Shown here in pieces: positions 1 to 64,000 of a stretch of DNA of 64,000 bases (position 1 is the stretch's first letter; each line of letters opens with the position of its first letter). The stretch lies in the IMG/VR virus record IMGVR_UViG_3300027754_004232, positions 1 to 64,000 of that record. One strand, 5' to 3'. Both the position numbers and the translations under genes were made by a program. The notes below the pieces were generated by a model. That model was not told the DNA's origin and made no database searches. It worked only from the letters and a program-made list of their open reading frames with translations. Source of the DNA: a virus.

Positions 1-459
1 CAACGAAGGCGTAGGATTTACATTTTGGGGGTCCGTGATGGAATCCCCGCCAATAGCGATATACTCCAGTTTGGCCCTCGTAGTACTAGAACCTGTCAAC
101 AAAGCGTGGAACTTGTCAAAAAAAGCTTTGAATGGAATTTTAAAGCGAGCATGTGGTTCAATGAAACCTTTGCCTACTTTACTCGCCAAAGAAGTGACCA
201 ATTTGATGAATGCGGAGTCTCATCAACCTTAACAAAAAGAGATTATAAATCATTTACAGACCTAGTAGTCTCTAATGGTAATATACGCAGAGTAACGCCC
301 ACAGAGAGGCTTCGCCTCATGGGTTTTCATGATCATTGGCATATTGAAAATGCTTCAAATACTGATAAGTTTAAATACAATGGTATGCATGTGCCTTCAG
401 TTCAGTACATAGCAAGATGTTTAAGGGAGTATCACAAATGTTTGAGTTCTCAAAAATAG
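1..459 (+). CDS. DNA (cytosine-5)-methyltransferase, C-terminal part (5' truncated by the window)
   Basis: Frame 1 is open from base 1: QRRRRIYILG (motif VIII), TRD-like STLTKRDYK, RRVTPTERLRLMGF (motif IX), atypical motif X KFKYNGMHVP. Confidence 0.85.
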   Translation, partial: QRRRRIYILGVRDGIPANSDILQFGPRSTRTCQQSVELVKKSFEWNFKASMWFNETFAYFTRQRSDQFDECGVSSTLTKRDYKSFTDLVVSNGNIRRVTPTERLRLMGFHDHWHIENASNTDKFKYNGMHVPSVQYIARCLREYHKCLSSQK

Positions 460-1070
460 CAGAAAAGTTTGACGAACACTTGTCTGGACAATTATATTGG
501 CATAGCAATTTTGTTAATCATTTCTTGCCTGAGATTGCATCTGTATTTATGGCAGAAGAAACAAATGTGTATGATTTTGGTGCATCAACAGGTAATGTTG
601 AATTGGCTTTATCAAGTATGATTAAGTCGAGGAACATAGACTTTATACCTGTGGAAAAATGTAAAGAAATGGCAGAAAGATATAAGGGGGAAAGCGAAGT
701 GGTTGTTGATGACTTTCTAAATATATACATGGAAGAGTTTTCATTTGCCACATGCGTTTTATCTTTATGTTTTGTCCACCCATCAAAAAGAGAAATGTTT
801 ATTGATTCTTTAAAAAATAATTGTATGGTTGGAGGTGCTTTTGTAATACTAGAGAAAATGAAATCTAAGGGTGGATATCTAGGCACAGCTTTAAATAGAG
901 TTACATGGCGTAACAAGATTGAAAATGGCGAATCTGTAAAAATGGTAGTCAATAAAGAACTTTCTTTAAGTGGAGTTCAATACCCTCTGAGCGAAAAAGA
1001 ACTTGAAGGATTTGAGTTAATATGGGCGTATGGTGATTTTCGTGCTTACATTTGGCTAAAGGAGTTTTAA
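438..1070 (+). CDS. CmoA-like (carboxy-SAM synthase family) class I SAM-binding protein
   Basis: FEFSKIAEKFDEH start, VYDFGASTG SAM motif, GGAFVILEK and KIENGES..NKELSL follow the CmoA layout; overlaps the MTase stop; AAGGGAG RBS upstream. Confidence 0.75.
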   Translation: MFEFSKIAEKFDEHLSGQLYWHSNFVNHFLPEIASVFMAEETNVYDFGASTGNVELALSSMIKSRNIDFIPVEKCKEMAERYKGESEVVVDDFLNIYMEEFSFATCVLSLCFVHPSKREMFIDSLKNNCMVGGAFVILEKMKSKGGYLGTALNRVTWRNKIENGESVKMVVNKELSLSGVQYPLSEKELEGFELIWAYGDFRAYIWLKEF

Positions 1071-1071
1071 A

Positions 1072-1320
1072 ATGGAAGAAGAATTAGATTATCATTGTTC
1101 TGAATGCGGAATACAAATTTCAGAGTGGATGCTTAGAGATGTGGATGGAGTTACAATTGACACATGTTTGAATTGTGCGATTAAATCATCTTTAATGTTA
1201 TGTCCTGTGTGTAATAAAAATATAGGCATGACAAATGTAGATCGTGCTAATAGAATACTTGGAGAAGGGTGGGAAGAAATGTGCGAAGAATGTGCTGTTG
1301 AGTTTAGAAAGGCAGATTAA
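1072..1320 (+). CDS. Small Cys-rich zinc-finger-like hypothetical protein
   Basis: Four CxxC pairs; AAGGAG RBS. Confidence 0.6.
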   Translation: MEEELDYHCSECGIQISEWMLRDVDGVTIDTCLNCAIKSSLMLCPVCNKNIGMTNVDRANRILGEGWEEMCEECAVEFRKAD

Positions 1321-1321
1321 A

Positions 1322-1468
1322 ATGGAAGATGAATTTATTATTACTTTTTTAAATAATAAAAAGTATAAAATTAAAGATGTTAAGAAAATAGTAAAGTCTA
1401 AACCAAAAGAATACAATAAGTATGTAAGCACTATAGATGAAAAGATATGTAAATGGGAAATAAAATGA
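1322..1468 (+). CDS. Small hypothetical protein
   Basis: Fills the gap between coupled ORFs. Confidence 0.4.
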   Translation: MEDEFIITFLNNKKYKIKDVKKIVKSKPKEYNKYVSTIDEKICKWEIK

Positions 1469-1884
1469 AAAACATTAAAATAAAGATTGATGATGAAATC
1501 TTCTATGTTTTTTATAGCAACGAGTGTAATTCAAAAAAAGAAAAAATAAGGCTGGATTGGGATCAATTGTTATCTCATTTAAAAGATTCTATTTTTCCAG
1601 AACAAGAAGATGTAAATGAAGATACAAATAATAATCACATAATAGACTTGTCTCTATTTCAAGATGATCTTAAGTTTTTAGTTTTTACTCATTCTTTTGG
1701 AAATAAAAGAGTTTTTTCGATTTACTGTAATCAAAAAATAATATCAAAGAAAAAATTGGCCTTTGGTAAATGGTCCGCAAAACTTGAATGTGGTCATTCA
1801 TATTTAATGGATGAAAGCATAGATGATTTAAATAAGTTTAAAAGAATTTTTTGTTCTAAATGTTTGGAGGAATCTGATGGATAA
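1465..1884 (+). CDS. Hypothetical protein with C-terminal CGH...CxxC zinc motif
   Basis: ORF track; LECGH and FCSKC. Confidence 0.55.
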   Translation: MKNIKIKIDDEIFYVFYSNECNSKKEKIRLDWDQLLSHLKDSIFPEQEDVNEDTNNNHIIDLSLFQDDLKFLVFTHSFGNKRVFSIYCNQKIISKKKLAFGKWSAKLECGHSYLMDESIDDLNKFKRIFCSKCLEESDG

Positions 1885-2320
1885 GGGTTATATTCGTAAA
1901 GATAAATTGTCTGAAATAAAATTGCAATCTGGAGGATTAGTATTAATATCATTAGAGCAAATTCAATATTTGCTTGAAAATTTAACTGGTAAAAACTACG
2001 ATGTTTTTGAATTATTTCAAATGTTAAGGTCTTTTGATGGAGATATAATTAACATGGACATGATGGAAAACATAGTTGTAGAATGTTTGTATACATTAAA
2101 TACAGATGGAACTAATTGTAAGCATGTTACCATATCTCCTGTTGCAGAAGATAAAGAAACTTCTAGAATGGTATGTGAAGGAGAAAAAACAATGGAAGAA
2201 TACTATATATCTGAAACAAAAAGACTCAAGGTAAATATTTCAAAAAACCTTAGTTTTGTAACTGAAAAGTGTAAAGAGTATAAAAAATTAATGTTAGGGA
2301 AAAAACATGAAAACAGATGA
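1877..2320 (+). CDS. Hypothetical protein
   Basis: ORF with GGAGG RBS, coupled to neighbours. Confidence 0.55.
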   Translation: MDKGYIRKDKLSEIKLQSGGLVLISLEQIQYLLENLTGKNYDVFELFQMLRSFDGDIINMDMMENIVVECLYTLNTDGTNCKHVTISPVAEDKETSRMVCEGEKTMEEYYISETKRLKVNISKNLSFVTEKCKEYKKLMLGKKHENR

Positions 2321-2930
2321 GATCATGAAGCGTATTGAAAGTGGGAATAGTTTGGCAGATAAGGTTGCCAATTATCTAAACTTTAGATTTAAATACAAAT
2401 TTGAAAAAGCTTCTATTGAAGAAGATAAGAAGTTGATGATTGATTATAAATGCAGCAAAAGCAATAAAACTGCACAAATGAAATGTCGTGAAAACAAATC
2501 AGACATCATTTACGAAGCAAAAAGATTCTATTCTACAAGCGGTTGTTTTTATGAAGAGGCAAATGGTAGAGATGTGAGAACAGAAGCAACCCTATACATA
2601 TGTTTGTCAGCAGATAAAAAACAAATAATAGTTGCAGAAACAGAAGCAATTAAAAAAATAGTTCAAAAAGAAATGCAGAAATTAGAAATAACATTAGATC
2701 AAGTAAAACAATATGAGCAAGAATGTGCATCTACTAGGAATAAAACAAAAAAATTAGCTTCAAATAAATCTAGAATTGAAGTATGGTTTAAGGTTGATGA
2801 AGGTATAGATTCAAGACATTACAGTAAACTTCTTGTCTTTATACCTTATTCAGCCATATTTGAATCTGTCGTAATTGATTTGAGAAACAACGAAAATATT
2901 GAAGATGAAAGGACTTGGAAAAATGGATAA
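2307..2930 (+). CDS. Hypothetical protein, possible PD-(D/E)XK-like nuclease
   Basis: ED..LMIDY...AQMK pattern; function call is weak. Confidence 0.4.
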   Translation: MKTDEIMKRIESGNSLADKVANYLNFRFKYKFEKASIEEDKKLMIDYKCSKSNKTAQMKCRENKSDIIYEAKRFYSTSGCFYEEANGRDVRTEATLYICLSADKKQIIVAETEAIKKIVQKEMQKLEITLDQVKQYEQECASTRNKTKKLASNKSRIEVWFKVDEGIDSRHYSKLLVFIPYSAIFESVVIDLRNNENIEDERTWKNG

Positions 2931-3519
2931 TGAAATTATGTTTAATCAAAGAATACCTAGTTTGCTTGTTGTTGACAACTTTTACAAAGATCCAGATTCT
3001 ATAGTTGGAAAAACAGCAGACTTTAAATTTAAAGAGGAAAACAAGTTCTATAAAGGAAAAAGAACAACTCAATGTTTATTGCCTTATGTAAAAGAAGAAT
3101 TTGAAAAGTTATTGCAAGTAGAGATAGTAGATTGGTTAAATCAACCAATGAATGGCGTTTTTCAAATAACATCTGGAAATGACCCACTAGTATGGCATAG
3201 TGACTCACAAGACTATGCAGCAGCAATATACTTAACGAAAGATGGACCAACTAATGCTGGAACATCATTTTGGAAAGATAAAAAATATGGTTGCAGAAGA
3301 CCGCCAAGTCACCCATTAGAAAACAGAACAGATATAACAGAATCAGAAATATACACGCAGCATAGCCTATTAAATGAAGATAGTTGGGAGTTGGTAGATA
3401 GAGTTGGATCTGTATATAACAGGCTAGTTCTTTGGGATGGTAAAATGATTCATTCTGCTACTATGTATGGCGAATTTCCTAGATTGGTTCATCTATTCTT
3501 TTTTAATGTGAAAAAATAA
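2923..3519 (+). CDS. 2OG-Fe(II) oxygenase (DUF6445-like)
   Basis: VVDNFY.DPD, HxD motif WHSD, IYL...GTSFW, YNRLVLWDG..IHSA, terminal R. Confidence 0.8.
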   Translation: MDNEIMFNQRIPSLLVVDNFYKDPDSIVGKTADFKFKEENKFYKGKRTTQCLLPYVKEEFEKLLQVEIVDWLNQPMNGVFQITSGNDPLVWHSDSQDYAAAIYLTKDGPTNAGTSFWKDKKYGCRRPPSHPLENRTDITESEIYTQHSLLNEDSWELVDRVGSVYNRLVLWDGKMIHSATMYGEFPRLVHLFFFNVKK

Positions 3520-4769
3520 TGCCATACTTTTCTATAGTCACACCAACAAACAATACTCAGTTTCTTGCTCGACTTTCTCGATCTATAGCCAAGCAAACAT
3601 TCAAAGATTTTGAGTGGGTTATTGTTCCAAATGGTAACGCCAATATTGATATTGAATCATTGGCTTTTAATCCAAGAGTTGTAGAATCAAAAAAACCAGA
3701 TTCAAAATTAATTGGTCTATTTAAAAAAGAAGGATGCATGGCATCCAATGGGATTGTAGTTGTAGAAGTTGATCATGATGATGAACTTACAGAAGATTGC
3801 TTGCAGGAATTATACAATGAATTTAATTCAGATCAAACACTTGATTTTGCATATTCAAATTGTGCAGAAATAAACCCTGATGGAAAACCATTTGTTTACT
3901 CTAACTATTTTGGTTGGAGAAATAGACCATTTAAACATCAAGAAAAAAATCTTTTAGAACTAATATCATTTGATTCAACTCCAGCATCTTTTTCTAAAAT
4001 TTGGTTTTCTCCAAATCATGTTCGTGCATGGAAAAAATCATTTTATGAAAAAATTGGTGGACATAATGAAGAAATGGAAGTTCTAGATGATCATGACATT
4101 CTTTGCAAAACATACATACAAGGTAAAGTTAAGCATATAGATAAGTGTTTGTACATTTATTATAAGCATAAAAACAATACTTGTTATGGCGAGAAGAATG
4201 CTTTCATTCAAGAAGAAACATTAAACATTCATGATAAGTATATTTATGCATTGGTTGAGAAATGGTGTGACCTTAATGGTTTGCTTAAGATAGACCTTTG
4301 TGGGGGTTTCAATTCTCCAGAGGGGTATAAGTCAATAGACATGCAGAACGCAGAAATTATACATGATTTAAACGATCCTTGGCCTTTTAAAGATGGTGAA
4401 GTGGGATTGATAAGGGCACATGATGCTCTTGAACATTTAAAAGACCCAATTCATGTGATGAAAGAAGCGTATAGGTGCTTATGTCCAATGGGTTGGTTTT
4501 TGACACAAACCCCATCAACAGATGGTCGAGGTGCTTTTCAAGACCCAACACATATAGCATTTTGGAACAGTAACAGTTTCTGGTACTACACAAAACAAGA
4601 ACAGGCAAAATATATTGGTACGCCAGTAAGATTTCAAGGAAATAGAATCAAGAACTTTTATCCAAGTGAATGGCACAAGACACACAACATTCTTTATGTA
4701 AAAGCAGATTTAATAAGACTTCCAGATAAGGATTCAAATATAAGAGTTCCTGGAGAAGTTGTGATATGA
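3519..4769 (+). CDS. GT2 glycosyltransferase fused to a class I methyltransferase-like domain
   Basis: FSIVTPT, QTFKDFEWVIV, DHDD; C-terminal IDLCGG, HDALEHL, AFQDPTH. Confidence 0.8.
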   Translation: MPYFSIVTPTNNTQFLARLSRSIAKQTFKDFEWVIVPNGNANIDIESLAFNPRVVESKKPDSKLIGLFKKEGCMASNGIVVVEVDHDDELTEDCLQELYNEFNSDQTLDFAYSNCAEINPDGKPFVYSNYFGWRNRPFKHQEKNLLELISFDSTPASFSKIWFSPNHVRAWKKSFYEKIGGHNEEMEVLDDHDILCKTYIQGKVKHIDKCLYIYYKHKNNTCYGEKNAFIQEETLNIHDKYIYALVEKWCDLNGLLKIDLCGGFNSPEGYKSIDMQNAEIIHDLNDPWPFKDGEVGLIRAHDALEHLKDPIHVMKEAYRCLCPMGWFLTQTPSTDGRGAFQDPTHIAFWNSNSFWYYTKQEQAKYIGTPVRFQGNRIKNFYPSEWHKTHNILYVKADLIRLPDKDSNIRVPGEVVI

Positions 4770-5332
4770 AACACATATATAATCTACCAGAATTTGGAGA
4801 AAATTGGTTTTCATATCCAAATCTATACAAGTCAATGGTTGAAGAATTTTCTTCTGGAAGTAAGTTTGTGGAAGTAGGATCATGGAAAGGTAAAAGTGCA
4901 GCCTATCTTGCTGTAGAAATTATAAATTCCAAAAAGAATATAAGTTTAGATTGTGTAGACACATGGATGGGCAGTAATGAAGATGCACATACAAATGATT
5001 CTTATGTAAAGTCAAATACTTTATATGAACTATTTATTAAAAACACATATTCTTTGTCTTCTGTAATTAATCCAATTAGAATGGATTCTATTAGTGCTTC
5101 AAAAATGTATAAAGATAATTCAATAGATTTTGTTTTTATTGATGCTAATCATGAATACGATAGTGTCAAAGCAGATATTTCTGCATGGTTTCCAAAAGTA
5201 AAGATTGGTGGAGTTATAGCTGGACATGATTATACTAAAAACTGGAAAGAAGTAGTAAGAGCAGTTGATGAATTTTTTATAAATAAAAAGCTTTTATTAA
5301 GTGAAGGGTGTTGGATTTACGAGAAAATATAA
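4766..5332 (+). CDS. Class I SAM methyltransferase (Methyltransf_24-like)
   Basis: VEVGSWKGKS, CVDTW, DFVFIDANHEY, GGVIAGHDY. Confidence 0.85.
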   Translation: MKHIYNLPEFGENWFSYPNLYKSMVEEFSSGSKFVEVGSWKGKSAAYLAVEIINSKKNISLDCVDTWMGSNEDAHTNDSYVKSNTLYELFIKNTYSLSSVINPIRMDSISASKMYKDNSIDFVFIDANHEYDSVKADISAWFPKVKIGGVIAGHDYTKNWKEVVRAVDEFFINKKLLLSEGCWIYEKI

Positions 5333-5940
5333 TGGATTTAGCATTATTGGTTCATGCGTGTGACAAGTATTCTTTTGTTTTTGAAAGATTTTTAAAAGCA
5401 TTTGATATTTTTAATTTAAACATACCATGTTATTTCTCAACAGAATCCACAAATATAAAAAGCAAAAAATTTGAAAACATAAACACAAATGAAAATGTAT
5501 GGTCATTAAGATTAAATCAATCTTTACTTAAAATAAAAGAAAAAAATGTAGTGATTCTTCAAGAAGACTTTATAGTAAATAGTTTTAATGAAAATTTGTT
5601 TTGTGATCTTTATAAGTTTCACAATGATTATGGTTCAGACATTACTAAGACAGGTTCGTTTAAAACCTTTTCGTTGCTAAAAACTTCTGTTGAAAATATG
5701 TACGCACAAAAATATGGTTATTATTTAATGAGTCATCAACCAATAGCTATATTCAATAAAGAGTTTTTAATATCAACGCTAAATGAAAAACAAAATGCCA
5801 GTGAGCACGAAATGTATTGGTCTGAAAGAATAAGGGAAAATAGTATTTTTTGTTTTGGTAAAAATGAATTTGATCATCAAATGTTTAATCCTGTTTTTGG
5901 ATATACACATGTTATAAGCAAGGGTAAGCTAATAGCTTAA
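5332..5940 (+). CDS. Glycosyltransferase-like hypothetical protein
   Basis: ACDKYS, WSLRL, VILQEDF and SHQP motifs seen in GT-A-like phage proteins. Confidence 0.5.
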   Translation: MDLALLVHACDKYSFVFERFLKAFDIFNLNIPCYFSTESTNIKSKKFENINTNENVWSLRLNQSLLKIKEKNVVILQEDFIVNSFNENLFCDLYKFHNDYGSDITKTGSFKTFSLLKTSVENMYAQKYGYYLMSHQPIAIFNKEFLISTLNEKQNASEHEMYWSERIRENSIFCFGKNEFDHQMFNPVFGYTHVISKGKLIA

Positions 5941-6449
5941 CCATGCCATATCTTTTCTTCTGGACCAAGCAATCTTGCTAAAGTAAATAGGAAATCGCTA
6001 AGTCTATTTATAAACACAACAATGTTTTTAAAATCTTGATGTGCTTCCATAAGTCTGACTAAATCAATTTCAACTCTTCTGCATACTGCTCTAGCCAAAT
6101 GAATTTCACAATGATTGAATGGGATTATAAAATTCTTTAATGGCTTTAAACTTTTAGTCATCAAATCAATAATGTCTTCTGTTTTTTTAATGTGTTCTTC
6201 TTTTATCCTTTCTTTTCCAGTAGCCACTTCTGCACCAACTTCAAAAAGAAGATTTTGTATTTCTATTATAAATTCGTACACTTCATGGACTTTTAATTCT
6301 AAAATATACTTTTGATTAACAAATCCAATCCAAGCATTAAGCTCATCAATACTACCAAGAAGTTGTATATTAGGATTAGTTTTAGGTACTCTACCTATTT
6401 TTGGCAAAAGTGTAGTTCCGTCATCACCAGTTTTTGTATATATTTTCAT
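5937..6449 (-). CDS. pduO: ATP:cob(I)alamin adenosyltransferase, PduO type
   Basis: MKIYTKTGDDGTT, GSIDELNAWIG, IQNLLFEVGAE, ARAVCRRVE, NRLSDFLFTLAR. Confidence 0.92.
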   Translation of the reverse strand: MKIYTKTGDDGTTLLPKIGRVPKTNPNIQLLGSIDELNAWIGFVNQKYILELKVHEVYEFIIEIQNLLFEVGAEVATGKERIKEEHIKKTEDIIDLMTKSLKPLKNFIIPFNHCEIHLARAVCRRVEIDLVRLMEAHQDFKNIVVFINRLSDFLFTLARLLGPEEKIWHG

Positions 6450-6522
6450 TTTAAATTCTTGAATATTTTGGTTGTTAAAACGAATACTATTATATATTAC
6501 TAAACTATAAGGAGGAATCAAT

Positions 6523-6735
6523 ATGAAAGTAATAATTAGAAACATGTCTGGAGAATTTTTTTGCAAACAACCAGAAGTTGGATTAACAAATCTAAAGAAG
6601 GATGCATATGTTTTTGATTGTTACAATGATGAACATGCAAATTTAGTTCTAGAAAAAACTAAACAATTTATTTCAAACAACGATTTAAATTTAGAAGTTA
6701 TTGATAAAACACAAATAAATTTAAAAGTAGAATAG
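6523..6735 (+). CDS. Hypothetical protein
   Basis: Strong AAGGAGG RBS. Confidence 0.55.
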   Translation: MKVIIRNMSGEFFCKQPEVGLTNLKKDAYVFDCYNDEHANLVLEKTKQFISNNDLNLEVIDKTQINLKVE

Positions 6736-6742
6736 GAACAAC

Positions 6743-7213
6743 ATGAACATATTTGTTTTAGATAAAGACCCAAAACAAGCTGCTGAATGGCATGTGGATA
6801 AACACATAGTTAAAATGCCTTTAGAAACAGCACAAATTTTATGCACTATTCTTAATGGTCATGGTGTTATGACACCATATAAATCAACTCATGTTAATCA
6901 TCCTTGCACAATATGGGCAGGAAAAAGCATGGGTAATTTTATTTGGTTGTGTGAATTAGGTATGCATCTTTGTGATGAGTATTCTTATAGATACGAAAAA
7001 GAACACGCATGTAAGAAAGTTATAATAGAATGTTTAACTTTTGCGTGTAAAATACCAAACATTGAAATGACAGAATTTGTTCAAGCTATGCCAGAAGAAG
7101 TAAAGTCAAATGATGCAGTTGAATCGTATAAGAATTACTATATAAAATTTAAATCTCATATTGCCAAATGGAAAAAAAGAAATGTTCCAAATTGGTATAA
7201 CATAATAAATTAA
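6743..7213 (+). CDS. Pyrimidine-dimer DNA glycosylase / endonuclease V-like protein
   Basis: MNIFVLD..P, DKHIVKMPLETAQIL, YKSTHVNHPCTIW, QAMP, YKNYY. Confidence 0.8.
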   Translation: MNIFVLDKDPKQAAEWHVDKHIVKMPLETAQILCTILNGHGVMTPYKSTHVNHPCTIWAGKSMGNFIWLCELGMHLCDEYSYRYEKEHACKKVIIECLTFACKIPNIEMTEFVQAMPEEVKSNDAVESYKNYYIKFKSHIAKWKKRNVPNWYNIIN

Positions 7214-7220
7214 GGCACTT

Positions 7221-7409
7221 ATGAAAATTAAAAAGAACAGGCAAAAAAAAGCTAGAAGAATAATGATTCTTGCAGCAATAAGAATGTCTAAAGAAATTGG
7301 AATGAAATTCAATAGGATCAACATGGAGGAAACAAGAGATATTTATATGTGCAAGTATGGCGTAGATAGTTTAATTAGAAGGTTTGATATTGCAAGTATT
7401 GTCGCCTGA
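7221..7409 (+). CDS. Small basic hypothetical protein
   Basis: ORF track. Confidence 0.4.
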   Translation: MKIKKNRQKKARRIMILAAIRMSKEIGMKFNRINMEETRDIYMCKYGVDSLIRRFDIASIVA

Positions 7410-7541
7410 TTGTTCTTTTTGAAATCCGTAAGGACAATGTTTGCAATCTTTTTTACAACAACGGCCTCTTTTTTTTAAAAAATATTCAGTCAAAACAACT
7501 TGTTTATTTTCATCTATATAATAATCTATGTTTTCTTGCAT
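7371..7541 (-). CDS. DUF5522-like small Cys-rich protein (56 aa, absent from the ORF track)
   Basis: Manual translation MQENIDYYIDENKQVVLTEYFLKKRGRCCKKDCKHCPYGF...; TATAAT upstream on the - strand. Confidence 0.7.
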   Translation of the reverse strand: MQENIDYYIDENKQVVLTEYFLKKRGRCCKKDCKHCPYGFQKEQSGDNTCNIKPSN

Positions 7542-7602
7542 ATCTATTAAATTCCACTTCTACACAATTATACCTTTTGCAAATCAAACTAATATTTGAA
7601 TT

Positions 7603-8157
7603 TCATAATCCATTACCACCATTGTTAAAACCGCCACCAAATTGACCAAATAAACCACCAATATTACCACCGCCAAATTGACCACCAATATTACCGCCAC
7701 CAAACTGTCCAAATCCACCACCGCTTTGAAATGCCGAAACACCAACACCAGCCATAATTCCCTGCATTGCCATAGAATAAAAAGGATTGTTCATACCAAT
7801 TGCTTGAACTCCACCGCCCCCTTGACCAAATCCACCTCCACCTTGTTGAAATTGTGTAGCACTTGGCAATTGATAAAGGAATGAAAGTTGAGATCCAAGT
7901 GTGTTGTTTTGAGTATATTGCGTAGTTCCTTGAATCCCACCAGAATTAGCATTGAGTCCACCAATACCGCCACCACCAATTCCATTTATATTACTAGATG
8001 TATTAAAATTAATGTTTTGATTTGCTATTTGAGACTGTGCTGTATTATTTAAAGCAGGAGGAAATGATGGTCTTGGAGGTAAAATATTTCTATATTTTTG
8101 AGCTTGAGAAGTAGAAGCTATTATAAAAAACAAAAAAGTTACAATTATTTTTTTCAT
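7603..8157 (-). CDS. Secreted Gly/Gln/Phe-rich low-complexity protein
   Basis: Signal peptide MKKIIVTFLFFIIASTSQA; GQFGGGNIGG repeats. Confidence 0.7.
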   Translation of the reverse strand: MKKIIVTFLFFIIASTSQAQKYRNILPPRPSFPPALNNTAQSQIANQNINFNTSSNINGIGGGGIGGLNANSGGIQGTTQYTQNNTLGSQLSFLYQLPSATQFQQGGGGFGQGGGGVQAIGMNNPFYSMAMQGIMAGVGVSAFQSGGGFGQFGGGNIGGQFGGGNIGGLFGQFGGGFNNGGNGL

Positions 8158-8252
8158 AAGTTATTTAACCAACTTCTTCAATTGTGCCAGATAATTTAAT
8201 AGTTGGTATTGCCTCCCAATTTGTTAGTTTATTACTAAGATATGGCTTACCA

Positions 8253-8648
8253 TCATTTTTTAGGTGACTTTGTTTTTATTCCAGCTTCCTTATATGCACT
8301 ACGCATTTTAGGGTTGTCATCTATAGCAAACAACACATTTTCTTTTATGCTTTCAGCATGTCTTTTTTTAGACTCGTTTTGATCTTTAGGACTACCACCC
8401 ATATTATTCATCATAAGTTTATTGTATTTAACTCCAGCTTTCTTTAAAGACTTTACAGTATCATCTCTGTCGGATTCTGGCCTACCAGTTATAATATAAA
8501 TCTTGTTTTGTTTTGACAACTCATTAACATAATCAATCATTTTTTTAATTGGGTATATACCATTACGCAAAATAGTGTTATCTATATCGACAATCACTAC
8601 ATTTGCATTACACAAATAAAAAAATATATCTTCTGATGTTTTTCTCAT
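8253..8648 (-). CDS. HAD-family phosphatase (polynucleotide 3'-phosphatase-like)
   Basis: DIDNT motif I, ITGR motif II, K, IDD motif IV. Confidence 0.8.
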   Translation of the reverse strand: MRKTSEDIFFYLCNANVVIVDIDNTILRNGIYPIKKMIDYVNELSKQNKIYIITGRPESDRDDTVKSLKKAGVKYNKLMMNNMGGSPKDQNESKKRHAESIKENVLFAIDDNPKMRSAYKEAGIKTKSPKK

Positions 8649-8651
8649 ATT

Positions 8652-8663
8652 TATTTATACACC
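8652..8663 (-). promoter_or_regulatory. Candidate phage promoter GGTGTATAAATA
   Basis: Contains T4-late-like TATAAATA just upstream of the HAD gene; related GTGTAWWWRTA copies at 11328, 21378 and 52607. Confidence 0.45.
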
Positions 8664-8681
8664 AGTATGTAGACTGTATTA

Positions 8682-9008
8682 GTGTATGTGTATTTGAAAA
8701 TCTCACCGAAAACATTGTGGTATTTAATGATCAAAACATATCATGTAAAAATAACAATTCTTAAAAATAAAAATAAATATAAAGCTAAAATAACAAAAGA
8801 TGGGTACATATCAATAATTCTTTGTGCATCATCTGATAAGAAAGCAATTGAACTATTAGAAAAAGTTGTTTGTATAGGTGATAAAAGAAAGATTAAAAAT
8901 AGCAAAAAAGTTAAGGATTTCGTATTGCAAAATAGCAACCATAGTTATATGTTTGCATTGCGTATTGAGAATGTAGACAGCTATATACAAGATTGTGATC
9001 ATAAGTAA
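8682..9008 (+). CDS. Basic hypothetical protein (start may be 8727)
   Basis: ORF track. Confidence 0.45.
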   Translation: MYVYLKISPKTLWYLMIKTYHVKITILKNKNKYKAKITKDGYISIILCASSDKKAIELLEKVVCIGDKRKIKNSKKVKDFVLQNSNHSYMFALRIENVDSYIQDCDHK

Positions 9009-17463: not shown

Positions 17464-18387
17464 ATGTCTGAATTATCAAAACTTAGTGGTTGGGCAGGAA
17501 AAGATAATCCTTCGCTTGTTGAAAGTGAATTTAATCTAATTAAAGATGGTGGGTCATTTAGAGACTTTAATGTTTATGGCAAAAGCCAAGACACTAAAGG
17601 CAAAAAAATGATGCTATATGAAGTTGTTCGTAAAGTTCTTGGCAAAGATACTCCTAATTACGGACAAGAAATTGGTGATTGTGTTTCTTTTGGTGCTAAA
17701 AATGCAGTCGAATATTTAATGGCTACTGAAAAACTTATGAAAGGAGATAACGAAAAGTTTGAATTTGTATTTCCTCCGTATCTTTATGGAACAGGAAGAG
17801 TTCTTATTGGTCGTGGACAACTTAATGGTGAAGATGGTTCTCTCGGTAGCTGGATGGCAGATGCTGTTATTAAGTATGGTGTTCTTCGTAGTAATTTTGA
17901 TGGTCTTCCTAAGTATGCTGGAAGCGTAGCTAAAAAATGGGGTGATACTCCTGGTCCAGACAAGAAATTTATTGAAGAAGGAACTAAGCATCCAGTAAAA
18001 TCTGCTGCTCAAATTAAAAATTGGGATCAATTAGTAGAGGCTATTGTAAATGGTTACCCTTGCACAACCGCTAGTGATGTTGGCTATACGATGACACCAG
18101 CTAACGATGGTTTCCATCGTCAAACAGATAATTGGGGTCACCAAATGTGCTTTATAGGCGTTGATGATAGGGCTGATGATCCATATGCTATTATTGTTAA
18201 CAGTTGGGCCGATGCTCACGGAGAACTTAAAGACTTTGATACTGGCGAAGTCCTTCCTATTGGCACTCTTAGAGTTAGAAAAAAAGATGCAGAAAAGCAT
18301 CTTAGGGCTGGCGAAACCTTTGCCTATAGTAATTTTGACGGATTTCCAGAACAGTTGATAGATAAAAAGTTGTTTATGCTTATATAG
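17464..18387 (+). CDS. Papain-like (C1) cysteine peptidase
   Basis: QEIGDCVSFG (oxyanion Gln, catalytic Cys), WGHQM (His), IVNSW (Asn). Confidence 0.8.
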   Translation: MSELSKLSGWAGKDNPSLVESEFNLIKDGGSFRDFNVYGKSQDTKGKKMMLYEVVRKVLGKDTPNYGQEIGDCVSFGAKNAVEYLMATEKLMKGDNEKFEFVFPPYLYGTGRVLIGRGQLNGEDGSLGSWMADAVIKYGVLRSNFDGLPKYAGSVAKKWGDTPGPDKKFIEEGTKHPVKSAAQIKNWDQLVEAIVNGYPCTTASDVGYTMTPANDGFHRQTDNWGHQMCFIGVDDRADDPYAIIVNSWADAHGELKDFDTGEVLPIGTLRVRKKDAEKHLRAGETFAYSNFDGFPEQLIDKKLFMLI

Positions 18388-18396
18388 GATTTAAAA

Positions 18397-19170
18397 ATGT
18401 CTAAAACAATTACACCTGATTGGTCTAATTTTTTAAATAGATTAAATCAAAGCAAGTCATCTGATTTGAATTACGAGAACTTTTTAAATTGGCAAGTAAT
18501 ACGAGATACAATGTTTGTTTGTGATTCAAGTTTTCATTCTATCGAGTTAGAACATTTAAAAAAAACAAATGACTGGCAAAGATGGGAATCTGCAATACAA
18601 GAATCTCCAATTGGAAATCCCAAAAGAAGTAAATTATATCCTACTTCTAGTGAAAACTTAGTGCATCACGCTTATCATCTATCTTTTTTTGAAAACTCCA
18701 CAAAATTAAAGATAAACGAATTTGATACAGTATTAGAATTTGGTGGTGGATACGGAAGTATGTGTAGACTTTTTAGAAATTTAAATTACGATAAAGATTA
18801 TTACATATATGACATACCAGAATTTTTAGATCTTCAAAAAAACTATTTAGACAAATTAAACTTTGATTGTAATTATTTTTCTGGAGATGATTTAAATAAA
18901 TTTAATTTTAAAGGTAAAAAGTTATTTATTGCTACATGGTCATTAAGTGAAAGTCCAAAAGATTTAATTAATGAAACACTAGAAAAAATAAAAAACTTTG
19001 ATGCTTTTTTAATTTGTTTTCATAAAGATTATTCAAATGGGGATAATGTTAAATACTTTAATGATTTTGCACTCAAGAACAAAGAAGTATCTTTTACATT
19101 AACTCCAATATTTTTCTTGTCTGATAGTTACTATTTTATAGGTAAAAAAACAATTGAGGATTCAATATGA
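18397..19170 (+). CDS. Putative sugar O-methyltransferase
   Basis: VLEFGGGYGSMCR, YDIPE...LQKNYL, FIATWSLSE. Confidence 0.75.
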   Translation: MSKTITPDWSNFLNRLNQSKSSDLNYENFLNWQVIRDTMFVCDSSFHSIELEHLKKTNDWQRWESAIQESPIGNPKRSKLYPTSSENLVHHAYHLSFFENSTKLKINEFDTVLEFGGGYGSMCRLFRNLNYDKDYYIYDIPEFLDLQKNYLDKLNFDCNYFSGDDLNKFNFKGKKLFIATWSLSESPKDLINETLEKIKNFDAFLICFHKDYSNGDNVKYFNDFALKNKEVSFTLTPIFFLSDSYYFIGKKTIEDSI

Positions 19171-20057
19171 CAGATAAATCTGAAGGTTTACAATATGGAA
19201 AACCAGACAAGGATGATCCAAGGAAAACTCCAGCAAAACCAGAAGAAAAAAAAGGGGGTTCTAAAAAAAACCCAAAAGACTCTGCAAATAAACCAAATAA
19301 AAGTATAGAGCTATCTAAAGAAACCGAAGATAAAATTAAAGCTTTAATGCAAAAACATAACGATAAAGATTCAGAATTTAAAGCTAACATGGGTCAATTA
19401 AAATCTGTTTTTAGAAGAGGTGCTGGAGCATTTTCTACTAGTCATGCACCAAACATGAATAGAACAGGATGGGGTTTGGCTAGGGTAAGAGCCTTTTTAT
19501 ATTTGCTTCGCAATAAAAGACCATCAAATCCAAATTATAAACAAGATAATGACCTGTTACCAGATGCTCATCCAAAAAGCACAAAAAAATCTTCAGCATC
19601 TTATCTGTACGAAGAAATTGAATATTCTGAATTTTTAAATTCTATTAAAGACATAATAGTTAAAAACAAAGAAAGAACTAAAGCCTTTTTAGATATTGAA
19701 AAGTATTTTACTAAATCTGCTGAAAGCTATGATGCCCCACAGTCAGCAAGAAATAACGCAAGAAAAGTTTTAGAATGGAAAGAAAAATACGGAAAAGAAT
19801 GCAAAGGCATGACTGCTGTTGGTTGGGCAAGAGCTAGAGACTTGGCTGGAAATGCTATGCTGTCTGCCGATACAGTTAAAAGAATGTCTCAATTTAATAG
19901 ACATGGATCTAATTATGAAAAAGCAAAATCTAAACCAGAATATAAAACTAAACCTTGGAGTATTCCAGCAGTGGTTGCATGGTTAGGGTGGGGTGGAACA
20001 TCTGGTATTGAATGGGCAATGAGAACAAGTGAATCTATTTTAAAAAAGAAGAAGTAA
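19167..20057 (+). CDS. Two-domain basic phage protein (DUF5824-like domain plus a second conserved phage domain)
   Basis: LKSVFRRGAGAFSTSH...WGLARVRAF; ARNNARKVLEW...GWARARDLA...TVKRMSQFNRH...WLGWGG. Confidence 0.55.
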   Translation: MTDKSEGLQYGKPDKDDPRKTPAKPEEKKGGSKKNPKDSANKPNKSIELSKETEDKIKALMQKHNDKDSEFKANMGQLKSVFRRGAGAFSTSHAPNMNRTGWGLARVRAFLYLLRNKRPSNPNYKQDNDLLPDAHPKSTKKSSASYLYEEIEYSEFLNSIKDIIVKNKERTKAFLDIEKYFTKSAESYDAPQSARNNARKVLEWKEKYGKECKGMTAVGWARARDLAGNAMLSADTVKRMSQFNRHGSNYEKAKSKPEYKTKPWSIPAVVAWLGWGGTSGIEWAMRTSESILKKKK

Positions 20058-20059
20058 TA

Positions 20060-20251
20060 ATGTTAAATCTAATTCTTTTTTTGTTGTTTGATCAGACTAT
20101 AAGCAAAGAGCAATTTGTTTTAATAGAAAAAGATTCTATTTCATTTTCTAAGCTTATAGATCAATTATCAAAATCAAAACCAAAAATAGCATTACCAGTA
20201 ACCATAAATGCAAACCGAGAAGAATGCTTTACTTGACGGAGAAGAAAATAA
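20060..20251 (+). CDS. Small protein with hydrophobic N-terminus, ending CFT-TGA-RRRK-TAA (candidate CxxU selenoprotein; 58 aa if TGA at 20234-20236 is the stop)
   Basis: Manual translation; TAA at 20249-20251 overlaps the next ATG; GGTC-loop hairpin at 20251-20262. Confidence 0.5.
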
Positions 20252-20601
20252 TGCGGTCGCATAAAAAAATACAAGAAATATTAGAAAAATCAGAAACACT
20301 TAAAAAGTATGATTCTGTTGGTATTTTAACAATAATTATGATCGTTAGTCTTATATTTGAGGGCATAAAAATAATACAGTATTGTAAGTCATCTAAGGTA
20401 ACGGCATTAATAATAAAAAAGGGCGGGCCAATTGTAAGAATGTTTATTAGAAAAAATCTATACAATAAAATAATCAAGGCAAATGTTCCAGAGAATGATG
20501 CTAGAATAATTTCTGACACAATAATTGAGCTTATACAGTCCTTATCTGTAAGCGAAATAATAAATCTTTTAGAGTTAGTTTATGCCGAATCCAAAAGTTA
20601 G
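20251..20601 (+). CDS. Membrane-anchored hypothetical protein
   Basis: TM segment VGILTIIMIVSLIFEGIKII; GGAG RBS. Confidence 0.55.
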   Translation: MRSHKKIQEILEKSETLKKYDSVGILTIIMIVSLIFEGIKIIQYCKSSKVTALIIKKGGPIVRMFIRKNLYNKIIKANVPENDARIISDTIIELIQSLSVSEIINLLELVYAESKS

Positions 20602-21319
20602 TTGTTATTGCCCAACTTATGGAAGAACGAGTTCTTTAGAAGAAGCTATCTATAGTTTCTTAAATCAAGACTATGATGGTGAAAAAGAATTAATAATATT
20701 AAATGATCTTGAAGATCAAACACTTTTTTTTGATCATCCAGAAGTAAAAATAATAAACTCTAAAGAAAGAATAACCCCTCTTGGCAAAAAATATAACGAA
20801 TGTATTTCACATTGTTCTGGAGAATACATTTTTGTTTGGGATGATGACGATATATTCCTTCCTTGGAAAATATCTTTTTCAATTAAAAACATAAATCAAA
20901 ATAAAATATTTCATACTGGACAAGGTTTTTATGAAGAAGAAATAAAAAAGCTATCTCTTTCTACAAATTTATTTCACTCAAATTTATGTATGCATAAAGA
21001 TTGTTGGGCAAAAACTAGCGGTTATCTTGAAGTAGATACAATAATATTAGATGTCAATCTTTTTAAAAAAATAAATAATTTATATGGGCAAAGCTCAAAA
21101 AAAATAAACGATGAAGAAATATTTTACATATACAGATGGTCAACCATAAAAAGTTATCATGGTTCATTTTATAAAGAAAATATAAGTTTAAAAACACAAG
21201 AAGTAGTAAAGCAAAAAATATTAAATAATTTAGAACCAATTGGTAACATTATACTTAAACCGCACTGGAAATATGATTATTTAGAAGCAAGAAACATTTG
21301 TTTGAAAAATAAAAAATAG
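20582..21319 (+). CDS. GT2 glycosyltransferase
   Basis: VSCYCPTYGR, FLNQDY, ELIILND, WDDDD. Confidence 0.85.
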   Translation: MPNPKVSCYCPTYGRTSSLEEAIYSFLNQDYDGEKELIILNDLEDQTLFFDHPEVKIINSKERITPLGKKYNECISHCSGEYIFVWDDDDIFLPWKISFSIKNINQNKIFHTGQGFYEEEIKKLSLSTNLFHSNLCMHKDCWAKTSGYLEVDTIILDVNLFKKINNLYGQSSKKINDEEIFYIYRWSTIKSYHGSFYKENISLKTQEVVKQKILNNLEPIGNIILKPHWKYDYLEARNICLKNKK

Positions 21320-21465
21320 ACTATTGCCATATCAAAAAAAATAAGTAAGAATCTCTTCTGTCTTATCATTGTTGTGGGTGTATTTATATCCGCTGGTAAT
21401 CGCCAGTATTACATACCTTTAGAGTTCCGCTTATCCTTGCGATCAGCAGGGAAGATGGGGTTTTT

Positions 21466-23757
21466 ATGTCTATTAAAGAATTGCAAAAATATACGGCTGT
21501 TTCTAAGTACGCTAGATGGATAGAGTCTGAAAAAAGACGAGAAACTTGGGATGAAAGCGTAGATAGAATAAAAGACATGATGATTGAAGTTAATCCTTCC
21601 TTGCATAAAGATATTGAAAAATATTATGGGATGATTAAAAATCAAAAAATATTAGGTTCACAAAGAGCATTGCAGTTTGGCGGTAAGCCAATCCTTAAGC
21701 ATAATGCAAGGATATTCAATTGTTCTGCTAGTTATTGCGATAGATTGAAGTTTTTTCAAGAGTGTTTTTACTTATTGCTGTGTGGGTCTGGAACTGGGTT
21801 TAGTGTACAAAAACATCATGTCGAGTTATTACCAAAGTTTTCATCCACTAGATTAGATCCAGAAACATGTTGCTATCAACATCTTATTCATAGAGTTGAA
21901 GATTCGATTGAAGGTTGGGCAGATGCTCTTGGCGTTCTTCTTTCTTCATACTTTGAAACCCCAATAAAAGAATTTGAAAAATACAAAGATATTGAAGTTG
22001 GATTTAGTTATGTAGACATAAGAGAAAAGGGTTCTCCTTTGGGTTGTGGTATAGGTAATGCTCCAGGCTATGAACCACTAGAAAAAGCTTTAGAAAACAC
22101 TAGGGCTTTACTAAATAGATGTACTGCAAATGGGCAGACACAATTACGAACAATAGATGCATTTGATATAGTTATGTACGCTGCTGATGCTGTTATCTCT
22201 GGCGGTGTTCGTAGGTCTGCAACCATAGCTCTATTCTCTGCTGATGATGAATTGATGATTAATGCAAAAACTGGCGATTGGTACTTTACTAATCCACAAA
22301 GGGCTAGAGCAAACATCTCTGCATTACTCCACAGGAAAGATACCTCCAAAGAAGTATTTGAAAATCTCTTTAAGGCAACAAAAGAGTTTGGCGAACCCGG
22401 ATTCTTCTTTGCTGATTATTATGATGTCTTATGCAATCCATGTTGTGAGATTTCATGGATAACTAGGCACTTTTATAAAAAGGGTAGTCCAGAACTGGCC
22501 GAAGCTTTGTCATTATATGAAGGACCAATAACGACAAAAGAGTCCTGCAAAGACGATATGCCAGAAGACGAAGTTGGTCTTTCTGGTTGGGGATTTTGCA
22601 ATTTATCAACCATTAATGGAAAAACAATAACATCAGAAGAAGACTTCTATGAAAGATGTGCTGCTGCTGCCTTTATTGGCACATTGCAAGCATCTTTTAC
22701 CAATTTCCCATACTTGGGTCATGTTACAGAACTTATCGCTCGTAAAGAGGCATTATTAGGCGTTTCAATTAATGGTATGCAGCATCACCCAAAAATACTA
22801 TTAAATCCAGAAATTCAGCAGAAAGGTGCTGAAATAGTGAAGAATACAAATAAAAAGTATGCATCTGTTTTAAACATAAACCCTGCTGCTAGAACAACTT
22901 GTGTCAAACCAGAAGGCAATTCTGCTGCTCTATTAGGTTCGACATCAGGTATTCATCCAGATCATAGTGGTAGGTACTTCCGTATTGTCCAAGCTAATCA
23001 GCTTGAATCTCCTTATCAGTATTTTAAAAGCATTAATCCTCAAGCTTGTGAAGAGTCTGTATGGTCATCAAATAAAACAGATGACTGCATAAGGTTTTGT
23101 GTGCAAACCCAAAAGGGAACAGTGCTTAAGGAAGAAATAGATGCTATATCTATGTTAGATAATGTTGTATCTACCTATAAGAATTGGGTAGTGTCTGGTA
23201 AAAATCCAGAGCTTTGCATTAGAAAAGAACTAAATCATAATGTATCTAATACAATACATGTTCAAGATAATGAATGGGATAAAGTAAAAGACTACATTTA
23301 TGATCATCGTGCAGATCTTGCTGGAATATCACTTATAGCTGCTACTGGAGATAAAGATTATAATCAAGCTCCATTCACAGCAGTTTATTCAATTGAAGAA
23401 CAAATAAAAAATTGGGGTTTTGAAGCTACATCTACTGCTTATGAAATTTATCCAAAATTTTCTGAGTATAACTTTAACTCTTTATGGGATGCGTGTTCTT
23501 GTGTTCTTGGTTATTTTGAACCAAAAGACGAAAAACAAGAAGAGTGGAAAAAATTAATTAAAACATATTCTGATCAGTGTTTTAGTTCCAATACAAAGTA
23601 TGCCACTTATGCACTTAAAGATGCTTACAATTTAGACTTATGGAATAAACTTATAGATAGTTATTCAGAAGTAAATTATTTAAATGTGTTGGAAGAAAAA
23701 TCTACAATAAATATACAAGGCGAACTAGCTTGTGCTGGCGGTGCGTGTTTAGTATGA
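21466..23757 (+). CDS. nrdJ: Class II (adenosylcobalamin-dependent) ribonucleotide reductase
   Basis: SKYARW, RETWDE, FNCS, GGVRRSA, GEPG, NPCCEI, FCNL, TTCVKPEG, C-terminal ACAGGAC; no beta subunit nearby. Confidence 0.9.
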   Translation: MSIKELQKYTAVSKYARWIESEKRRETWDESVDRIKDMMIEVNPSLHKDIEKYYGMIKNQKILGSQRALQFGGKPILKHNARIFNCSASYCDRLKFFQECFYLLLCGSGTGFSVQKHHVELLPKFSSTRLDPETCCYQHLIHRVEDSIEGWADALGVLLSSYFETPIKEFEKYKDIEVGFSYVDIREKGSPLGCGIGNAPGYEPLEKALENTRALLNRCTANGQTQLRTIDAFDIVMYAADAVISGGVRRSATIALFSADDELMINAKTGDWYFTNPQRARANISALLHRKDTSKEVFENLFKATKEFGEPGFFFADYYDVLCNPCCEISWITRHFYKKGSPELAEALSLYEGPITTKESCKDDMPEDEVGLSGWGFCNLSTINGKTITSEEDFYERCAAAAFIGTLQASFTNFPYLGHVTELIARKEALLGVSINGMQHHPKILLNPEIQQKGAEIVKNTNKKYASVLNINPAARTTCVKPEGNSAALLGSTSGIHPDHSGRYFRIVQANQLESPYQYFKSINPQACEESVWSSNKTDDCIRFCVQTQKGTVLKEEIDAISMLDNVVSTYKNWVVSGKNPELCIRKELNHNVSNTIHVQDNEWDKVKDYIYDHRADLAGISLIAATGDKDYNQAPFTAVYSIEEQIKNWGFEATSTAYEIYPKFSEYNFNSLWDACSCVLGYFEPKDEKQEEWKKLIKTYSDQCFSSNTKYATYALKDAYNLDLWNKLIDSYSEVNYLNVLEEKSTINIQGELACAGGACLV

Positions 23758-23852
23758 TAAGAACCAGTTTGAAAAGATCAAAAAGGTGTTCTTGCAGGAT
23801 TAAGAAATTGAAAAAGGAAAAAAGGAAAAATGCCAAAAAGAGGAACGCTTAA
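23754..23852 (+). CDS. Possible tiny highly basic peptide (32 aa)
   Basis: ATGA overlap with the nrdJ stop; MIRTSLKRSKRCSCRIKKLKKEKRKNAKKRNA. Confidence 0.3.
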   Translation: MIRTSLKRSKRCSCRIKKLKKEKRKNAKKRNA

Positions 23853-24699
23853 GGTATTTGGTGCTCCATTCAATACTGAGTATTCAAGCTGCTCAAATAT
23901 TAAGCCAACATTATTTGATTGGACAAAAGAAGATTCAGATATAGAAGTCTTTATAGACTATTCTATAATGCAAGAATCATTTTCTATTCCAAAAAAACCA
24001 TCTGTACTCAGAGTTGGCTGGTTATGTGAATCTACTACTATTTATGGAAATCTCTACGAACACATAAAATACAATTACAAACATATATTCTCTTCCTTAG
24101 ACTTTATATTCACATCTGATAAGTATCTCTTATCATTAGATTCAAGGTTTAAATTTGCTTATTCTTGCAGCAACATACCTTGGACACCAAGAGAACTTTG
24201 GGGCATTTACCCAAAAACAAAAAAGTGCTCAATGATTTGTTCTAATAAAAAATCTTGCAAAGAACATCTATATAGACATGCTGTTGCTGAAATATATAAA
24301 GATAAAGTTGATATTTATGGTGGTGCTTTTAATTCTCCGTACACTGGAGAAAAATACGATAACTTTTACAGAAAAGAAAACGCATTAAAAGACTACATGT
24401 TTTCTATAGTAATACAAAATAATTTTAATTCTTATTTTTTTGCTGAATTGTTAACCGATTGTTTTGCATATGGAACTGTACCAATATATTTAGGAAGTTC
24501 AGAAATAGGAAGTTTTTTTGATGAAAAGGGAATAATACAATACCAAGGAGGATTTGATGTTGGTACTTTAAATGAGGAATTGTATAATAGCAAAATGGAT
24601 GCAATAAATAATAATCTCGAAAAGATAAAATTAATGCCAATGTCTGATGACTATCTATATCAACAATGCACTAATATATATAGGGGTAATCATGAATGA
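23830..24699 (+). CDS. GT10 (alpha-1,3-fucosyltransferase-like) glycosyltransferase
   Basis: CSMICSNK, K..ALKDYMFSIVIQN...YFFAELLTDCFAYGTVPIYLG. Confidence 0.7.
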   Translation: MPKRGTLKVFGAPFNTEYSSCSNIKPTLFDWTKEDSDIEVFIDYSIMQESFSIPKKPSVLRVGWLCESTTIYGNLYEHIKYNYKHIFSSLDFIFTSDKYLLSLDSRFKFAYSCSNIPWTPRELWGIYPKTKKCSMICSNKKSCKEHLYRHAVAEIYKDKVDIYGGAFNSPYTGEKYDNFYRKENALKDYMFSIVIQNNFNSYFFAELLTDCFAYGTVPIYLGSSEIGSFFDEKGIIQYQGGFDVGTLNEELYNSKMDAINNNLEKIKLMPMSDDYLYQQCTNIYRGNHE

Positions 24700-24934
24700 G
24701 TCATTTCAAAATGGTGATGTTGTTTCTTTAAAATCTGGAAGTATGCCAATGACTGTTGTTAATACAAATAAAGAAACTGGTGAAATTTTAGTTGCTTATT
24801 TTGACTTAGATGCAAATGTTATGCGTGATGGTTTTCCACCAGAAGCACTTGAGTTTACTCATGATTCTTGGAAAATGAAGTATTGTGTTGATTTGCATGA
24901 AGATGACGATGACGAAGAAGAAAGTGGTTTTTGA
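24692..24934 (+). CDS. YodC/DUF2158-like protein
   Basis: FQNGDVVSLKSGSMPMTV...FPPEAL. Confidence 0.75.
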   Translation: MNESFQNGDVVSLKSGSMPMTVVNTNKETGEILVAYFDLDANVMRDGFPPEALEFTHDSWKMKYCVDLHEDDDDEEESGF

Positions 24935-24935
24935 T

Positions 24936-25301
24936 ATGCCAACCTATGAATACATATGTGAAAATTGCAACAACTCAACAGAAGAATTTCGTACTTTTGC
25001 ACAAGGGCATTTAGAAAAATGTCCAACTTGCAAAAAAAATAAATTAATTCAAGTATTTTCTGGTGGAATAATTAGTTATGTCAAAGGTGGAGAAACATTG
25101 GGTCAAATAAGCGATCAAAATTTTAAAAGAGAAGGAGGAAAAATAAAAGAAAAGATTGCAAAGGAAAAAGAAGAAGCAGACAATAAGCTTCCTTGGTGGA
25201 GATCTGGAAAAATAAAAGGTCTTGAAAAGCAAGACAAAATATTAAATGTTGATAAGATCAAGAATATTAGGAAATATATAGACAAAGGAGAAAAAAAATG
25301 A
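24936..25301 (+). CDS. FmdB-family zinc-ribbon protein
   Basis: MPTYEYICENC...CPTC. Confidence 0.8.
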   Translation: MPTYEYICENCNNSTEEFRTFAQGHLEKCPTCKKNKLIQVFSGGIISYVKGGETLGQISDQNFKREGGKIKEKIAKEKEEADNKLPWWRSGKIKGLEKQDKILNVDKIKNIRKYIDKGEKK

Positions 25302-25648
25302 GCAAGTTAAAACAAGAAGACGAAAAAGAAAAACCAAAAGAAGGTTTAATAGATGGGGGGCATGTAATTATAAAGTGTAGTAATTGCAATAAGCCATTAG
25401 TAGATGTTTTGATCGTAAAGCCAAACGAAAAAAAAAGTGACGGAACACCATTTATTTGGAAGTGTGTAGCAGAATGTTGTTATTGTAACGACAAAAGTTT
25501 TGTTACAGAAATAAAAGGAATATTTCGTGCTGCTGGATTTATTGTTGAAAACAAAGAAAATTCAGAACTTTATACTGAAATTACAAATTTAGATGATATT
25601 GTAATTGATGAAGATAATATTTTATTTAAAACATCTAGGAGAAAATAA
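25298..25648 (+). CDS. Zinc-binding hypothetical protein
   Basis: CSNC and CCYC. Confidence 0.55.
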   Translation: MSKLKQEDEKEKPKEGLIDGGHVIIKCSNCNKPLVDVLIVKPNEKKSDGTPFIWKCVAECCYCNDKSFVTEIKGIFRAAGFIVENKENSELYTEITNLDDIVIDEDNILFKTSRRK

Positions 25649-25992
25649 TGGAAATTTATGATGATCCAGAAATAAAATCATATGGATATGATAAAGATGC
25701 AAACGATATAGACCCTAACGAATCTTTTTGTTTGGCTAAAAAATCATTAGATATAATCAATAATACCTATTCATATTGGGTTAAGATGTGTCTTTCATCT
25801 TTTAGCCCAAGCAAATTATTTGATCCCGAAACAGACCTTGTTGAAGAGTTAAGAAGGTTTGACAACTATACTGGTAAAAACAAATATCATTACAGAAAAG
25901 TTAGTGAAGAATGTTTTAATCATTATATTTCATATCTTACAACAAAAAAAACATCTTTCATCAGAAATGCAGATAGGAGTGCCATAGCATGA
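25648..25992 (+). CDS. Hypothetical protein
   Basis: TAATG-coupled, AGGAG RBS. Confidence 0.55.
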   Translation: MEIYDDPEIKSYGYDKDANDIDPNESFCLAKKSLDIINNTYSYWVKMCLSSFSPSKLFDPETDLVEELRRFDNYTGKNKYHYRKVSEECFNHYISYLTTKKTSFIRNADRSAIA

Positions 25993-26276
25993 AAAACAAG
26001 AAATTTGTTATTGACGAAGTTAAAGAGTTTTATATAAAATCAAACTCACACTTACAAACAATTGAATCTATAGCAGAAAAGGTTGGTGCTAAGATTGAAG
26101 ATATTAAAGAACTGTATGATTCTTCAAAAACTAAAGCATCGAATGCATTTCAAATTCATAGTGGAACAGTTTCTATGACTGAAAAACAAGGCGTTGCAGA
26201 TGATATGAGTGCTAAAAAAGATAATATTAACCATGAATTCTTAGATAGATATAAGAATACAAGGCATAAAATATGA
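25989..26276 (+). CDS. Hypothetical protein (possible HTH)
   Basis: Coupled ORF. Confidence 0.5.
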   Translation: MKNKKFVIDEVKEFYIKSNSHLQTIESIAEKVGAKIEDIKELYDSSKTKASNAFQIHSGTVSMTEKQGVADDMSAKKDNINHEFLDRYKNTRHKI

Positions 26277-26689
26277 TTTGCACTAAAGAAGACGATTTTA
26301 TTTTTGAAAAGCCTAGATGGATAGCTGTACTATCTGATGGTACAAAAGTTTATCAAGATGATGATAGGCCAAATTTAGAAATAAACTCTGCTTGGATTAG
26401 ATTAAAAAAACACATAATTACTACTGGATTAAAGATTACAAAGCTTTACTTTCAGTTTAGATCTAATTTTTTTGAACCTTTTCCAGAAAACTCACAAGGT
26501 TATTATTTTTCAAATGGGGTTATTGGACAGTTGTCATCTGACTATTCCATAAATCTTTTTGTTTCTGGCGAAATAGTTGGCAATGTTGCACGAATAAAGA
26601 GTATAAAAGTTCCTGAGTTAATTGTAATAAATGAAGAAGATAGGATCTTAGAAAATCTTTCTATAGATCCAGTAATAATGAATGATTAA
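26273..26689 (+). CDS. Hypothetical protein
   Basis: Coupled ORF. Confidence 0.55.
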   Translation: MICTKEDDFIFEKPRWIAVLSDGTKVYQDDDRPNLEINSAWIRLKKHIITTGLKITKLYFQFRSNFFEPFPENSQGYYFSNGVIGQLSSDYSINLFVSGEIVGNVARIKSIKVPELIVINEEDRILENLSIDPVIMND

Positions 26690-26691
26690 TT

Positions 26692-27123
26692 ATGGCAAAA
26701 CAACGAAGTGATGATAGCAAATACGAATCCAGACATGGTGGTGGTTGGATTACTCCAGCACAATTCTTAGCTGAAGTTATGTGCGAAAGAACAGCCAAAG
26801 AAAACCTAGAAGAATTACCTATTAAGTTTTGGAACAAACCAAGATGGAAAAAGGAATTTTTCAAACAATTAAATTTAGCCAACACAATACTAAAAGATCA
26901 TGATGCAGCAGTTGTGTCTAAGGCACTCAAATCAAAAGAAGGTAAAAAAATATTTTCATTGGGTGCTCCTTGGTTTAAGAAGTTGATTCTTTTAGAAGAA
27001 AAAAACTTTAAAGAAATTTCAAGCTTGACTGAATCAAAAGAAGCTGTAGAACTTCCAATTAGAAAAACCTTTCAGCAATCTAAATCTTTAATTAAAAGAA
27101 TAAAGGAACTAGACAATGAGTGA
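26692..27123 (+). CDS. Hypothetical protein
   Basis: Coupled ORF upstream of recA. Confidence 0.55.
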   Translation: MAKQRSDDSKYESRHGGGWITPAQFLAEVMCERTAKENLEELPIKFWNKPRWKKEFFKQLNLANTILKDHDAAVVSKALKSKEGKKIFSLGAPWFKKLILLEEKNFKEISSLTESKEAVELPIRKTFQQSKSLIKRIKELDNE

Positions 27124-29137
27124 CAATCTTGAAAAAATTCTAAAAGAAGTAGATAAACAATATGGCAAAGGTGTTGCTATAAATGCTAACGATTTATTAG
27201 ACGAGGAAAAACATGTAATACCTTTATCTCCAGCATTAAACTTGGGTTTGCATGGTGGAATACCAGAAGGTTCTTGGATCACATGCTCTGGACACCCAAA
27301 AAGCGGTAAAGAACAACCCATCTCTGCCATAGTTTATACGGCTAATGGACCAAGAAGAATTGGAGATATTACATATGGAGAAACAATTTGTTGTCCAAAT
27401 GGAACGACATCTATGGTTTGTGGTATTTACCCACAAGGAGTAAAAGATGTTTATACAGTAACATTTTCAGATGGTTCAACAGCGGAATGTGGCGAAAATC
27501 ATCTGTGGAATATAAAAACTAGAGAACAAAAATCTTATAAAACTGTAATGTTAAAAGATTTCATGAGCAAAATACACATAGGAAAAAGCACTAAAGCTAA
27601 ATATTCAATACCAATAACAGCACCAGTAAAGTTTAATTCAATTAAAGTTCCAATAAATCCATTTGTATTTGGTGCTTTACTTACTGTTGGATTTTTTAAC
27701 AAAAAAATTACTGCACTAATTGAAAACGAAAATCTACTTAATCGCATTTGCGATTTAATGAATGGAACTGGAATATCTTACACAAAAGAAGAAAGTCAAT
27801 TAACAATAAATGTGCATAGTGAATTAAGAGAATTAGGTCTTTTAGGAAGAAAAACATCTCAAAAATTTATACCTCCAAACTATTTATATAATTCGATAGA
27901 AAACAGAATGTCTTTATTGCAGGGAATACTCAGCTTTGCACATATAACAAAAACAGAAACCCCAATTCTTACAGTATCATCAAAGCAATTTGCTGAAGAC
28001 TTTAGGCTATTAGTTCAGTCTCTAGGTGGAATATGCTTAATATCTATGCACAAAAATAACGAAGAAAATTTTATTTATTATTGTTCTATTATAATCAAGA
28101 ACAAAAAGAAATTGTTTGAATTTAAAAAGGAAAAATTTAAAAAGAAAGATGTAAAAAATAACATATCTAGAAAAATAATATCCGTAGTAAAAACAAGAAG
28201 AGAACAAAGTGTTTGTATTTCAGTTAGAGATAAAAGCGGTTTGTATTTAACAGACAATTTTGTTGTAACTCATAATACGCTTACATCACTATCTTTTGCT
28301 GCCCAATGTCAAAAACCAGAGAATGGTTCTAGACATGTGTACTATCTAAACATTGAGGGTAGATTAAAGCCTATGAATCTAAGGGGCATAGCTGGCTTAG
28401 ATTTGAATAAGATGACAATCTATAGATCTACTCAAGATAAGATTCTTACAGCAAAGGACTACCTAAATCTGGCCTTTAAAGCTATCAATACACACCCAGG
28501 AAGTTTGATCATTATAGATAGTGTTTCTGCTCTATGTGATGAGAAGGAGATGGATCAAGGTATTGGCTATGAGAATAGAGGGGCTGGCAATAAGCTTTTT
28601 GCTGGATTTTGTAGGCAAGCAGCAAATATAGTGCCTGTTCAAAACTGTATGGTTTGGGCAATTATGCATTTAACACAATCTCAAGGTATGTATGGTGGTT
28701 ATACAGAAAAGGGTTCTAGAACATTGCAATACCAAGCAGATGTTCAAATGAGAGTAAAGTCTGATAAGCCTTGGACTGTTGGTGGGGAAGGAAAAGACAA
28801 GCAGATTGGCCAGCAAGTACATTGGCTAATTGAATCTTGTTCTTTGGGATCGCCAGGAATGGAAGTAGATAGTTATATAAGATATGGTATTGGAATAGAT
28901 AATACATACGAGGCAATCAACTTAGGTTGTCAGCTTGGACTTATAAACAAAGCTGGTGCTTGGATGACATTAGATTTTATGGAAAGACATTTAAAGCTAT
29001 TAAAGGCTGAAGCTTGGGATGATGCCACTATAAAATTAGTTAAAACTCAAGGGGCAGAAAAAATGTATAAATTATTGTTGGAAAATCCTAAGTGGATTGC
29101 TGCATTAGAAAAAGAAATTAAGGCTATTATATCGTGA
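27116..29137 (+). CDS. recA: RecA/UvsX-like recombinase containing an intein
   Basis: LNLGLHGGIP, P-loop GHPKSGK|T interrupted by the intein, YLNIEG, IIIDSVSAL, YGIGID, KAGAW. Confidence 0.88.
   Translation: MSDNLEKILKEVDKQYGKGVAINANDLLDEEKHVIPLSPALNLGLHGGIPEGSWITCSGHPKSGKEQPISAIVYTANGPRRIGDITYGETICCPNGTTSMVCGIYPQGVKDVYTVTFSDGSTAECGENHLWNIKTREQKSYKTVMLKDFMSKIHIGKSTKAKYSIPITAPVKFNSIKVPINPFVFGALLTVGFFNKKITALIENENLLNRICDLMNGTGISYTKEESQLTINVHSELRELGLLGRKTSQKFIPPNYLYNSIENRMSLLQGILSFAHITKTETPILTVSSKQFAEDFRLLVQSLGGICLISMHKNNEENFIYYCSIIIKNKKKLFEFKKEKFKKKDVKNNISRKIISVVKTRREQSVCISVRDKSGLYLTDNFVVTHNTLTSLSFAAQCQKPENGSRHVYYLNIEGRLKPMNLRGIAGLDLNKMTIYRSTQDKILTAKDYLNLAFKAINTHPGSLIIIDSVSALCDEKEMDQGIGYENRGAGNKLFAGFCRQAANIVPVQNCMVWAIMHLTQSQGMYGGYTEKGSRTLQYQADVQMRVKSDKPWTVGGEGKDKQIGQQVHWLIESCSLGSPGMEVDSYIRYGIGIDNTYEAINLGCQLGLINKAGAWMTLDFMERHLKLLKAEAWDDATIKLVKTQGAEKMYKLLLENPKWIAALEKEIKAIIS
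27311..28276 (+). mobile_element. Class 3-type intein (322 aa) with a degenerate LAGLIDADG domain in the RecA P-loop
   Basis: Begins EQPISAIVYTANG, block B ECGENHLW, block F VCISV, ends VVTHN before a Thr extein. Confidence 0.85.
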
Positions 29138-29532
29138 AAGTAATAGGACTTGATGGTAAAACTTACTCTTGGACTTCTGGTAATGTTCCAGATCATGATG
29201 ATTCTAAACCTAGATCTTCATTGCATTTATTAGCTAGATCTATACTTAAAGCAATGTATCCAATGGACAGAATCTTAGAAGAAGCAACTTTGCCGGGTTC
29301 TGGAGGTTTAGCAGCAGATTTTTGGTTGCCATTGAGAAAAACAATAATTGAAGTTCATGGAGAACAACACTACAAATTTATACCGTTTTTTCATAATACG
29401 ATGTTAAACTTTTATCATTCCAAAAAAAATGATAAGAATAAAATAGAGTGGTGTGAAAAAAATAACATTTACCTTATAGAGTTACCATTCAATGAATCAG
29501 AACAACAATGGCGAAAAAGAATTGAAGGTTAG
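29134..29532 (+). CDS. PD-(D/E)XK / Vsr-like endonuclease
   Basis: ADFWLP..IIEVHGEQHY, DKNKIEWCEKNNI. Confidence 0.7.
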   Translation: MKVIGLDGKTYSWTSGNVPDHDDSKPRSSLHLLARSILKAMYPMDRILEEATLPGSGGLAADFWLPLRKTIIEVHGEQHYKFIPFFHNTMLNFYHSKKNDKNKIEWCEKNNIYLIELPFNESEQQWRKRIEG

Positions 29533-30004
29533 TGAAGAGGAAAAATTTGATTCTCTTTTAGATAGCTATGAAAATTCAATAGGGTTATCCTCAATCCCTA
29601 AAGATTTAGAATTTACTTGTATAAAATACTTATATCTTTCTCAAGAAGAATTAAAAAAAATGTCTTCTGAAGATTGTGCAGAAGCGTGTGTTCTATTAAA
29701 TAGTTTTTCTTTTCACTTATCTAGAGTGCTTAACAGAGAAAAAGCAAAATTAAGATGGTGCAACGAGAAGATTCTAAAGGCTATTTCTTCTAAGCTTACA
29801 GACTATAGATACTTTTCTCCAGATGAAAGAATGGCATTATCAGTCAAAGATGATGACTATGCACAAAAAGTAAAAATGCTTGCAGTAAAGATACAAGCAA
29901 GGATAGACAGGACAGAATATTTACCTATAAGAGTAGAGAAGGTTTCTGATACATTTTCTAATCTTTCTTATAACAAAAGGAAAAACAATGAGCGTAATAT
30001 CTAA
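29492..30004 (+). CDS. Helical hypothetical protein (possibly a recombination mediator)
   Basis: Coiled-coil character and position next to recA; function is inference only. Confidence 0.4.
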   Translation: MNQNNNGEKELKVSEEEKFDSLLDSYENSIGLSSIPKDLEFTCIKYLYLSQEELKKMSSEDCAEACVLLNSFSFHLSRVLNREKAKLRWCNEKILKAISSKLTDYRYFSPDERMALSVKDDDYAQKVKMLAVKIQARIDRTEYLPIRVEKVSDTFSNLSYNKRKNNERNI

Positions 30005-30473
30005 GTTAAAAGAAGCAATACTTAAAAATGATTGGGTATTAGTGGATGAGGTATTGCAAGATTTGGCTGGTGTTGTAGCACTTAACAATAAAAAAGAAAA
30101 AGTAGTTGAAGAAAAAAAACAGGTTCTTGTTGAAACAATTAAAAATGACGATATTGAATTGAATAAATTCATGGTGAATACGAATAATACTACAGCAAAG
30201 ACAAAAGAATCAGTTGCTAGGCCAGTATTTCAAAACAAATTTGTAGACGATCAAACTTTAGAGTGTTCTTTTATTGAAGAGCAATCTAAAGAGTTACAAC
30301 CTAAGAAATACAGAAGGCCAGTAGATGAATCTTCTGGATTTCAAAGCGTTAATTGTACAAAATGTTCCAATTCTATGGAAATAACTTCAGAGGAATATGC
30401 TTTTAAATCTAGAGATAGTGAATCTTCTGGATTTATATGTGTTCCTTGCATGAAGAAAGCGGTGAGAAGATGA
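29988..30473 (+). CDS. Hypothetical protein with C-terminal zinc finger
   Basis: CTKC...CVPC. Confidence 0.5.
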   Translation: MSVISKLKEAILKNDWVLVDEVLQDLAGVVALNNKKEKVVEEKKQVLVETIKNDDIELNKFMVNTNNTTAKTKESVARPVFQNKFVDDQTLECSFIEEQSKELQPKKYRRPVDESSGFQSVNCTKCSNSMEITSEEYAFKSRDSESSGFICVPCMKKAVRR

Positions 30474-31930
30474 TAGATGTTGGTGCAGAAAGGGTAGTCT
30501 TAGCTGGACTTTTTCAGAAAGGCTATGACTGTTTTATTGAAGTTGCAGATATTATCGATGAAAACTGTTTTTCTAGTGATGACAATGCTGCTATATTTAA
30601 ATGTTTTTCAAAAATTATTACTGATAAGAGTTCAAGAGTAGATATACCAACAGTTATTTCTACTGCCGAATCTTTAAACCTGTCACAGTTTTTTAAGACA
30701 TCAGAACAAGCAAAGTATTTAAGATCGCTAACTAGTTTTCCAGTTGAGTTAGTTAATGCTAGAAAAAGTGCAGCAAAACTTAAGAAATTGAGCATTGCAA
30801 AAAACCTATCTTTAAATCTAATCAATGGTGCAAACACACTTGAAAATATTACTGGTGATGAGCCTATAAGCCATATAATTTCTATTGCAGAATCATGTGT
30901 TTTAGATGCAACATTTAAGATTTCAAATTCTGAAGATCCTAACCCAAAACTAATGAGCGATGGTATAGAAGAATATGTTGAGTATTTAGAGTCAAATCCA
31001 ATTTCGCAATTGGGTATTTCCTCTGGATTCAAAGCATATGATATGGCTATTGGGGGTGGGTTTAGGCCAGGAACAGTCAATCTAATCGGTGCTAGAATGA
31101 AAACTGGCAAAAGCTTTTTTGCTGACAATGTAGGTATTAGCGTATCATCAAATAACATTCCAGTCTTAATGCTTGATACAGAAATGACAGAGAAAGATCA
31201 TTGGCATAGAATATTAGCTTGTATATCTGGAGTCAAAATAGAAGAAATTGAAAGCGGATTGTTTTCAAAAGATACTTCAAAAAGAAACAACATTAAAAAG
31301 GCTATTGAAAAAATCAAATTGATGCCATTTCAATACAAATCTATTGCAGGAAAAAGCTTTGATGAAGTTATAAGTATGGCTAGAAGATGGGTGATTAAAG
31401 ATGTTGGACTTGATGATTCTGGAAAAGCAAACCCATGTTTAATCATATATGACTATATAAAGTTGATGGATGATTCTGCTATTGGTAAAAATATGGCAGA
31501 ATATCAAGCACTTGGCTTTTTAATGACAAACCTACATAACTTCATGGTTCAATATAATGCTTCATGTTTAGCGTTTACTCAGCTAAATAGGGATGGGATC
31601 AATCGTGAAGATACTGATGTAGCATCTGGTTCTGATAGAATACTTTGGCTTTGTTCAAACTTTTCAATCTACAAAAGGAAAAGTGAAGAGGAAATGGCAG
31701 ATGAAGGATTTTCACAAGACAAGATTAGATATAACTTGAAATTAGTTCCTGTTGTTGCAAGACATGGCAAAGGAATGGATCAGGGGGATTATATAAATAT
31801 AATTGCTAATTATGAATTTGGAAAAATAGAAGAAGGTCCAACTAGAAGTCAAATTTTTAAATCTCAGTCTACAAGGCAGAATAGTGGTTTTGTAGTGGAA
31901 GGATTACCAGATGAAATCGAAGTCAACTGA
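30470..31930 (+). CDS. dnaB: DnaB-like replicative helicase
   Basis: AERVVLAGL, GARMKTGKS Walker A, LDTEM, IYDYIKL, TQLNR, ARHG. Confidence 0.9.
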   Translation: MIDVGAERVVLAGLFQKGYDCFIEVADIIDENCFSSDDNAAIFKCFSKIITDKSSRVDIPTVISTAESLNLSQFFKTSEQAKYLRSLTSFPVELVNARKSAAKLKKLSIAKNLSLNLINGANTLENITGDEPISHIISIAESCVLDATFKISNSEDPNPKLMSDGIEEYVEYLESNPISQLGISSGFKAYDMAIGGGFRPGTVNLIGARMKTGKSFFADNVGISVSSNNIPVLMLDTEMTEKDHWHRILACISGVKIEEIESGLFSKDTSKRNNIKKAIEKIKLMPFQYKSIAGKSFDEVISMARRWVIKDVGLDDSGKANPCLIIYDYIKLMDDSAIGKNMAEYQALGFLMTNLHNFMVQYNASCLAFTQLNRDGINREDTDVASGSDRILWLCSNFSIYKRKSEEEMADEGFSQDKIRYNLKLVPVVARHGKGMDQGDYINIIANYEFGKIEEGPTRSQIFKSQSTRQNSGFVVEGLPDEIEVN

Positions 31931-33038
31931 ACTAAGTAAGAATGAATATTTAAATGCTGTAATATGCGAAAGAATAGAATTTCTTATGGATTATTTTAAT
32001 ATTCAATATAAAACAGTTTCAGATTCAATAATTTGTGCTTGTCCAGTTCATGGTGGAGACAATAGAACAGCAGTAAATCTTTTTATGTCTGGACACACAA
32101 GAGTTGGCAATTGGGTTTGTTATACACATCATTGCGAAAATACATTTATAAATACATCTATAGGATTTTTTCGTGGAGTAATGAGTAATAAAAAATATGG
32201 TTGGTCAAAAATTGGAGATAAAACAGTTAGTTTTTCAGATACAATTGCTTCTCTTTGCGGATTATTAAAATTGGATCTTTCTGACATAAAAGATACTGTT
32301 AGTTCTCATGCTTTTGATAAACACGCACATTTATTTACTCCTTCTAAAAAAGGGAAAGAATTCTTATACACTAAAAAAGTTGTAAGAGAAAGACTTGATA
32401 TACCATCAAAATACTTTGTATCTAGAGGCTATTCTGCACATATATTAGATATGTATGACATTGGGGAATCAAAATCAGACAATAGATTCTTTAGGAAAAG
32501 AGCAGTAGTTCCAGTATATGATTCAGACAATAAAACAATTGTAGGTTTTACTGGAAGAACAATACTTGATAAATGCATTAAATGTAATGACTATCATGAA
32601 AATGAAAGCTGTGATCCACAAAATGTTATTAGTAAATGGATTCACAATAAAGGATTCTCAAAAAAGAACTACCTTTATAATTTTGGCAATGCTAAAGATG
32701 AGATTAAAAAAACTGGAATAGTTATATTGGTCGAAGGTCCAGCAGATGTGTGGAAATTTGTCGAGAACGGAATACATAATGTTGTTGCTGTTTTTGGATC
32801 TTCGCTTACAGATACACAACAAGTTTTACTTGAATCATCTGGTGCTACTACATTAATATTGCTTTTTGACTCAGATAAAGCTGGCAATAATGCTTCTAAT
32901 AAATTAAATTCATCTCTTTCCAGAATGTTTAAAATAATAATTCCATCTTTGCCAGATGGGATTAAAGACCCAGGCGATCTTAGCAGCGAGCAAATAAATA
33001 TGATAATTAAACCCTTGATTGAAAAGAACTCGTATTAA
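31911..33038 (+). CDS. dnaG: DnaG-like primase
   Basis: CPVHGGDN...C..HC zinc finger, GFTGR, LVEGPADV, FDSDKAG TOPRIM, KDPGD. Confidence 0.88.
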   Translation: MKSKSTELSKNEYLNAVICERIEFLMDYFNIQYKTVSDSIICACPVHGGDNRTAVNLFMSGHTRVGNWVCYTHHCENTFINTSIGFFRGVMSNKKYGWSKIGDKTVSFSDTIASLCGLLKLDLSDIKDTVSSHAFDKHAHLFTPSKKGKEFLYTKKVVRERLDIPSKYFVSRGYSAHILDMYDIGESKSDNRFFRKRAVVPVYDSDNKTIVGFTGRTILDKCIKCNDYHENESCDPQNVISKWIHNKGFSKKNYLYNFGNAKDEIKKTGIVILVEGPADVWKFVENGIHNVVAVFGSSLTDTQQVLLESSGATTLILLFDSDKAGNNASNKLNSSLSRMFKIIIPSLPDGIKDPGDLSSEQINMIIKPLIEKNSY

Positions 33039-33691
33039 TGACAATTCAAAGACTAATAGGTTTTTCTGGAAGAAAAGGTTCTGGTAAGGATACCTTGGCT
33101 GGATTTCTTTCATTTAATTCCGTTGATCTTTTTGGTTGTAATTCATGCATATTTTCTTTTGCTCAAACAATGAAATCATTAGCAATTAACTTTTTTGGAT
33201 TAAAGCACAAACAGGTCTTCGGATCTTTAGAAGACAAAAACTCACTTACAAGTTATTTATGGGAAGACTTGCCTCATTATAGTGAAATAAAATCTAGTCG
33301 TTTAAATCCACCAATAGGACAAATGACAGCTAGAGAATTTCTACAAGAGTTTGGAACTGGAATAGCCAGAAAAATGAATAAATCAATACATATTAACGCT
33401 TGTTTTAATATGATAAGCAAAGAAAACTGCCCATTAAATTTTATTACTGATGCAAGGTTTGAAAATGAAATTGATAGCATTAAAGATGCTGGTGGCATAG
33501 TTATTAGGCTAACAAGAAGCACAGATAATGATAGCCACATAAGTGAAAACGAAATAGATAAATGTGCAAGCAAATTTGACATTATTTTAAATAATGAAAA
33601 TATGTCTAAAGAAGAACAGCAATTTGAACTTATCAGAAAACTAAAACAAATAAACTGGATTAAAAATGATCATAACTTATCTAAGGTCTAG
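33038..33691 (+). CDS. Deoxynucleoside monophosphate kinase (T4 gp1-like)
   Basis: GFSGRKGSGKDT, SFA, REFLQEFGT, ITDARFENE, HISE. Confidence 0.85.
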   Translation: MTIQRLIGFSGRKGSGKDTLAGFLSFNSVDLFGCNSCIFSFAQTMKSLAINFFGLKHKQVFGSLEDKNSLTSYLWEDLPHYSEIKSSRLNPPIGQMTAREFLQEFGTGIARKMNKSIHINACFNMISKENCPLNFITDARFENEIDSIKDAGGIVIRLTRSTDNDSHISENEIDKCASKFDIILNNENMSKEEQQFELIRKLKQINWIKNDHNLSKV

Positions 33692-34697
33692 TTCTGTAAG
33701 TTCTTACGCATGGTGTCAACATAAGTACTGGCTAACTTACAACTTAGGCTTTCAAGATGATTCCAATAAAAAAGCGGAAAAGGGCAATGTTGTTCATAAA
33801 GCATTAGAATTGTTGGCAAATAAAAAGCTTTGCCTACAAAACGAAACATCTACATTTACAGATAGTGAATTAAAAGAAACTTTTTCCACAATAGATATTT
33901 CTCCAGAAAGTGCCATACTGTCTGCTTTTAATCATTATAAAAACAAAAGCATTCATGAGTGGGATGATAAGGATCTAAAGGAATGCTCTAAATGGACTTG
34001 GGATACACTATTATTTAACAATGGTATGTTTTCACCTTTATCTAGAAAGATTGAGCAACCAGAGCAGTATTTTGATATAGAGATTGAAGAACCTTGGGCT
34101 AAATACGAATACTATTTAGATGATGGTACTGTTATGTCTGGAAATCTTAGAATTAAAGGAACAATGGACTTAATAACTAGAGTAGACAAAAAAACAATAG
34201 AGTACATAGACTGGAAAACAGGAGAAAGAAAAAACTGGGCAACTGGAAAGGAAAAAAACTATGATGACTTTTATAAAGACTTTCAATTAAGACTTTATCA
34301 TTACGCATTAAACAAACTTTATCCAGATGAAGAAAATATAATTATTACTATTTTTTTTAATAAAGCTGGTGGTCCTTTTACATTGTGTTTTCATAAAGAA
34401 GATATAAAAACAACAATTGAAATGATTAGGTATGAATTTGAAAAAATAAAGTCTTGTCATTTTCCATCGAGAATTATAGATTATGGTAAAGATAGATGGA
34501 AATGTGAGAAGCTTTGTAGGTTTCATAAAGAAAAATATGAAGATACAGATATTTCTGTCTGTGACTTTATGAATAAAGAACTTATACAATTGGGCATGAA
34601 TGTTGCGTATACTAAATATGCCAATAAAAAAACAGTTGTTTCTTATGGCGATGGTGGTGGTCAATCTAACAGGGAGAATAATGATGTCAAAAAGTAA
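33666..34697 (+). CDS. PD-(D/E)XK exonuclease, Cas4/RecB-like
   Basis: SSS...WC, GNVVHKALE, GTMDL, YIDWKTG, QLRLY, C-terminal C...C..C. Confidence 0.8.
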   Translation: MIITYLRSSSVSSYAWCQHKYWLTYNLGFQDDSNKKAEKGNVVHKALELLANKKLCLQNETSTFTDSELKETFSTIDISPESAILSAFNHYKNKSIHEWDDKDLKECSKWTWDTLLFNNGMFSPLSRKIEQPEQYFDIEIEEPWAKYEYYLDDGTVMSGNLRIKGTMDLITRVDKKTIEYIDWKTGERKNWATGKEKNYDDFYKDFQLRLYHYALNKLYPDEENIIITIFFNKAGGPFTLCFHKEDIKTTIEMIRYEFEKIKSCHFPSRIIDYGKDRWKCEKLCRFHKEKYEDTDISVCDFMNKELIQLGMNVAYTKYANKKTVVSYGDGGGQSNRENNDVKK

Positions 34698-35448
34698 AAA
34701 GTGGATAGAAGCTATTTTTGAAAAATCAAAACAGACAACGACTTCTACAACATTTAGTCCAGAAAATTCTCCTACAGACCAAGATTATCCAAATTATAAT
34801 GAGGAAGGGGAATTAATTGTTTCAAAAGAACCAGAGTATCTTCCAAAGTACAATGGTGAGAAAGTTTTGGTCTTTAGAAAAGAATTGTTAACTGAAGACT
34901 TATCGTTTCAAGGAATGCTAACTGGAGAAAAAGCTTCTAGCATTAAAAATAAGATCCTTGCTCCAGAAAATTTATTTTATATAGACAGAGATATTGCAGA
35001 AAATAACCAGAATTATAAACAAGTAATTCCTTATTGTATTTTTACAAAAAATGATCAATTGTTTATGTATCAAAGATCAAAGCATGGTTCTGAAAATAGG
35101 CTTCATGATCTATGGTCTGTTGGCGTTGGTGGACATGTTAATCCTTGCGATGGGAACAACATTGAAACAATAGGCAATGCTTGCAAAAGAGAAATAGAAG
35201 AAGAAGTTCAGTTTTCAGATCCTCATTCTGTAAGATTGGTTGGTGTTATAAATGACGATTCGTCTACAGTTAATGCTGTTCATTTTGGTGTTGTTTTTCA
35301 TGTTCATTTAAAAGATGGAACTTCGCTTAATCCAATTGATAAAGCTCTTGCAAATGGCGAATTTAGACACACAAAAACAACAGTAATATCAGATATAAAC
35401 TGGGAAGATTGGTCAGTGCATGTAATTAGGAACTACTTAAGAAATTAA
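34681..35448 (+). CDS. NUDIX-family phosphoesterase (COG4112-like)
   Basis: YKQVIPY, ENRLHDLWSVGVGGHVN, REIEEE, GVINDD..VNAVHFG. Confidence 0.8.
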   Translation: MMSKSKKWIEAIFEKSKQTTTSTTFSPENSPTDQDYPNYNEEGELIVSKEPEYLPKYNGEKVLVFRKELLTEDLSFQGMLTGEKASSIKNKILAPENLFYIDRDIAENNQNYKQVIPYCIFTKNDQLFMYQRSKHGSENRLHDLWSVGVGGHVNPCDGNNIETIGNACKREIEEEVQFSDPHSVRLVGVINDDSSTVNAVHFGVVFHVHLKDGTSLNPIDKALANGEFRHTKTTVISDINWEDWSVHVIRNYLRN

Positions 35449-35476
35449 TTAATTGAAAAAAATTTAAGGATTGAAC

Positions 35477-37393
35477 ATGAATTGGATACCATTGCATTGT
35501 CATACTCATTATAGTTTATTGGATGGATTAAGTAAGCCAGATCTTTTAGCAAAAAGATGCAAAGAGCTTGGATATACTTCATGTGCTATAACTGATCATG
35601 GAACTATATCTGGTGCTATTTCTTTTTCTAAAGCTTGTATTTCACAAGGTATAAAGCCAATTATTGGTTGTGAATTTTATATTTGTAAAAAACCAGCGAT
35701 AGAACAAAATAAAGAAAACTCAAGTTTGACCCATCTATGCGTTATTGCTAAGAATTTAAATGGATGGAAAAACTTAATTAATCTATCTTCTTTAGCCAAT
35801 TCTTTAGATTATTTTTATTATAAACCAAGATTAAACTTAAATGACTTTAAAGGAGTTTGCGGTGATCTAATTGCTTTCTCTGGTCACCCAGGAACCGATT
35901 TGGCAAACTGCTTATTTGAGGATTATAAAGAAGCATACAAAAGAACCGATTATGATGAAATAAAAGAAATGCTTAAGCCTAATTGGTTGAATGAAGCTGG
36001 AAACATTTGTTCGGAGTATACAGACATATTTGGGGCAGACAATTTTTTTGTAGAAATACAATTGTTTGATAGTTCTAATTTAGTTGCATCAAAAGTTATT
36101 GCGGAATGCTTGAGAGAACTTTGTGCTAAAACTGGAATTAAAAAAATAGCAACTCCAGATGTTCATTATGTTATGCCAGAAGATGCCCCTGATCAAAGGG
36201 TTTTGTTGTGTTCTTCAATGGAAACAACTTTAAAAAATGTAAATAGCAAATTAGAAAATAACGAAGAATTTGGACTTTCCGTATTCTTTAAATCAAATAG
36301 ATACTATCTTCCAACAATTGAAGAGATATCTAGCTTTCATGAAGAAGATGAAATAAGTAATTGCTGTTTAATTGATAGTTTATGTGAAAGTTATTCACTT
36401 ATAAAACAACCAGCCATACCAAACTTTGCTTGTCCAGATGGGCTTTCTCAGATCCTTTATTTGAGGAAGTTATGCAGAGATGGGTGGAATAGGCGTTTTT
36501 CTGAAATAAAGCCAAAAACAGATGAATACAAGGAATATACAGAGAGAATAAAGCATGAGCTTGAAGTTATAGATACTTCGGGTTTAGCTGGATACTTTTT
36601 AATTGTGCAGGACTATTGCAATTGGGCAAAGTCTAAGGGTTGGATTATGGGTAGAGGTAGGGGTTCTGGTGCTGGATGCATGATATCCTACCTTTTAGGA
36701 ATAACAGAAGTAGATCCAATTAAACATTCTCTTATATTTGAAAGATTTTATAATGCAGGAAGAAACTCTGCTGGTCGTATAAGTTTGCCAGATATTGACT
36801 GTGACTTTCCAATTACAAAGCGTGATAAGGTAATAGAATATATAAAGCAAAAGTATGGAAGTACCAATGTTTGTCAAATGATAACATTTAGTCGTATGCA
36901 GGGTCGTGGATCACTCAAAGATGTTCTTAGAGTTCACGGCTTTTCTTTTGAGGAAAGCAACAATGTAACAAAATATATTCCAGATGAATCAGAGATATCT
37001 GAACAGCTACAAGATATGAAAGATGAAGATGGAGATTCTTCAATAATAAGGTGGGCGTTAGAGAATATTCCTGATAGATTATCTGAGTATTGCAAGATTG
37101 AAAAGGATGGAACTTACTCTGGAAGATTAGCAAAGGAATTTGCACAAGCAATAAGATTAGAAGGAACAAAAAGGAGTCAAGGTAAACATGCTGCTGGTAT
37201 AGTTATTAGCAATATTCCATTATCAGAAGTATGCCCAATGACATTTGATAAAAAAACAAAACAAATGATAGCTGGTCTGGAAATGTCAGATTTAGAATCA
37301 ATTGGTATGGTTAAGTTTGACATACTTGGAGTTGCAGTTTTAGATAAGATAATGGGTTGTATAAATATTTTAAAGGGGAAACCAAATGAATGA
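35477..37393 (+). CDS. dnaE: DNA polymerase III alpha, N-terminal half (PHP, palm, thumb)
   Basis: LHCHTHYSLLDG, TDHG, GCE, DVHY, GRGSGAG, FERFYN, PDIDCD, HAAG, ends just after KFDILG. Confidence 0.92.
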   Translation: MNWIPLHCHTHYSLLDGLSKPDLLAKRCKELGYTSCAITDHGTISGAISFSKACISQGIKPIIGCEFYICKKPAIEQNKENSSLTHLCVIAKNLNGWKNLINLSSLANSLDYFYYKPRLNLNDFKGVCGDLIAFSGHPGTDLANCLFEDYKEAYKRTDYDEIKEMLKPNWLNEAGNICSEYTDIFGADNFFVEIQLFDSSNLVASKVIAECLRELCAKTGIKKIATPDVHYVMPEDAPDQRVLLCSSMETTLKNVNSKLENNEEFGLSVFFKSNRYYLPTIEEISSFHEEDEISNCCLIDSLCESYSLIKQPAIPNFACPDGLSQILYLRKLCRDGWNRRFSEIKPKTDEYKEYTERIKHELEVIDTSGLAGYFLIVQDYCNWAKSKGWIMGRGRGSGAGCMISYLLGITEVDPIKHSLIFERFYNAGRNSAGRISLPDIDCDFPITKRDKVIEYIKQKYGSTNVCQMITFSRMQGRGSLKDVLRVHGFSFEESNNVTKYIPDESEISEQLQDMKDEDGDSSIIRWALENIPDRLSEYCKIEKDGTYSGRLAKEFAQAIRLEGTKRSQGKHAAGIVISNIPLSEVCPMTFDKKTKQMIAGLEMSDLESIGMVKFDILGVAVLDKIMGCINILKGKPNE

Positions 37394-37667
37394 CAACTCT
37401 CTTGAAATATCTATAATAAGCAAATTAGTAGTTCAGCAAACAGCCTTGTTGGATGCTTTATCTGATTGTTCTTCTTTAAAGAAAGACCTTGTTAAACAGG
37501 CTAATAAACTATTAAAAGCGATAACAATTCAAAATGGAGGAATATTATTTATAGATAAGGATTTTTTAGATTCAGCAGAAGATGCGGAAGTTGAACTTAA
37601 AATACAGCAAAATGATGATGGATCAATAGAACTAACTATTAAAGGAGAAGAAGACGATGAAGAGTAA
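37386..37667 (+). CDS. Acidic hypothetical protein between the DnaE halves
   Basis: Coupled ORF. Confidence 0.5.
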   Translation: MNDNSLEISIISKLVVQQTALLDALSDCSSLKKDLVKQANKLLKAITIQNGGILFIDKDFLDSAEDAEVELKIQQNDDGSIELTIKGEEDDEE

Positions 37668-38295
37668 TACGATTATTGTTTTTGATTTTGAAACAGGATC
37701 TTTAGATACAAATACTTGTGAAGTTATTCAAATTGCTGCAAAGGCAATAAATAGGAAAACTCTTCAACCAATAGAAGGTGCGGTATTTAATAGTCTTGTA
37801 AAACCTAGAGACTTTAATAACTTACAAGAAGCAGCACTAGCAGTAAACAAAAAGACAAGAGAAGAACTTCAGCTTGCACCTAATCTTGATGTTGTTTGGA
37901 GTAGATTTATTGATTTTATATCTACTTTTGCAGTTGGTAAAAGTAATATATTAGCCCCTGTTCCAGCAGGAAAAAACATTAGATTTTTTGATATGCCGAT
38001 TTTTCAAAGAGTCTGTATTGAATTAGGATATGTTCAGCCAAATGCCACACAATCTTTCTTTAATAAAAGAAGCATGTTTGATCTAGATGAAATGATGCTG
38101 CTTTGGTTTGAAAATTCAGATGATATGCCTAATATGAAAATGGATACCATTAGAGATCATTTTGGAATGTCAAAGGCTAATGCTCATGATGCACTAGTTG
38201 ATGTTGAGCAAACAGCAGACTTAATCACATACTTCTTAAAACTACATAGATCAATATACCCAAAAGTTAAATTTAAAGACTCATTTAAGAAATAA
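37657..38295 (+). CDS. DEDDh 3'-5' exonuclease (DnaQ/epsilon-like)
   Basis: FDFETG, GKNIRFFD, HDALVD. Confidence 0.85.
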   Translation: MKSNTIIVFDFETGSLDTNTCEVIQIAAKAINRKTLQPIEGAVFNSLVKPRDFNNLQEAALAVNKKTREELQLAPNLDVVWSRFIDFISTFAVGKSNILAPVPAGKNIRFFDMPIFQRVCIELGYVQPNATQSFFNKRSMFDLDEMMLLWFENSDDMPNMKMDTIRDHFGMSKANAHDALVDVEQTADLITYFLKLHRSIYPKVKFKDSFKK

Positions 38296-38299
38296 TAAT

Positions 38300-39925
38300 A
38301 TGACAAAAACATACAAGTTTTCATGCGGTTGTAGTTTTCCAATAATTGGAGATCCTTTAACCAAAAATTCTTTGCCTCTAATGGAAGTAGACCCAACCAA
38401 TCTACCTTCTTGCGATATTGCTTGGGATATATTTTCTAGAGGCGATACAAAAGGAATTTTTCAATTAGAGTCAGATCTTGGAAAACAGTGGTCTAAGAAA
38501 TTAAGACCAAAGACTGTTGAACATTTAACTGCTCTTGGAGCACTGATAAGGCCAGGAGCTTTGCGTTCTGTTGACGATAAGGGCGTTAGTATGACCGCAC
38601 ATTATTGTCGTATTGTAAATGGAGAAGAACAGATTTCATCTTATCATCCTATTGTTGATGAAGCACTTAAATCAACATACGGATCGCTTGTTTTCCAAGA
38701 ACAGGCAATGGAACTTTCTAGGGTTATCGCTGGATTCACTTTACAAGAGGCAGATATGCTTCGTAAAGCAATGGGAAAGAAATCATCTAGCGAAATGGCA
38801 AAATGTAAAAAGATGTTTATTGAGGGTGCTAAAAAAATAGAGGTTGTTTCAGAAGATCAAGCCGAAGAAATATTTGGATGGATTGAACAGAGTCAAAAAT
38901 ATTCCTTTAATCGCAGTCACAGTTGTTGTTATGGTTTAATTGGATATGATACCGCTTATTTAAAGAGTCACTTTCCAGTTCAATTCTTTACTAGCTGGCT
39001 TTATTTTGCTAAAGACAAGGCAGATAGCCAACTTGAAATATCAGATCTAATTGAAGATGCAAAAAAATTTAACATAATTGTTGAGCCTCCAGATTTAATG
39101 ATGCTAAATAGCAATTTCTATACTGATGGAATATCAATTTGGTTTGGTATTACTGATGTAAAAGGAATTGGCCAATCTCAATTTGAAAAAATTAAGCTCG
39201 CTATAAATAATTATGGCAAAAGCATAGATTCTTGGGAAGAATTTGTTGTTAAATGTTCTGATGAAATGCCAAAATCAAGTATTGAAAAATTAATTGCTGT
39301 TAATGGACTAAGAAAATTTGGAAGCAAAAGGAAGGTTCTTCTTGCAGAATTTAATGCTTGGTGTGAATTAACAGATAAAGAAAGAGAATGGATAAAAGCC
39401 AATGCTGAAATCACTAACATATCAGATATGATTTTAAACTCAGCAAACACAAAAAAAGAAGGTGGTTGTTGTTCCTCAGTCAAAAGAGTTGAGGTTTTAA
39501 AAAGCATTGCCTCTATGATTAAAAATCCTCCTTCTCCATTAATAGATATTCCAAGTTGGGTTTGTTGGATTGAAAAGGACTCTTTAGGGATTTCTTTAAC
39601 ATATAATGCTACAGATTCCTGCGATACAAGTAGTTCAAATACTACATGCAAAGAATACTTAGATGGAAAGAATGGTTATATGGTTTTTGGTGTTGAAGTA
39701 AGAAGGTCTAAAGAAGTACTTACAAAAGCTGGAAAAACACCGGGATCTAGAATGGCATTTTTATCAATATCTGATGCTACTGGAAAAATAGATGATGTTA
39801 TCTGTTTTCCAAACTCGTACAAAGATTTTGCTTCTTTGTTAAAAGAGGGTAATACAGTCTTGATTCAAGGTGAACGAGACAAAAAAAGTGACTCTCTTTT
39901 AGTTAAAACTGTTGTTCAAATTTAG
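38300..39925 (+). CDS. dnaE: DNA polymerase III alpha, C-terminal half (fingers, HhH, OB)
   Basis: GIFQLES, ALIRPG, TYGSLVFQEQ, ADMLRKAMGKK, YSFNRSH, VKGIG, MAFLSISDATG. Confidence 0.92.
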   Translation: MTKTYKFSCGCSFPIIGDPLTKNSLPLMEVDPTNLPSCDIAWDIFSRGDTKGIFQLESDLGKQWSKKLRPKTVEHLTALGALIRPGALRSVDDKGVSMTAHYCRIVNGEEQISSYHPIVDEALKSTYGSLVFQEQAMELSRVIAGFTLQEADMLRKAMGKKSSSEMAKCKKMFIEGAKKIEVVSEDQAEEIFGWIEQSQKYSFNRSHSCCYGLIGYDTAYLKSHFPVQFFTSWLYFAKDKADSQLEISDLIEDAKKFNIIVEPPDLMMLNSNFYTDGISIWFGITDVKGIGQSQFEKIKLAINNYGKSIDSWEEFVVKCSDEMPKSSIEKLIAVNGLRKFGSKRKVLLAEFNAWCELTDKEREWIKANAEITNISDMILNSANTKKEGGCCSSVKRVEVLKSIASMIKNPPSPLIDIPSWVCWIEKDSLGISLTYNATDSCDTSSSNTTCKEYLDGKNGYMVFGVEVRRSKEVLTKAGKTPGSRMAFLSISDATGKIDDVICFPNSYKDFASLLKEGNTVLIQGERDKKSDSLLVKTVVQI

Positions 39926-39934
39926 GAGATAGAA

Positions 39935-40318
39935 ATGAATATTTGTTCTTTCCTTGGCAAGCTAACTAGAGAACCAGAACTTATAAAATTAAACAACGGA
40001 AAATCTGTTGTTAACTTTTGTATTTCGGTTAGAAACCCATCTAAAAATCAAGAAAAACCAGAAATGACTTTTATTGATTGTGTTGCTTGGGAAAAAACTG
40101 CTGATTTGATTGGTAAGTATTTTAAAAAAGGTTCTAGAATTTTGGTGCATACTTCTGCTAAAACAGAAAGTTGGGTAGATAAAGAAAATGGCAAAAACAG
40201 GCATAAAATTAAATTTATAGTTCAAAAATTTTGGTATGTAGATCAGAAATCAAACGATGAAGAAGAACAAACGGAAGTATTTGTAGAAGAAGAAGATTTT
40301 GGCAATCAAATACTATAG
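39935..40318 (+). CDS. ssb: Single-stranded DNA-binding protein
   Basis: GKLTREPEL, FIDCVAWEKTA, YFKKGS, acidic tail. Confidence 0.9.
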   Translation: MNICSFLGKLTREPELIKLNNGKSVVNFCISVRNPSKNQEKPEMTFIDCVAWEKTADLIGKYFKKGSRILVHTSAKTESWVDKENGKNRHKIKFIVQKFWYVDQKSNDEEEQTEVFVEEEDFGNQIL

Positions 40319-40326
40319 GAATTAAA

Positions 40327-41826
40327 ATGTCAAAAAAACGAATACTCCTGTGCGGTGAAGCTACATTTATAAACTCTGGATATGCCAACTATGGTTGCCA
40401 GATTATGAATAGGCTTTATCAAACAGGAGAATTTGAATTGGCAGAAATAGGGTGTTTTGGTAAAGATCATTCATCAGTTCCAAAACCACCTTGGAAAATA
40501 TACTATCCAAAGGAAGATAATGGGGCTGGAAGATTCGGATCTTCTATTTTTGAAGATGTTCTTCTGGAATTTAAACCAGATGTAGTATGGTCTTTTAGAG
40601 ATCCTTGGATTGATGATTTTATTGGAGATTCGCCTTACAAGAGACATTTTCATTGGGCTTATATGCCAACCATTGATTCTATTCCACTAGATCCAGAATG
40701 GATATACACATTAACTAAGGCAGATTCCATATTTACATATTCAGATTGGGCATTAGATATACTTAAAGAAAATTACCCAAATTTAAATTTAATTTCTTCT
40801 GCATCTCCAGCAGCAGACGAAGTATTTACAATGATTAAAGACAAGAAAGAATTTAAAAAATCTCATGGCTTAGATCCAGACTGTTTAATAATCGGTTCTG
40901 TTATGAGAAATCAAAAAAGAAAACTTATTCCAGATCTTTTTGATGCATTTGAAATGTTGTTGGATCAAGCACCAAAAGAGATATCTTCAAAATTAATTCT
41001 ATATATGCACACTACTTATCCAGATGTTGGTTGGGATATACCAAAATTAATAGCAGAAAGACCAAAAATATCAAAAAAATTATTCTTTACATATAGTTGT
41101 AGAGTTTGTTTTAACATATCAATATCAAATTTTAATGGTGCAATTATACAATGCAATCATTGCAAAAAAACATCTTCTTTGTTTCCTAATACAAGTTCTG
41201 GTGCAAAAAGAGACTCTATGGCAATGGTGTATAATCTAATGGATCTATATGTTCAGTATTCTTGTGCAGAAGGGTTTGGAATGCCATTAGTTGAAGCAGC
41301 TTCTTGTGGAGTTCCTATTTGTGCTACAGATTATAGTGCCATGTACGATATAGTTAGAAAACTTGATGGTTTTCCAATAAAGGTACAGAGAATGCATTAT
41401 GAGGTTGAAACACATAGAAAGTTTGCACTACCAGACAATCAAAATTTTGTAGATATTTGTATTAAATATTTTAAACAGCCAGAATCAGTAAGAAAGTTTA
41501 AGTCTAATAAAACATTAAATTTAGCAAAAGAAAAATATAGTTATGATGCTGTTTCAGAAAAGTTAAAAAATCACTTTTTATCTATACCAAGCTCAAATAC
41601 ATGGAATGAACCAAAAAGGTATATGAGTATATCTTCACAAATATTATTTGAAAATAATTCAGATTTTTTAAAACAGTTGCTAAAATGTTTTAATGATGAT
41701 TTTTCTCTTTTGTTTTCAAAGTTTTTAAAAAAAATGAATTACAACATGTCTTCTAAAGAAGATGTATGCAAGGAAGTAGAAAAAATAGTATCTAAATATA
41801 ACCATTATGAATCTATAAGGAACTAG
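40327..41826 (+). CDS. GT4 glycosyltransferase with inserted zinc-ribbon-like CxxC pairs
   Basis: SGYANY, MRNQKRK, CRVC..CNHC, AEGFGMPLVEAASCG. Confidence 0.85.
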   Translation: MSKKRILLCGEATFINSGYANYGCQIMNRLYQTGEFELAEIGCFGKDHSSVPKPPWKIYYPKEDNGAGRFGSSIFEDVLLEFKPDVVWSFRDPWIDDFIGDSPYKRHFHWAYMPTIDSIPLDPEWIYTLTKADSIFTYSDWALDILKENYPNLNLISSASPAADEVFTMIKDKKEFKKSHGLDPDCLIIGSVMRNQKRKLIPDLFDAFEMLLDQAPKEISSKLILYMHTTYPDVGWDIPKLIAERPKISKKLFFTYSCRVCFNISISNFNGAIIQCNHCKKTSSLFPNTSSGAKRDSMAMVYNLMDLYVQYSCAEGFGMPLVEAASCGVPICATDYSAMYDIVRKLDGFPIKVQRMHYEVETHRKFALPDNQNFVDICIKYFKQPESVRKFKSNKTLNLAKEKYSYDAVSEKLKNHFLSIPSSNTWNEPKRYMSISSQILFENNSDFLKQLLKCFNDDFSLLFSKFLKKMNYNMSSKEDVCKEVEKIVSKYNHYESIRN

Positions 41827-41827
41827 A

Positions 41828-42967
41828 ATGAAAGTTCTTTACATTGGAAATTACAGAGATGGAACTGGATATGGTCAAGCTGCTGAAGATTATATATTAT
41901 CTTTAGATTCAGTTGGCGTAAATGTTGTTTGTAGACCATTGAAGTTCAATGAATTAAATCACACGCCACACAAAAGAGTAGAAGAGTTAGAAAAAAAATC
42001 GATAGATAATTGTAATGTTGTTATTCAACACACTCTTCCAACTCATATGCAATATGATTCAAATTTTGATTTAAATATAGCACTTTTTGCTCATGAAACA
42101 TCTTCATTTAGAATGGCTGGCTGGCAAAACCATTTAAATAATATGGATTGTTGTGTTGTTATAAATAATGAAATGATTGAATCATGCAGAAATAGTGGAG
42201 TAAAAGTTCCAATATATGTTGTTCCTCATGCTAGAGATTTTTCTATTTATACTGAAAAATTTGAAAAGTTAAAACAGATAGAAGACAATACTTTTAAAAA
42301 TGATTTTATCTTTTATACTATTGGAGAACAGAAAAGAAGAAAGAATTTATCGTCATTATTAAAAGCATATTTTTTAGAGTTTTCAAGAGATGAAAATGTT
42401 TGCTTAATAGTAAAAACAAATCACGATGACAAAGAAGACTTTGTTAAATACTGCAATTCTATTTCCTCTGGACTTAATGTCAAAAGACCACCTAGAGTAT
42501 TTTGTATAAAAGAAAGATTATCAAATAACGCTATATATAAACTGCATAATTCATGCGATGCTTTTGTACAAGCATCTTATGGTGAAGCTTGGAGTATACC
42601 AGCATTTGATGCAATGGGTTTTGGAAAGACACCTATTGTAACTAATTGCTCTGGTTACAAAGACTATTTGAATGACAATGTTGGATGGATGGTTGATTGC
42701 CATAAGGAATTTGTTTTCGGTCAAGAAAGGATTCTTAATGGCATTTACGATGGTTCTGAATATTGGTGGTCAATTGATATTCATGACTTAAGAAGGAAGA
42801 TGAGAGATTGTTATTCGATGGAGGATATCAGAAAATCTAAGGCTACTTCTGCTTTAGATCGTGCCTACGAATTCTCCCACGAAAAAGTGGGTTTAAAATT
42901 TTTAAAGGTGATCAAACATGCCTCCAAAAAAGAAAAAACAAACTTGGGTAGACATTGCAAACTATAA
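41828..42967 (+). CDS. GT4 glycosyltransferase
   Basis: TGYGQA, RRKNL, SYGEAWSIPAFDAMGFG. Confidence 0.85.
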   Translation: MKVLYIGNYRDGTGYGQAAEDYILSLDSVGVNVVCRPLKFNELNHTPHKRVEELEKKSIDNCNVVIQHTLPTHMQYDSNFDLNIALFAHETSSFRMAGWQNHLNNMDCCVVINNEMIESCRNSGVKVPIYVVPHARDFSIYTEKFEKLKQIEDNTFKNDFIFYTIGEQKRRKNLSSLLKAYFLEFSRDENVCLIVKTNHDDKEDFVKYCNSISSGLNVKRPPRVFCIKERLSNNAIYKLHNSCDAFVQASYGEAWSIPAFDAMGFGKTPIVTNCSGYKDYLNDNVGWMVDCHKEFVFGQERILNGIYDGSEYWWSIDIHDLRRKMRDCYSMEDIRKSKATSALDRAYEFSHEKVGLKFLKVIKHASKKEKTNLGRHCKL

Positions 42968-43652
42968 AGAAGAACCAACAGAACTTTCTTGGAAGGAAGA
43001 AAGAGATAAGTCAGTTGAAGAAGAAAAGACGAATCAAATAAAAGGAAAAACAAAAAATCAAGATATTTATATAGAAGCAATTGAAAAACACACGCTTACA
43101 ATATGTTCTGGTCCTGCTGGTGCAGGGAAAACATTTATAGCTTGTGGTGTTGCTGCTGGATTGTTGATGCAGAAAAAAATAGAAAAAATTATTATAGCTA
43201 GACCATTAATTGAATGCGGGCAAAAGATTGGTGCTTTTCCAGGCGATTTAAAAGAAAAAACTGAACCTTTTATGGTTGCCATGCTTGAGGCAATCGGTAA
43301 TTTTGTAACAAAAACAAAAATGAAAGCAATAAGAAATGATCAGATATTAGAAATATGTCCTCTTGAATTAATGAGAGGAAGAACATTTAATGACTCTATG
43401 ATTATTTTAGATGAAGCACAAAATGCCACAAGACGGCAATTAAAAATGTTTTTAACTAGGTTTGGTCAAAATTCAAAAGTTGTTGTTTGTGGTGATCACA
43501 CACAAACAGACTTGCCTCACTACGAAGGAAATACTATGGAGTGGATTTTAGAAAAACTTAATCATAAAGATATTGCTAAAGTGTTCCTGACTGGTGATGA
43601 TATACAAAGGCATGGGCTTATTAAATATATCGTTGAGCAGTTAGGGGAATAA
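42918..43652 (+). CDS. phoH: PhoH-family ATPase
   Basis: GPAGAGKT, ARP, PGDLKEK, MRGRTF, LDEAQN, MFLTRFG, GDHTQTD, QRH. Confidence 0.92.
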   Translation: MPPKKKKQTWVDIANYKEEPTELSWKEERDKSVEEEKTNQIKGKTKNQDIYIEAIEKHTLTICSGPAGAGKTFIACGVAAGLLMQKKIEKIIIARPLIECGQKIGAFPGDLKEKTEPFMVAMLEAIGNFVTKTKMKAIRNDQILEICPLELMRGRTFNDSMIILDEAQNATRRQLKMFLTRFGQNSKVVVCGDHTQTDLPHYEGNTMEWILEKLNHKDIAKVFLTGDDIQRHGLIKYIVEQLGE

Positions 43653-44648
43653 ATGCATTCTGCATTAAGTAATATAATAAGGTCATCCACTAGAAAAAGT
43701 GGGGATAGACTTAAGATACTTACATTTTCAACGCATGAAAGATATCAGTCTAATATGGCTGATATCAATGCTGATTTTTGGGTCATAAACAATCCAAAAA
43801 TTAAAGCTTGGAATACTCAATATGCAGAAGTTCCAAAAAACCATAAGCTATTAAATAATATAGATAAAATATCTGATATTCCAAACTATCTAGTTTTTGA
43901 TGCTATTTTAAGCCATGAAAAATTTATGCAATTTAATATAGCATCGATTATATCTAAACATTTACACATACCATTAATATGCCTAGAACATGTATGCATG
44001 ACAGAAACAAGAACTTCATTAAAGAAAAAACTTGGCAATACAAATATATTTATTTCTGAATATTCTGTAAAATCTTGGGATTTTAAGGAAGAACATGAAG
44101 TTATTAATCATGGGGTTGACACTAAGGTTTTTAACAATAAAAAAATAAAAAGAGAAAACAACATTTTGAGTGTCGTTAATGATTGGCAAAATAGAGATTA
44201 TGAATGTGGATTTACATTGTGGCAGACAATAACCAAGGATATGCCAGTAGTTGTAATTGGCAATAATCCTGATCTTTCTGAACCAGCTAAAAATATCGAT
44301 GATTTAGTTAATGGCTATAATAGATCTAGTATATTTTTAAACACATCAATATTTAGTCCGCTACCAACTACTTTAATAGAAGCTATGGCATGTGGTTGTT
44401 GTGTTGTTACTACTGCAAATGGTATGTGTCCAGAGATAATTAAAAATGGCGTAAATGGATTTATTTCAAATGATGAAGAAGAACTTAAATTGTTTTTGAA
44501 TAATTGTTTGGAAGATCCTTCTTTGTGCAGAAAAATGGGAGAAGAAGCAAGAAAAACAATAGTTGAAAATTTTTCTTTAAAATCTTTTACGAATAGATGG
44601 AATGAAGTTTTACAGAAGGCAGTAACCAAAAACTGGTGGGAACTATGA
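43653..44648 (+). CDS. GT4 glycosyltransferase
   Basis: THERY, HGVD, FLNTS..SPLPTTLIEAMACG, NGVNGF. Confidence 0.85.
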   Translation: MHSALSNIIRSSTRKSGDRLKILTFSTHERYQSNMADINADFWVINNPKIKAWNTQYAEVPKNHKLLNNIDKISDIPNYLVFDAILSHEKFMQFNIASIISKHLHIPLICLEHVCMTETRTSLKKKLGNTNIFISEYSVKSWDFKEEHEVINHGVDTKVFNNKKIKRENNILSVVNDWQNRDYECGFTLWQTITKDMPVVVIGNNPDLSEPAKNIDDLVNGYNRSSIFLNTSIFSPLPTTLIEAMACGCCVVTTANGMCPEIIKNGVNGFISNDEEELKLFLNNCLEDPSLCRKMGEEARKTIVENFSLKSFTNRWNEVLQKAVTKNWWEL

Positions 44649-45124
44649 AAATAAATATAGGAATACCATTCTTTATAGAAGATGTTGAAGATAGTGAGTT
44701 TACATATATAAGCCCATTTCCAACATCGTCTAATAGTGTTTTGTATTGTCATTATCAAGATTTAAGTAAAATTGCAGATGATGGTGAGTTAGATGCTATC
44801 TCTTGCAAAAGAGTTTTAAATTTTATAAGTCATTTAGAAATAAAAGACACTATTAAACATTGGTGCAAAAAATTAAAGCATGAAGGAAAATTATTTCTAT
44901 TTTTTGAAGATATTATTGAATTATGTAGATTGGTAACAATTGGAACTATTAAAGAAGAAGATATTTCACAATATATTTATGGCGGTCAAGAAGAAGGATG
45001 GAATTTTAAAAAATCTGGATTTACAATACCTTTTATAAAAAATATACTTGTAGAAAATGATATGATAATAGAGAATGTCAAGCTTGACTCATTTTATTGC
45101 TATATAGAATCAAGGAGAAAATAA
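44645..45124 (+). CDS. Degenerate methyltransferase-like protein
   Basis: DGELDAI, W.KKLKHEGKL, IYGGQ; glycine-rich SAM motif eroded. Confidence 0.5.
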   Translation: MKINIGIPFFIEDVEDSEFTYISPFPTSSNSVLYCHYQDLSKIADDGELDAISCKRVLNFISHLEIKDTIKHWCKKLKHEGKLFLFFEDIIELCRLVTIGTIKEEDISQYIYGGQEEGWNFKKSGFTIPFIKNILVENDMIIENVKLDSFYCYIESRRK

Positions 45125-45942
45125 TGCTAGGAAGTGTTCATACATCATGTAAAGATTGTGCGTTTGCCATTTATTCTGATAAAACTCAAACAGATTGCTC
45201 TTTTGATAAAATAAAAAAGCTTAAAGAAAATGGTGTTGCTGTAGATGAATCGTTTGATGAAGAAAAGGAATTTTTTGTAATTAATAATCATGCTTGCATG
45301 ACATATAGACCAATATCTTTTTTAGAAGGAAAAACATTTGAAGAAGCAAAGCAAAGTGCTAGAGAAAGATGTTCAGTTAGAGTCGGCTGTTTAGTTATGA
45401 TAAAAGAAAGCGAAGAAAATTTAATTAGAATTATAGATAGTATTTGCAATCAAACCAAACAATTTAGCGAAGTAATTTTTTGTGCTAATCCAGAAGTTCA
45501 ACCATCAAAAATAATGAAAGTTCTTAATGATAAAAAAGTAACATTTAAATGGTCTATTAGGCATATAGTTGATGGTGAATATGTTGGTGATGTTTCTATG
45601 AATGTAGCAATGCAAAAAACAAATTGCATATACATGTCTGTTTTCACCTCCGATTTTATTATACCAAATAGATTTGTAGAAGAAATTGATATTGCCTTGA
45701 ATGACAACATGCAAAGATTCCTATTGTTAGAACCGATTGATTCTCAGAACAATGGTCTTACTTTTCAATCTTTTATATTTAATTTCTTGCGTGGAAACGA
45801 AGAAGCTGTTGTTGATGATGATTCAGAAAAACCAGCAAACACTATTGTTGAAAAAATAAAATATATTGCAACAACGCAAAACCTTACTTCCATGATTAAA
45901 AAGTGTGAAGACATATGTCCATGCATAATAAGCCAAGGGTAA
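45124..45942 (+). CDS. Glycosyltransferase-like protein with N-terminal Cys motif
   Basis: TSCKDCAFA..C..C; divergent GT2-like SICNQT. Confidence 0.45.
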   Translation: MLGSVHTSCKDCAFAIYSDKTQTDCSFDKIKKLKENGVAVDESFDEEKEFFVINNHACMTYRPISFLEGKTFEEAKQSARERCSVRVGCLVMIKESEENLIRIIDSICNQTKQFSEVIFCANPEVQPSKIMKVLNDKKVTFKWSIRHIVDGEYVGDVSMNVAMQKTNCIYMSVFTSDFIIPNRFVEEIDIALNDNMQRFLLLEPIDSQNNGLTFQSFIFNFLRGNEEAVVDDDSEKPANTIVEKIKYIATTQNLTSMIKKCEDICPCIISQG

Positions 45943-46685
45943 CTGTAGTTGTACCAAATTACAATTATGGTCATTGGATAGAAAGCTGCCTAGACAGTGT
46001 GGCTAATGATCCGTATGACAGTAAAAGCATTGTAGTTATTGATGATGGATCTACAGATAATTCAGCACAAAACATATACAATTTAATAACTAATCCAAAA
46101 CCCTTTTTAGAAAATGAAGTCTCTGGAATAGTTGGAACATATAAAGATTATGATTTTAAAATAAAATTAATTGCTGCAAATGCATCTAAAGGTCCATCAG
46201 CAGCTAGAAACATTGGAATAAAATCTTGTTTTGATGAAACAGATTTCTTTTCATTTATTGATTCAGATGACATGCACATTGCTGGAAAAATAAAAAAAAC
46301 AGTTAAAAAAATGATTGAACATCAAAACTATGTTGGTGTTGTGTATTGTGACTATGAAAATTTATATGTAGACAACAATAGGGTTCATCAACAATATAAA
46401 GAACCATTCTGCTCAGAAAGATTGCTTTCAGAGTGCATAATTCCACCACATAGTTTGGTTGCTAAGTATGCAATTGAAGACTCTGGTTTTTTTGACGAAG
46501 AAATGCGTGTAGCAGAAGATTACGATTGGTGGATAAGAATAGCTAAGAAATTCGTTTGTTATCATATACCAGAAAAATATGTAATCATGAGAACAGGAAA
46601 GTACAATTCTTCCAATACAGTAGAAAAAAATGTATGGATTAAAAATTGGGCAAGAATAAGAGACAAAATAAGTAATGGCTCATAA
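45915..46685 (+). CDS. GT2 glycosyltransferase
   Basis: VVVPNYNYG, IDDGSTD, GPSAARN, IDSDD, AEDYDWW. Confidence 0.9.
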   Translation: MSMHNKPRVTVVVPNYNYGHWIESCLDSVANDPYDSKSIVVIDDGSTDNSAQNIYNLITNPKPFLENEVSGIVGTYKDYDFKIKLIAANASKGPSAARNIGIKSCFDETDFFSFIDSDDMHIAGKIKKTVKKMIEHQNYVGVVYCDYENLYVDNNRVHQQYKEPFCSERLLSECIIPPHSLVAKYAIEDSGFFDEEMRVAEDYDWWIRIAKKFVCYHIPEKYVIMRTGKYNSSNTVEKNVWIKNWARIRDKISNGS

Positions 46686-47361
46686 ACTTGGGGTTGTTAT
46701 ATTAGCTGCTGGCCTTGGCAAAAGAATGAAGGCATATGGTCCTAAATCGGCTATTGGTATATCGTCAGATCAAACAGTTATAGGAAGACAAATAAGTATA
46801 ATTCAATCATGTTTTCCAAAATACGAAATAACTGTGATAGTAGGGTTTCAAAAAGATAAAGTATTAGAAAAAATGCCTTCTTTAATTTCATATATAGAAA
46901 ACAAAAGTTACGAATCTACCAACACATCAATGTCTGTCAATTTAGCTTTAAGCAGGAATAACTACTCAAAACTTTTAATAATTTATGGGGATCTTGTTTT
47001 TACAGACGAGATTTTTAAAGAAACACCAAAAAACAATTCTTGGGTTGCTATAGACAATGAAAAAAATCAAAGGTCTATGGAGGTTGGAGTTAATGTAGTT
47101 GATAACAATGTTGTTCATTTTTCTTATGGTATAAGTCCAAAGTGGGGCCATATAGCTATGCTCACTGGAAATGAATTGCTTCTTTATAAAAAAATAACAA
47201 ATAATGAAAGATCACATAAGAAATTTTGCTTTGAAATTTTTAATGAAATAATAGATCAGTCTGGTATATTTAAAGCTCATAGGAATAACAACTGGAAAAT
47301 GGTTGAGATAGATACTTCCAAAGATATAGATAGAGCAAAGAAACTAGTGAAAAGAGGTTAA
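46675..47361 (+). CDS. Nucleotidyltransferase (LicC / sugar-phosphate NTP-transferase family)
   Basis: ILAAGLGKRMK..PK, YGDL, EIDT..D. Confidence 0.8.
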   Translation: MAHKLGVVILAAGLGKRMKAYGPKSAIGISSDQTVIGRQISIIQSCFPKYEITVIVGFQKDKVLEKMPSLISYIENKSYESTNTSMSVNLALSRNNYSKLLIIYGDLVFTDEIFKETPKNNSWVAIDNEKNQRSMEVGVNVVDNNVVHFSYGISPKWGHIAMLTGNELLLYKKITNNERSHKKFCFEIFNEIIDQSGIFKAHRNNNWKMVEIDTSKDIDRAKKLVKRG

Positions 47362-47362
47362 G

Positions 47363-48229
47363 ATGAATATTCTTTGTGTTTATGGGGAACAATTAAACAT
47401 AGAAGAGTTCTCAGGTTGGGGAAAAGCATTTATATCTTGTGGACATGATTTTCTATTCTTTAAGCAAAAAGAAAAATCAATTTTAGATGCATTTTACGAA
47501 AAAAAACCAGATTTATTTATTGCATGTGAATCAGCATTTGATAGAGCTACAAAAAAAGCAATAAATCTTTATCCAAAATGCAAGGTTGTTATATTTTATA
47601 AAAACGCTTCTTTTTTAGAAAATAAAAATTTTCATGATAATGTTTATTGTTTTAATAATTTTGATCCATCCGTAGATATCTATCCTTTGCTCAAAGGAAA
47701 ATCAAAGACAAACTTAATTTCTGACATTAATTATGTTGGTGAATACATAGATGATAATGACAATGTTATTTTAAACACCCTATCTGAAAATGGTTTTATT
47801 GTTAAGGTATGGGGAGATAAGAAGTGGCCATATAGACAGTATTTAGGAAAGGCAAAGGAAAATCTAGTTAAAGATATTATAATGTCTTGCTCCTTGTCTG
47901 TTTCTTCTGATTTATTTTCTGGTGAAATTTGGCCTTTAAAGGTGTTCGCATCTGGAAAACCATGTATACTGTATAGATCGGCTAAGACGAAAAATTTGAT
48001 AAATGCAGATAATTTTAATTATGAAGATGAAGAATCGTTTTTTAAAGCTATTATAGACTTGCTTCAAAATCCAGATTCTTTAAATGACGAAGTAGAAAGA
48101 ATAAATAAAGATGTAAGGAATAATCATACATCGCATAATAGAGTAGCAAAACTTTTTAATCTATTGAGTATGGAACAGGAGTCAGATAAATGTCTATTGG
48201 AATTAAAGAAAATTCTAGAGAAGTATTAA
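47363..48229 (+). CDS. CgeB-like GT-B glycosyltransferase
   Basis: INYVG, VWGD..W..YLG, NHTSHNRV. Confidence 0.6.
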   Translation: MNILCVYGEQLNIEEFSGWGKAFISCGHDFLFFKQKEKSILDAFYEKKPDLFIACESAFDRATKKAINLYPKCKVVIFYKNASFLENKNFHDNVYCFNNFDPSVDIYPLLKGKSKTNLISDINYVGEYIDDNDNVILNTLSENGFIVKVWGDKKWPYRQYLGKAKENLVKDIIMSCSLSVSSDLFSGEIWPLKVFASGKPCILYRSAKTKNLINADNFNYEDEESFFKAIIDLLQNPDSLNDEVERINKDVRNNHTSHNRVAKLFNLLSMEQESDKCLLELKKILEKY

Positions 48230-48894
48230 GTGTAAATTTAGGTTTTGTTAAATCTTCAGATCATCTTAGAAAGTGTTTGTGGTGGATAACTAGAGATCTT
48301 ACCAACACAACTTTAAAAGTAATTATAGCTATAGATGATAACGAAAAATCTAATGATATAATTGATGTTTTAACAATATATTCGGCAAGATGTTCTTGGA
48401 CTGTTATTAAAACAAAACCAGAACATTTAATGGAAACATATAATTTAAAAACATATCAACAATCAAAAAGTCTAGCTCATAAAGTATGCGATAGGTTTTG
48501 CACAAAAAGAAAAATAGTTGCAAGCCCTCAGATTATTTATGGCAATAATTGCTTCAAAGAATTTGCGGATCAAATAGATAATGACTTTGTAAATACAATG
48601 AACTGTTATTCAATGCCACCATATGTTCAAGTCGGACTTACGGATGCATCTTCTAATCTTTCAAACTTTTTAATGAAAGAATGCTTTAAATTTCCAATAT
48701 ATAATTTAGAATATCCACCAAAGATAGCTGACTATACGGTTAAGTCTTTCTATGATACTGAAGAAAACAAAGAAGTTAGGTTTTTAGATTTCAATTGCTT
48801 TTTTCTAGAATCAAGTGATGCTTGCCCACAAATAGATGTTGAACTTAATGAATCTACGATAGACAAAAATAATGTTATGGAGTGGCTATGTTAG
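48190..48894 (+). CDS. Hypothetical protein in the glycosylation cluster
   Basis: Coupled ORF. Confidence 0.5.
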   Translation: MSIGIKENSREVLSVNLGFVKSSDHLRKCLWWITRDLTNTTLKVIIAIDDNEKSNDIIDVLTIYSARCSWTVIKTKPEHLMETYNLKTYQQSKSLAHKVCDRFCTKRKIVASPQIIYGNNCFKEFADQIDNDFVNTMNCYSMPPYVQVGLTDASSNLSNFLMKECFKFPIYNLEYPPKIADYTVKSFYDTEENKEVRFLDFNCFFLESSDACPQIDVELNESTIDKNNVMEWLC

Positions 48895-49628
48895 CATTTA
48901 AAATACCAAAACCAATAACTGTAATTGGCGATTATACCAATAAGGCTATTACCTTTGCATCATGTAATTTTTGTACATGCATTAACTTTAATACTATAAT
49001 TGAGCAAGAAGAGCCATGTGATTCAACATTAAAAGTATTAAAGTATTTAAATTTACATAGGACTTTTGAGAAAAATATAATCATAGAAGGTCTTTATCCT
49101 AATGATGACTTTGCTAAAATCCAATCCGCTGTATTTGGTGGATTAAACTATTTAACAGTTTCAGATCATCTTTGGTTTTCAATAAAGCTTGATTATGAAA
49201 AAGAATTTTTTGATCACATTATGCTTTATGAAATAAACAAAGATTTTTTTGAATACGATAAGTCTATAGCGAAATCATTTCATAAAATAGACAATCTTGA
49301 AAAGATGGTTGCTGATTTTTATGATGCATATCAAGAAAAAAACTGGGTATTTTTAGGCCAATTAATAAATTCTTACTGGAAAATAAAAAGAGATATTGAT
49401 CCAGCATCTAAAAACGCATACATAGAAAAACTTTATTCTGACTGTAGATTAAATGGTGCAATAGGTGGTAAAATGGATGGTTCTTTAATGTTGTTATTTG
49501 TAAATCCAAAAAATCAAGACTCGATAAGATCAATAATGAAAGATCATGTTCAAATAAATGGTAGCTTAGATTTAACTGGCATAATCCATGAGGAACTATT
49601 CAGTGGAAGTAGCAATTGTTGTAAATAA
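48882..49628 (+). CDS. Degenerate GHMP kinase (HddA-like C-terminal domain)
   Basis: LGQLINSYWKIKR..SKNAYIEKLY...GAIGGK; no PxGxGLGSS loop. Confidence 0.55.
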   Translation: MAMLAFKIPKPITVIGDYTNKAITFASCNFCTCINFNTIIEQEEPCDSTLKVLKYLNLHRTFEKNIIIEGLYPNDDFAKIQSAVFGGLNYLTVSDHLWFSIKLDYEKEFFDHIMLYEINKDFFEYDKSIAKSFHKIDNLEKMVADFYDAYQEKNWVFLGQLINSYWKIKRDIDPASKNAYIEKLYSDCRLNGAIGGKMDGSLMLLFVNPKNQDSIRSIMKDHVQINGSLDLTGIIHEELFSGSSNCCK

Positions 49629-50061
49629 AATAAGGTTTAGCCAACTTTCATATCTTTTGACTAAACAGTCACAAGACAATGACTTAATTGTATTTTCTCA
49701 AAATGAATATACTATTAATGCAAACAACGGATTTTCAATCTTTATGATGTATGATTTTTGGAATTATAAGGGCAAGAACATTGTTGCTACAGATATAGAA
49801 TCATGCAAACTTATCTTAAAAAATCCATCCGTAAAAAGTTTTTATTTTTATGTTTGGGATTTAGAATGGATGAGATTAAAATCTTTTGATTATGAAGACA
49901 TTCAGCAAATATATGGTAATAGCAAAATTAAATTGATTGCTAGAAGTGATAGACATGCATTAGCTATTGAACAGGCGTGGAATAAAAAATGTTTGGTGGT
50001 TGAAGACTTTAAATTAAGCGAAATATTTAGGAGCGATAAAAATGAACCAGTTAACGCATGA
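49588..50061 (+). CDS. Hypothetical protein (GT fragment-like)
   Basis: IVATD, YFYVWDLEW, LIARS. Confidence 0.45.
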   Translation: MRNYSVEVAIVVNKIRFSQLSYLLTKQSQDNDLIVFSQNEYTINANNGFSIFMMYDFWNYKGKNIVATDIESCKLILKNPSVKSFYFYVWDLEWMRLKSFDYEDIQQIYGNSKIKLIARSDRHALAIEQAWNKKCLVVEDFKLSEIFRSDKNEPVNA

Positions 50062-50806
50062 ATACCTAATAGAACATTATGTACAGCAAGTTAAATCTAC
50101 ATATCAAATAGCAGAAGAATTTGGTACATATCCTAATAAGGTTAGAAGGGCTTTAGTTGAGTTTGGCATACCACTCAGGGATAAATCTCAAGCACAAGAA
50201 AAAGCCATAGAAACTGGTAGGTGTAAACACCCCACAAAAGGCAAGAAGACATCAGAAGCAACAAAGAACAAGATAAGTGACTCTATTGCCAATGTATGGC
50301 AGGAAATGGGTGAGGATGAAAAGAAGAGAAGGGCCGAAATGTCTAGACAGCAGTGGGAAGCTAAGTCTGTGCAAAAAGTAGAGGAAATGCAAAAGGCAGC
50401 AGCAATATCAGTTAGGGCAGCAGCAGTATATGGATCTAAGCTAGAAAAGTTCTTAATTACTGGATTGAAAAAAGAAGGCTTTAAAGCAGACTTCCACAAA
50501 GAATTTTGGGCTATTGACAGAAAACAACACATAGATATATTTATATCTGATCTTAATTTGGCAATAGAAATAGATGGGCCAAGTCATTTTAGGTCTATTT
50601 GGGGTGAAGATATACATAAAAAACAAGTGGCTAGTGATAGTAAAAAGACTGGATTTATAATAAATGCTGGAATGAAAATGATTCGTGTAAAAAACATAGA
50701 TGGAAATAGTTCTGGATTTTATATGAGAACGATCTTGAAAAAACTTTTGCATACAATAGACTTAGTTAAGAATGGTACGAAGGAATGTTTTTTTGAACTG
50801 GAGTAA
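50042..50806 (+). CDS. Putative homing-type endonuclease: HTH, NUMOD3-like segment and Vsr/DUF559 nuclease
   Basis: STYQIAEEFG, KGKKTSEATKNKIS, IDIFI..LAIEIDGPSH. Confidence 0.7.
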   Translation: MNQLTHEYLIEHYVQQVKSTYQIAEEFGTYPNKVRRALVEFGIPLRDKSQAQEKAIETGRCKHPTKGKKTSEATKNKISDSIANVWQEMGEDEKKRRAEMSRQQWEAKSVQKVEEMQKAAAISVRAAAVYGSKLEKFLITGLKKEGFKADFHKEFWAIDRKQHIDIFISDLNLAIEIDGPSHFRSIWGEDIHKKQVASDSKKTGFIINAGMKMIRVKNIDGNSSGFYMRTILKKLLHTIDLVKNGTKECFFELE

Positions 50807-50809
50807 TTA

Positions 50810-51475
50810 ATGTTAGATGAACAAGAGAATGAAATTCCTCTTAGGACTAGTAGAGACTGGAATGAGTATGTACTATCCCATTTTGGTCCAGATGAATTAG
50901 CCGATGGAAATCCAACAGTAGATGGTTTAAGAAGAGTTACAGAACTTCTTCTTGGGCCAATTATCGATGGGAATGCCAAAGTTGTACAATCACCAACACC
51001 TCAGAATGACAACAGATGTGTTGTTGAATATGAAGTTACAGTTCGTATTGGAGAGGAAGTGGTATCGCAACAAAGCGTAGCTGATTGCTATCCTGGCAAT
51101 TGTGACCACCGATTTGCCGTCTATTCTTCTGCAATAGCTGAAACTAGGGCTGAAGGTCGAGCATTGAGGAAATTGCTCAAATTACGCAAAGTAATCGCTG
51201 CTGAAGAAGCAGGGCTAGTTCCTCTTGAAGAAACTGGGGTTAATGGTAAGATAACTCCTACGCAGATGAATTTCATAGAAACTCTCTGCCAAAGAAATGA
51301 TATCAATGTACCAGCTTATTTGGGTGCAGCAAAGGATTTTAACTTTAATGGAAAGCTTGAAGAAATTCCATATAAGTCAGCAGTTGCTGTAATATCACAT
51401 TTGTCTGAAATGCAAAGAAATCAAGCGTCTATTAATGTTAAGTTCAAAGGCTATAACTCTAACTGGAGGAAGTAA
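50810..51475 (+). CDS. Rad52/Sak-like single-strand annealing protein (putative)
   Basis: VDGLRR, AIAETRAEGRALRKLL, C-terminal ITPTQMNFI helical domain. Confidence 0.5.
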   Translation: MLDEQENEIPLRTSRDWNEYVLSHFGPDELADGNPTVDGLRRVTELLLGPIIDGNAKVVQSPTPQNDNRCVVEYEVTVRIGEEVVSQQSVADCYPGNCDHRFAVYSSAIAETRAEGRALRKLLKLRKVIAAEEAGLVPLEETGVNGKITPTQMNFIETLCQRNDINVPAYLGAAKDFNFNGKLEEIPYKSAVAVISHLSEMQRNQASINVKFKGYNSNWRK

Positions 51476-51477
51476 TT

Positions 51478-51846
51478 ATGAAGGCTATTATCCCAACAAA
51501 GTTTTGCACAATTGAAATAGATTGTGATTCGGTAAAAGATGTGTTTAGAGAAGTAGGAGGCATCTCTGAAATCTTTAATGAAGAAAAATGTGGGTTGTGT
51601 GGCAATACCGCAATTATGCCAAAAACACGATCCGTAGAAAAGAACAAGAAAGTCTACGAATATTTTGAGATGAGTTGCACTAACTCAAAATGTAGGGCAA
51701 GGTTGTCTTATGGGCAGCGACAAGATGGCGGTGGGATTTTCCCAGTACGCAAGCTTGATACTAATGGCAAGCCTGATCGTGAAACTGGTTCTTATGGACC
51801 ACATAATGGTTGGAGCAAATACCGAGGTGAAAACAAAGATGAGTGA
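51478..51846 (+). CDS. Zinc-binding hypothetical protein
   Basis: CGLC...CTNSKC; GGAG RBS. Confidence 0.55.
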   Translation: MKAIIPTKFCTIEIDCDSVKDVFREVGGISEIFNEEKCGLCGNTAIMPKTRSVEKNKKVYEYFEMSCTNSKCRARLSYGQRQDGGGIFPVRKLDTNGKPDRETGSYGPHNGWSKYRGENKDE

Positions 51847-51997
51847 TGTTGGCATTGATGTTAGCTCTTTCAAGACTGAAGAGCTTAAAAAAGAACTCCT
51901 TTGGCTAGACGGATATGATACCGAATGGTCAAAGGAGATTTCTAAATTGATTAAAGAAGAACTTAAGCTTAGAGATATTCAAGTTCAATCCACATAG
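51839..51997 (+). CDS. Small hypothetical protein
   Basis: GAGG RBS; last gene of the + arm. Confidence 0.4.
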   Translation: MSDVGIDVSSFKTEELKKELLWLDGYDTEWSKEISKLIKEELKLRDIQVQST

Positions 51998-52583
51998 CAT
52001 ATTGAGTTTTTGAACCAATTGAGTCTGGAGATGCAGACAGGGCAAGATACCAATCGTGCCTATTTGATGTTGTTCCACTTCCACTTGGACTTAAACCTGA
52101 CATTCCAGGCGAACTAGCTAATGAAACAATTGATCCAGATCCTGCTGGCGTTTGCCAAGAAGAAGATCCAGAACCATCTAAAGCATTAGTTAAAGTTGGA
52201 TGAATAATCTCTGCAACTTTAGTAGTAACACCACTAGCAGCATTATTAATGTTTGATCTATCATAGATCCTTAACTTTACATTTTGTGTTGCTACCGCTG
52301 TGGCATGGGTAAAACGCACATTTAAACTAGCTTGGGCATTGGTTATTGTTTGAAGGTTTAGACCGCTTGGAGATCCAATTCCATTAACTATTCCAGAGTT
52401 TGGATGAGAGTACTTTACATTGTTTATTGCAGCACCAGCAATAGTGCCATTACTATTAGTTATATAGCTAGAGTCTTGATAGTTTCCTACGGAAACAGAC
52501 GATCCAAATCCAGAGCTTCCAAAGAAGCCCACGCCACTTGAACCTATGTCGTTTCCTGCCGAAAAAAAAGCAAATGTAGCCAT
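51969..52583 (-). CDS. Putative virion structural protein
   Basis: G/S/T/A/N-rich, beta-type composition; AGGAG RBS; structural module. Confidence 0.6.
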   Translation of the reverse strand: MATFAFFSAGNDIGSSGVGFFGSSGFGSSVSVGNYQDSSYITNSNGTIAGAAINNVKYSHPNSGIVNGIGSPSGLNLQTITNAQASLNVRFTHATAVATQNVKLRIYDRSNINNAASGVTTKVAEIIHPTLTNALDGSGSSSWQTPAGSGSIVSLASSPGMSGLSPSGSGTTSNRHDWYLALSASPDSIGSKTQYAMWIELEYL

Positions 52584-52606
52584 GATTTTTCTCCTATTGT
52601 ATATAG

Positions 52607-52617
52607 TATATTACACC
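52607..52617 (-). promoter_or_regulatory. Candidate phage promoter GGTGTAATATA
   Basis: Matches the motif at 8652-8663; lies upstream of the RBS of the 52583 gene. Confidence 0.45.
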
Positions 52618-52620
52618 GCA

Positions 52621-52651
52621 CAATCAAAATATTACGCACAAGCGTTGATAT
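52621..52651 (-). terminator. Possible weak intrinsic terminator
   Basis: ATATCAACGC-TTGT-GCGTAATAT followed by TTTG on the - strand. Confidence 0.25.
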
Positions 52652-54051
52652 TATGGTGAACTCGTAAAGGTCGGTGTTCCTGTCGTAGTAGTTGGTGTTG
52701 ATGTTGTAGTGGTCGGTGTTCCTGTCGTTGTGGTTGGTGTTCCTGTCGTACTTGTCGAGGTTGAGGTTGAAGTTATAGTATTACAGTATTCATCCACATT
52801 CATTTGAATATTATTAATATTTCTTATAGTTATACAATCTGATTCGCCAGTTATTGAAGCAAAAAATTCTACTATGTTGTTTATGTAGTTACCTAAATCA
52901 AAACATTGAGTAATGCAGCCATAACATTCAATTAGAAGTAATGCTGTTGCATAAGATTCTCCAACAGGACATATAGTTGTTGATGTGCTAGTACTTGTAG
53001 ATGTTGAGGTTGAGGTACTAGTACTTGTAGAGGTTGTTACAAAATTACAATTTGCATCTATATTATTTATTAAATTTCTTGAATCTCTATCTATTATGCA
53101 TGAACTATTGTCATTATAAAATACTCCAGCATAATATCCAAGTTGATTAACTATAGACATTTCCCAACAATCAGGATTGCATGTATAACAAATTCTTGGC
53201 GGGGAAGGATAAAAAATCTGAAATAGTGGGCTACCATAAACTTCCCCAGTAGGACATATGGTTGTACTTGTTGATGTACTGGTAGAGGTACTGGTAGAGG
53301 TAGCAGTTGCACAATCAATATTTCCAGTATTTAATTCTTCAGCATTCATTAAACATTCTTCGGGGCTATACGGACCCCCAAGATTATCAGTTGGATCATA
53401 ATCACAATAATAACATAAATCTACAGTCTCTTGATGAATGTATTGTGGTTCTGGAGTAGTCGAAGTAGATGTACTAGTACTCGTAGAGGTAGTCGAAGTA
53501 GTTGGCGGTGGTGTTGTACAACTACATTGATAAGTTGTAAATAAAAAGTCTTGTGGAGTTATACAAGGACCACCAGCATTGGGCCAGCCAGCCCTATCAC
53601 TTGCCAAACATGGAGAAGTACAAGAAAAGCTAAGATATTGCTGAATTCCATTTTGACAAATTAAATTTGTTGCAATTACTCCAGCACATGGGCAATAAGT
53701 AGTACTTGTAGAGGTTCCTGTGGTACTAGTCGATGTACTCGTAGAAGTGGTACTCGTAGATGTAGTTGTTCCATCGCATTCTGCTCTAGAACTGCCACAT
53801 GGCAGACATTCACAATTTGGGCCTGTTGGTGCTAGTCCACTACCGCAACAACAGCAATTAGCCCCACAAGCCGTTCCAGTTTCATCAGGACAACAAGGAG
53901 GTGAATAGCATGGATTATGGCTAGTACTTGTAGTAGTACAGCAATTACATTCACCAGAGCTAAGTGTAGATATACTATCATTATAAACAACAATTTCATT
54001 AGGTACTTCTACCCCATATAATCTTAATAGTTCTAAATCTTCATTATTCAT
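52651..54051 (-). CDS. Mucin-like Cys-rich, Thr-Ser-repeat protein (putative virion fibre or decoration)
   Basis: Cys-rich modules separated by (TS)n linkers; C-terminal TTTGTP repeats; in the tail operon. Confidence 0.7.
   Translation of the reverse strand: MNNEDLELLRLYGVEVPNEIVVYNDSISTLSSGECNCCTTTSTSHNPCYSPPCCPDETGTACGANCCCCGSGLAPTGPNCECLPCGSSRAECDGTTTSTSTTSTSTSTSTTGTSTSTTYCPCAGVIATNLICQNGIQQYLSFSCTSPCLASDRAGWPNAGGPCITPQDFLFTTYQCSCTTPPPTTSTTSTSTSTSTSTTPEPQYIHQETVDLCYYCDYDPTDNLGGPYSPEECLMNAEELNTGNIDCATATSTSTSTSTSTSTTICPTGEVYGSPLFQIFYPSPPRICYTCNPDCWEMSIVNQLGYYAGVFYNDNSSCIIDRDSRNLINNIDANCNFVTTSTSTSTSTSTSTSTSTSTTICPVGESYATALLLIECYGCITQCFDLGNYINNIVEFFASITGESDCITIRNINNIQMNVDEYCNTITSTSTSTSTTGTPTTTTGTPTTTTSTPTTTTGTPTFTSSP
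52655..52775 (-). repeat. Coding tandem repeat (TTTGTP/TTTSTP, 18-nt units)
   Basis: Recurrent ggtgttcctgtcgt units. Confidence 0.7.
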
Positions 54052-57000
54052 CTGTTTTTATTCCATGTTTTTGCAAAACAGAATAAATATTAGATAGCTG
54101 TTGTTTTAAAGATTGAATTTCTATTTTCATTAATTGTGTACTAAAGTCAGATAAAAACGGAGATGGCGATGGCGTTGGAGAATCTGTAGATGCATATCCA
54201 CAAGCAAGAACACTTACATAACTTGCTGGTGCTGCACTTATACTACCATCTTCAGCACAGGTTATAGTCCATGAATCAGGAACTTGTACACAATAAGGTG
54301 GAGGTGTTGTTGGTGCTGGAGTTGTGCAGCTAATTGTATTATGTGTAATTTCTGCTTCTGCACATCTTGCCAAAGAATTATTTCCAACATATGCCGTTCC
54401 ACCACAACCTTGATAATATGGAACACATGCTCTACAATCAGGTCCATATGGTGGCATATTTGCTGTATATGTATCTAAACAATATGATTCTGAACACATT
54501 GGATTATTTGAATTATCAAATTCTACGCCAAGATTACAAGATGCTAAATCATCATATTCAGCACCAAAAATAATTGGTGGTTCAATATAACTATAACATT
54601 CATAACAACCAACATTGTTTTGTTGTGAGTACCATTTATATGTTGGTGGAGGTGGCGGGGTTGGTGGCGGTGGAGGTGCAGGATTTGGAACAACCTTTTT
54701 AAGTAATCCATTTCTAAATGTAGCTGTAATAGTAGCACCAGCAACAGATGTCAATGCCGTATGTGTGCCATTAAATCCATTTGTTTCAAGAAAATCATGG
54801 CATAAAAAGTCTGTACATGTTCCTACATCTCCACTATTATTTTTTGTTATTTTAAAATCAGAGTCACTTTCGTCAGTAATGATATCGCCACATTCAGCTT
54901 CAGAATATCTAATTCCACAACCTTGTCCTTCAACATACCAATTTCCGTCATAGACAGAGTATTTTGCAACAACAGGAGATCCTACTGGTATAGCTTTGCC
55001 TATATTTTTTACTTGTATAATTGCTGCATTAGTTGATTCGCCTCCAGAAATTGTTTTTAAAGCAACATTTCCAGTCGGATAATTTTCATTTGCTTGACCT
55101 AAATTATATGATTGAATATTGGATGCTGCTTGCCCAAGAAATATATCGTGAGAAGTCCATACGCCTCTTGCACTATCCCACATTAAATCTACTGGTCCAG
55201 CCAAAGCTGCTGCTGTCATATAAGCATTTTGATTTGGAACAATTTGCTTTGTAAATAAATCTGTTCCCCAACCACTAAGCATTATTGGACCACGAAGACC
55301 AATTGGTTGTCCACCAAGAACTCCATTTTGTGCTCCTATAGCATCATTCATAGCCCATGATCCACCAGAAGAAACCATGTTTGCTATATATGATCCAGAT
55401 CTAAATGGAGTGTATGTAAACGATGTGGGTACATATTGATCTGATTGTTGAAATGCACCAATAGGTTGCAATGTACTTGAAGATAACATTCCATTGTAAA
55501 AATTATTAAAAGGAGAAAATAAACCATCTAAAGATACTCCACCTTTATTAAAATATTTTCCGCTTTGAGAATGAATTGCAGCATTTGTTTCTCTGTTACT
55601 TAAAGTCGCTCCAAGTATTTTTGTTGGTCCATATCTACCAGCTATTTGTGCCATAATAATATTTGTATGTGGCGTATTTCTATCATTTCTTCTTCCCAAA
55701 TAATCTAAAAAGAATGATGATATTGCAAATCCAGTTTTTCTTCTATTTACAGCTTGAATTTTTTTAAGTGAGTCATTATATAATGCCAAAAGATTTTTTC
55801 TATCAGAGTAAGCTTTTATTGCTGTTTTTTTAAGTCTTTCAGTTAAATATCTTGATGGCAAACCAAATTTTGGCGTAAATGTTCTAAATGAATACTGTGT
55901 AGTTACTCCAGAAGATCCATAGCTACACGATAAAGATGTTAGTATTGGCCCATTAGAAACAATTTCGTCACCCAAATTATGTTCTGGTAATCCAACTTTA
56001 GTTAATGTTCCTGTTTCCATATATGGTATTGGAACAATGTCTTTTAATTTTGCTGATGCAGCAGTATTTAAAATAGATGAAGAATTAAATGTCCAAGGAA
56101 CTAAAGAATCATCTTTTTGAACAACTGTTTTTCCACCAATAGTATTACCAAAATACCAAGGTCCATAAAAATCATTTCTAGTGGATTTAAAATTTACCAA
56201 TACTCCACTTGGAGAGATTGGCAAAATTCCAGTTTTTACTGTCATAGACTGACCTAAAACACTATTCTTATCTCTTATCCCAAAAAAACAATTCGTTAAG
56301 TTAAAATATCCAACTTCATTAATAATTGATTCATCAAATATAGATACAGAATTTGTTAGTGTTATCGATAAATGTTCTTGATCATCAATTATTGCGTATT
56401 CTGAATTTAAAGAACACTTTACCCATAAAACATCATCAACTAAAAATGTTTCTTCACTATTTTCAAAAATAAAATTTCCAGAATACTTTTTAAAGGTCAT
56501 GTAATTATTTGTTTTACCATTTGCATCTAAAACATATCCGTATATATACTCTTTTGGGATAGATCCAATAAGTGCCTCTAATAATGCTGGTTCTGTCCAT
56601 CCTGTGTCTGTAGGAACAATATTGTATATTTTTTTTGGTGTTTCAGTTATTGATGCTGATTTTAATACGACTCCAAACGGACTTCCTGCCCCCGATACGC
56701 CAGGAAATGGAACTGTAGAATTAAAAGAAGAATAAGGCAAAGATAAGCTTGTTATTTCTTTTCCTGACGATGTGTAATATGTAAGATAACTTCCATTATA
56801 TACCCATGTAGTTGGTCCAGAAAATAATTGATTGTATTGTGTTTTGCTTAATGTGGTTGTGCTTAAGGATAGATTAGATGATCTTATTGAATTAGTTGAT
56901 AATTCAAGCCATTTATATGAAACATTAAGATTTACATCATAGTTTATAGATGCAGAAGGAGTTAGTGCATCTGCATCTGTATAGTATTCTAATTTTTGTT

Positions 57001-58426
57001 TTGTAGCTAAAAGACCGTCTGTTTTTGATAATGGATCTGATGAATTTATATTGTAGTCGCTAATTAATTCCCCATTATAATTTACTGGCAACATAAAAGA
57101 TTTGCCTAAATATGATTCTAATGATTGTTTTAAATAAGAAAAAACTCTTGTTCCCCTTATTACTCCAGCATCATTTTCTTTCTCCCCATAAACTCTTGTG
57201 ACAGGATATTCATCTGATCCACCAAAATGCATAAAATTTGCAACTTGAGCTATACGAAGTCTAGGTGGTTTTAAAAATATTTGCTGATAGTAATCGCTTA
57301 CCCCTTGATCTTGTCTTATTTCTAAGTACAATTCCCAAAGATCTTGTTGCCCACCCAATATTATTGCTACTTGAGCTATATCCAAAGTAATAAATAAACC
57401 GCCATCTGAAGAAATTACATCTTCAATTCCTTTTATCGGAAAACAAAAATATCCTGGTTGTGCTGGATGAGATTTTTCTGCAAAATCAATAAAGGTTAAA
57501 TTAGCACCAATATAAGGACATGTATATGTTGTATTTGTGACATACTTAGTTGAAACCCAATATGGTTTTCCATCAATATCATAACCTAAAAATTGTTTCA
57601 ATCTTCCGTCTTTAAAGCAATCAAATGCAAAAGTATGGTCTTTTTGCCCACCCCATAACATAAAATTAGAATCTATATTATTTGACGATTCAACTCCAGC
57701 ATCCCAAGATATAACATCTTTATTTTTAGCAAGATCTTTAATTACATTATTAACTTTTTGATTGGCTGCATTGTTTGCCAAACTTGCGGTTTTTATTTTA
57801 AAAACATTTCCATCAAGTTCAATTCTATAGAGTAAACCTAAATCATCGCAAACCTTTGATATTAAATCCATTAGATTTATATTTGGAAGATCAACTCTGT
57901 AATACTGTGGAAGCTGTGAAGAAAAGTTTAATTCAATTGAATAAGCTTTCCCTGCTGAAAAAATTCCGTATTTTCTAGATAAATAATTTACTGCTTCCTC
58001 AAATTTTTGATATGGCATTCCAGTATCATTAGTTTGACTAACTCCAAAACCTTTAGATTCATGATATCTAAAAACATTAAATAAATTTATTATTGGAAAG
58101 TCTTCTGCTGCATCTGAAGTTCCATATAAAGATGTAACACACTCAACATTTCTAATTAAATCTTTTCCATCATTAAGTTTTATTTCATAAGTAAATCCAC
58201 TGCCATTATGTTTTTCAATTACTCTATCTAAAAAACCAGTAAATTTAAAAGGAGATTTTGGATTTAAAGAAAACTCAATTGGCTCCCCTAATTGATATGG
58301 AGCTATAGTTTCGCCATCTTCTGGAGCAAGATTTATAGTTACAGATGATTCTGAATCATTCCATCCAACGGATGAAGAAAAATCTATAACAGTTAAATTT
58401 AAAATCTTTATTCTATCAAAGCTCAT
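54044..58426 (-). CDS. Large tail or baseplate-hub-like protein with Pro-rich linker and Cys-rich C-terminus
   Basis: About 1460 aa downstream of the tape measure; FSSSVGW, FTGFL hub-like start; PAPPPPPTPPPPP. Confidence 0.65.
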   Translation of the reverse strand: MSFDRIKILNLTVIDFSSSVGWNDSESSVTINLAPEDGETIAPYQLGEPIEFSLNPKSPFKFTGFLDRVIEKHNGSGFTYEIKLNDGKDLIRNVECVTSLYGTSDAAEDFPIINLFNVFRYHESKGFGVSQTNDTGMPYQKFEEAVNYLSRKYGIFSAGKAYSIELNFSSQLPQYYRVDLPNINLMDLISKVCDDLGLLYRIELDGNVFKIKTASLANNAANQKVNNVIKDLAKNKDVISWDAGVESSNNIDSNFMLWGGQKDHTFAFDCFKDGRLKQFLGYDIDGKPYWVSTKYVTNTTYTCPYIGANLTFIDFAEKSHPAQPGYFCFPIKGIEDVISSDGGLFITLDIAQVAIILGGQQDLWELYLEIRQDQGVSDYYQQIFLKPPRLRIAQVANFMHFGGSDEYPVTRVYGEKENDAGVIRGTRVFSYLKQSLESYLGKSFMLPVNYNGELISDYNINSSDPLSKTDGLLATKQKLEYYTDADALTPSASINYDVNLNVSYKWLELSTNSIRSSNLSLSTTTLSKTQYNQLFSGPTTWVYNGSYLTYYTSSGKEITSLSLPYSSFNSTVPFPGVSGAGSPFGVVLKSASITETPKKIYNIVPTDTGWTEPALLEALIGSIPKEYIYGYVLDANGKTNNYMTFKKYSGNFIFENSEETFLVDDVLWVKCSLNSEYAIIDDQEHLSITLTNSVSIFDESIINEVGYFNLTNCFFGIRDKNSVLGQSMTVKTGILPISPSGVLVNFKSTRNDFYGPWYFGNTIGGKTVVQKDDSLVPWTFNSSSILNTAASAKLKDIVPIPYMETGTLTKVGLPEHNLGDEIVSNGPILTSLSCSYGSSGVTTQYSFRTFTPKFGLPSRYLTERLKKTAIKAYSDRKNLLALYNDSLKKIQAVNRRKTGFAISSFFLDYLGRRNDRNTPHTNIIMAQIAGRYGPTKILGATLSNRETNAAIHSQSGKYFNKGGVSLDGLFSPFNNFYNGMLSSSTLQPIGAFQQSDQYVPTSFTYTPFRSGSYIANMVSSGGSWAMNDAIGAQNGVLGGQPIGLRGPIMLSGWGTDLFTKQIVPNQNAYMTAAALAGPVDLMWDSARGVWTSHDIFLGQAASNIQSYNLGQANENYPTGNVALKTISGGESTNAAIIQVKNIGKAIPVGSPVVAKYSVYDGNWYVEGQGCGIRYSEAECGDIITDESDSDFKITKNNSGDVGTCTDFLCHDFLETNGFNGTHTALTSVAGATITATFRNGLLKKVVPNPAPPPPPTPPPPPTYKWYSQQNNVGCYECYSYIEPPIIFGAEYDDLASCNLGVEFDNSNNPMCSESYCLDTYTANMPPYGPDCRACVPYYQGCGGTAYVGNNSLARCAEAEITHNTISCTTPAPTTPPPYCVQVPDSWTITCAEDGSISAAPASYVSVLACGYASTDSPTPSPSPFLSDFSTQLMKIEIQSLKQQLSNIYSVLQKHGIKTDE

Positions 58427-58434
58427 TTTTTCAC

Positions 58435-59793
58435 CTAGTTGTAATTCCAAACTACAGAACGAGTTATTTTACCAGTCTTATAATCATAAGTCACATCATC
58501 TTTTTCAACAAACATATCCGTTGAATTTGGCGTATAGGTATCAACATCTATTGGAATCTTTATTTTTCCAACAGAATCAAATGGATCATTATATAACACC
58601 TCTACATTTACAGTTTTAACACCATTTTTTTTCGTTGTTAATCTTTGTATAATTGGCCCTTCTGGTTTACCAATTGCTACAATTGAAACAAAATTAATTA
58701 AGGGTGGCGTATCTGTCCAAGTAATAGATTTTGTTCTTTCTCCAGTTTCTTCTATGCCTTCAGAAATATCTACAGAAAAGGTTATTACTCCAGATATTTT
58801 ATTTGTTCCTTCAGAAATAGACTTTACTTTACCAGTTATTGCTCCAATAGTGTATGTCTCACCTATTTTCCACCCATTGGCTTGTTTGATTGCTTTTAAT
58901 TTATCCTCTGCATTCTTATACTTTGTCTTCCCTTCGCCTTCATATCCAGTTATAGTTCCTTGCAAACTTGCAGATTTATATATAGATTCAGAAGATTCTT
59001 TAGTATTTATTGTTTGTTCTATTACATATGGATTAGTTGATATAATCCAAGACTCATTGCATTCCACGCTATTCTTATAAGTGTTTACTGAATAGCTAGT
59101 TGTTTTGTTATAAACACCACCTGTTGGAACAGTTAGATATGTAGAAGCATCTACAATTGAAGTAGATGGCTTTAATTTTTTAACTGCTAAATTATAATCT
59201 TTTTCTGTTAAAACTTCAGTATCTACACTCTTTACTTGTATACTTCTAGTTCTATTTATTTTTACAAATCTTCCGTATTCATCTGCTGGATCTAATGACC
59301 AAGTTTCATCTGGTTCTTGTGTATCTAAAACTATCTGCTCTAAGGATATTGTATAATCGCATATTAAACTTGCTTCGTTAATTTGAAAGTTTTTTGATTT
59401 TAATTTAAATTTTTCATTTAGGTCTGGTAATTGAGATAAATTTGGTCCAACTATTGGTGTTGTTATATTTATATTATTTATGTCATGAACTAATACTAAT
59501 TCTAAATTTGCTATTTTATCTCTAAGTAAAGTCAACTTTTTTTTGTCTATATCTAATGGAGTTACATCAGTTGGCTCTAGCTCTCCTTGCACTGGATCAA
59601 CAGCTAAAATTTTTCCTTTCAAATCCACTTGTCTTGTAATTGTTTTTACTTCACCATTCTCTGTAAATTCTGATTGTTGACTAATACTCATTAATGGAGT
59701 TGGTACTAGTTCTTTTCCATTTAATGTCATGGCCATGTTATTTGGCGTTAATCGTTGTTTAGGAATCGTATAGAATGGTCCATTCGTAGGCAT
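58435..59793 (-). CDS. Putative tail structural protein
   Basis: ETWS, ESW, SLQGTITG; paralogous to 59803-61182. Confidence 0.6.
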   Translation of the reverse strand: MPTNGPFYTIPKQRLTPNNMAMTLNGKELVPTPLMSISQQSEFTENGEVKTITRQVDLKGKILAVDPVQGELEPTDVTPLDIDKKKLTLLRDKIANLELVLVHDINNINITTPIVGPNLSQLPDLNEKFKLKSKNFQINEASLICDYTISLEQIVLDTQEPDETWSLDPADEYGRFVKINRTRSIQVKSVDTEVLTEKDYNLAVKKLKPSTSIVDASTYLTVPTGGVYNKTTSYSVNTYKNSVECNESWIISTNPYVIEQTINTKESSESIYKSASLQGTITGYEGEGKTKYKNAEDKLKAIKQANGWKIGETYTIGAITGKVKSISEGTNKISGVITFSVDISEGIEETGERTKSITWTDTPPLINFVSIVAIGKPEGPIIQRLTTKKNGVKTVNVEVLYNDPFDSVGKIKIPIDVDTYTPNSTDMFVEKDDVTYDYKTGKITRSVVWNYN

Positions 59794-59802
59794 ATAGTGT
59801 TC

Positions 59803-61182
59803 CTAGTATGGTCTTGGTATTGCGGTTTTTAACACGGCAAAATTAACAGTAGGAGTAGTTGGAAAATCTTTAATTGAATCGTCTGCCCAAATAAATGTTG
59901 TTGTCCTTGATATTTTTTTATTTTGTGCAGTAAAGTTAATAGAGTCTGATTCGATAACACTTCCTGCTGGTTCATATCCAGTTAATGTATCTGGAGTAGC
60001 CTCAGTTCCAATTCTTTCTATTGTTACAGACATAGCCCTTACTTTTTTTGTATTAATATCTTGAAATATTGGTCCAGAAGTTCCGTATATTGTATTATGA
60101 ATAACATAATTTTTAAGTGATTTTGCCTTTGGATTAAAAAGAGTTACGCTTATAGATTCACTTTTAAATGCTGCACCAGTTGGTCTAGTCATATTTTCAA
60201 TTTCATAATTATAATTAATAATTCCCTTTTCTAAATCTTTAGTTTCTGAAAATGATGTTACTGTCAATGTTAAATACTTTTGATCTAATGCTAATTTTAC
60301 AGTTCCCCATAAAACATTAGCAGCAGCATACCTATCACCACTTGATAATGCATTAAGACCAGTTATTGTTCCTTCAATACTCAAACTTTCTCTTAAGCTT
60401 TCAGTTGTTGATTTATCTGTCACTGTTTGCTCATGGTAAGCATAGGCATCTTGATCTAATTCAGAATTAAAAATTGTAGAATTATGATAAACAAGATTTA
60501 TTTCGGCAGAAAACTCACCACTGTTTGGATTAACATTATAACTAATTAATTTATTGCAGGGAGTGGCATAAGTAGTTGTATAAGTATCTGTAGAAGCTAT
60601 CTTTATGTCTAATGGAATTAAATCATTTATCTTTTTTAAAACTTCTGTTTTTGATATTTCCCAACCTTTTTTTGTGCCAACAGATTTTGATTTTGCTGAA
60701 ATTTTATGATTAACTTTAGTTAATCTTAAGTCTTCTTGATTGTATTCAGTACTCCAAGATTCATCTACATCTGCTGGATTAACATTTGAAAGTGTTTTAG
60801 GGTCTGGAATTGTTTGTAATCCAATAGCTATCGAATCAGCTTCCATTTCAATTGTATAATCACAAAAATCAACCCATACATCTTCTTTAAAGCTAATGCT
60901 TTTTACTCTAGGAAGAAACTTAAATGGGAGTGTTGCATCTCTTGGTTGAACTTCAAAATATTGAGTGGATGCATTTGAATATTGTTTAAACTGATTTAAT
61001 ATCGCTGTTTGTCTTGCAAGAATGAATGCTTTTTTATTTTCTGTAGATAATGTTTGACTTGCCACAATTTTTGCTGATACAGATATACTAAATAAATATA
61101 ATTTTGCTTTTCCATTTTCGTAGAATTGAACATCTTCTGTAATAGAAAAGGATTGAATCGGATCTGTTAATGTTCCAGCCAT
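59803..61182 (-). CDS. Putative tail structural protein
   Basis: CDYTI, ESWS, SIEGTITG, GPIFQ shared with the neighbouring gene. Confidence 0.6.
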   Translation of the reverse strand: MAGTLTDPIQSFSITEDVQFYENGKAKLYLFSISVSAKIVASQTLSTENKKAFILARQTAILNQFKQYSNASTQYFEVQPRDATLPFKFLPRVKSISFKEDVWVDFCDYTIEMEADSIAIGLQTIPDPKTLSNVNPADVDESWSTEYNQEDLRLTKVNHKISAKSKSVGTKKGWEISKTEVLKKINDLIPLDIKIASTDTYTTTYATPCNKLISYNVNPNSGEFSAEINLVYHNSTIFNSELDQDAYAYHEQTVTDKSTTESLRESLSIEGTITGLNALSSGDRYAAANVLWGTVKLALDQKYLTLTVTSFSETKDLEKGIINYNYEIENMTRPTGAAFKSESISVTLFNPKAKSLKNYVIHNTIYGTSGPIFQDINTKKVRAMSVTIERIGTEATPDTLTGYEPAGSVIESDSINFTAQNKKISRTTTFIWADDSIKDFPTTPTVNFAVLKTAIPRPY

Positions 61183-61184
61183 AT

Positions 61185-62237
61185 TTAATCCTCAAAACCA
61201 TGAATGTATAATTCTACATTACCATTGAATGGTTGATTTGTTTCTGGAATTACTAACTCTATTGAATCAAAATAAGTATCTTTTGTATATATATTAAAGT
61301 CAATACTACTAGTTATTGCAGGAGAAGCACCATAAGCTATTAATGGCACAGAATTCCAAGTTGCCTCAATATCTCTTTGTATAAATAGTTCCATAGATGA
61401 ATTGCTTGGTATTCCATTAAATGTAGTTCCAAGACCAATTATAGTTATGTTTAATGAATTATAAATTGATTTATATTCGTTGCTCAAGTAAAGATTTAAA
61501 CTTTTAAACATTTTTAAATTTTCAAAATTGCCATCAATAAATAAATTAATAAAGTTAGTGCTATTACCTATTTCGCTGACCTTTAAAAACAATTCAAAAT
61601 TTTGTTGTGTGATACTGTTTATGTATAGATCAACAACATTTATTTGTGTGTCTATTGTTGAGCCATAAATATTAAAATCTATATTAGTATTTTGTAAAGA
61701 TATAGCTAAACTAGATATGTATAAGTCTTTGCTTGATTCCATAAATGATTTTATGTAAAGATCTTGACTGTCTTGATATTCATACCAATATTTTATAAAT
61801 AAGTTAATTGAACTTTGAGGAAAAGATTTTAAATATAAATTTATTTGTTCTTGTGTGTCTGACTGTAAATACAATGCTATTGCACCAACATCTCCTATAG
61901 ATGATTTTATATATAAAGAAACGCTATTTTCAAAAGATGACTTTAAGAATAAATTTTTTGTATTAAATATTTTTTTGGGTGGAACCATTGATATTGTTGG
62001 TGCTGGTGCTGAACCTAATGATGTTAGCCATCCTGTTAGCGGTGGACTTCCTGCACTTGCGGTATTATAGTAATAAATGCTTGAAAAATGACGAATAGTC
62101 CACTGAGATAGTCCTGAGTCATAGGCTAACACATAATTTGAATCTACGCTATTTTGATACAAATAACCGCTGGCAAACACAAATGTGCCATTAAAGTTTC
62201 CACCACTGCCAGCACCAGCAATAATATAATTTGCCAT
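61185..62237 (-). CDS. Putative virion protein with repeated L(Y/F)(I/L) beta-strand motif
   Basis: Roughly 12-16 aa periodic SLYIKS/NLYLKS/DLYIKS/NLFIK. Confidence 0.55.
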   Translation of the reverse strand: MANYIIAGAGSGGNFNGTFVFASGYLYQNSVDSNYVLAYDSGLSQWTIRHFSSIYYYNTASAGSPPLTGWLTSLGSAPAPTISMVPPKKIFNTKNLFLKSSFENSVSLYIKSSIGDVGAIALYLQSDTQEQINLYLKSFPQSSINLFIKYWYEYQDSQDLYIKSFMESSKDLYISSLAISLQNTNIDFNIYGSTIDTQINVVDLYINSITQQNFELFLKVSEIGNSTNFINLFIDGNFENLKMFKSLNLYLSNEYKSIYNSLNITIIGLGTTFNGIPSNSSMELFIQRDIEATWNSVPLIAYGASPAITSSIDFNIYTKDTYFDSIELVIPETNQPFNGNVELYIHGFED

Positions 62238-62246
62238 ATTTATACC

Positions 62247-64000
62247 TTAACCCATTTCATCTGTTATTTGCCTATCTATTTCACTAGTTATCCATCCTTT
62301 TAGAGACTCAGTAGCATCTGTTACTGCTGCATAAACACTACTAGTATCAAAATTAACATTTAATGAAGCATTTAAAGTGCCCATTATTTCTAAATTTAAT
62401 GTTCCTGGTATTCTATTTATTGCAGCACTTAATTCATCTACATATGTTTTAAATTTTTCTAATGATGAGCTAAAACCGCTGTTAAATCCTGTTGAATTTG
62501 TACCAAATTGTGTAACTGCATTATTAAATTTATCTATTGGTCCTGATCCTATTTTTATTTCAGTTTTTAGTATTCTTGAAAGTTCTTCAAAACTAGACTT
62601 TGCTATGTTTATTTGATTGTTATTGTTAGAACCGCCATCTGGCCTGTTCATTCTTGATATAGCAGCATCAAATCTTGATGTTCCATTATTAAATGTTATT
62701 GCAGCTTGCAAAAGTAAGCCAGATGTTTTGCCTCCACTATTTGTTCTTCCTCCAGCATAATAACCAACAGTACCACCATTTGCAAAACCTTCAACATCTT
62801 TTCCAGTATTTATTGCATGTAGTAAAGAAGCATTCTTAGATGATTGTCTTGCATTAACAACAAACTCACCTGGAGTTAACATGGCTGGAATAGTGTCAGA
62901 GCTAGATGATGGTATTCCACCTTTAGAAAAATATAATTCTTCATTGGCCATAGCATCTTGTTGTGCTTGTAATGCTTCCATCTTAGCTTTTAACTGCTCT
63001 ATTTCTCCTATGCTTTGTTTAGGATCTGTTTTTACTACTGCGTTTGTATTATCTGGTTTCTTATCTTTTACATCTGGTGGAGTTGTTGTTGGTTGAGTAG
63101 GTGGCAGTAAAGGCATAGTCCTTGTTTGTTTTTGTTTTTGTTGTTCTTGTTTTTGCTCTTGTTCTTTTGCTAATTGTATTGGCTTTGTTTCTATTGCATA
63201 TGAACCAAGCTCCTGTGGTCCTTCAGCATAATTCCCTGCATCTCCAATTCTGCTCACACCAGCTTTTTTATTAGCATCTGGCCCTTTGAAGAAATTAAAT
63301 CCAAGTTGTTTTTCAAAATTTTTGCTAAGAACCTCATTTCTACTATTTCTCTGTGCATCTCCTGCCTTAAGATTCATTTCATATATCTGCTGCTTATCAC
63401 CAGATTGAATTGCTTCCATCATTCCTTTTTGAGTAATACCAGCATTTTTTAATCGCTTTTCAAAACTAGTTGAACTATCTCCATAAGCAAGATATTCTAT
63501 TAAACCACCAGTTGCTGAATAACCAACATCTTGCCCACTATTTATCGCACTTAATAAATCGCCATGTTTAGCAGTAGCACCAGCATTTATTACAAACTCA
63601 CCAGGAGATAGCATAGCAGGTACTGTATCTGTACCTTTAGGCTTAAAGTAAGATGGATTAGGGTTTGGTCTATATGATGGAACATTACCGCCAGTTGCAA
63701 GGTAGTTTACTACTCCACCAACTGACATGCCTGTGGCTCTAGCATCTCGCATTCTCTGATACTTTTGCATAATTCTAATTCGGCCTTCATTATCTCCTTG
63801 TTCAAGTGCTGCAATTTCATCAGCTTGATTTCTATCATCGATTTGATTAACCAATTGCACTCCACCTTGCTGTGGGGTTATTTCTCCCCTTCTTGTGCGA
63901 TTTGCAATACTGTTTGCATCATCTGATGGTAATGGGCCGTTTGATGATTTAACAACATTTGTTTGTGATTTACTATTAGGATCTGATTCTGCTTTTTTAT
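62247..64000 (-). CDS. Tail tape-measure protein, C-terminal part (frame stays open to the window end)
   Basis: Two DT(V/I)PAML(S/T)PGEFV(I/V)NA repeats with (F/Y)A.GG motifs; no stop in frame from 63861 to 64000. Confidence 0.8.
   Translation of the reverse strand, partial: KKAESDPNSKSQTNVVKSSNGPLPSDDANSIANRTRRGEITPQQGGVQLVNQIDDRNQADEIAALEQGDNEGRIRIMQKYQRMRDARATGMSVGGVVNYLATGGNVPSYRPNPNPSYFKPKGTDTVPAMLSPGEFVINAGATAKHGDLLSAINSGQDVGYSATGGLIEYLAYGDSSTSFEKRLKNAGITQKGMMEAIQSGDKQQIYEMNLKAGDAQRNSRNEVLSKNFEKQLGFNFFKGPDANKKAGVSRIGDAGNYAEGPQELGSYAIETKPIQLAKEQEQKQEQQKQKQTRTMPLLPPTQPTTTPPDVKDKKPDNTNAVVKTDPKQSIGEIEQLKAKMEALQAQQDAMANEELYFSKGGIPSSSSDTIPAMLTPGEFVVNARQSSKNASLLHAINTGKDVEGFANGGTVGYYAGGRTNSGGKTSGLLLQAAITFNNGTSRFDAAISRMNRPDGGSNNNNQINIAKSSFEELSRILKTEIKIGSGPIDKFNNAVTQFGTNSTGFNSGFSSSLEKFKTYVDELSAAINRIPGTLNLEIMGTLNASLNVNFDTSSVYAAVTDATESLKGWITSEIDRQITDEMG

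Follow-up and report, generated by a model that had tools for sequence, protein, structure and literature searches.

The window analysed here is the first 64 kb (64,000 nt) of a linear IMG/VR contig of 92,193 bp (IMGVR_UViG_3300027754_004232, estimated to be 57% complete) from an uncultured, tailed lake phage with a GC content of ca. 31%. Two overlapping genes on the plus strand occupy its first 1,070 nt. The upstream one (1..459) is the 3' part of a DNA cytosine-C5 transferase gene of what we refer to as the NGM family, while the downstream one (438..1070; 210 amino acids, stop codon TAA at 1068-1070) encodes a CmoA-like protein of the phage 'KELSL' clan, a putative carboxy-SAM (Cx-SAM) synthase. 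The phage also encodes a ribonucleotide reductase, a DnaB-like helicase, a split DnaE-type polymerase, several glycosyltransferases and a giant tape measure.

The transferase reading frame (+1) runs without a stop from nt 1 up to the TAG at 457-459 and spans 152 codons. Its product scores 31.5 bits with PF00145 (gathering score 22; E = 1.7e-7) and matches phrog_116 (E = 3.8e-13). Because the window begins at base 1 of the contig, it is the contig end that cuts the gene, which is not truncated in the phage itself. Circular permutation was ruled out, as the N-terminal half of the transferase is absent from the opposite contig end, where a Gly/Val-rich repeat is found. A full-length relative (L004:577-1473) encodes 299 amino acids, is 97% identical to the window fragment over its C-terminal half and carries FSGIGG, GFPC (Cys71), ENV and QRRRR, so that motifs I, IV, VI and VIII are all present. 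The locus is shared by 21 related viral contigs with 93-100% identity between the CmoA-like proteins. No second C5-methyltransferase was found in the 92-kb contig.

Direct reading shows that the two genes overlap by 22 nt (438..459, plus strand). The CmoA-like reading frame offers candidate ATGs at 417 and 438, and the latter was taken as the conserved start because relatives have a stop codon just upstream of the equivalent ATG. A Shine-Dalgarno-like AAGGGAG (421..427, plus strand) lies 10 nt before this ATG, inside the end of the transferase gene. The overlap recurs in relatives, for instance in locus L013, where a transferase gene (5120-6022) and a CmoA-like gene (6001-6633) share the same 22 nt. 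The initial annotation of this DNA, which had the methyltransferase stop overlapping a CmoA-like start at 438, is therefore confirmed, and the arrangement, as read from sequence, suggests translational coupling of the two genes.

Motif X and the transferable-group pocket

Carboxymethylation of DNA in nature first became known in December 2025, when Yang et al. published phage CmoA-CmoX-CmoY systems, and its definition rests on a single family of CmoX enzymes characterized by SPPC around the catalytic Cys together with Arg350 (PMC12783734). In the CmoX crystal structure Arg350 binds the carboxylate of Cx-SAM, which is the sole donor accepted, and the R350N variant of SpCmoX is inactive (PMC12783734). 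The NGM transferase shows neither feature. Full-length relatives of the window fragment (91-97% identity) have GFPCTDIS instead of the SPPC motif, and the residue at the Arg350 position is either Asn127, in the alignment that we prefer, or Met129, in the alternative, neither of which is basic. Judged by these residues, the window transferase is outside the published CmoX definition.

Motif X of the window transferase reads DKFKYNGMHVP. Its core, Asn-Gly-Met-His-Val-Pro, lies at 379..396 on the plus strand (Asn127 at nt 379-381, Gly at 382-384, Met at 385-387) and was placed by hhalign, HMMER against M.HhaI and family statistics. Relative to the canonical Gly-Asn-(Ala/Ser)-Val, the Asn is kept, the Gly before it has become Tyr and Ala/Ser-Val has become Gly-Met, with a gap of 1-2 residues further upstream. 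A motif X that is shortened and has lost the Gly before a retained Asn had already been noticed in the initial annotation, and both HMMER and profile-profile alignment bear this out. In the preferred alignment, Asn127 is the counterpart of Asn304 in M.HhaI and of Arg350 in CmoX. With hhalign, the family aligns over its full length (Prob 100, E = 4e-57) with its 17 nearest canonical enzymes of the GN type, whose motif X reads GNAVAVPVIEWIG. This alignment contains no gap between motif X and the C-terminus, and in it Asn stands opposite Asn, Gly opposite Ala and Met opposite Val. The same Asn-Asn pairing was returned by HMMER against M.HhaI, and in HhaI and CmoX as well as in the canonical group and the NGM family, 10 residues separate the Asn or Arg from the Ile-(Ala/Gly) of a conserved helix. 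A different result was obtained with hhalign against the CmoX family profile, where Gly-Met stands opposite Gly-Arg350 at the cost of a 2-residue gap. The motif X alignment is thus not unique; we judged this second pairing (Met129 with Arg350) to be the weaker one. Since the canonical alignment, the HMMER comparison and the 10-residue spacing agree, the reading in which the Asn is kept was accepted and Met129 was rejected as the counterpart of Asn304 or Arg350.

Homology searches yielded 248 homologues of the transferase at E <=1e-5, many of them at ~50% identity, with GFPC[Q/T]DIS as the shared motif IV and x-N-G-M-[S/T/H]-V-P-V-V as the shared motif X. Among the matches listed (120 of 248), Gly-Met was present in 114 of 121 sequences; in the family alignment of these matches the Met after Asn-Gly is invariant and the Gly at least 90% conserved, while the motif X Asn position holds Asn in 94 and Cys in 13 of 114 sequences, and Pro-Cys is followed by Gln in 70 and by Thr in 39.

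In M.HhaI, Gln82, Tyr254 and Asn304 line the pocket for the transferable group (PMC3526304). The family-specific changes of the NGM transferases fall on these same three positions. Gln82, the residue after Pro-Cys, corresponds to Thr in the window clade, and at Asn304 it is the adjoining residues that have changed. The target-recognition domain carries an invariant Lys226-Arg227-Asp228-Tyr229-Lys230 segment preceded by a nearly invariant Thr223. Counted from the conserved Thr-Leu dipeptide, and with the HhaI numbering that we assume for this comparison, Arg227 falls on Tyr254, and Asp-Tyr-Lys forms an insertion after Arg227 relative to canonical relatives. The AF2 model of the transferase (pLDDT 81) is closer to HhaI and HaeIII than to CmoX (8YF3, ranked 15th) and is unreliable at residues 191-232, with pLDDT values below 50 in the target-recognition segment 209-232.

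The CmoA homologue and the Arg199 column

The best family match of the CmoA-like protein is TIGR00740 (CmoA, E = 6.7e-20), despite a score of 71.8 bits that lies below the equivalog cut-off of 193.3; the protein also matches phrog_4752 (E = 5.6e-32). Its AF2 model (pLDDT 94.9) adopts the CmoA-type class I methyltransferase fold, and is matched best in the PDB by 4GEK, 4IWN and 1IM8 (TM 0.85-0.87), with E. coli CmoA 4GEK being the best (TM 0.87, 26% identity). At the columns of E. coli CmoA D62, G64, S66, D89, D117, F137 and K198 the window protein has D, G, S, E, D, F and K, which means that the SAM-binding residues and Lys198 are kept. It differs from the E. coli enzyme in having Glu for Arg199 and, like the rest of its clade, His for Tyr39 and Val for Asn132.

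In E. coli CmoA, Arg199 forms a salt bridge with the carboxylate of bound Cx-SAM (PMC3663124). The corresponding segment in the window is Lys173-Glu174-Leu-Ser-Leu (954..968, plus strand), in which Lys173 aligns with Lys198, a residue conserved in nearly all sequences compared, and Glu174 (GAA, nt 957-959) stands opposite Arg199. The pairing of NKELSL with QKRSML had originally been made by eye. It is correct, as four alignments agree on it: phmmer to 4GEK and to 4IWN, MAFFT, and a profile built from 65 family sequences, compared with 4GEK (E = 3e-34, KELSL opposite KRSML).

From this Glu the initial annotation had proposed a possible SAM analogue other than Cx-SAM and, with it, an undescribed base, a step that our comparison of phage CmoAs does not support. 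In 161 representatives drawn from a search of 1.8 billion proteins, to which E. coli CmoA was added as a reference, the Arg199 column holds Glu in 139 and Asp in 10 cases, and Arg appears only in the E. coli reference. SpCmoA from Synechococcus phage S-B43 forms Cx-SAM from SAM and prephenate at a kcat of 2.33 per s, compared with 0.23 for E. coli CmoA (PMC12783734), and has Glu188 opposite Arg199 with the preceding Lys aligned (BLASTP, MAFFT). This phage was not reached when the window CmoA was searched against cultured phages by tblastn and was located via E. coli CmoA. Glu is further found at the column in 47 of 47 distinct CmoAs that adjoin an Arg350-type CmoX. As CmoX takes no donor other than Cx-SAM and holds its carboxylate through Arg350, these Glu-bearing CmoAs are expected to make Cx-SAM. 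Being usual in phage CmoAs and present in the assayed SpCmoA, Glu at this column is no sign of another SAM analogue, and Arg199 does not define the phage branch of the family. The proposed co-occurrence of the R-to-E change with an altered motif X across phages fails as well: Glu199 CmoAs pair with both transferase types, and a link between Glu199 and the NGM motif was rejected given that Glu199 is equally universal beside Arg-type CmoX. Glu in place of Arg may loosen the hold on the product, as would be useful in an enzyme working at high flux, and the higher kcat of SpCmoA would be in line with this.

Linkage of NGM transferases to CmoA

A CmoA homologue abuts or overlaps the NGM-type transferase in ca. 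62 of 64 viral loci, defined as those whose transferase matches the family HMM at E <1e-100; the exceptions are L140 and the truncated L169. In the same fetch, none of 14 loci with more distant transferases, which matched mainly over the N-terminal half and have a GN-type or other motif X, had a CmoA neighbour. The adjacency spans 16 of 17 transferase clades, with CmoA located upstream of the transferase in some lineages and downstream in others. No third gene conserved with the pair was found across the 17 clades. Other reading frames that seemed conserved turned out to be shadows of the transferase gene, lying antisense to it or in an alternative frame.

In a maximum-likelihood tree, 54 CmoAs fall into two deep clans. 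In the first, 16 NGM-partnered CmoAs are found together with E. coli CmoA and SpCmoA, which has been assayed, and the KELSL clan contains the window protein together with 8 other NGM-partnered and 22 CmoX-partnered CmoAs, which are interleaved. Each clan thus serves CmoX as well as NGM transferases, and the partner type switches at least 2-3 times on the tree. CmoA is still the best match of divergent CmoAs with NGM partners. When viral loci were instead fetched with the CmoA family profile, ca. 60 of 80 had a CmoX-type enzyme, carrying SPPC and ER.GR.VPP (Arg350), directly upstream of a CmoA of the KELSL clan.

Those exceptions for which a host is known are phages infecting Vibrio, Enterovibrio or Colwellia. 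No CmoA was found anywhere in the records of Vibrio phages S4-7, 1.052.A and 1.233.A, and a locus without adjoining CmoA in a Colwellia MAG belongs to a genome with a bona fide cmoA (340 bits). Vibrios have their own cmoA and cmoB. In E. coli, host CmoA suffices to drive CmoX (PMC12783734). The CmoA-less exceptions fit a supply of the cofactor by host CmoA.

Outside viruses, the NGM family is almost absent from 185,579 species genomes, with 2 full-length proteins among 80 of 105 confirmed matches. One of these 2 loci is a short, phage-like contig with CmoA downstream. Judging from these searches, the family is nearly phage-only.

Proposed function and alternatives

We consider, with a probability of roughly 0.55, that the pair represents a second, arginine-independent lineage of DNA cytosine carboxymethyltransferases together with its Cx-SAM synthase. 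The observations behind this proposal are homology, motifs, gene coupling and co-occurrence, from which we infer what the two enzymes do, what they make and the role of each residue. Since the linkage is specific, has repeatedly been re-formed and is complemented by hosts, the NGM family can be expected to depend on the product of CmoA, which is most simply Cx-SAM. Of the candidate cytosine alkylation system suggested initially, the coupled C5-transferase/CmoA pair and the non-canonical character of the transferase stand; the new SAM analogue and base derived from the Glu are not supported.

The CmoA homologue would convert SAM, with prephenate as carboxyl donor, to carboxy-SAM, and Glu instead of Arg199 would possibly speed release of this product. 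The co-translated C5-cytosine transferase would attack C6 by the normal Cys-addition mechanism and place the carboxymethyl group on C5 of phage DNA cytosines, and the resulting 5-carboxymethylcytosine (5cxmC) may shield this DNA from host nucleases. Because the canonical Asn takes the place of Arg350, an NGM transferase of this kind would need to hold the carboxylate in some other way, candidates being the rewired Asn-Gly-Met and the basic Lys-Arg-Asp-Tyr-Lys segment at the position of the HhaI Tyr254 pocket residue.

The kind of system, a phage CmoA combined with DNA cytosine carboxymethylation, is already published. For the NGM transferase lineage and its cofactor handling, no description was found in the literature searched. 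In the CmoA-CmoX-CmoY system of S-B43 a phage CmoA homologue likewise adjoins a C5-cytosine methyltransferase homologue, both phage CmoAs have Glu at the Arg199 column, and the predicted logic is the same: Cx-SAM is made and its carboxymethyl group is then transferred to cytosine C5. The two systems differ in that the window family has GFPC instead of SPPC, Asn instead of Arg350 and 299 instead of 372 amino acids relative to S-B43 CmoX (8YF3), and in that the two CmoAs belong to different deep clans. No CmoY-type amide ligase (Asn-synthase-type) was found in the 92-kb contig, so that, unlike in S-B43, a glycine amide is not expected and 5cxmC would be the end product. A C5-methyltransferase scaffold that gained carboxymethyl transfer is also available in M.MpeI N374K, as cited in PMC12783734 and PMC13288465. 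In those citing accounts it writes 5cxmC with CmoA-made Cx-SAM, as proposed here, but by means of a Lys at the motif X Asn, whereas the window transferase keeps the Asn and has changed neighbours. Compared with the E. coli CmoA/CmoB pathway to tRNA cmo5U, there is no CmoB partner and the presumed acceptor is DNA, not tRNA. With M.HhaI and M.HaeIII the NGM enzymes have in common the fold, motifs I, IV, VI and VIII, the catalytic Pro-Cys and the motif X Asn, but they lose the Gly before that Asn, have a nearly invariant Gly-Met after it, KRDYK in the target-recognition domain and, in the window clade, Thr for Gln82, and are almost confined to phages and nearly always CmoA-linked.

Several points speak against carboxymethyl transfer by the NGM family. 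The retained Asn is typical of methyl transfer and, as far as the accounts of M.MpeI and SpCmoX go, a basic residue was needed at this position in both tested scaffolds. The transferase is nearer to HhaI and HaeIII than to CmoX in fold and sequence, and the motif X alignment allows a second solution. In addition, the CmoA score falls far below the NCBIfam equivalog cut-off with Tyr39 and Asn132 replaced, and the AF2 model has its lowest confidence exactly at the target-recognition segment.

Alternatively, the transferase could be an ordinary SAM-dependent 5mC methyltransferase and CmoA could have a separate job, e.g. depleting SAM in the host or supplying a different acceptor, with the genes merely travelling together. 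The Asn at the HhaI Asn304 position, HhaI and HaeIII as the nearest solved structures and a score beyond the PF00145 cut-off are all consistent with this explanation, and SAM depletion by CmoA is raised as a possibility in the Discussion of PMC12783734. We nevertheless regard it as unlikely. A co-translated, SAM-consuming CmoA would hinder a SAM-dependent methyltransferase, and the association is specific to the family (ca. 62 of 64 NGM loci against 0 of 14 distant ones), has arisen anew in either gene order and with CmoAs from two clans, has its exceptions in hosts that possess a cmoA themselves, and is accompanied by no conserved CmoB-like or other acceptor enzyme nearby. Should the NGM family write plain 5mC after all, its near-obligate CmoA linkage would need another cause such as cofactor warfare.

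It is quite improbable, in our estimate, that the transferase accepts either donor, SAM or Cx-SAM, and writes 5mC alongside 5cxmC, with the phage CmoA tilting the balance towards carboxymethyl. Methyl transfer would be compatible with the retained Asn, and carboxymethyl transfer with the obligate linkage to CmoA; CmoB reportedly uses both donors and prefers Cx-SAM (PMC10491745), but SpCmoX is strictly Cx-SAM-specific (PMC12783734).

That the Glu199 enzyme makes a SAM derivative other than Cx-SAM, from which the transferase adds a new alkyl group to give an undescribed cytosine modification, would agree with the sub-cut-off scores of the KELSL clan, with His39 and Val132 in the window clade and with transferase pocket residues that deviate from both known types, but is very improbable given the Glu in the Cx-SAM synthase SpCmoA and in all 47 CmoX-paired CmoAs, the Cx-SAM carboxylate bound by Arg350 of their partner in the crystal structure (PMC12783734), the interleaving of NGM- and CmoX-partnered CmoAs on the tree and the lack of an extra biosynthetic gene conserved nearby. 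An undescribed DNA base arising because either the Glu199/His39/Val132 CmoA or the Asn-Gly-Met transferase departs from Cx-SAM/5cxmC chemistry has a similarly slim chance.

If the NGM family does use Cx-SAM, cytosine carboxymethylation would have arisen at least 2 times on the C5-methyltransferase scaffold, and its spread among lake and marine phages would be wider than the published census of 5,615 CmoX enzymes. It would also follow that this donor can be selected without a basic motif X residue, which would be of interest for methyltransferase engineering and DNA labelling. For the synthases, Arg199 of the E. coli enzyme is an unusable marker of Cx-SAM formation in phages. The combination of a KELSL-clan CmoA with an Arg350/SPPC CmoX at its side occurs in Moraxella phage Mcat8 as well.

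Results and discussion

NGM-type transferases without a CmoA neighbour were found at four of the fetched loci, which are denoted by L-numbers and have their own coordinates (L186:3004-4044, L187:3001-4068, L188:3001-4026 and L190:5890-7047), their carriers being Vibrio and Enterovibrio phages and one Colwellia MAG. These CmoA-free transferases share a C-terminal extension of ca. 50-60 residues with the pattern ..DGHYR..DDSD..SS...FS...L...DY; the CmoA-linked NGM-type transferases are without it. In some relatives, a C5-MTase homologue of a third type adjoins CmoA and its NGM-type partner (L137:5713-6729 and L141:6863-7921). Its motif IV reads GVPC or GFPC, and its motif X, QYERCSGIP, contains neither Asn nor Arg. 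At these two loci, one CmoA is therefore flanked by two different transferases.

Long alternative-frame and antisense ORFs lie within the transferase gene itself (window 2-232 on the plus strand and 1-201 on the minus strand), with equivalents in relatives such as L135:6254-6670. They recur in all 17 clades whose gene neighbourhoods were compared and look like shadows of the conserved transferase coding sequence rather than genes.

For the CmoA-like protein, an AF2 model of window 438-1067 was compared against the PDB. The next-best structural and profile matches after CmoA were the SAM-dependent enzymes CysG(N-16) and BelI (9FCx entries). Also among the matches, with a TM score of 0.69, was 8K5L from F. 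nucleatum, which bears the name tRNA (cmo5U34)-methyltransferase.

Directly 3' of the CmoA gene, a zinc-ribbon-like protein of 82 residues with four CxxC pairs is encoded (window 1072-1320), its start located 2 nt past the CmoA stop (TAAAATG). It is kept in close relatives (L013:6635-6880) and not across the wider family. Roughly 2 kb downstream of the pair are genes for a DUF6445 protein (phrog_1644, window 2899-3519) and for a fusion of a GT2 glycosyltransferase with a class I methyltransferase domain (window 3519-4769), and a candidate 2OG-Fe(II) oxygenase ORF, assigned by eye only, is located upstream of the pair in relatives (L013:3627-4373). No link was found between the transferase-CmoA cassette and the DUF6445 protein, the GT2-methyltransferase fusion or the candidate oxygenase.

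Elsewhere in the window, two ORFs separated by ca. 900 nt together encode one DnaE-type DNA polymerase, the first (35471-37393) matching positions 41-615 and the second (38300-39925) positions 634-1077 of phrog_405. At its end, the window's contig (G000) carries a GTxGGx repeat encoding a Gly/Val-rich stretch (last ca. 120 nt of locus L002, contig 92074-92193), and the contig stops inside this repeat, which probably caused the assembly to break at that point.

Follow-up and report, generated by a model that had tools for sequence, protein, structure and literature searches.

The two genes at positions 20060-20236 and 20251-20601 of the window, by which is meant the whole stretch of 64,000 nucleotides that was analysed, are real genes and constitute a conserved two-gene cassette of an AT-rich, uncultured lake phage. 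At the junction between them, a cysteine codon, a UGA codon, the spacing downstream of the UGA and an RNA hairpin containing the second gene's start codon are all under purifying selection. A sequence-only reading had proposed that the UGA is decoded as selenocysteine in a small phage selenoprotein. The explanation favoured here, with modest confidence, is that the UGA is an ordinary stop codon lying beside a hairpin that controls the start codon of the partner gene. The elements of the cassette are as follows.

20060..20236, + strand: small gene, 58 codons followed by a TGA stop; homologues occupy the same place in about 60 viral contigs
20225..20227, + strand: invariant Cys codon TGC, position -3 from the stop
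20234..20236, + strand: invariant TGA, stop or candidate recoded codon; TGA in 18 of 18 junction sequences from 7 clades
20237..20251, + strand: spacer of 14 nt plus the first base of the ATG, CGG AGA AGA AAA TAA, with the GGAG Shine-Dalgarno (SD) sequence at 20238-20241
20249..20264, + strand: conserved start-codon hairpin, stem ATGC/GCAT (20251-20254 with 20259-20262), loop GGTC
20251..20601, + strand: partner gene, 116 aa (alignment A1; 67 clusters in a set of 5.8 billion proteins)

The window was taken from an IMG/VR record of 92 kb; the phage is uncultured and its G+C content is about 31%. The search for relatives was anchored on the upstream gene of 296 aa and on the 116-aa partner gene, and showed that about 60 related viral and metagenome contigs from uncultured lake phage carry the same gene arrangement. 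These contigs were reduced to 18 distinct junction sequences that fall into 7 clades, between which the identity of the partner protein drops to as little as 46%. The phage lineage is far from catalogued phages. It has no cultured relatives, and blastn and tblastn searches against cultured phages returned nothing useful.

Several further features of the region were recorded. Seven of the eight large late or structural open reading frames beyond the window (L135 and L136, G000 64001-92193) had no PHROG match at E <= 1e-5. The upstream 296-aa protein (19167-20057 of the window) is a two-part mosaic. Its N-terminal part has a weak DUF5824 match and is found at 60-75% identity in many marine viral contigs, and its C-terminal 110 or so residues have matches in viruses of Salinibacter, Roseobacter, Vibrio and haloarchaea, in regions for head morphogenesis, portal and prohead protease. 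Additionally, two diverged copies of the whole region are present on a single contig of 206 kb (IMGVR_UViG_3300024358_000009, L017 and L021) and likewise on another of 221 kb (3300024509_000007, L024 and L031). Both of these two-copy contigs are graded 'complete' by CheckV, and in both the copies are spaced about 146 kb apart, approximately one genome length of a 141.8-kb relative with terminal repeats. The two-copy contigs may each represent two related phage genomes joined in assembly.

The small gene ends TGC TTT ACT TGA and is followed in frame by CGG AGA AGA AAA TAA, so that an open reading frame of the CxxU type is indeed present where the sequence-only reading had placed it. The encoded protein has a short hydrophobic segment at its N-terminus, a helical central part that is conserved and a linker that varies. 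Alignments showed that its N-terminal half is conserved among relatives, and that the cysteine at -3 is both the only invariant cysteine of the protein and the only invariant residue of the C-terminal half (alignments A3 and A4). The last three residues are CFT, CLT, CFP or CIV, depending on the lineage; the L006 and L028 clades have the form CLT-UGA-WRKK. The cysteine is encoded by both TGT and TGC, which indicates selection on the amino acid itself. When 1.84 billion representative proteins were searched with a profile, 8 clusters of the small protein were recovered, 7 of which end in C-x-x. The remaining cluster, P0008, was seen on 10 contigs and has the sequence C-I-S-G-F-R, in which Gly takes the place of the UGA. 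Its partner protein, P0069, is encoded on the same contig, the longest at 91.5 kb, and begins M-Q-L-H; given this start, the hairpin is probably retained there.

Neither the small protein nor its partner has a Pfam or a PHROG match. AlphaFold modelled the small protein as a helical peptide of low confidence with a disordered C-terminal tail. The earlier suggestion that it is a small exported redox peptide finds no support in such predictions; the hydrophobic N-terminus spans only about 10 residues, and no thioredoxin-like fold is predicted. The partner protein is predicted to be all-helical, with one hydrophobic segment at about residues 22-43 and a GGP motif (AlphaFold pLDDT of 69), and a fold search for it gave no PDB match at E <= 0.001. 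Its invariant Cys45 lies just past the hydrophobic helix. Each of the two proteins thus has exactly one invariant cysteine, at -3 in the small protein and at position 45 in the partner, and the pairing suggests a shared disulfide or metal site. A departure from the usual arrangement was seen in L005 (3187-3330, IMGVR_UViG_3300027486_000462), where a deletion within the small gene shifts the frame. Here the 25 N-terminal residues of the small gene run in frame into the partner gene and the C-x-x-TGA end is bypassed. This contig could be a natural fusion or deletion variant, or it could reflect an assembly error.

The identity of the stop codon was then compared with that of its neighbours. TGA closes the small gene in all 18 distinct junction sequences, while the stops of four of five neighbouring genes change among TAA, TAG and TGA across the same lineages. 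A silent-site baseline was calculated from codons with an invariant amino acid in the five neighbouring genes of 12 representative lineages. The third-position G of the window was invariant in 0 of 53 such codons and the third-position C in 1 of 60. The sequence-only reading had accepted that TAA or TAG at this codon would count against it; neither was found among the homologues with DNA. This phage also uses TGA routinely as a stop: 21 of 81 genes end in it, many of them as ATGA overlaps.

The sequence immediately around the UGA varies. The preceding codon is ACT, ACA, ACC, CCT or GTC, and the following base is C, U or A, depending on the lineage. The in-frame tail after the UGA reads R, K, RRR, RRRK or WRKK according to the clade, with the second stop 1-4 codons on. 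The second stop of the clades L014, L021 and L107 is only one codon past the UGA, well before the hairpin. This tail is read from the purine-rich SD region, and its length and content differ between clades; because the post-UGA codons coincide with the SD region, nothing shows that the tail is translated. An SD core precedes 42% of gene starts as compared with a background of 5%. In the window, the second in-frame stop TAA (20249-20251) overlaps the ATG at 20251-20253 as TAATG, and the TAATG junctions listed earlier at 3519, 5332, 11724, 25648 and 33038 were all located. The coupling of the second stop to the partner gene, which had been offered in support of recoding, is therefore present in the window but is not conserved, since in other clades this stop lies 1-3 codons past the TGA and leaves the ATG untouched. 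Moreover, the caveats that accompanied the original proposal are accurate: the window's stem has 4 bp, four codons follow the TGA, and the GGAG is also the SD sequence of the next gene.

The hairpin ATGC-GGTC-GCAT was confirmed at 20251-20262 with its loop starting 18 nt past the TGA, and the window's version has one additional U-A pair across an A.A mismatch. Over all clades the loop starts 16-18 nt past the TGA, and the spacer between the UGA and the base of the hairpin is 11-12 nt in every clade. The loop has 4 nt, either GGUC or AGUU and always of the form N-G-U-N, with the central G-U constant in all clades. The stem has 4-6 bp and is a clean 6 bp in four clades. The calculated folding energy is -3.0 kcal/mol in the window and in most of the clades, and is -4.9, -5.8, -7.3 and -9.4 kcal/mol, respectively, in the 6-bp clades L019, L107, L014 and L021. 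Relative to shuffled sequences, the window hairpin had a z between about -1.1 and -1.4, and its stability was equalled by 20-31 of 200 shuffles.

The hairpin is the sole consensus structure found by RNAalifold, and it is maintained in the relatives by compensatory changes on both sides of the stem. A C-G pair is replaced by U-A in L019 and L020, the loop-flanking G-C pair is replaced by A-U in L014, and none of the inner five stem pairs is broken. Each genome has a single copy of the 12-mer motif. Of the 67 partner-protein clusters, 36 have RS, 26 have QL and 4 have WS at residues 2-3, the one remaining cluster being an aberrant sequence, and in the sequences with DNA the codon pairs for RS, QL and WS all preserve the stem. 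The compensatory stem changes thus alter partner residues 2-3, with only RS, QL and WS allowed, which indicates that the RNA overrides the protein sequence at the start of the gene. The rarity of two codons at the junction, remarked upon in the sequence-only reading, was also borne out; in the 72 window genes counted, CGG accounts for 3 of 631 Arg codons and TCG for 3.9% of Ser codons, and both are retained at the junction. A conserved RNA hairpin that includes the AUG and is maintained by covariation, as is expected of a start-codon operator, was therefore found.

These observations are probably best explained by an ordinary stop next to a translation-control element. The small gene would be translated to its Cys-x-x end and release factor 2 would terminate at the UGA, as it would for a quarter of the phage's genes. 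The UGA, the SD sequence and the hairpin together would act as a cis-acting translation-control element of the 116-aa partner gene. The hairpin would hold the partner AUG in its 5' arm and present the invariant loop G-U, and it may either throttle initiation or serve as the operator for a protein. That the UGA is an ordinary stop is indicated by the post-UGA tail, which shows no coding-like behaviour (1-4 codons, variable in length and coincident with the SD sequence), as well as by the Gly-Phe-Arg lineage, the L005 bypass variant and the commonplace use of TGA as a stop. That the hairpin is a control element is indicated by the partner start codon inside it and by the occurrence of the motif once per genome. 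From these we infer a stop at the UGA and an action of the hairpin on partner-gene initiation. Start-codon hairpins are classical translational operators in phages, the MS2 replicase operator being one example. As estimated from ribosome footprint sizes, termination at the UGA would leave a ribosome short of the hairpin, and simple coupling by melting therefore fails. No trans-acting factor for the hairpin was identified. The ordinary-stop explanation leaves the requirement for UGA unexplained, as TAA should serve at least equally well.

The selenocysteine proposal was weighed against this explanation. It holds that host SelB binds the hairpin and that selenocysteine is inserted at the UGA, giving a micro-selenoprotein of 47-58 residues that ends in C-x-x-U plus 1-4 basic residues. 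The hairpin would then be a minimal SECIS, with a 4-6-bp stem and a G-U loop, doubling as the initiation region of the next gene. As a single idea it accounts for the UGA, the spacing, the G-U loop and the cysteine at -3, but it fails the standard tests and we regard it as unlikely. In E. coli fdhF, the upper hairpin of 17 nt is 11 nt away from the UGA, and the determinants are the bulged U17 and the loop bases G23 and U24 (PMC8659212). The bSECIS model calls for a loop of 3-9 nt on an upper stem of 4-16 bp, with G among the first two loop bases, a UGA-to-loop distance of 16-37 nt and a free energy no higher than -7.5 kcal/mol (PMC13188914). The invariance of the UGA in 7 clades, while neighbouring stops and silent G sites change freely, counts in favour of the proposal. 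The same is true of the invariant Cys at -3, the fixed distances to the hairpin base and loop in every clade, and the N-G-U-N loop, whose flanking bases covary from G-C to A-U. The spacing and loop agree with the rule in E. coli, where the hairpin is 11 nt from the UGA and both G23 and U24 are essential (PMC8659212), and three of four bSECIS constraints are in agreement (PMC13188914). Considered individually, the loop, stem, G and distance constraints hold in all clades; the energy limit is reached only in L021, with L014 (-7.3 kcal/mol) just short of it.

The discriminating power of this geometry was evaluated on the window itself. When the energy filter is left out, 54% of the window's TGA triplets conform to the bSECIS geometry. 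A narrow, fdhF-like geometry, defined as a 4-nt N-G-U-N loop 16-18 nt past the TGA with at least 4 Watson-Crick pairs, is rare by chance; it was found at 3 of 2292 window TGA triplets, and the small-gene TGA is the only one of these in a coding frame. However, the SECIS-like character that had been claimed for the hairpin extends to its geometry and G-U loop and not to its energy (-3.0 kcal/mol in the window's clade against the limit of -7.5), nor to the bulged U, which is absent in every clade, although SelB of the host may have other requirements. An Rfam cmscan of positions 20000-20400 at E <= 10 returned only a chance FIE3 match on the opposite strand and no SECIS. Furthermore, the variable tail of 1-4 codons is accounted for by the SD sequence, and no redox fold is predicted. 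The main criterion for a selenoprotein is the existence of Sec/Cys homologue pairs (PMC12013277, PMC1976440). The TGA/Cys exchange that the sequence-only reading had named as a check did not turn up: such a pair is absent among the 8 family clusters drawn from 1.84 billion representatives and one lineage, P0008, has Gly at the UGA position.

The decoding machinery was sought in both the phage and its possible hosts. PHROG scans of the structural genes gave nothing bearing on the host. Scans of genome contigs found only three MAG fragments, related to the upstream gene and labelled Ca. Fonsibacter lacus, Alphaproteobacteria and Opitutales, and this MAG-phage link is weak and of the composition type. 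No SelB scored over the family cut-off in the three MAGs or in 151 genomes from the order of the Ca. Fonsibacter MAG, and tRNA-Sec was over its cut-off in 0 of 31. Control genomes established that both the SelB and the tRNA-Sec searches were able to detect their targets. Both absences weigh against selenocysteine insertion to the extent that the weak MAG-phage link allows. The use of SD sequences argues against some candidate hosts. A comparison of the phage tRNA-Met with the tRNAs of the three MAGs gave no useful match, and the Actinomycetia phage DSL-LC01 was set aside as a relative, as it shares only one domain of the upstream gene.

On the phage side, no tRNA was found in the 92-kb record of the window, and the related phage records contain neither a tRNA-Sec nor a suppressor tRNA; the lack of tRNA-Sec in five phage records is a further point against selenocysteine. 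One tRNA-Met (CAT) each was located at G001:C1:1418-1490, G003:C1:6963-7036, G004:C1:11579-11653 and G002:C1:4200-4272, and G002 has two tRNA-Leu (TAA) in addition. Decoding of UGA by the phage itself was rejected, as the related records carry tRNA-Met and tRNA-Leu only. A host using code 4 or code 25 was likewise rejected on account of the 21 of 81 genes that end in TGA and the many ATGA overlaps.

Three other explanations bear on the same observations. The conserved 12-mer might be an inverted repeat acting at the DNA level as the site for a dimeric phage or host protein, with the UGA part of the same site. The half-sites do change together in L019 and L020 (ATGT...ACAT), which is compatible with a palindromic operator, and the motif is unique in the genome. 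However, its centre, GGTC or AGTT, is asymmetric with a G-T that is invariant on one strand, so that an RNA loop is the better fit, and the loop-flanking G-C to A-U covariation is that expected of RNA pairing. Neither a second copy nor a promoter-like context was seen on reading the sequence, and a DNA site is considered improbable. UGA is the leakiest stop, UGA-C is its leakiest context, and phage Qbeta uses UGA read-through. Ribosomes might accordingly pass the UGA at a programmed low level by means of near-cognate Trp-tRNA, reach the second stop, open the hairpin and reinitiate. In the window's clade the second stop forms a TAATG, and a ribosome halted there would cover the hairpin. In L014, L021 and L107, however, the second stop falls too early for this, one codon past the UGA, and the base after the UGA is not fixed. 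Read-through coupling works in the window's clade only, making it quite improbable as an account of the family. Finally, the UGA and the hairpin might be functionless and their association the product of coincidence and shared descent. It is true that the hairpin alone is no more stable than shuffled sequence and that the loose SECIS geometry fits half of the TGA triplets. The silent-site baseline (0 of 53 for G, 1 of 60 for C), the compensatory stem changes and the retention of the very rare CGG and TCG codons nevertheless make coincidence very unlikely, the least credible of the explanations considered.

A number of other candidates were rejected. The ATG at 20224, as the start of an extension of the partner gene or of a frameshift fusion, opens a frame that is closed by a stop in L006 and L028, and the spacing of the two frames differs between clades. 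A +1 frameshift site like that of RF2 is at odds with the variable codon preceding the UGA. Reading of the sequence revealed neither a -10 element at a suitable distance from a potential -35 promoter element (TTGAC) nor the T-run past the stem that a terminator would have. The 12-mer, at one occurrence per genome, is not a repeated regulatory motif, and a longer RNA structure that includes the UGA was discounted, as RNAalifold gave the hairpin alone.

If the selenocysteine proposal were true, the cassette would encode a selenoprotein made by a virus of bacteria, and no description of a phage-encoded selenoprotein was found in the literature searched. It would be among the smallest selenoproteins, with a SECIS overlapping the start of another gene, and a mechanical link would exist between SelB binding, the recoding of the UGA and the start of translation of the partner membrane protein. 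If selenocysteine is not inserted, the identity of a stop codon and a 12-nt start-codon hairpin have been maintained between lineages with only 46% protein identity, and the cassette is a compact and testable translation-control element. The case also serves as a caution that a SECIS-like appearance combined with UGA conservation is insufficient to call a selenoprotein.

The cassette can be compared with three groups of known systems. Thioredoxin reductase (GCUG), SelK and SelS place Sec near a flexible C-terminus, and the phage protein, if it contained Sec, would resemble them: small, hydrophobic at its N-terminus and with a cysteine shortly before a nearly terminal Sec in a disordered tail. 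These proteins differ in being eukaryotic, in having the SECIS in the 3'-UTR and in having conserved residues past the Sec, and the small protein bears no sequence or fold relationship to them. The second comparison is with the E. coli fdhF SECIS. Both have an in-frame UGA, a hairpin base 11-12 nt downstream and a GGUC tetraloop with the invariant G-U, and the 4-bp upper stems resemble each other (UGCA in fdhF, AUGC in the phage). Unlike fdhF, the phage hairpin has neither the bulged U nor a lower helix, and its energy is -3 kcal/mol in the window's clade. It also lies in the start region of the next gene and not in a continuing reading frame, with only 1-4 codons past the UGA, and the phage family has no Cys homologue at the UGA and no known Sec-competent host.

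The replicase operators of MS2 and Qbeta, bound by coat protein, and the T4 RegA and gp32 sites are the third comparison, as translational operator hairpins that contain a start codon. They have nothing that corresponds to the strictly conserved UGA upstream, their loops and stems are unrelated in sequence to those of the phage cassette, and a binding protein is known only for them. What the phage cassette shares with them is a short phage hairpin that contains the AUG of the gene it would regulate, with invariant loop bases and a covarying stem.
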